From Tolypothrix carrinoi HA7290-LM1 (GTDB lineage Bacteria; Cyanobacteriota; Cyanobacteriia; Cyanobacteriales; Nostocaceae): 10,425 nucleotides of DNA. Of this stretch, positions 1 to 10,425 are shown in pieces (within the stretch, counting starts at the first letter, position 1; the number at the start of each line of letters is the position of its first letter). The notes beneath the pieces were generated by a model. That model was not told where the DNA came from. It ran no database searches and was given only the letters and a program-made list of their open reading frames with translations. The position numbers and the translations under genes were made by a program. The stretch covers positions 1-10,425 of the forward strand of contig JAHHIK010000181.1 of assembly GCA_019358935.1 (NCBI GenBank). Reading direction: 5' to 3'.

Positions 1-62
1 GGGAGATGGGGGAGACAAGGAAGACGAAAAGACAAACTCCCCCTGCAAGATGTGCCCCCTGC

Positions 63-170
63 TCCCTTGTCAAGAAAGTCCCCCTTGTCCCCCTTGTCCC
101 CCTTGTCCCCCTTGTCCCCCTTGTCCCCCTTGTCCCCTTGTCAAGAAAGTCCCCTTATCTCCCCACTCCC
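63..170. repeat. Short tandem repeat array (GTCCCCCTT)6 plus degenerate copies, Nostocales STRR-like
   Basis: Six perfect 9-mers at 78-131 and an 8-nt copy at 132-139. They are bracketed by a 20-bp direct repeat CCCTTGTCAAGAAAGTCCCC (64-83 and 135-154). Complementary G-rich units (GGGGGAGACAAGG) at ~8-20 could pair with the array. It lies just 3' of the cytochrome c stop codon. Confidence 0.9.
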
Positions 171-171
171 C

Positions 172-705
172 CTACTTCCACTCTGAAGTCAGGCTGCGAA
201 AGTTGAAGTCGGTAGCGCTGGGATGACAGCTGGCACAGCTACCTACTTGTACGGGGCGTGGTAATTGCACTTTGGGATGCAAAGCTTTAAAATAGCGCGA
301 ATCGCTGAAGCGATAAGGTGTTGGTTCTTCTTTGAGGTGGGAACGGGAAAAAGTTGACAGATATCTCCACACCAGGATGCGCGGTGGATCGACTAAAGGT
401 TTGAGTTGTGCGCCGTAGTGCTGCGAATCTTGCAGAAGGTTTTTCCAGGTTTGGGTGGGAAAAACTGCCGGGGGAAGGGCAATGTGACAATTAGAGCAAT
501 TTTCTAAATATAATTGTTGTCCTAACTGATATTGTGCTGGCACTACGTCAACCGTGCCGACTTCACTAGTGTTTGTAGCACCTTGAACGTTAGTTGCCAA
601 AAAAAGAAGCCAGCCCATAGCCAGACTCCACGCTAAAATTATCACCATTAAACCGATAGTTTTTCGCTTTGTTGGGCGGGATTTGCGCTTCACTAGATTT
701 GACAT
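172..705 (-). CDS. Diheme cytochrome c (DHC family), signal peptide or N-terminal membrane anchor
   Basis: 177 aa with two CxxCH motifs (CSNCH, CASCH). The segment 'HIALPPAVFPTQTW..LL.D..HYG' is typical of DHC proteins. A basic N-terminus is followed by a hydrophobic helix. Confidence 0.9.
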   Translation of the reverse strand: MSNLVKRKSRPTKRKTIGLMVIILAWSLAMGWLLFLATNVQGATNTSEVGTVDVVPAQYQLGQQLYLENCSNCHIALPPAVFPTQTWKNLLQDSQHYGAQLKPLVDPPRILVWRYLSTFSRSHLKEEPTPYRFSDSRYFKALHPKVQLPRPVQVGSCASCHPSATDFNFRSLTSEWK

Positions 706-790
706 TGTTCTGACTCACAGATATTTAAATGTGGCGCTTGAGCTAATAATAAGACTTATCCAGCGCTTGTGGTATTTCTAGCTTTGGTTA

Positions 791-900
791 AATATAGCGG
801 TTCTCACTTGCGTCAAATACATTCTGATGTAGGGACAATTCATGAATTGTCCAAGAGTGCGTATCGTTGTGTATTGCATCCAACTGAAAACGGCTATATT
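791..900. mobile_element. Small non-coding MITE/REP-like element with imperfect terminal inverted repeats and a central GTAG-type palindrome
   Basis: 791-820 matches the reverse complement of 871-900 at 23/30 positions (AATATAGC...AATAC). It carries a central perfect 20-bp palindrome GGACAATTCATGAATTGTCC (833-852) that begins within a GTAGGG motif. The same core recurs at 4631-4660. Confidence 0.75.
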
Positions 901-965
901 GCCGGATAACAATTTATTTGTCGTGTTATCAAATTAATCTGGTTAAAGATTTTTGCTTGTTGTTT

Positions 966-1911
966 TCACAGTTGCTGGGTTTGGGACGCTACTAGCTCAC
1001 GTAGCCAAATGTGTAGCGGATCGTAATGGCAACGCTCATGCCAAACCTGTATATAGTTGTACTTACCAAGTTCAATCGGTGGTTCAAGCACAGCCAGGTT
1101 TGTATATTTAGCAAACAGCATGGCAATTCGACGAGGCAACGTCAGAATGAGATCGGTCTGTTGCACAATTAGAGGAGCCGAGAGAAAATGCGGTAACTTC
1201 AACATGACTCGACGCTTCACGCCTAAGCTATCCAACACAGTATCCACATGGCTTATAGGCGAGTTGGGGATTGCGTTTACAGACGAGTTCGTAATTGTAA
1301 TTAAGGCGTGTGACCAAGCAATGTAAGATTCAAGTGTAAAATCCGTTTGAGCGATCGGATGATCGGCTCGAACCACAGATACGAAATCTTCTACAAATAA
1401 CTTTTGAACTTTAAACTCATTAGTTTCTGGTAGATTTAGAACTCCTAAACCTAGATCGATCGCTCCATTTCGTAAGTTATCTAATGTGTCAGAACGCCAA
1501 TGATGGCATTCCAAATTCAGTTGGGGAGCCTGTTGAGAAATTTGATTTAAAACTGAAGGAAGAATCACGGCAGTTGCATAATCTGATGCAGCTAATTGAA
1601 TGGTGCTTTGTGCTGTTTTTGGATCAAAAACGGTTGGTTGAATTAACTGCTCGATATTTAACAAAATTTTTTGTAATGGCTCTAGTAACTCAAGAGCGCG
1701 TGGTGTAGGAACCATGCCTTTCGGAGAGCGCACTCTTCTGTGGATCGTTGAACACTTGACGTAATCGCCCAAGCGCATGACTGGTAGCGGATTGACTCAA
1801 ACCAATTCTTTCTCCAGCATTCGTGACGTTACGCTCTTCTTTGCAGGCAGATAACACCAGTAGAAGATTAAAATCCAATGTCAACAAATTTATTTTATGC
1901 ATAGGCATCAT
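966..1911 (-). pseudogene. LysR-family transcriptional regulator (NodD/NahR/MexT-like subgroup), frameshifted
   Basis: The HTH (LDFNLLLVL...NVTNAGERIGLSQSATSHALGRLRQVFNDP) is in ORF 1690..1911. The linker and effector domain (VRSPKGMVPTPRA...FDP...WHER..DPLHIWLR) is in ORF 966..1778. Seven nt (1734-1740) lie between the 'DP' and 'VR' codons where 6 are expected, giving a +1 frameshift. The start could be 1911, 1908 or 1902. Confidence 0.9.
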
Positions 1912-1992
1912 CTATATTATGCATTTGAAAAATTATACTAATTTTTTTAACATACTTCTTAGTTTTAAAATCACTGTATGAAAAAGTCAAAG

Positions 1993-2123
1993 TAATTCAT
2001 AGTTAATAATTCATAATTCATAATTTCAATTAGTGAGAGCTTGAACTCTCCACGTAATTGTTGACCACGCTCATTAAAAATGAGCTTCGCGCTTTACCGA
2101 TTAATTATGAATTAATAATTATT
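1993..2123. repeat. Nostocales-type dispersed repeat: TAATTCA heptamers flanking two stem-loops
   Basis: TAATTCA occurs at 1993, 2007 and 2014, with inverted TATGAATTA-like units at ~2102-2123. Internal hairpins are CAATTA...TAATTG (2027-2060) and GCTCATT-AAA-AATGAGC (2069-2085). Confidence 0.6.
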
Positions 2124-2137
2124 AGGTCAAACCTATC

Positions 2138-2371
2138 TTGGGGTTGGTACGAATCACAATTAATGCAATGGTGCTAATTGGATCAAGCATTTTTGTGTGG
2201 GCAATGTACCAACTTCAAGCACCTGCCGATGCAAAAAATATGATAGCGATCGCACTTGCGATTTCTATTGCCCTACTCACAGTGAGTTGTTATGCAATAC
2301 TCTCCAAAGCTTATCGTGATGCAGGGGCAGGCAGTTCCTACTACTATGCTGAAGCGGCAATTTTAAGCTAA
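2138..2371 (+). pseudogene. N-terminal remnant of an APC-superfamily (amino acid) permease
   Basis: LGL...TINAM.LIGS.IF resembles APC TM1, and 'LLT..CYA.LSKAY.DAGAGSSYYYA' resembles the conserved TM2-3 loop (Y.EL...YP.AG..Y.Y). It has only 77 codons and a TTG start. Degenerate similarity may continue to ~2450. Confidence 0.65.
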
Positions 2372-2487
2372 CAGGAGTATACGCAACTAAACTTCTAAAA
2401 AATTTACGCTTAAAACTATTGATAAATTGGTGACTTAGCCTTATTCTACTTTAACATAGTCGGACTTCAAACTATCTATTAACAATC

Positions 2488-4497
2488 GTGGTTAAAACTA
2501 ATAATACCAGCCCGTCTGTTGCACAGAAGGATGATTATCCAGGACGGGCGTACTTTGTTCGGCATGGTGAAAGCACCAGTAACGAACGTAACATTTTTGC
2601 TGGGGTACTGGATGTTGATCTCACCGCATTTGGTAGGTTGCAGGCACGGCGTGCAGGTGTTGACATTAAGAAAAAAGGTGTCAAGTTTGATGCAGTATAC
2701 GTATCTCACATGAGACGGGCGCGGCAAACTTGTGAAATCGCCCTTGCTGAAAGTCAAGCGCTCAAGTCGCCCGATATCCCTGTTCAAATCGACCATCGAA
2801 TTAGCGAGAAATCCTTTGGCATTTTTGCGGGTCGTAACCTAAATCTACTTCGTCTTGCCCTTGGCTACGAAGGCTTTGAGGAAATGTTGCATTCCCATAA
2901 CGAAGCACCTCCAGCGGGCGAGAAGATTGCCCAAGTTTACGGACGGGCTGCTTCTTTCTATGACGAGCGGATTGTACCGCACTTGAAACGGGGCGAAACT
3001 GTTTTAGTAGTGTGCCATCAATATGTATTGGAGCCTTTAGCACTTTATTTAAGTGATTTACCACCGACTGATTATAAACATCTGAAACTCCCCAATGGTA
3101 AAGCTCTCAGTGGTGAGGAGCTAGTGAAGTTTCGCAACAAAGAATCTGGCGGTACAGCTTCTTTGCGTAAACAGATCAACGATCTGTCAATTATGTGGGC
3201 AATTTTGCTTTATGCTGCTGCTTTCTTACTGGGAAGCTTGGTTAGGGCAGTAAGCGCTTCTTCCGGAGGAATTCCCTCAGAGCTATTTCGAGGGATAATC
3301 GTTGTCTGTCTGGCGGCTTCAACGTTTTATACTTACCTGGATATTGACTTTGCAGCGAGTAAACGCAAAGTAACTTCAACTGTGAAGTATATAGTCTATG
3401 CGTGGATGTTGGCGAGATGGGTAGTTGGGCTAGCTTTAATATTTTCTGGAATCTTGTATCAAAGCCCCGGCGATTTGTACAAAGTTATGTGGGTGCTTTT
3501 TTGGATGGTTCCACCCGCTCTTACTTCCCCAGTTTTATCGGTACTCTGGGGCGGTAATCTTTATCCCTCGGCTATCTTATCAAGGATGTTATCAATTATC
3601 GCTCCAGTGGCACTGATTGTTACATTTGGCTTGGCAAAACAATTACCAATTAACTCTTCCAGCTTGATATTTTTCGGTGTCATTCTAATTGTTGGTTTGG
3701 CAATACCGGGAGCTTTAGCTCAATTTTGGCGTGACAAATCTCCTGTAGAATCAAACCACCACAGTAAGAACTGGAAATTTATCGGAGTGCTTGCTGTCGC
3801 ATTTATGGCTTTGGCAACTGGGTTTCAGTTTACTCCATCAACATTCCTTTCGGATTTATTTTTCTCAACGGATGCGAACCGCTCCCTAGCTTGTCTGCAA
3901 CAATTGGCAGTGGCAACATTAGTCTTTATCTTAATGCGCGTCTTTGCTGTATTAACTTCAGTGTTTACAAAAGACAAGCTGATCAAGGCAGAAGCGAGGG
4001 ATGCTTATATCCTGCTTGTTAATCCCAACTTTTTCCTTTGGGCTGCTCTTTTCCTCGGAGTTAGTGCAACTGCAAATCCCGAAGCCGTAAGATATGCAAT
4101 TTTTTGGGCAGCACTGGGATTCTTCTGTATACCACTCATTGAGCAGATATTGTTTATGAATTCATTTGGTAATGAATTATTGCGAGAAACACTGCGTTCT
4201 TCGAGAATGGCAACAGAAGATGTGAGAAAACTTTTCCAGCAATTGGATACAGATGGCAGCAATGCACTCAATAAAGACGAGATTATGGAGCTTTTAGGTC
4301 GAATAGAAGATATGACAACAGGAGAACGTAGCTCTGAAGATGTCAGGAGGTACGTAACTGATTATCTTTTTGCCACTCTTGACTCCGATAAAAATGGCAC
4401 AGTCGATATACAAGAGTTAGAAGAGTATGTATCAACTTACGGGTTAGTTGCTAACCTTAACGTTGTCTCTGCTGCTGCATCCCCGGTAACAACATAA
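2488..4497 (+). CDS. Fusion protein: histidine phosphatase (dPGM-like) + ~10-TM BASS/Acr3-like transporter + two EF-hands
   Basis: Uninterrupted 669-aa ORF with a GTG start. Residues 20-207 carry RHGES..N, S.MRRA.QT, E107, PP.GE and VLVVCH177. Residues ~235-556 hold ten hydrophobic segments, including PPALTSPVLSVLWGGN and LAIPGALAQFWR. EF loops are DTDGSNALNKDE (aa 587, nt 4246-4281) and DSDKNGTVDIQE (aa 632, nt 4381-4416). The transporter family assignment is the least certain part. Confidence 0.85.
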   Translation: MVKTNNTSPSVAQKDDYPGRAYFVRHGESTSNERNIFAGVLDVDLTAFGRLQARRAGVDIKKKGVKFDAVYVSHMRRARQTCEIALAESQALKSPDIPVQIDHRISEKSFGIFAGRNLNLLRLALGYEGFEEMLHSHNEAPPAGEKIAQVYGRAASFYDERIVPHLKRGETVLVVCHQYVLEPLALYLSDLPPTDYKHLKLPNGKALSGEELVKFRNKESGGTASLRKQINDLSIMWAILLYAAAFLLGSLVRAVSASSGGIPSELFRGIIVVCLAASTFYTYLDIDFAASKRKVTSTVKYIVYAWMLARWVVGLALIFSGILYQSPGDLYKVMWVLFWMVPPALTSPVLSVLWGGNLYPSAILSRMLSIIAPVALIVTFGLAKQLPINSSSLIFFGVILIVGLAIPGALAQFWRDKSPVESNHHSKNWKFIGVLAVAFMALATGFQFTPSTFLSDLFFSTDANRSLACLQQLAVATLVFILMRVFAVLTSVFTKDKLIKAEARDAYILLVNPNFFLWAALFLGVSATANPEAVRYAIFWAALGFFCIPLIEQILFMNSFGNELLRETLRSSRMATEDVRKLFQQLDTDGSNALNKDEIMELLGRIEDMTTGERSSEDVRRYVTDYLFATLDSDKNGTVDIQELEEYVSTYGLVANLNVVSAAASPVTT

Positions 4498-4630
4498 GAA
4501 AGCGAGGCAGGGCGATCGCATCTTAATTAGTCTTGACAAAACCCTTGGTTAGTGTATCAACATCAGAACTTATCGTTTGATTAATTTTCACTTACAGCAA
4601 TTCTCGTAAAGGGTGAATAATGGGCGTATT

Positions 4631-4660
4631 TGTAGGGACAATTCATGAATTGTCCCTACA
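4631..4660. repeat. Perfect 30-bp GTAG-type REP palindrome, second copy of the 791-900 element core
   Basis: TGTAGGGACAATTCATGAATTGTCCCTACA is its own reverse complement. The flanks (TACAGCAATTCTC at ~4593, TGTATTGTACACAAC at ~4672) resemble decayed ends of the first copy. Confidence 0.9.
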
Positions 4661-4689
4661 CCAAGCAATAATGTATTGTACACAACGCA

Positions 4690-4865
4690 GTATTGGGGTT
4701 AATGAATATTACTTGACGTTCAATCCACGAACTCGAACAGTTAATGGAACCTACAAGTATAGTTTCTATGATTTAAACAACAGTCCACTGGATCAAAATA
4801 CTCAACCGCTTCCGTATGGAACCTTTGAATTCAGCTACCAAGGGGTGAAACTTAAGGCTGACTAA
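4690..4865 (+). pseudogene. Probable 3' remnant of an unidentified gene
   Basis: The first ~23 codons of ORF 4620..4865 are translated repeat DNA. The remainder (IGVNEYYLTFNPRTRTVNGTYKYSFY...GTFEFSYQGVKLKAD*) has an alternating beta-strand pattern and looks like real protein. I do not recognise the family. Confidence 0.45.
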
Positions 4866-4957
4866 AGATAAATGTTTTTTATAACTTATGTTTGATGTTT
4901 AAGTCCTGCTACGCTCCTTAGCCAAAAAATGCTATTTAGAACTAATGGTTAACAATA

Positions 4958-5731
4958 ATGGATAGACGAACCTTACTTAAACTCATTGGATTTGGGACGC
5001 TGGAAATTTCCTTGGGTGTCAGTTTCCCATCAAGGGTGTCTGCTGTTGGACACGAAGTTCACTGGGGCTATATCGGAGAAAGCGGCGCCCAGAATTGGGG
5101 GAACCTGTCTCCCGAATTTCAACTGTGCAAAACGGGAATCCAGCAATCGCCAATTGATTTGCACGGATCGGTTCCAGCCCAACTCGAAGCAATTGAAATT
5201 AATTATAAGGAAAGTCCTCTACGCATCGTCAATAACGGTCACACCATCCAAGTGAACTATGAATCGGGAAGCTCAATTAAGCTGGACGGTGAGACCTTTA
5301 ACCTGGTGCAATTTCACTTCCACGACCCCAGCGAACACACGATTGAGAAAAAATTATTTGACATGGAATTGCATCTAGTACACCGCAGCGAGGCTGGTGC
5401 ATTAGCTGTGATTGGAGTGTTATTGAAGCAGGGACAACACAATGCTGCCCTGCAACCGATCTGGGACGCATTCCCAAATCGCAACGAACCAGAGCAATTA
5501 GTGAAGACAGTGAAAATAAATGCAGAGCAATTTTTACCAAAAGACCGAAAAATTTACCGCTACTTTGGCTCTCTGACGACGCCACCCTGCTCCCAAGGAG
5601 TGAACTGGATTGTGATGCAGCAGCCTATTGAAATCTCACAAAATCAGATCCAGCGATTTGCCAACTTAATATCCATTGATGCCAGACCTGTGCAACCGCT
5701 AAACAATCGCTTTGTGTTGCGTTCGAGTTGA
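4958..5731 (+). CDS. cah: Alpha-class carbonic anhydrase with twin-arginine (Tat) signal peptide (EcaA/Cah-like)
   Basis: MDRRTLLK Tat motif, then HWGY, QSPIDL and NNGHT (proton shuttle His). Zn ligands lie in QFHFH and ELHLVH. SEH, YFGSLTTPPC and RPVQP are present, as are both disulfide cysteines. Confidence 0.95.
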   Translation: MDRRTLLKLIGFGTLEISLGVSFPSRVSAVGHEVHWGYIGESGAQNWGNLSPEFQLCKTGIQQSPIDLHGSVPAQLEAIEINYKESPLRIVNNGHTIQVNYESGSSIKLDGETFNLVQFHFHDPSEHTIEKKLFDMELHLVHRSEAGALAVIGVLLKQGQHNAALQPIWDAFPNRNEPEQLVKTVKINAEQFLPKDRKIYRYFGSLTTPPCSQGVNWIVMQQPIEISQNQIQRFANLISIDARPVQPLNNRFVLRSS

Positions 5732-5747
5732 ATAACGACGAAACAAT

Positions 5748-5774
5748 CCCCGATTTTTAACAAGCAAGTCGGGG
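5748..5774 (+). terminator. Stem-loop downstream of the carbonic anhydrase (terminator/stabiliser or small dispersed palindrome)
   Basis: CCCCGATTT (5748-5756) pairs with AAGTCGGGG (5766-5774) with one G-U pair and a 9-nt loop. No U-tract follows. Confidence 0.5.
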
Positions 5775-5830
5775 TAGTTGAAAGTATCAGAATAGACTAT
5801 AACGCTGTGTAAGTATCAAATTAGGTAGCC

Positions 5831-7019
5831 ATGAAAACTTTTGCAATATCATTTATAGAAGCTCTTGCTGGTTCTGATTTTTGGAAACTCATTTTTAATG
5901 CAGACATCTCTATCGTTAACACACCGATACCGCTGTTCAAAATCGTTCTTATCGTCATTGTCCTCACACTTACTCTGGCGTTAAAACAAGTTTTCTCCGA
6001 AATTATCATTCGTAGAATCGAGCGTCTAACTAGCAAAACGCAGACCACTTTTGACGATGAGTTGGTCGAGATTATCAAGCAACCTTTAAACTGGCTGATT
6101 GTTATCGGTGGACTTTGGATAGTGCAGCTAATTCTGGCAGAAAATTTCGGAACAGAATTCAACGAAAAAGTAGAAGGGATTCTCAGGTTTGGTGCTTACG
6201 CTACCTTCTTATTTATTGTTTACCGTGCCGCTCCTGTGTTGGGAGAGGTGCTGAAACAATGGACGCTCTCAACTGAAACCGAGCTAGACGATTTGCTCGT
6301 GCCCTATTTGCCGAAATTGTTTCAGGTGTTGGCGATCGCGATTATCTTGCTTAAAGCAAGTGAAGTGTTTTTGGGTGCATCCGCAGGGGCACTCATCGGG
6401 TTGCTTGGTGGAGCGGGTGTTGCGATCGGTTTGTTATTGAAAGACCTGATCTATGACTTGTGTTGTACCGTCATTATCTACGTAGATAACCTGTTTCGAC
6501 CCGGTGACCAAGTGACGATGCATGGAGTAGAGGGTCTAATTAAAGTGGAAAATGTTGGACTCAGAAGTACAACCCTTCGTATACTGACCAGAAACACTAT
6601 CCAAAAAGTGCCCAATTCTAAAATGATTAATGGAGTCGTTGAAAATTGCTTCCAATCGGTAGGGAATGATAATTCAATAGGTATCAACTTAAAGAGTGAA
6701 AATTGATAATATTTCGGCAGAAAAAACAGAGAAAATTTGTGTCGATCTTCGATAAATTCCCAAGTCAATTGATATCTTGACGGAAAAGTTTTTTATCTAC
6801 TTTAGCGAGCTAAATCAAAATTCTCGTATCATTAAAATTAGGGTTTTTGCTAATACTAATGGTAATCCCAAATTATACTTTGATACCATTGAAAAAGTCA
6901 ACTTAGCGATACTGACCCTACTGGAGAAAGAGCAGATTAATCTATTCTCCTATTATCCGGTGCAACTTCAAAATCAGCTTGGAGAAGCTCAAAATAACTT
7001 AGAACCGCTGAAAAATTGA
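5831..7019 (+). pseudogene. MscS-family mechanosensitive channel, frameshift plus premature stop
   Basis: Gly/Ala-rich pore helix LIGLLGGAGVAIGLLLKD, then FRPGD.V, G..KVENVGLRSTTLR and VPNS. An extra A at 6691-6693 shifts the frame. The +1 frame continues RVKIDNISAEKTEKICVDLR*(TAA 6753-6755)IPKSID... into ORF 6777..7019, which ends with an MscS-like C-terminal helix (EKVNLAILTLLEKEQI). Confidence 0.9.
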
Positions 7020-7109
7020 CAAAGCAGATAAATACACCAAATGCATTAGACATCTGCGAAAAAGAATGTATGGCGATCAGCAAATGACAACTTAAGGATA
7101 GGTAAGTTG

Positions 7110-7469
7110 ATGGTAAGAATCTCAAAAACTACTGCCAGAAAAATGTGGCTTAGAGAAATATTTAGATTTCAAGGTTCTGTTATTCCTGGAATTTTGGAAC
7201 GTTCTCTCTTCTGTGCTGCATTTAGTATTCTGATTTCCTTTCTTTACTTTATTAAATTGCCCGTTGCTCAACCGATTTTAGGCAGTGTAATTCCCAGTAT
7301 TGTTTTAGCTTTATTGCTAGTATTTCGTACTAATACAGCTTATGAGCGATTTTGGGAAGGAAGAAAACTTTGGGGTAGTACAGTTAACACTATCCGCAAT
7401 TTAGCTTGGCAAATTTGGGTTGCAGTTGACGAAGTTGAACCTGGAGATCGAGAGCGTAAAATTACCACA
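7110..7469 (+). pseudogene. Bestrophin-family (YneE-like) anion channel, 3'-truncated
   Basis: GSVIP and LALLLVFRTNTAYERFWEGRKLWG..VN..RNLA are hallmark bacterial bestrophin motifs. Similarity ends after ~120 aa at 'RERKITT', whereas full-length members are about 300 aa. The ORF reads on through unrelated sequence to a stop at 7544. Confidence 0.9.
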
Positions 7470-7530
7470 TGTGGTAGGGAGCTATTTTCTGATGAACGAT
7501 TTTTAACTTTTTTTCAAGCCAAAAATTTAT

Positions 7531-9668
7531 ATGCAATTACTTAAGCAATTAAGTATAAAAACAAAACTTATAGTCATGTTGCTGGTAGTCAGCCTTTGCG
7601 CTATGCTTGCCAGCACCTTTACATGCTCTACTGCTGGTAGGTCTCTTCTGACGGAAAAGGTCTTCAATCAATTAACCAGCCTTCGGGCTGCCAAAACTTA
7701 TCAAATCGAAGATTATTTTCAAAACCTTTACATCCATAGCCAGACTTTAAGCGAAGACCTGACAGTCGTCGCTGCCATGCAGGAGCTTACCGCGAACTGG
7801 AAAAATCAACAGTACCAGCGGATTTTGACAAAAAAATTGATACCTACTACCAAACACAATTTCTCCCCAAACTGGCGCGAACTAGCGAGGGTTCACCCGT
7901 TCTCGCATCTTACACGCCAAAAACAACTGCTGCCCGTTACCTACAATACTACTACACCGTCGCTAACCCCAACCCCGTTGGTAAGAAACTTCTCCTTGAC
8001 GACCCAGGCGATCGCAGTTCCTACAGCCGCGTTCACGCCCGCTACCAGCCGATTTTTCGCAATATAGTGCAGAAATACGGTTACTATGATATGTTTTTAA
8101 TCGATCCCGCAGGAACCGTTGTCTACACGGTTTTTAAAGAAACCGATTTTACCACAAACTTGATCAACGGTCCCTACAAAGAGAGTAACTTAGCAGAAGC
8201 GATCGCTGCCGCACGACAAGCAAACGGAAAGGGTTATGTGAAAATAGTAGATTTTCAGCCCTACAACCCTTCTGGGAGTGCGCCTGCGGCTTTTATCGCT
8301 GCCCCAATCTTTAACGGCTCCCAATTCATTGGTATTTTGGCGTTCCAGCTTCCGGTTGACAAAATTAACAATGTGATGACTGGCAACAAACATTGGAAAG
8401 AAAATGGTCTGGGCGATTCAGGAGAAACTTATCTGGTGGGACCGGATTATCTAATGCGCTCTGCGTCTCGTTTCCAGATTGAAGACCCGAAAGGTCATGC
8501 AAAAACCCTACGCTCTATCGGCACTGATGAAAAGACCATCAACAAAATCACAGAGTTCAATACTACAATCCTCCTACAGTCAGTACAAACAAAAGCAGTA
8601 AAGGAAGCGTTGTTTGGCAAACAGGGTACGCAGGTTATCAACGATTATCGTAATATTCCGGTTTTGAGTTCTTATGCTCCACTAAATATTAATGGCTTGA
8701 GGTGGGTTATCTTGGCGGAAATAGATGTTTCTGAGGCTTATGCCCCAATTCACTCGTTTGAAAAAACAGTTTTGATTGGGGCTACTTTAGTCATCGCCCT
8801 AATCACGCTTGTTGCCATGTGGCTGACCGCAATGTTTGTCAAACCGATCAATACTTTAATCAAAAGCGCTCGCAAGGTGGGAGCCGGGGAATTTGATGCG
8901 GTTGTGAAATCGGGTTCGCAAGATGAATTTGGAGAGTTGGCTAAATCATTTAACCAAACAATAGACAGCCTTCGTGCCGAAACTCAACTCATCGATCGCC
9001 AAAATCGCTCTAATGAAGCATTAGTCTTAAGTATATTTAGTCCCGCGATCGCCAAACGCCTTAAAGACGGAGAGAGAGAAATTGCCGATCATATTTCTAA
9101 TGTCTCGGTCTTGTTTTCCCACCTCCACCGATTCACCAGGCTTTCTCAAACGATGTCTGCTCAAGAAGTTGTTGCCCTGCTTAATGAATTAGTAACTAAC
9201 TTCGATGAAATGACAGAAAAATACGGTTTGGAGAAGATTAAAACTATTGGTGACGGTTACATGGCTGTATGCGGGCTGAGTGTGCCGCGTCTGGATCATG
9301 ACAAACGCACGGTAGATTTTGCTTTGGAAATGCAGGCGTTTGTCCGCCGATTTAATTATGAAAAAGGCTTGCATTTAGATGTGGAAATCGGCATCAATTC
9401 CGGAGATGTGGTTGCAGGCGTGATTGGCAAAAATAAATTGCTCTACGACGTTTGGGGGGATACTGTAAATATTGCCAATCGGTTGAAGTCTGCTTGTCCT
9501 GTAGGAGCAATTTTAGTTTCTCAAAATATATGCGATCGCCTGCGCGATATCTACAATTTTGAATTCTTTGGTGAAATTCAAGAACCTGGAAAAGAAAAGC
9601 TAGTGGGTTGGCAACTCAAAAGTTCTCAGCTGACAGTAAGTGTTCGAGAGGAAGAAGTTTATGAGTAA
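7531..9668 (+). pseudogene. Membrane class III adenylate cyclase (TM-Cache-TM-HAMP-cyclase), frameshifted
   Basis: TM1 is in ORF 7531..8067. At 7783-7787 (GAGCT) the sense moves to another frame, which reads AYRELEKS...YLQYYY...VHARYQPIFRNIVQKYGYYDMFLID without stops into ORF 8067..9668. Recognisable motifs are Cache (GLGDSGETYLVG, DYR..PVLSSYAPL), HAMP (DEFGELAKSFN) and cyclase (EKIKTIGDGYM, IGINSG.VVAGVIG, YDVWGDTVNIA.RL). Confidence 0.9.
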
Positions 9669-10298
9669 TTTAAGCTTTTCAAAGGACTGGCATACCTGGG
9701 CACTAATTGTCGGATTAGGGTTCCCACTCCTGGTAGTTTTACTAGGAGAAATTATTTATCATCTAAAAAGGCGCGGTAGACCGATGGCGGCTACCCTGCG
9801 GGTTGTGAAAAACCTCGTTTTGCCCGTGTTAATGCTGATGCTTTTAATCAGGAATGTCCTGAAGCTTGACGTTAACGGGAATTTTCCAAAGCTCGTCCAA
9901 ACGCTGTTTTGGATATCTGTGATCTACGCCTCTCTCTCGCTATTTAATGTGATTTTGTTTGAAGAAGCGGAGGCAAATACATGGCGGGCACGGATGCCCA
10001 AACTGCTGATCGACCTTTCTCGGCTGTTTTTGGTGCTTGTAGGAAGCGCGATCGTGCTGGCGGCGGTGTGGGGTGCAGATTTGGCAGGTCTGGCTACCGG
10101 ATTAGGCGTTAGCTCGATTGTCATCGGTTTGGCGCTTCAGGACACATTGGGTAGCATCATGTCTGGGATTGCGCTGCTTTTGGAACGCCCCTTCAGCGTG
10201 GGTGATTGGTTGCGCGTTGGCAATAGCGAAGACCAGGCGATCGAAGGGCAAGTAATTGATATCAATTGGCGATCTGTTCGCCTGCTAACTCTCCTGCG
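9661..10298 (+). pseudogene. MscS-family channel (likely cNMP-domain/bCNG type), 3'-truncated
   Basis: ATG at 9661 overlaps the cyclase stop (ATGAGTAA). Motifs GLATGLGVSSIVIGLALQDTLG, ERPFSVGDW and EGQVIDINWRSVRL are present. Similarity stops mid beta-domain at ~10298, and read-through ends at TAG 10321-10323. Confidence 0.85.
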
Positions 10299-10425
10299 CC
10301 AGGTTCAAAAGTTACAGGTTTAGCTATAGTGCAAGATAGTGAAGTTGTTTGGGCTGCTAACTTAGAACATCGAGGCAATGAAATTAAGAAGGATTTGAAA
10401 TCTCGTGCTGCTGTCAGAAGGTCGA
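10299..10425 (+). mobile_element. iscB: 5'-truncated IscB (IS200/IS605 OMEGA RNA-guided endonuclease, RRXRR domain) gene fragment, runs off the window
   Basis: The frame starting at 10299 gives PGSKVTGLAIVQDSEVVWAANLEHRGNEIKKDLKSRAAVRRS. This matches the IscB RuvC-I and bridge-helix pattern (D)PGSK.TG.A.V....V.W...L.HRG..IK..L..R...RR.R. It is absent from the ORF track because it has no start codon. Confidence 0.85.

Follow-up and report, generated by a model that had tools for sequence, protein, structure and literature searches.

The question raised by this locus is whether a histidine phosphatase, a membrane domain and two EF-hands joined in one gene make up a genuine protein and, if so, what such a protein might do. 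The window, by which we mean the whole stretch of 10,425 nucleotides analyzed here, carries at positions 2488-4497 of the forward strand a single open reading frame (ORF) without internal stops that begins with GTG and encodes 669 amino acids; the gene is present in one copy in the genome. Pfam recovered the phosphatase (PF00300, aa 22-204, E 1.4e-31, 110 bits) and the EF-hands (EF-hand_7, aa 577-648, E 7.5e-11; the pair spans aa 576-651), and no Pfam family matched the membrane part of the 669-aa protein. An earlier note, made from the letters of this DNA, had described an intact 669-aa ORF with a dPGM-like domain, which the ORF and the PF00300 match bear out. Among the Pfam families it had proposed for the individual domains, those of the phosphatase and the EF-hands were thus recovered, but PF01758/PF13593 gave no match. 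The motifs that it had pointed out in TM4 and TM9 (PPALTSP, aa 342-348, and LVNPNFF, aa 510-516), the GGN (355-357) and the EF loops all lie where it had placed them. A run contig that is possibly the window's source covers 855-4653 without difference, which we regard as an assembly check that is not independent. The features are as follows:

2488..4497, forward strand: whole gene, histidine phosphatase, BASS-fold membrane domain and EF-hand pair (ORF, Pfam, model)
2542..3123, forward strand: histidine phosphatase domain, dPGM-derived, aa 19-212 (Pfam, structure and sequence comparison)
3124..3198, forward strand: predicted helical linker from the phosphatase to TM1, aa 213-237 (model)
3199..4155, forward strand: predicted ten-helix BASS/ASBT-fold domain, aa 238-556, without canonical Na1/Na2 ligands (model, fold search, profile map)
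3415..3417, forward strand: R310 in TM3, aligned to Q77 of ASBT-NM, a Na2 ligand (profile alignment)
3511..3558, forward strand: TM4 crossover, PPALTSP ... GGN, with P348 at the position of ASBT N115 (motif, profile alignment)
3721..3774, forward strand: conserved cytoplasmic TM6-TM7 loop with Q412, R415, P419 and W429 (alignment, model)
4015..4035, forward strand: TM9 crossover LVNPNFF, with L509 and P513 at the positions of E260 and Q264, and N514 at that of ASBT N265 (profile alignment)
4156..4440, forward strand: TM10 extension and EF-hand pair, loops at aa 587-598 and 632-643 (Pfam, model)
4958..10323, forward strand: downstream island of alpha-carbonic anhydrase, MscS, bestrophin, Cache-HAMP adenylate cyclase and MscS-cNMP genes (Pfam, intact relatives)

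We found that the fusion is real and under purifying selection. A whole-protein search gave 268 matches among 8000 candidates, and the 120 matches listed show identities of 83-97%, with 95-100% of the length covered (the closest among them from Nostoc, Aulosira, Brasilonema and Cylindrospermum). In each of these 120 cyanobacterial homologues, the phosphatase, the two EF loops and the crossover motifs of TM4 and TM9 are present. The ORF reaches at least 640 aa in 69 of 79 loci from named genomes; it is frameshifted or carries stops in four and lacks the phosphatase part in one, and the remaining five are cut by contig ends or have an ORF called from a late start. The median pairwise dN/dS against the window gene (70 pairs, those with dS outside 0.05-1.5 being left out) was lowest in the phosphatase (0.074, 66 pairs), which is thus the most constrained domain, followed by the membrane domain (0.159, 68 pairs) and the EF-hands (0.253, 67 pairs). 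The gene is also accessory, being present in 2 of 10 same-genus genomes and matched in 19 of the 400 further genomes searched in its phylum (17 over the whole membrane domain, one fragmentary and one weak). The earlier suggestion that the gene is intact and selected therefore stands as regards purifying selection and the 120 listed homologues, but has to be tempered by this accessory character and by the five of 79 loci in which the gene is broken.

The shortness of the contig that forms the window, and the several broken genes on it, might speak for a chance chimera or a misassembly. We rejected this explanation and give it practically no credence, given the 120 complete homologues listed, the 69 of 79 loci with a full ORF and the same order of domains in the alga Klebsormidium nitens (GAQ80984.1). 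Likewise, the earlier note had considered that the fusion might be absent elsewhere, a refutation that the listed homologues, with all their parts, did not bring. In an RNA library, a contig from a relative about 92% alike runs unbroken over 2551-4484; because DNA carry-over is possible, we did not count it as expression.

What is known of the fold of the membrane domain comes from the AlphaFold model, since searches of Pfam and of PDB sequences gave no match to it. The Pfam families SBF (PF01758) and SBF_like found no match in sets of 9 and 30 members, and the resemblance to them is one of features only (likeness 0.92). The full-length model (mean pLDDT 89.5, pTM 0.84) shows the ten transmembrane helices with breaks in TM4 and TM9 that had been predicted from the letters, and the membrane domain was also modelled alone (pLDDT 91.8, pTM 0.89). 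In the model, the helices form core and panel domains with a TM4/TM9 crossover, as in the BASS/ASBT fold. The best PDB match of the membrane-domain model is ASBT of Yersinia (Z 22.8, rmsd 3.9, 296 of 304 residues), followed by ASBT of Neisseria (Z 21.9) and NTCP (Z about 20), with NHA2 (Z 17.9), SbtA (Z 16.3, compared by fold only) and LYCHOS and PIN (Z 15-16) ranking lower. A wide fold search of 48,161 representatives, which by its count returned 20 chains at Z of at least 8, placed ASBT first, NTCP second and SbtA third. The fold proposed earlier, BASS/ASBT/Acr3/SbtA, is thus upheld by fold search for BASS/ASBT, but the nearest structures are ASBT and NTCP, not Acr3 or SbtA. Acr3 arsenite exporters belong to the same superfamily (PF01758), and enzyme fusions to Acr3 are known; membership in Acr3 was nevertheless rejected, with a profile match of 0.2% and with the invariant TM4 Cys and the TM9 N-x-F-E both absent here. 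Lys and Arg in the loops number 12 inside versus 5 outside in this protein, and on average 9.4 versus 3.4 in 32 relatives, in agreement with the earlier proposal that both soluble domains are cytoplasmic.

The likeness to BASS/SLC10 carriers (ASBT of Neisseria meningitidis, 3ZUY and 8OYG; ASBT of Yersinia frederiksenii, 4N7W; NTCP) extends to the ten helices, the TM4/TM9 crossover (Z 19-23), the GN turn after TM4 and the positions of S128, T132 and N265, which are largely kept. On the other hand, the family lacks a PF01758/PF13593 match, shares 9-15% identity with these carriers in structural alignments, has N115, E260 and Q264 replaced and Arg or Lys for Q77, and is always fused to a phosphatase. 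This last point emerged from a profile of the membrane domain alone, which gave 73 representatives at 50% clustering. All 34 representatives with at least 60 residues ahead of the membrane domain carry the phosphatase by a family-built profile, a count that is partly circular because the profile was built from the family, and Pfam found the phosphatase in 31 of the 46 scanned, the others being mostly fragments. Among the representatives scanned, the membrane domain is followed by EF-hands, GAF (in two), a weak PH match, an NTF2-like domain or nothing. The conserved core is the phosphatase with the carrier and the EF-hands are an exchangeable add-on; the view of the EF-hands as a core part of the architecture was not borne out, as the C-terminal module varies across the family.

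Besides the Klebsormidium nitens protein, which has all three parts, eukaryotic members include two EukProt entries. Outside cyanobacteria, we found members in a Methanophagaceae archaeon and in Frondihabitans, Streptomyces, Kitasatospora, Amycolatopsis and Lentzea, the prokaryotic ones having two domains and a length of about 500-600 aa. We built a tree from 38 rows (midpoint root, most rows without a taxon), in which the cyanobacterial proteins fall with three named eukaryotic rows in a group of 17 rows supported at 100/100, and the two-domain prokaryotic rows lie apart from it. A plasmid search did not find a full-length member of the family. We conclude that the phosphatase-carrier pair is an undescribed family of bacteria, archaea and eukaryotes including algae. 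In line with the earlier note, which knew of no characterised protein of this architecture, no description of it was found in the literature searched, where coverage of subscription journals is thin. Cyanobacterial EF-hand fusions, including a 7TM form, are listed in PMC7016017, whose accessible part does not name the present architecture, and the accessible parts of PMC6355987 and PMC10574481 hold nothing relevant to it.

Could the phosphatase be what its annotation implies? The database label of these proteins is phosphoglycerate mutase. The domain shares its fold (Z 22-25) and the catalytic R-H-R-E-H with dPGM and with the broad-specificity branch-1 phosphatases (PhoE/YhfR, PspA, CobC), and shows the branch-1 features, namely the RHG motif, the catalytic Arg and Glu and the second His; R25, H26, R77, E107 and H177 align to the dPGM set. 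The full set is present in 25 of 30 complete rows and in every prokaryote-type row. It is degenerate in the other five, all long and eukaryote-like, which retain most carrier motifs, so that catalysis is not needed everywhere in the family. Unlike dPGM, the family has H-Q/K-Y in place of H-G-N, replaced substrate contacts and a membrane domain where dPGM has its C-terminal tail. For these contacts, we assume that the residue numbers of the human mutase can be transferred to the present domain. Of the 2,3-BPG contacts given in the accessible part of PMC5355328, all six have changed: the domain has Ala for S/T23, Phe for Y92, Leu for both K100 and R116, His for R117 and Tyr for N188 (at the K100 equivalent, 22 of 29 relatives have Lys). 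A membrane-anchored 2,3-bisphosphoglycerate-dependent phosphoglycerate mutase, as in the annotation, would fit with dPGMs being the closest solved relatives of the domain and with a score of 91.1 for the subfamily model TIGR01258, above its cut-off of 81.7. We nevertheless consider this explanation very improbable in view of the replaced contacts, the missing tail and the dPGM equivalog models, all of which score far under their cut-off (103 versus 316 at best). We take the domain for a phosphatase that is probably active, and not for a mutase.

For the carrier, we mapped the family onto 19 ordinary BASS control proteins by profile alignment, using ASBT-NM numbering. The profile alignments have probabilities of 34% and 64% and coordinates were not superposed, so that support for the residue map comes largely from the fold match and the spacing of motifs. 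Sodium ligands were those listed for ASBT-LB in the accessible part of bioRxiv 10.64898/2026.02.20.706973, carried over to ASBT-NM numbers (S114, N115, S128, T132 and E260 for Na1; the side chains of Q77 and Q264 for Na2). At the N115 position, 39 of 52 rows have Pro and none Asn (P348 here); at that of Q264, Pro is found in 46 of 49 rows and Gln in none (P513 here). No acidic residue occupies the E260 position among 44 rows shown of 46, or in a further 31 rows (L509 here). Ser or Thr is kept at the S128 position in 24 of 52 rows and at that of T132 in 44 of 52. The position of Q77, R310 in this protein, holds Arg in 40 and Lys in 7 of 47 rows. The distance between this position and the TM2 Leu is 24 in the control and 24-26 in 32 of 41 rows. 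Asn at the N265 position (N514) is found in 42 of 48 rows.

On this map, the canonical BASS sodium sites appear to be lost, which makes Na+ symport unlikely. Loss of these ligands does not mean loss of transport, since 6 of the 19 stand-alone controls likewise lack E260 and have Arg at Q264. A lysine in place of Na2 has a precedent in a different fold (PMC5803215, in its accessible part). As for N514, the accessible part of PMC10645422 reports that N265A abolishes pantoate binding in ASBT-NM, the hydroxy-acetate group being the part recognised, and that N265 additionally caps TM4b. Because of this capping and because it is kept in 19 of 19 BASS controls, N265 may be structural.

The C-terminal tails of dPGM-type enzymes sit by the active site. 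In the model, the place of this tail appears to be taken by the TM6-TM7 loop of the carrier: when phosphatase chains were aligned to the full model, 27 of the 49 alignments extended to model residues 421-431, a placement read from aligned ranges and not from coordinates. Within this loop, Q412, R415, P419 and W429 are conserved in 47-50 of 52-53 rows. The modelled phosphatase leads into the membrane domain via TM1, and TM10 is one helix (531-571) running into the EF-hands. In ASBT, the panel includes TM1 and TM7, and the core includes TM10 (accessible part of PMC10645422), from which we infer that the phosphatase would be attached to the static portion and the calcium sensor to the one that moves. 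Both loops of the EF-hand pair show D1, D3, D/N/S5 and E12, and D1, D3 and E12 of both are invariant in all 71 cyanobacterial genes; loop 1 lacks the usual Gly6 (Lys in 46 and Asn in 18 of 71).

Considering all the above results, the reading we favour, at somewhat short of an even chance, is that of a Na+-independent carrier of BASS/ASBT fold whose solute is produced by the phosphatase coupled to it, and which is modulated by calcium in cyanobacteria. The carrier would be permanently fused to a cytoplasmic histidine phosphatase docked on its inner face. By sequence and model, this enzyme has a complete phospho-His catalytic set and lacks the mutase substrate pocket, and its active site would face the carrier with the TM6-TM7 loop as a cap. 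A small phosphorylated acid could be hydrolysed there and the anionic product passed to the crossover site, the best guess being a 2-hydroxy acid such as glycerate or glycolate, or possibly phosphate itself. At this site, N514 and the helix N-termini would bind the product, with R310 replacing the Na2 ion. The carrier would then move the product along its own gradient or by proton coupling, the simplest case being export. The cycle may be modulated, in cyanobacteria and some algae, by Ca2+ bound to the EF-hands, which are attached to TM10, part of the moving core. The presence of the family in actinobacteria and an archaeal lineage argues against a role in photorespiration only. In favour of this reading count the fold match, the obligate pairing, the catalytic set, the strong constraint on the phosphatase, N265 with its role in pantoate binding, the Arg or Lys at Q77 with the lysine precedent, the whole-protein pTM of 0.84 and the phosphatase alignments that reach the TM6-TM7 loop. 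Counted against it are the degenerate members, the change of K100 to Leu, the perhaps structural N265, the weak residue map and the want of a pathway neighbour.

The genomic neighbourhood bears on this last point. Measured against intact relatives, the LysR neighbour has a frameshift and a stop, the MscS gene at 5831-7019 and the Cache-HAMP adenylate cyclase each have a frameshift, bestrophin is reduced to aa 12-120 of 312 and MscS-cNMP ends at aa 221 of 507. These five bear out the earlier remark that most neighbours are broken. The alpha-carbonic anhydrase, by contrast, is complete (aa 1-256 of 256). Across 71 cyanobacterial loci of at least 10 kb, the gene lies near a globin-pentapeptide fusion (35), a 105-aa protein (31), MscS types (31), adenylate cyclase (17), a NOX5-like oxidase (12), EamA (12), a urea transporter with EF-hands (8) and carbonic anhydrase (5). 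At least one of these markers, which were picked from the same, partly related and hence not independent loci, occurs in 58 of 71 loci (28 of 39 outside the Microcoleus group), against a frequency of 2.3% in random 21-kb windows of the own genome. The cyanobacterial gene thus sits in a shuffled cluster. Elsewhere, 18 of 80 metagenome loci were examined; 3 of 8 distinct non-cyanobacterial two-domain loci adjoin a binding protein and a PAS-kinase or PAS-GGDEF-EAL gene, and no common context was found for the other five. None of the neighbouring genes examined, which are mostly signalling and channel genes, points to a pathway.

This lack of a pathway-naming neighbour is the main support for a serious rival, namely that the protein is a transceptor: the BASS-fold domain would bind an anion (and Ca2+ via the EF-hands) and, with no bulk transport, switch the phosphatase, the output of which would be a signalling metabolite or a phosphoprotein. 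We regard this as rather unlikely. The loss of ion-coupling ligands, the clustering with signalling modules (adenylate cyclase, MscS, the NOX5-like oxidase and the globin fusion), the three non-cyanobacterial loci just mentioned, the sensors found as C-terminal modules (EF-hand, GAF, weak PH) and LYCHOS, a sensor of the same fold, among the structural matches are all consistent with it. However, both crossover motifs and the substrate Asn are kept family-wide, the six controls without sodium ligands are stand-alone BASS-like proteins, and the island markers were taken from the very loci that they describe, whose kinship makes them not independent.

In the window, carbonic anhydrase, bestrophin and adenylate cyclase adjoin the gene, which invites another explanation: a carrier of an unrelated solute, bicarbonate or another anion, with the phosphatase as a regulatory module that binds a phosphometabolite, as SbtB does on SbtA. 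SbtA (with SbtB), PIN, LYCHOS/GPR155 and the NhaA/CPA antiporters have a related elevator fold (Z 12-18) and are likewise examples of regulation via attached or fused soluble modules. Unlike the present family, none of the entries returned for them has a histidine phosphatase, their structural scores are clearly lower and their crossover motifs differ. The nearest analogue in the literature, an analogy and not a homologue, is LmSLC26A of Leishmania, which according to the accessible part of bioRxiv 10.1101/2025.07.16.665125 combines a bicarbonate carrier with a histidine phosphatase domain, but has an SLC26 fold and a STAS domain, its RHGxRxP-type phosphatase being C-terminal and described as extracellular. 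This analogue, the fold in common with SbtA and the persistence of pseudo-phosphatase members (5 of 30 complete rows) would suit such a regulated carrier. Yet carbonic anhydrase is near the gene in no more than 5 of 71 loci, all prokaryote-type rows have the full catalytic set and the fold is far nearer ASBT than SbtA, and we consider the explanation unlikely.

By the features tested, the family lies outside the Na+-coupled BASS, Acr3 and dPGM families. The parts are known. Within the bile-acid-carrier fold, the membrane domain forms a branch that lacks a Pfam family and is masked by the phosphoglycerate mutase label. Were the coupling true, the favoured reading would describe a device resembling group translocation in reverse, in which phosphate is taken off and the product moved, on a fold of sodium symport, and it would allow one to ask, in a natural protein, if arginine can take over the role of the Na2 ion in BASS carriers. 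A broader picture, which we put forward tentatively and with considerable doubt, is that of an undescribed bacterial, archaeal and eukaryotic family in which phosphatase and elevator-type carrier form one machine. The enzyme would sit on the static panel with a carrier loop as its lid, an arginine would stand in for sodium, and the sensor controlling the moving core (Ca2+ EF-hands, GAF) would be exchangeable. This machine would, in filamentous cyanobacteria, be part of a mobile island of EF-hand membrane proteins (NOX5-like oxidase, urea transporter), channels and adenylate cyclase, a eukaryote-like calcium response module, and its EF-hand form would be common to cyanobacteria and algae. For calcium signals in filamentous cyanobacteria, which have few known membrane targets, the EF-hand form would provide a definite one, together with an algal link.

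Upstream of the gene, neither a conserved pho box nor an NtcA site was found, and promoter-like sites are at chance level (9 observed versus 6.5 expected). The ORF at 2138-2371, which we take to resemble a fragment of an amino-acid permease, has no other match in the genome or in the loci compared. The HIP1 density of this cyanobacterial genome is about 990 per Mb. Finally, the dihaem cytochrome c ORF looks whole, with 177 aa versus 180 in a relative locus (L022).

Six of the 19 stand-alone BASS-like proteins examined, all cyanobacterial PF01758 matches, lack the glutamate corresponding to E260 of ASBT-NM and carry an arginine at the position of the other Na2 ligand, Q264:

L148 and L150-L154, BASS-like proteins without E260 and with Arg at Q264

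In three of these six, N115 is also replaced by a proline. Judged by these residues, the six proteins form a second sodium-site-free group besides the phosphatase-carrier family, and the membrane domain of that family may possibly have originated near them.

Within the phosphatase-carrier family, we found that one comparison locus (L022) encodes two full-length copies in tandem (1297-3306 and 3657-5666), the second of which has a membrane domain about 70% identical to that of the window protein. The dihaem cytochrome c gene present in the window also lies beside this tandem pair. The catalytic motif is degenerate in the long eukaryote-like members P0138, P0140, P0146, P0185 and P0191, and the last two have a large additional N-terminal region for which the Pfam search returned no match. 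At three loci (L164, L169 and L173), the neighbours of a two-domain member include an ABC_sub_bind protein as well as a gene of PAS-kinase-receiver or PAS-GGDEF-EAL type, and L173 has an MscS in addition.

Upstream of the fusion gene, the window contains a small ORF:

2138-2371, 77-aa hydrophobic ORF

It matched nothing in Pfam, in its own genome or in the compared loci, and we take it to resemble a permease fragment. Further along, the bestrophin gene (7107-7544) ends at about residue 120 and directly abuts the adenylate cyclase gene, an apparent deletion. At the contig end (10299-10425), the MscS-cNMP gene is cut at the point where a high-depth repeat starts. The contig start (1-142) consists of tandem repeats with a 9-base unit, belonging to the short type known from cyanobacteria; further copies lie in other parts of the genome.

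The island includes further genes:

L050:13923-14270 and L062:13624-15624, gene pair of a 105-aa protein and a two-globin + pentapeptide-repeat protein
L080:12293-13096, 267-aa membrane protein
L056:10744-12141, 465-aa protein, weakly matching class-I glutamine amidotransferase

Neither the 105-aa nor the 267-aa protein has a Pfam match. The former, found in 31 of the 71 loci, is almost always encoded immediately upstream of the two-globin + pentapeptide-repeat gene, and the window's genome carries this pair on contig C14. The same island also harbours further EF-hand fusions:

L057:16668-18341, urea transporter with C-terminal EF-hands
L057:11724-13739, NOX5-like oxidase, EF-hand fusion
L067:15201-17603, 800-aa EF-hand + Erv1/Alr protein
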